Shown piece after piece: positions 1 to 64,000 of a DNA stretch of 64,000 bases; the stretch's first letter is position 1; every line of letters begins with the position of its first letter. The position numbers and the translations under genes are program-made. Location of the stretch: the NCBI RefSeq assembly GCF_031769215.1, contig NW_026781958.1:620001-684000 (forward strand), read 5' to 3'. The notes under the pieces are model-generated. The model searched no databases. It saw only the letters and a program-made list of their open reading frames with translations, and was not told where the DNA came from. The stretch is from Ylistrum balloti. Its lineage: Eukaryota.

Positions 1-306
1 CCATAATAACGATTTATGTATAGAATTGACGAGGAAATCCCATTACAGTCATTGATGTTATAAATGTTAATGATTTGTGTAATGGTATGATTAATATGAC
101 TTCAGGAAGTAAAAGATAGCATATCAATACAATGGGCAGTAACAAACACTGGCTAGTCACAAAGATATGTACTCTCATTACAAACTATAATGTCAACGAA
201 AACTTGGAGTAACAACCTCCATTAAAATATAATATCTAAAGTGTTTTGAACGAGAACAATGAATAATCAAAATGTTCTATAACTTGTTAATAATATGGAT
301 AAAATG

Positions 307-982
307 GTGATGATATATTAGGTATGAAATTCTATGTGATAATATATAAGGTATGAAATTCTATGTGATAATATATAAGGTATGAAATTCTATGTGATAA
401 TATATAAGGTATGAAATTCTATGTGATTTTATATAAGGTATGAAATTCTATGTGGTAATATATAAGGTATGAAATTCTATGTGATAATATATAAGGTATG
501 AAATTCTATGTGGTAATATATAAGGTATGAAATTCTATGTGATAATATATTAGGTATGAAATTCTATGTGATAATATATAAGGTATGAAATTCTATGTGA
601 TAATATATAAGTTATGAAATTCTATGTGATTTTATATAAGGTATGAAATTCTATGTGGTAATATATAAGGTATGAAATTCTATGTGATAATATATAAGGT
701 ATGAAATTCTATGTGATAATATATAAGGTATGAAATTCTATGTGATAATATATAAGGTATGAAATTCTATGTGATTTTATATAAGGTATGAAATTCTATG
801 TGATTTTATATAAGGTATGAAATTCTATGTGGTAATATATAAGGTATGAAATTCTATGTGATAATATATAAGGTATGAAATTCTATGTGATAATATATAA
901 GGTATGAAATTCTATGTGATAATATATAAGGTATGAAATTCTATGTGATAATATATAAGGTATGAAATTCTATGTGATTTTT
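307..982. repeat. 29-bp minisatellite, ~23 copies
   Basis: Unit GTGATAATATATAAGGTATGAAATTCTAT, with variants GTGATTTTAT and GTGGTAAT. Confidence 0.95.
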
Positions 983-3430
983 ACCCGAATATTTCTTCTT
1001 GAGTGTTTGAAATCCCCTGGAAATTTTTTTCATTGTGTATAGATTTGCTGTCAGGGTTAGATCCAGATGAATTGATAAGCAAAGATCTACTGCAGGCTAA
1101 TTACAAATACTTTAGATGTGGATGTGTATTTGTTTAGATGAGTAATATTCCAACAGTTTCCTGACAAAGCTTCCTGTTTGTATCCTAAACAGACTTACCC
1201 AGGTTCATTTCATGATAAAGCAGTCAGTTTTATGAAAAAGTGGGGACAAAAAGGAAAATGACTGTGAAAGAAGTATTCACTCTATATGGATTATGACACT
1301 TTTATCAAAGAAAACTGTTCATTCCTTACAGAATAGTTATTGAGTGAACTTTTATTAATTTTTCAGTAAATTCCATCATATTTTTTTATATTCATATTTC
1401 ATATTTTTAGATACATAGGTTTTCTTACATTCTGAAATGTCTGGTTTTCACAACAACTTCAAAATCAATTTCATGTTCATGAATATTCATGATCATATTC
1501 AAACTGAATATCTTGTTCATAATCATCTGCTTTGAGACTTGAAGAACAAAACTACTAAAAAAGCTATATGGATAGAGACAGCAGTCATTTTTTTCAGCAT
1601 CAAGACTTTTTGAAATGGAACACATTTGTGCACATATTTTTTGTAACAGAGACATTAAGTTTGAACAACCATTCCTTTATTCAGAGGGAGTACAGAAAGT
1701 AAATTTTATGTAAACACTGAACACAAACATTACACCATATGGAGAAAAATAATTTCACTTTTGATACAATTAAAATACTGAATCCACAAAATGGTACTGC
1801 TTCCAAAGAATTTGAAAAGTATGCCGCATAAAGTTTGAGTGATAGAATGGGTTTGAAATAAGAGAGTAGTCTTCTTTAAAACCACCAAATAAGATAAACA
1901 AAATTTATTTCAGTGAGAATCTGGACAGAATAATAGGCAACTAAATGAAAACTTCAGTGGATGTGTGCCCGAGATGACAGATATGCTATCATTTAATTAG
2001 GTTACTTGGCTCTTCATGATAATGGATTTTTTTTGTGTTCTGATGTTGCTTTCCCCAGGCACTGACCTAGTGACTATAAGATAAGATAGGAATATCAGGC
2101 TCCAGAGCAAGTCCTGAAACTAGATCCATAACTCTAGTGAGAAACCTCAAACCGGGCCTATAAACCATCAATCACGCCCCAATCAAGAACTCCAAACTTA
2201 TAATTACCTCCCCTTTGAAGCCATCCATCAACCCTTAATCAGCTTTTAAATATTGTGAGTGTATATATACATTATGCTGTACCATCCAAATTCTAACAAC
2301 TTGAATGTCAGTAAAATTGTAGCTCACTAGTTGCAGTGCATTAATCCTAGACGTTGAGTGCTCTTATCTTAAACTAACCTCTTAAATATCAGTCAAAACA
2401 TATCCCACGTCATGCTTCATTTGGAACATTTCATCCGTAAATTTTCAACTTCAAGTGATTTAAACTGAAATTGTACCCACTGTAATCATGTGGGTATGTC
2501 AAAACAGATCAGAAACTCCATTTGGAATTATGATATAAAGATTGTACCTGCCTTTCTATATACCCTGGATGGTTAATCAATGAAATGATTTGAACATTAA
2601 ATTGAATTCAGACAAACCTCTTTAAGCTAATGCAAGCAATTTGGTGCACTACAAAACTGACCCCAACAAGCCAACTCAGATAACTACTATAGTGTTTTTA
2701 TAAGACAGAATACTTCTGCTAGATTCTCTCACGTGATCCTGTCCCAAAGGGAAAGCACAGTATTTGTGTTCTTGTACATATGTATTGTTTCTACTTACAA
2801 ACATATATCTATCTGGATTTATTATCCAAGTCAGACATGGCACATAAATCTAGTCATAAATATCAAAATTTACCCCTCATTAAAGGCACTAAACACTTTC
2901 CTTCCTGCAGGACTACCACATATAATATCAACAAGCTTATATACTGCTTTTAGCATCAGCAGTTCTCCCTTGCTTAAAAGTCACTTTTGCTGTATCCCTT
3001 TCTGATCCTTAAACTTGGTTTGTTTTACCGCTTTCTACCTTTGTAGAGACAAAACACATTCACAGGGCTATTTCAGACAGATTTTTTAACAGATTTTGAA
3101 TTATTCTGAATTTGAGAAATCGGTAAGATCAGTAAGGGTATATAATCACGACAGATTGAAGGAGTCTGTGACTCAAGAAGTCTAAGTGGATTGTCGGTGC
3201 ATGTTAACCTGTACATCAGAGCTGTGGGAGACTCTCATTGGAATTTCATATCATTTCTTTAACCAAGGTTTGTTAGGATTATATGAAATCATTGTCCTCT
3301 GTTAAAGTTTGTTATTTAAAATGGCTAAATGAAACTTGGGAGTAAAAATGTCCAAGCTGATAATAAGCCAGGGCCATCAGTTACAAGTTTTGAAAAAGCA
3401 CAGAAAGGAACATACTGGTAAAGAAAATCA

Positions 3431-29038
<25,608 letters not shown>

Positions 29039-29479
29039 TGTTGGTTAATTAAACCGTCTTCTTTGTGCTCAGATGTCAAGAATTACTAAGGGTTTTGTAT
29101 ACACCGATGAACAGAAGATGATATGCTGTATGTGTTTTCTCGTTTCATATAAGCTTGTTTCCGCATAACCCCATCTTCCTTGTCACAAAAGTAACGCCAT
29201 TATTGACATGGGAGAATTATGGGATTAATAATATGTTTTGGAAAAAAGACTTTACGTGATTAGGTAATCTCTTCTTATTCGCAAAGTATAAACACATAAA
29301 AAATATAAAAATGACTAAATAGTCTCCAGATAAACGAAAAAATGAGTTAATCTACGATGAAATTTACCGGAAGTTACATTATCTCCGTATCATTGTTATC
29401 ATTTATGCACTTCCGGTGAAGACTTCTCTTTTGCCAACACGTTGCATATACCGGTAAACGATTGAAAGGGAAGCTCAAA
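29039..29479. promoter_or_regulatory. Putative bidirectional promoter and 5' UTRs shared by Ena/VASP and SRP9
   Basis: 441 bp between two divergent ATGs, CpG-enriched relative to the flanks. ETS/GABP-type motifs occur in opposite orientations: CCGGAAGT at 29367-29374 and ACTTCCGG at 29409-29416. Confidence 0.75.
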
Positions 29480-29551
29480 ATGACATTTATGACATCGTGG
29501 GAAGAGTTCTCAAAGGCTGCAGAGCGTCTTTATTTAAATGACCCATCAAAA
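29480..29551 (+). CDS. SRP9: SRP9 exon 1 (72 nt)
   Basis: caaaATGACA...TCAAAA|gtaaga. Confidence 0.96.
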
Positions 29552-30474
29552 GTAAGAATACTGCCGTATAAGTTGACATAATCCAATTCAACAATGACAT
29601 ATTTAAACTCGTGTTATGGTGCAATATGGCATTTGCGTTCAGTAGGGTATAAAGCCATAAAGAAATACTTTTGAGTTCGGTGCGCATTTAGAGAATTATT
29701 TGATATTTCCTTTTCACTAAACCTCCGCAAAACTGACGAAAGAAAACATGGTGAAATTTGGCATGTGTAGATGCTTACAAACTTCAACTACATAAATATG
29801 TCACTAATGTTACTTGTTAAATGTAAATTCTGTTATTTAACCCTCGGATCTGTTGAATTGAAATAAGTAAAATTATTTTCCTTGTTAATTGAGGAAAACG
29901 TAACACAAAATCATAAATATGTTCACCTAACACGTCACTTTCTTAATGTTTTAGTTGTACTATTTCTATAAGTTAACCATATTGTTGTTGTTCATATATT
30001 TGTTCATGTTTTAGTGCCGATATACGATCAAGTACAGACATTGTGATGGGAAAATCAATGTCAAGGTGACAGATGACTCTGTAGTAAGTATTTCACTTGA
30101 CTCTAAACATAATCAATGTTTAAACACAGAGTAGATTTTATTAAAGAAACTAATGAGTAACAACACCAGTATTCTCCATCACATTTCATATTGATATACA
30201 ACAAAACAAAAAGTATATCACGATCAACATTCTACATTAGATTGAAGAGTCTAATGAATTTGTAGCAACTTAAGCATTGTATCCAGAAGTTTTATTAACA
30301 TAGTTTAAGTTCTTATTAGGGTATTTGTTATTAGACATAATCTATTATTGTCTGCTTAATCAACATTTTCTGTTTCAGTGTTTACAATATCGTACAGAAC
30401 ATGCACAGGATGTTAAGAAATTGGAAAAGTTGACAAGCTTATTGATGAGACATATGGCATCAAAAGAAAAGTGA
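29480..30474 (+). CDS. SRP9: Signal recognition particle 9 kDa protein, complete: join(29480..29551,30015..30083,30379..30474), 78 aa; missed by the ORF track
   Basis: MTFMTSWEEFSKAAERLYLNDPSK|CRYTIKYRHCDGKINVKVTDDSV|CLQYRTEHAQDVKKLEKLTSLLMRHMASKEK* matches the SRP9 motifs WEEF..AAE.LY..DP, KYRH.DG...KVTD and QDVKK.EK. Exons are 72/69/96 nt, all phase 0 and GT-AG. AATAAA occurs at 30548 and 30556. Confidence 0.97.
30015..30083 (+). CDS. SRP9: SRP9 exon 2 (69 nt)
   Basis: gttttag|TGCCGA...TCTGTA|gtaagt. Confidence 0.96.
30379..30474 (+). CDS. SRP9: SRP9 exon 3 (96 nt including TGA)
   Basis: tgtttcag|TGTTTA...GAAAAGTGA. Confidence 0.95.
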   Translation, partial: CLQYRTEHAQDVKKLEKLTSLLMRHMASKEK

Positions 30475-33468
30475 GTTCTTAAAGTGCTGAGCAGTTACCG
30501 GGTCAAAATATGGAACAATCAATAGTACCAATGGCACAGAAGAAAAAAATAAAGGAATAAAAGACTTTGTGAAATGTAATCAAAACCACTTTTAGAGATG
30601 TGAACACCAGAAGACAAAGATTGCGCTCGGCAAAGTGTGATGATCCTGAACAAAAATACTCATGGTATAGACAATACCATGCAACTAGAGACGGTATTCA
30701 ACTACAGACTTGTATGTTGTATTCTAAATTACAGGTGTAACTGTAATGGAAGATGGTAGATATAAATGTTCCTGAATTTGAAGAACATGTGTAAGAATGA
30801 CTGATGAATAGATGTGTGAGTGATGTTTACTGTTGTGGTTTTTAATTACATTTCAATGAACTTTTTTCTTTGGTTCCTGGTGCATTTTGTTTGAGTGAGC
30901 TAATTCCAAACAATATATTGCAATCAGATTTGCAAACTATCCAGTATATTTCTTGTTGTAGAAATGTGTTAAGCCAATGAATGTGAAGACCACTTTTGTT
31001 TTTCACGTCCCATTTTACATTAAAATTTCACATGTATATGAAGAACTATTTTTTCCTGATCAGTCCATGATTGCTTTGGCTTTAGCAGTTGAACCTGCAA
31101 GAAACACGCAAGGTACAAATTGAGGGGTCCAGCTGTACCTATCCGAAACTAACTTGCTGAATATTAATAGTTTTCAGAATTAGTGTACTTGCATATTTCC
31201 AGAAGCGTTATCTGTAACGTATAAGGAAGAAAGATGGTATCATAATTTTTGCTAAATGCTTTATGCTTGACAGGAAACAATGACACTTTGTAGTTTGAGC
31301 TTTACATACATCAGGTCCAACAACATTTGGTACTTGTGTGTTCCAGTTTAGTGGAATGATTCCAGTCCAACTGAACCATTTCAACCGGATTATGCCAAAT
31401 AGGTCCATGTCAATTGACTAAAATGCCATTGCTGAAGGGGGAATAACTCTAACGAATGCAAAAAGTTCAAAATTAACAAAATCCTTTCACAATAGCGCAG
31501 AAGCCACACAAAGAAAAAATGCTTTCAAAAGATTTTGTTTAGTGAAGTGTCTCTACCAAATGTGAGATTTCACAAGTGTTCCTACCCTTTTCAATGGGCA
31601 TCTGACATCATTTTTCAGCTTTTAGGAAGTACACATATTTCAATTAAAAATTTATCACAGTAAATCATTCATGGATTTTACTGTATATGGAAATACAATA
31701 TCAGTTGATTCTACTTCTAACAGTGGATAAAACATGAAGCAAAAGAAACTATGTATGTTTTTCACATTTCTGACCTTTCATGAAAGGTTTTAATAGTTCT
31801 CCAGATCATTTATTTAAATGGATGTGTTCTGTTTGATTTTTTCTGACTTGTTATTGAAGGCATGAAAATCATTTTCAAAAAATAAAAGTTAAACAAGTTG
31901 TAAACATGATCCCAAAACTACAGGTTTTGATTCATTATATTTACAAATATATTTCCTATCATAAAGGAGTTAGTTTGGTTTTATTGTACTGAAAACTCTG
32001 AATAGGTGTCTTCAAAAGGAGGAAATAAAGAATGTCTGTCTGTCCATGTTAAAGCAATTAATTATATTTCAAAATCATTTGATGAGTTTTTTTATGCTTT
32101 GGTCTGCTTGAAGTAATAGTATAACTGTAAAATAATATACACCGTCTATAAGATTTGGGTAAATTTCGTTAAACAAATTTGTGATATCTAGGCTTTTCAT
32201 TCAAAAGTAGAGAAAAGACCAGTTATTATATTATGTTAAGGTTGAAAACTGCTTGTGTATGTTGGATGAAATTTTGAGATAAACTTCCACTAGGTCTTCT
32301 TCTAAAGGGCTTCAGAGTTCCATATACAATGATATATTTATGCTCTGTTAAAGGGAAGTAACTTTGTCTTCAAATTTGACGTAAATGAACTGATTACATC
32401 TGTATGAGATAAACTTTGTTGTAAATAAATTGTTAAACTATCATTTGTGCTTGTTTTTGTTTGGTATTTTCTTGTTTGTTTTTTTTTCACAGTGAATTAC
32501 TAAACATTTTATTAACTGAGTTTGACCAAAAATCCAGTCTACAGATGTTTTGTTGTACCTTCTACCGTTGATATTTAAGAAAACTAATCATTTTCTATCA
32601 TTTTAGATAATAAGATCACATCATTCCAACAATTTCAATTCTGAAATAAATTTCCAACAACAACAGGATTTTGTAGTACTGCTTAATGGTGGAAATTGTT
32701 GAGTAACGACCGGAAAGTACTGAACAGCATGAACATTAATGAGCTGTGACTTAAGCAATCAACATCAAAATGTTGACCAGTAGCCATTGTTCTTGGGCAT
32801 TATTTGGAATTACTGATGTTTTTTATTTTAGAAAATTATAGAGAATAAATGGTATAGATATAACAAAGTATTTTGTTATGTGTGTTTCAAGTAAAGGTCA
32901 TTGGCAATAATATTTATATTTTGACACAGATATTGCCTAGTTAATAGCCTGAATCAATTTTCATATGGTTGTAGCCGCGTACATTCGGTGAGGTGATTAC
33001 CTTTTCCTTTTGACATCTTTCCAATAACATACTTACTTATTTCAGTATTATACTATATTATAAAAAGTTCACTTATTGCAAGGACAGATAATATGTGTAC
33101 ACCAATCCCTGCTCAATGGTTACATTTATGAAGCATCCTAAGCTATCTTGAAATATGTATGTACAATAAATACATTGTTTTTGCTGTTAGTACTGGACTA
33201 CACGGCACTGTTGCTACTAGGATAACACAAACACAGAGTATTAATTATTTGATATGTATATACTTGCATGTTTTTGCCCTACCTGTGGAAGTTGATGTTG
33301 TATAGCATGTGTGTATGTATTACTGTGAATTTTTTTTACTTACTCTGAAGATAAATACTGCCCTGTGTTTGTGGTTTTTCTATTGTGACATTCGTTCAGT
33401 ATTTCCTGCATGGAATGGAGTAGCAGGCAAGGGGAGTACCAGATATAAGATTTATATTTTGGCAATCG

Positions 33469-33864
33469 TTTACATACAGATAGAAAACATTAGCTCTGTA
33501 GAGCTAATTTACATACAGATAGAAAACATTAGCTCTGTAGAGCTAATTTACATACAGATAAAAAACATTAGCTCTGTAGAGCTAATTTACATACAGATAA
33601 AAAACATTTGCTCTGTAGAGCTAATTTACATACAGATAAAAAACGTTAACTCTGTAGAGCTAATTTACATACAGATAAAAAACATTAGCTCTGTAGAGCT
33701 AATTTACATACAGATAGAAAACATTTGCTCTGTAGAGCTAATTTACATACAGATAGAAAACATTAGCTCTGTAGAGCTAATTTACATACAGATAGAAAAC
33801 ATTTGCTCTGTAGAGCTAATTTACATACAGATAGTAAACATTTGCTCTGTAGAGCTAATTTACA
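33469..33864. repeat. 39-bp minisatellite, ~10 copies
   Basis: Unit TTTACATACAGATAGAAAACATTAGCTCTGTAGAGCTAA; explains ORF 33309..33986. Confidence 0.95.
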
Positions 33865-36619
33865 AGCAAATATGTGTAACAAGTAATAAACAAAACACAA
33901 GCAAAATATCTACGCATGGTAAAATACAGAAGATTAAAACAATTCTTGTTTTTAAAACAAAGTCTGAAATCTTAAATATTGATTGATTTTATGAAATATT
34001 AAATAGATTTAAAAAAATGGATCCAGAGGGGACATTTTCAGCCTCTATCTGCTGTCAAGCTTATCGCTTTACCATGTACTGACAGAGTGAAAACAAAGGT
34101 CAGTAACTGGGAGATCAGAACAGGTAGAGGAGGAAGGGTGATGGAACAGTAATAAATCTGTCTGAGATGGATCATTATCTATGTAGCAATAATTAACATC
34201 TAGTGAGGATTTATTGTTCTAGTGTCCTATATACGATTGACATACCTAAACACAACATCTGAATGAATCTAAATATCAACTGATCCAACCAAGCCACATG
34301 TCCTATGTGTGTAGCAATACTGATCAATGAGCTTTGTCGAGTAAGTCAAGACCAATCACATTCTGGAGGGGACACTTGTCAAACACTCATCATTTTGGAC
34401 TATGTACTAGTAATATAAGTTGCCTTCTTTATGATATCATTATTAATCCTTAATAAAATATTAAACTAATTTGGATTTTGAAATTATATATTTGAATATA
34501 TATTGGCTTATATCAATGCATCATTGTTTCTAAGCAGAAGTTGTTATTGTCCTTTATGTCCTTTCTGTTCGTCTTTCAACATGTTAATAATTACAAACGG
34601 CTTCAGTAGAACTTAGCACCCAAATTATCGGGAGTTATTTCCCTTTAAACGCACGTTTCACACATTTGATTGGCTTCTATTGTTTCCCAGGAAAGATATA
34701 TCTTTATTTAATAGTCTACATTTATTGTATGAAAAAACGAAAACAGAATTTCCTATCACCAGGAAATTAAAATAATAACAATTTTAAGAACGTTGTACAG
34801 AATTTGTCACGACATCTTATGAGCGCTAAGTGACGTGTGGGTAAACCATTTTTATCAGACTCTAAATAAGGCTGATTTTAGTTCCAAACAAATAACGTAT
34901 GTAATATTGTTTTCTTCTATTTAATTTTATTCCAAAAGTGAGTTGACTAGTGCGCCGCACGGTGGAACTAGGGGAAGCTACCATATCAAATATTCATTTT
35001 TATCATACAGAACTCGACAGAAAGACAAAAGTAGCTCGCAAGGTTTGCCCTTTTTACAGCTGATATTTTAAGACGGTGACCAGAATTCTCTATATACGTC
35101 TCTGGCTACGTATTGTATCTATTGTACTCTTCTCACCATGTATCCTTTTGTGATAATTTGCCAGTCTTTCATAAATTACGAAATTTCAATTCCCAAGCCA
35201 CTTTACAGAACTACAAAAGACGGCACACATGCATGTACTATATACGTGCACACCATATATGCAAGTAAAGTATACACCGGAAGTTAAAGTTATTTCCTAA
35301 AGTCCCTGATATCAAAAAATATCCTTGTCACGAAAATTGATTAATTAAACATGTAAATAAACAAAAGTAATGGTTCAAATCGTAGGCTTACAACAGGTTG
35401 GAATGTATGTACTGTCTATTGCAGATGTATTCGTTGGTATTCATCGCGATACTTTCACCATTTCAGAAGTTGGTTAGTGTTGTGAATTTTCAGTGACATA
35501 TAAGCGCGGTTATGGAGAAACGTGAAACGAAAATCTTAACCACTATACTTCTTTATTTATACTTGTCATAATGCCATTACATACAAAGAAACTGAAGCTG
35601 TACCCTACTTTGTTGAAATTTGCACACGATTTCGTTAAACCTGGTAAAGTAAAAGATACGTTTGATGTTTAATGTTTTTGGTACACAGAAAACTCGTTTC
35701 ATAACGGGAAATAGTCTGCTTACTGCTTATTCAAAACATTGCTGCTACTTCGTTTGAATTTGCATATTGTGAAGAACAAATTGTGATTTTTTTTTTCATT
35801 TTAATACATTGTATACGGAGACAAGTGCGTAAGTTTCCATGTACGTACATGTGCTTTCTTCGTCATGTCATATTATCCTATCTTGTGACATAATTCTTAT
35901 TAATGAAAACAAAATACAAACAACTGTGGTAGTTAGACAACACCGTGGTGTCTTTGTGAGGACTATTTTGTGAGATATAGATCTGAGTATGAGGAAGCCA
36001 GCTGTCCCACACAGTTCAAACTGAAACTCCTTACATATGCATGCGTCATACTTTAGTGATTATACTATCAACATTTTCTAAGGTTCTAATGTAGTTAGAA
36101 TGTTCAGACAACTGAAACATAGACTTGTGGGATGGAATCTTTTGACAATCGATTTTTAAGTTGAAACGCACGAGGAAACAAATCCATTCAAAAACTATCG
36201 ATTTTCCCGTCCATTCCGTTCCTAAAAACCCTTTGCGCAGTGAGTTTAATGATGAATCATGTGTTTTAAAAAATCCAATCTTGTGTAGATGTCATTGCCT
36301 GCAGGAAGCGAAGAGTCTTTCTTTTGACGGAATGAACTGTGATTGTAGCCCACAAGTATATCTAATTCCGCTTGATTCTGTTCGTCTGTAGTTTCAACCA
36401 ATAGATACCAAAATATACATGTACGTGAAAAACTTGTTATGGTGATACTATGGTACTAAGGTTGTACATGTGAAGTGGTGTCAATTTGTAATTTTACGCT
36501 AAAATTCTATAATCTTAACATCGTTTTATACTTCTTTTGAACAATCGTATCTCTAATAGTACTTTATACACATACTTGATATTTCAGATATACAGCTTTT
36601 GTAGTATTTGCCTAACTAC

Positions 36620-37420
36620 CCTTTCGGGGCCCGCCCCTAAGTTCCTTGGGACATTTTCTGAATTTAAGAATTTATTGCCTAACCTTAATGATGTTTGAAT
36701 GAAATCCGTTTAAACTTTAAAAAAGAGTAGCGTTTTGAAGCAAAGTATTGTTTAACTTCCCTTTTTGGGTCCCATCCACAGGTCTCTAGGGATGGCTTTG
36801 ACTTCCTGATTTTCAAGAAATGATTCCCCATCGCTGATTTTCAGACCAAATGAAAGCAACGAATCATCGTTACTCTTTGGATAAAACTCTTATCGTTCCT
36901 ATAGGAGAAGTAGGGCTTGGTCCATTTCCTTTATTAAGTCCTGCCCCTCCTGCCCCAAGAGGCTGTAACACACCATTCAAAATTGCTTCCCCTTCATCCA
37001 ACAATGCTTCAGATTAAATTGGGACAAAATACGGACATTCCTAGTGGAGGAGTAAAATTATGAACTATTTGGTCTGTTTCCCTTATTTGGTCCCTGCCCA
37101 TACCCAGAGGGGTCAAAGATAAGGTTTGGACTAAATTCGGTAAAAATCAAATAATTCCAAGTAGAGTTTTAAACAATTTGCTCCATTTTCCTTATTTGGC
37201 TTTGCCTCGCCTGTCCCAGGAGGCCAAAATCCACAATTAATATAAAGTCGATTCCATTCCATCCAAGAATTCGTCAGACCTTATTTGGACAAAGTCAAAT
37301 AATTTCTGCAGGAGGAGTAGGATTTTTATAGAATTTCCTCTATTCCCCCTTTTGGGCCCAGCCCAGGGCGAGACTTAAGTTCCAAAAAGTGACCTTGACC
37401 TTTAACATATGATGCATTTT
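36620..37420. mobile_element. Degenerate interspersed repeat with ~150-160-bp GC-cored subrepeats; related segment at ~39140-39500
   Basis: A recurrent TT(T/A)GG(G/T)CCC.GCCCC...CC.AG.GG motif at roughly regular spacing. It resembles the satellite-like cores of bivalve non-autonomous elements, but this was judged by eye only. Confidence 0.4.
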
Positions 37421-38068
37421 GTTTGTCTAAGGTAAATAGGTCTAAATGAACATACATATGGAATTAAAATGTTGAAGCATTGGTATATTTAAGCAATTTT
37501 AAAAAATGAACAGTGACGAGGGTATGTTCATGTTGTACAAGTTCAGAGACGGATGACGTGCTGCGCTAAACAGTAGATCCTAGACAAGACATTTACGAGA
37601 TAATTGTGCGATTTTTCTTCTCTTTGAAGTTGGTTTCACAATCAATTACACATATCTTGGGATCAATGTGCGTACATCTAGGGACAAAGAAAAACCAACA
37701 TAGCATAAGAAACTTGCAAGAAATTAAAAAAAAAATAAAACAAATTATAACTATTAAAGGGCAGGTTACAGAAACCCTTATCAAGGATTTCAAAAACAAT
37801 ATGGACGATATAACAACAAAACAGGTTGCATTGCCTCCATCATGGACTTTATCGTATCTTTTTTTAATTTTTAATTTCTTCACTTTACCACAAGAAATGT
37901 TTGAACATTTCAAACCCAAATCTAAATTTAAACAACATATACCATATCAGAAGGCAAATTAAGATGTCATGACCTTTTCGATATATATAAAAATCAAACA
38001 CAGGCATTGCTACGGCATTCTTGTCCCCAACCGGATATCAAGTTTATCGCTAAACGATCTACTAACGG

Positions 38069-38533
38069 AGTAGAACGAAGGGCAAGTGACTATGGGAAAT
38101 TAGAATGTACTGAAGGAGTGAAACCAGGAGCAAGCAATTCTGGGAGATCAGAATGTACAGACGAAGTGAAACGAAGGGCAGTATTTCTGGGAGATCAGAA
38201 TGTACTGACAGAGTGAAACCAGGAGCAAGTAATTCTGGGAAATCAGAATGTACAGACGAAGTGAAACGAAGGGAAGCAAATCGGGCAGATCAGAATGTAC
38301 TGACAGAGTGAAACGAAGGGCAGTAACTCTGGGAGATAAGAATGTACTGACGGAGTGAAACGAAGGGCAGTAACTCTGTGAGATCAGAATGTACTGACAG
38401 AGTGAAACAGGGGCAAGTAATTCTGGGAGATCAGAATATACAGACGGAGTGAAACGAAGGGCAGTAACTCGGGCAGATCAGAATGTACTGATGGAGTGAA
38501 ACGAAGGGCAGTAACTCTGTGAGATCAGAATGC
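38069..38533. repeat. 47-48-bp minisatellite, ~10 diverged copies
   Basis: Unit approximately CAGAATGTACTGACAGAGTGAAACGAAGGGCAGTAACTCTGGGAGAT. Confidence 0.9.
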
Positions 38534-39586
38534 GTTTTCGGCAGTTGGTTAAACGCCACCAGTGTGCTGTCAGAAATTTATAGGTCCATGTCGAAACCAA
38601 TGTTCGAACGCCCCATTGAAATATCAAATTAACAATGGTGCTGTGATATTGTCTTCCCAAATTCCACGAAATATCTAGGTCAATATCATGGTATGGTTTT
38701 GGTCATGGAACAGCATTATTTCTATGAAGGAAAATGTGGAACAATAGTTCAATTTGTCCCGTAAACTGTCAAATTCGCTTTTGGTGCGATACTTTTCTTT
38801 CAAGTAAGATATTTTGCTTACATTTGTACTCATTTTGACACTTGTCACGCGCAGCAGAGTCAGCTGCTCAGTCGTCTTCTTGAATTCAGATTTACACCAC
38901 TTTATTTGAGAGTTTTTCATATCAGAGGTAGAAAAGTACCCACATTCCATGCATCATGAGTGGACAAGTCGGTCGCTGTTCCTGTTCGAACACTGGTCAG
39001 GTTAGTCTACTTACTTCCGCAGGTGAATATCTGACAGTAAAAAGTTACGAAGAAGAAAACCATTAACGGAGATTTTGAGTAAAAACTTATCAGGTTTCAT
39101 TAAAGGGTGGGTATAAAGTTTACTGTCTGCAAATGGGAACTTCTAATACTTCACCCAAGCATGCTTCAGACTAATTTGGGACAATATCAAGCAATTCCCG
39201 AAGAACAATATATATTTTAAAGAAATCAATAGATTTCCCCTATTGGGCCCCGTCCCTCTGGCCCCAGAAGGCCAAGACCCAGCGTTTATGCAAAACTGAT
39301 TTTCCTTCATCCATACATGCGTCAGGCCTAATCTGGACAATGTCCTGCAATTCCTGAATAATAAGATAGATTTTAAAGAAATTGATCGTTTTCCCTACCG
39401 GGCCCTCCCGACGCAGCATTTAAACAAAATTGGTTCCTGATTTCCCAATGATGCTTCACACCAAATTTGATTGAAATCCGCTCTGTCATTTATGAACCAT
39501 TGCAACATATAGTAAACGTTGACGTTAAAACGTTAAAAATGATCTAACGAATAAGCAACGGCCCGCTTGCGCGATCTTATTAACCA

Positions 39587-39607
39587 CCCCCTCCTCCCTC
39601 CCTCCCT

Positions 39608-39647
<40 letters not shown>

Positions 39648-39678
39648 CTCTCCTACTCTCTCTCTCTCTCTCTCTCTC
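39587..39678. repeat. C-rich plus (CT)n microsatellite
   Basis: Directly read polypyrimidine tract ~1.1 kb upstream of the phosphorylase ATG. Confidence 0.9.
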
Positions 39679-39999
39679 GCAGTGGTGTGATCTCTTGAAT
39701 GGTGATACTTGTACTTGACATTGCATATTTAATTAATGATATGGGTTTTTAGTTTAAATTTGCATATTCCATTTATTCTGTAATTAGTTAATTTTTACTG
39801 TATCTTGTTTAAGTGGAAAGAATAAGGAAACTGTCGTTTTTTATTGACTTCTGAAACAATCTGAGACACTGAAAGAACGTTTTTAAATTTATGAGTTTTG
39901 ATAGTGGTAGTTCATCTGAGAACTTTAGATCTTCAATTACTTTTACTTTCGTTTATTTTTTAATAATAAGTAGCTTCTAGTGAAAATCAATTCTGAAAA

Positions 40000-40751
40000 T
40001 GGAAAAGTTGATCCTGTCACGTACAAGCCATGCCTTATCACGTGACGACCCTATCCTGAACTGATACACTTACTCACGGGATCAGATTGGTTAGAATTTT
40101 TTCGGGCAAAAATACAATTAAAAAAGGGTTTCAGAAATATACACATATGATTCACATCACATATGTAAATAAGGATATTTTATCTGCATAAAAAATATTT
40201 AAAAAATGGTTTGCACTAGCACTTATAAAATTACATTTTCATCTGAAGAAAAATGGTGTATTTTGGGGGTGTTTTTTCTGTGAATTAGAATAATTTAACC
40301 ATATATATAATATTTGTTTTATATAAATATAATACATAATTGGCTGCTTCTTGTCTTGATACAGCAGACGGTCCGCAGCTAGAAAATAATTTTACCATGT
40401 AAGCGGTCCGTTGAAAATCTGTAGTAATGTTTACTAATTCGGGCCGATTACGTAGACTCAAAGATAACATTTCAACACTTTTAAATTGACATTTTAATCG
40501 CTTCATCAATGATCGGTTTATATTCATAGGGGGTGTTCTGTACACATGATGTAGTATACTTGTGCGAACGCGCTTCAATAATATATCCGGATACACTCCG
40601 TTCTGTGCATTAGTATGACAAGGACGAACGAAGGCTAGGCCAAGGACGTGAGGTCACAGCCAGCTGAATCTCGAGCGAGAAGAAAACGTCGAGGTACCGG
40701 GGAGACACACAGAGCTGTCATCCATCCAGAGTCAGTTTAAACAACCTAAAC
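40000..40751 (+). promoter_or_regulatory. Putative glycogen phosphorylase promoter / 5' UTR
   Basis: CpG-enriched region directly upstream of the ATG, with a palindromic E-box TCACGTGA at 40038-40045 and a reverse CCAAT (ATTGG) near 40086. Confidence 0.5.
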
Positions 40752-61742
<20,991 letters not shown>

Positions 61743-61802
61743 GTAAGAATGCTACCACGAAATAAACCAATGTAACACTACCATAGAATTACAACAGTTA
61801 TA

Positions 61803-64000
61803 ACATCACTAGAATATCATCACTGGAAAAGTTATATCAGCACTAGAAAAGTTCACTAGAAAAGTTATATCACTAGAAAAGTTATATCATCACTAGAAAA
61901 GTTCACTAGAAAAGTTATATCATCACTAGAAAAGTAATATCATCACTAGAAAAGTTATATCATCATTGGAAAAGTTCACTAGAAAAGTTATATCATCACT
62001 GGAAAAGTTCACTAGAAAAGTTATATCATCACTAGAAAAGTTATATCATCACTAGAAAAGTTATATCATCATAGAAAAGTTACTAGAAAAGTTATATATC
62101 ATCACTAGAAAAGTTATATCATCACTAGAAAAGTTATATCATCACTAGAAAAGTTCACTAGAAAAGTTATATCATCACTAGAAAAGTTATATCATCACTA
62201 GAAAAGTTCACTAGAAAAGTTATATATCTGGAAAAGTTCACTAGAAAAGTTATATCATCACTAGAAAAGTTCACTAGAAAAGTTATATCATCACTAGAAA
62301 AGTTATATCATCACTAGAAAAGTTATATCATCATTAGAAAAGTTATATCATCACTGAAAAAGTTCACTAGAAAAGTTATATCATCACTAGAAAAGTTATA
62401 TCATCACTAGAAAAGTTCACTAGAAAAGTTATATCATCACTAGAAAAGCTATATCATCATTGGAAAAGTTATATCATCACTAGAAAAGTTCACTAGAAAA
62501 GTTATATCATCACTGGAAAAGTTATATCATCACTAGAAAAGTTATATCATCACTGGAAAAGTTATATCATCACTAGAAAAGTTATATCACCACTGGTAAA
62601 GTTCACTAGAAAAGTTATATCGTCACTAGAAAAGTTATATCATCACTGGAAAAGTTATATCATCACTAGAAAAGTTATATCATCACTTGAAAAGTTATAT
62701 CATCACTAGAAAAGTTATATCATCACTAGAAAAGTTATATCATCACTAGAAAAGTTATATCATCACTAGAAAAGTTATATCATCACTAGAAAAGTTATAT
62801 CATCATTGGAAAAGTTATATCATCACTAGAAAAGTTATATCATCACTGGAAAAGTTCACTAGAAAAGTTATATCATCACTAGAAAAGTTATATCACCACT
62901 AGAAAAGTTATATCATCACTAGAAAAGTTATATCATCACTGGAAAAGTTCACTAGAAAAGTTATATCATCACTAGAAAAGTTATATCATCACTAGAAAAG
63001 TTATATCATCTAGAAAAGTTCACTAGAAAAGTTTATATCAGTTCACTAGAAAAGTTATATCATCACTAGAAAAGTTATATCATCACTAGAAAAGTTATAT
63101 CATCTGAAAAATCACTAGAAAAGTTATATCATTCACTAGAAAAGTTATATCATCACTAGAAAAGTTATATCATCACTAGAAAAGTTATATCATCACTGAA
63201 AAAGTTCACTAGAAAAGTTATATCATCACTGAAAAAGTTCACTAGAAAAGTTATATCATCACTAGAAAAGTTATATCATCACTAGAAAAGTTATATCATC
63301 ACTAGAAAAGTTATATCATCACTGGAAAAGTTCACTAGAAAAGTTATATCATCACTAGAAAAGTTATATCATCACTAGAAAAGTTATATCATCACTAGAA
63401 AAGTTCACTAGAAAAGTTATATCATCACTGGAAAAGTTCACTAGAAAAGTTATATCATCACTAGAAAAGTTATATATCATCACTAGAAAAGTTATATCAT
63501 CACTAGAAAAGTTCACTAGAAAAGTTATATCATCACTAGAAAAGTTCACTAGAAAAGTTATATATCACTAGAAAAGTTCACTAGAAAAGTTATATCATCA
63601 CTAGAAAAGTTATATCATCACTAGAAAAGTTATATATCATCACTAGAAAAGTTATATCATCACTAGAAAAGTTATATCATCACTAGAAAAGTTATATCAT
63701 CACTAGAAAAGTTATATCATCACTAGAAAAGTTCACTAGAAAAGTTATATCATCACTAGAAAAGTTCACTAGAAAAGTTATATCATCACTAGAAAAGTTC
63801 ACTAGAAAAGTTATATCATCACTAGAAAAGTTATATCATCACTAGAAAAGTTATATCATCACTAGAAAAGTTATATCATCATTGGAAAAGTTATATCATC
63901 ACTAGAAAAGTTCACTAGAAATGTTATATCATCATTGGAAAAGTTATATCATCACTAGAAAAGTTATATCATCACTAGAAAAGTTATATCATCACTAGAA
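61803..64000. repeat. Mixed 20-bp / 13-bp minisatellite running off the right edge
   Basis: Units TCACTAGAAAAGTTATATCA and CACTAGAAAAGTT, interleaved. Confidence 0.97.

Follow-up and report, generated by a model that had tools for sequence, protein, structure and literature searches.

A compact, probably ancestral head-to-head Ena/VASP–SRP9 gene pair around a CpG-rich candidate promoter region in a scallop

The window, a 64,000-bp stretch (G000:C101:620001-684000) of an animal genome of 648 Mb, carries SRP9 on its forward strand and the 5' exons of an Ena/VASP gene on its reverse strand; the nearest sequences to both are those of scallops. SRP9 occupies ~1 kb and consists of three exons: the coding part of exon 1 (29480-29551; ATG at 29480, 24 codons, GTAAG directly after), exon 2 (30015-30083; 23 codons, canonical AG/GT sites) and exon 3 (30379-30474; 31 codons and the stop, canonical AG site). 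Exon 3 matches the Pfam family SRP9-21 (PF05486) with 23.3 bits against a cut-off of 21 (E 7.7e-5), and exons 1 and 3 are 93-100% identical to an annotated 78-residue scallop SRP9 (P0005), with exon 3 at 100%. The domain match and the exon-wise agreement with P0005 over a protein of ~78 amino acids place the gene in the SRP9-21 family, and the genome contains a single copy. Both SRP9 and Ena were identified exon by exon. A six-frame Pfam search of the whole genome for SRP9-21 returned no match because the exons are too short, and these were found via stop-to-stop frames. The shortness of each exon also accounts for the fair remark in a preliminary description of this DNA that neither gene is evident from the track of open reading frames.

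On the reverse strand, two exons encode the N-terminal EVH1 (WH1) domain of Ena. Exon 2 (7231-7066, splice sites seen) supplies the first half of the domain (E 7.5e-11) and exon 3 (~3637-3469, 3' boundary approximate) the second half (E 3.3e-17), with respective scores of 42 and 63 bits against the WH1 (PF00568) cut-off of 22.4. The only VASP_tetra match in the genome (C101:611285-611368, minus strand, 48 bits) is located 9 kb past the left edge of the window on the same strand as the EVH1 exons, and an open reading frame for a poly-proline exon lies between them. A proline-rich region and a C-terminal tetramerisation coil are hence found downstream of the EVH1 domain on the same strand, and the single VASP_tetra match on this strand identifies the window gene as the genome's one Ena/VASP gene, spanning ~38 kb.

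The first coding exon of Ena comprises just five bases, ATGAG (29038-29034, minus strand), corresponding to Met and two bases of a Ser codon, followed by the donor GTAAGT. Exon 2 opens with a single T completing the codon AGT (phase 2), so that the upstream exon must end two bases into a codon, as ATGAG does. Four ATGAGGT candidates are present upstream of exon 2, with the best donor, and the sole GTAAGT, found at 29038-29034, where the ATG has an A at -3 and a good Kozak context. Three scallop genera, among them those of Pecten maximus and Argopecten irradians, show no change in this exon or its flanks (alignment A1). The A. irradians annotation contains a 5-nt CDS piece (L009 9545-9549) in a gene whose 442-residue protein has both WH1 and VASP_tetra domains, while the Pfam-confirmed Ena genes of a gastropod, a nemertean and amphioxus open their coding sequence with ATGAG|GT, at a distance of a few hundred bases to SRP9. 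ATGAG as the real first exon of Ena is thus backed by its phase, the quality of its donor, its conservation and the annotation of relatives. An alternative first coding exon is located ~9 kb inside intron 1 (19896-19975, minus strand), with its sequence and phase-2 donor seen in the window and an ortholog annotated in A. irradians (L009 4403). Ena therefore has a second, internal promoter, and it is the canonical one alone that abuts SRP9. The candidate Ena gene of the starfish displays the same two-start layout as in the scallop.

The two start codons diverge and are separated by exactly the 441 bp (29039-29479) given in the preliminary description. Both transcription starts would consequently lie within this spacer, a candidate bidirectional promoter, unless Ena has a further upstream exon. 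Between the window, Pecten and Argopecten the spacer can be aligned from end to end with a mean column identity of 87%, at a distance where introns are no longer alignable. A block of ~110 bp (29133-29245, minus strand; A1) is nearly invariant in the three scallops, exceeds the synonymous sites of SRP9 exon 1 in conservation, and is a putative Ena core promoter or start of the Ena 5'UTR. The least conserved stretch of the alignment is located at ~29246-29340. An Rfam search of 28000-31000 matched no family, and an RNA gene of a known type can thus be discounted for the conserved block. The spacer is AT-rich (34% GC) with a CpG observed/expected ratio of 1.18 (97.6th percentile), compared to 0.38 for the strongly CpG-depleted window as a whole; the ratio peaks at 1.2-1.3 across 29.0-29.75 kb, a profile that would fit a promoter unmethylated in the germline. 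A TATAAA at 29287 was considered as a TATA box for SRP9 and rejected, as it is unconserved in Argopecten and the ends of RNA contigs do not fit it.

Two opposed CCGGAAGT motifs had been described in the spacer, and these are indeed present at 29367-29374 (plus strand) and 29409-29416 (minus strand). Each forms part of a perfect 9-mer match to the GABP/class I ETS consensus (A)CCGGAAGT, which frequently occurs in pairs, giving an inverted pair of candidate ACCGGAAGT sites 34 bp apart, with the distal arm at 29366-29374 (plus) and the proximal arm at 29409-29417 (minus). Both arms are invariant in the three scallops, as is most of the 34 bp between them. Across the whole window CCGGAAGT occurs three times, the third match being at 35277, compared to 0.41 expected, and at least three matches were obtained in 2 of 100 shuffles. 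In an Argopecten-like scallop, two RNA-seq contigs (L010, L011; one retains Illumina adapter at its end) start 2-6 nt past the proximal ETS site and contain the modelled junction between SRP9 exons 1 and 2. Transferred to the window by alignment A3, their ends would place the SRP9 transcription start zone at 29415-29425 on the plus strand. As these contigs begin just past the proximal site, the ETS pair appears to mark the SRP9 start, with a 5'UTR of ~55-65 nt.

The annotation comparison across lineages proposed in the preliminary description was carried out on SRP9 loci with 10-kb flanks in 15 assemblies, and it places the pair less than 1 kb apart in molluscs, a nemertean and amphioxus. The genes are divergent throughout, and the 441 bp of the window, where WH1 exons and phase fit Ena, is accompanied by start-to-start distances of 451-963 bp in other invertebrates. 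Pecten maximus has 457 bp (conserved exon, by alignment to the window) and A. irradians 451 bp (5-nt exon annotated, WH1 and VASP_tetra). The distance is 660 bp in the gastropod Gigantopelta and 503 bp in the nemertean Tubulanus, with WH1 and VASP_tetra in both, and 522 bp in two assemblies of the amphioxus Branchiostoma belcheri, where one neighbour has WH1 and VASP_tetra and the other WH1 alone. In the chiton Liolophura the distance is 555 bp, in the hemichordate Glandiceps it is 544 bp, and in two Asterias starfish species 960 and 963 bp. The neighbours there encode 427, 485 and 440/442 amino acids, respectively, and have no Pfam record; they are graded probable Ena on the 5-nt ATGAG or ATGGG that opens their CDS before GTAAG. 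A tblastn search with the EVH1 exons of the window against the 10-kb flanks of every SRP9 locus gave no match. Ena intron 1 exceeds 10 kb in every locus examined, and the identity of the neighbour is therefore taken from the Pfam record or the 5-nt exon.

In the annelid Paralvinella no neighbour is annotated, and a candidate ATGAG|GTAGG is located 1266 bp from SRP9. In a brittle star and a horseshoe crab the 10 kb upstream of SRP9 contain no gene; in a jellyfish SRP9 is head-to-head with COG3, and in a sponge its partner is a zf-CCHC gene. The Ena-SRP9 linkage is not known to survive in Drosophila and C. elegans, which would have lost it. The compact divergent pair is thus confirmed in Mollusca, Nemertea and Cephalochordata, is probable in Hemichordata and Echinodermata, and is possibly present in the annelid. 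Adjacency and orientation are kept in both protostomes and deuterostomes, the deuterostome side being established by the Pfam-confirmed Ena of amphioxus. Hence the pair is older than their split, as had been proposed: scallops, gastropod, nemertean and amphioxus carry it, with the other lineages probable.

The distribution of the ETS sites is narrower. A minus-orientation ETS core is also found 52-73 bp from the SRP9 ATG in chiton and nemertean, and the annelid spacer has a plus-orientation core at -81 relative to SRP9. No ETS core was found near the SRP9 start in the gastropod, amphioxus, hemichordate and starfish spacers examined. An ETS site or pair at the SRP9 start thus appears to be a lophotrochozoan feature and not a pan-bilaterian element. 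As deuterostome and gastropod spacers are devoid of them, ETS sites cannot have held the pair together everywhere. With this qualification, every part of the earlier interpretation that could be examined is supported.

An unbiased comparison of G/C-rich, oriented 6-mers among seven independent lineages revealed a second element. CGCCAT is the one G/C-rich word common to all seven in a single orientation, and none of 2000 shuffles gave any such 6-mer in 7/7 lineages. The word occurs once per spacer, in the same orientation, in each of the ten Ena-SRP9 intergenic regions examined. Read on the Ena strand it becomes AAnATGGCG(T)C, and all ten loci match the YY1/Pho consensus AAnATGGCG(G/T)C in sequence, making these putative YY1-type sites. 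In the window the motif is ATAATGGCG (AAnATGGCG class; 29195-29203, minus strand), directed towards Ena and 156 bp from its ATG. This distance is 156-282 bp across lineages and 455 bp in starfish. No copy occurs in a stretch of Ena intron 1 of the same length in any species checked, or in the region upstream of SRP9 in jellyfish, brittle star and horseshoe crab; the sponge SRP9 spacer has a single copy in the opposite orientation. The annelid has a copy as well, at 176 bp from its unannotated ATGAG, in support of this candidate exon. The sequence around the motif is identical at 23 of 27 bases between amphioxus (L012 9702-9728) and hemichordate (L014 9665-9691), and an ETS-like element resembling AAGGAAG is located 10-25 nt downstream of it in scallops, chiton, gastropod, nemertean and hemichordate.

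In work by Xi et al. from 2007, YY1 sites of this orientation in human promoters reportedly cluster just downstream of the transcription start. From this position we infer that the canonical Ena start may be located near 29205-29260, ~200 bp from the SRP9 start. The ATG within the motif opens an ORF of 4-13 codons in every lineage, and several further ATGs follow before that of Ena, which short 5'UTRs do not usually show. The motif-opened ORF could possibly act as an upstream ORF if transcribed, a reading kept at that level by the other ATGs downstream.

To gauge retention of the pair we used the opposite neighbour of SRP9 in the same loci as an internal benchmark. This position is taken by glycogen phosphorylase in the window and by YIF1 in the gastropod; the nemertean has an M28 peptidase there, amphioxus a sulfatase, and both hemichordate and starfish a PP1-type phosphatase. 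This side has been reshuffled in almost every phylum examined, whereas Ena has stayed in the same orientation and at less than 1 kb. The variation of the opposite neighbour by phylum indicates the Ena-SRP9 linkage is selectively retained.

For mammals we draw on published papers, and mammalian ENAH and SRP9 are taken to be divergently oriented. The same two genes are neighbours in vertebrates (human 1q42, mouse chromosome 1, chicken chromosome 3) as they are here, with a spacer of about 100-125 kb compared to the 441 bp of the window. A human GWAS interval is named by its flanking genes ENAH and SRP9 (PMC4879189). In mouse, a transgene insertion between the two genes is 10.2 kb away from Enah and 94 kb away from Srp9, which puts them ~104 kb apart (PMC5389565); the insertion is worded as "3' of Srp9", which is ambiguous on gene orientation (PMC5389565). 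The human interval agrees with the earlier statement that ENAH and SRP9 are neighbours in human, and the mouse distance with a much larger spacing than in the window. Chicken ENAH and SRP9 are located within the same megabase (PMC10976558). With a spacer exceeding 100 kb the human pair is not counted as a bidirectional promoter, and adjacency at ~100 kb implies that a shared core promoter is not needed for linkage in vertebrates.

Taken together, the locus probably represents the compact, ancestral form of a head-to-head pair of bilaterian age, arranged around a shared CpG-rich promoter region of ~440 bp. A shared promoter is a plausible means of holding the pair together. In the model we propose, a single Ena/VASP and a single SRP9 gene would be transcribed away from each other out of the ~440-bp, CpG-rich and strongly conserved spacer. 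SRP9 would initiate at the proximal ETS site, with a GABP-like ETS factor binding the inverted pair, and the canonical Ena promoter would initiate ~200 bp from there, close to the YY1-type motif and on the side that is upstream for Ena. Two starts a few hundred bp apart could then occupy one common nucleosome-free promoter region. Breakage between the genes would harm at least one promoter, and this might have preserved the linkage from the protostome-deuterostome ancestor onwards. The vertebrate spacer would have expanded to ~100 kb with adjacency unbroken. Only the canonical Ena isoform would depend on the shared region, the internal promoter driving the alternative first exon.

Promoters of this kind are known. 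The majority of human divergent promoters bind GABP, which is able to confer bidirectional activity (PMC2077898), and the enrichment of GABP/ETS motifs in divergent promoters, which the preliminary description had mentioned, is published in the same work (PMC2077898). GABP (NRF-2) and YY1 jointly drive the 405-bp bidirectional PREPL-C2ORF34 promoter (PMC2713978). The Ena-SRP9 spacer resembles this type in its length (~400 bp), its ETS/GABP consensus sites and YY1 consensus, the lack of an obvious conserved TATA box, and the partnership of a ubiquitous gene with a more regulated one. It differs from such GABP/YY1 promoters in being AT-rich (34% GC), with CpG enriched only locally where they have a GC-rich island, and in having its motifs at opposite ends of the spacer, with factor binding predicted from sequence matches.

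According to Irimia et al. 2012 (PMC3514665), short-spacer 5'-5' pairs are enriched among ancient conserved pairs. As there described, CAMPs of the coregulated 5'-5' type, e.g. HSPD1-HSPE1 (PMC3514665), share with Ena-SRP9 the adjacency and divergence of unrelated genes across phyla, a very short spacer and conserved intergenic sequence; Ena-SRP9 differs in its human spacer of >100 kb. The pair is not named in the main text of that study (PMC3514665), the supplementary list of which might include it. In the literature searched, neither ENAH nor SRP9 is linked to a shared promoter or to microsynteny by any paper, although supplementary lists might name the pair. Ena-SRP9 is hence a well-documented addition to a known class of conserved divergent pairs, and the conserved YY1-type element is the part that extends beyond the earlier idea.

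A similar arrangement could arise from two independent core promoters placed back to back, the ETS sites serving SRP9 and the YY1-type block serving Ena. The pair would then persist because the spacer is a tiny target for breakpoints and any break hits one of the promoters. The layout of the spacer can accommodate this, with the ETS pair at the SRP9 start, the YY1-type block ~200 bp off and facing Ena, and the least conserved part of the scallop alignment (~29246-29340) in between. Furthermore, the ETS sites are not common to all lineages that keep the pair, and independent adjacent promoters would give an identical sequence picture. However, the entire 441 bp aligns across genera in which introns are saturated, GABP sites give two-way activity in human assays (PMC2077898), and a small target does not by itself explain why linkage survives the large vertebrate spacer. 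We consider such independence possible but rather unlikely.

Regulatory-block (bystander) constraint would instead place long-range enhancers of Ena, a developmentally regulated gene, around or beyond SRP9, or SRP9 elements within Ena intron 1, so that separating the genes would disconnect enhancers and leave the promoter whole. It is the second main cause of ancient conserved pairs in Irimia et al. (PMC3514665), and both the ~100-kb mammalian spacer and two conserved non-coding islands in Ena intron 1 (18502-18819 and 23164-23330) would be in keeping with it. Since almost every phylum has a different gene on the far side of SRP9, bystander enhancers would need to sit within the ~1-kb SRP9 gene itself. 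This, along with an invertebrate spacing that is uniformly below 1 kb, a signature of promoter sharing, makes the bystander explanation improbable.

It could also be argued that 29034-29038 is not the true first exon of Ena, the gene starting at the internal exon or a different ATGAGGT and SRP9 being no more than an upstream gene. Taken alone, an exon of five coding bases is weak evidence, and the other three ATGAGGT sites between exon 2 and SRP9 (7728, 10861 and 26611) offer alternatives. A misplaced start is nevertheless very improbable given the sole GTAAGT donor and good Kozak context at this exon, its invariance with flanks in three genera, the ortholog annotated in A. irradians, and the identical exon that starts a Pfam-confirmed Ena beside SRP9 in gastropod, nemertean and amphioxus. 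Scallops, amphioxus and hemichordates are known for conservative genomes, yet a neutral leftover of slow rearrangement free of functional constraint is barely credible when the other SRP9 neighbour is replaced in nearly every phylum, Ena, orientation and sub-kb spacing are retained, and a motif is conserved in place and orientation.

The shared promoter region therefore remains our preferred reading. We extend it only tentatively, and would lean against the extension, to the claim that the spacer is an urbilaterian bidirectional promoter in which the YY1-type element has kept its position and its orientation for over 550 million years. If true, this element would join the very small number of promoter-level elements that can be followed from protostomes to deuterostomes. 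For very few non-paralogous pairs is there gene-by-gene documentation of adjacency, divergence and a spacing below 1 kb in both groups. The pair also offers a traceable motif. The contrast between an invertebrate spacer of ~0.5 kb and a vertebrate one ~200-fold longer, with linkage unbroken, constitutes a natural experiment, allowing promoter sharing to be tested directly against other causes of ancient neighbour retention. In practical terms, the comparison provides molluscan Ena with its correct first exon, which gene finders can miss as it has only five coding bases, and with a likely promoter, and it flags an unannotated candidate Ena first exon in the annelid assembly.

The Ena-SRP9 spacer contains a YY1-type motif, identified by sequence match on the minus strand at window positions 29195-29203. 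Sequence comparison shows that the position and orientation of this motif are kept in 10 out of 10 Ena-SRP9 spacers, and 23 of the 27 bases surrounding it are common to the amphioxus (L012 9702-9728) and hemichordate (L014 9665-9691) loci. In every lineage a short open reading frame of 4-13 codons begins at the ATG within the motif, with lengths such as 5 codons in scallops and 4-6 codons in chiton, nemertean, annelid, amphioxus and hemichordate. In the annelid Paralvinella (L016), an unannotated ATGAG/GTAGG is located on the minus strand at 8730-8734, 1266 bp from SRP9, and is preceded at a distance of 176 bp by a YY1-type motif (8911-8916). This ATGAG/GTAGG is probably an Ena first exon overlooked by annotation.

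A single megabase of the chicken genome contains LBR, ENAH and SRP9 (PMC10976558). In the brittle star Amphiura, a lamin B receptor gene (LBR_tudor and ERG4_ERG24 domains; L015 17671-23277, minus strand) is found directly downstream of SRP9. In human, LBR is a neighbour of ENAH, which would suggest a broader ancient deuterostome LBR-ENAH-SRP9 neighbourhood. A PP1-type phosphatase gene (STPPase_N, Metallophos) follows SRP9 on the plus strand in both the hemichordate (L014 16321-22574) and the two Asterias starfish (L021 16447-23669; L022 16309-23577), an apparent enlargement of the block in ambulacrarians. SRP9 of the jellyfish Rhopilema also belongs to a divergent pair, with another partner, since COG3 is placed head to head with it at a distance of 189 bp (L020 9811-10001).

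The downstream neighbour of SRP9 in the window is a glycogen phosphorylase gene (about 40700-60000, plus strand). Pfam Phosphorylase is matched at 54475-54741 and again at 56275-56670, and the probable first exon of the gene is close to a CpG peak (40.0-41.25 kb). At 42.4-44.1 kb the gene encloses long open frames, devoid of Pfam matches, that resemble a decayed mobile element. A second non-repeat CpG peak (observed/expected ~1.0-1.1) spans 34500-36250, in the interval that separates SRP9 from the phosphorylase gene, and encloses the third ETS 8-mer of the window, CCGGAAGT (35277-35284); this region may be an unannotated promoter.

Large tandem arrays occupy the Ena introns and the region downstream of SRP9: 29 bp x 23 (307-978), 117 bp x 5 (6395-6986), 36 bp x 23 (15480-16312), 27 bp x 81 (20926-23114) and 39 bp x 10 (33469-33864). 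The CpG peak at the 36-bp array is spurious, being produced by the array itself. Two non-coding islands in Ena intron 1 (18502-18819 and 23164-23330) can be aligned between scallop genera, with no such alignment for the remainder of the intron, and may represent enhancers or additional exons. One public RNA-seq assembly contig of an Argopecten-like scallop SRP9 retains an Illumina adapter at its 5' end (L011 1-24).
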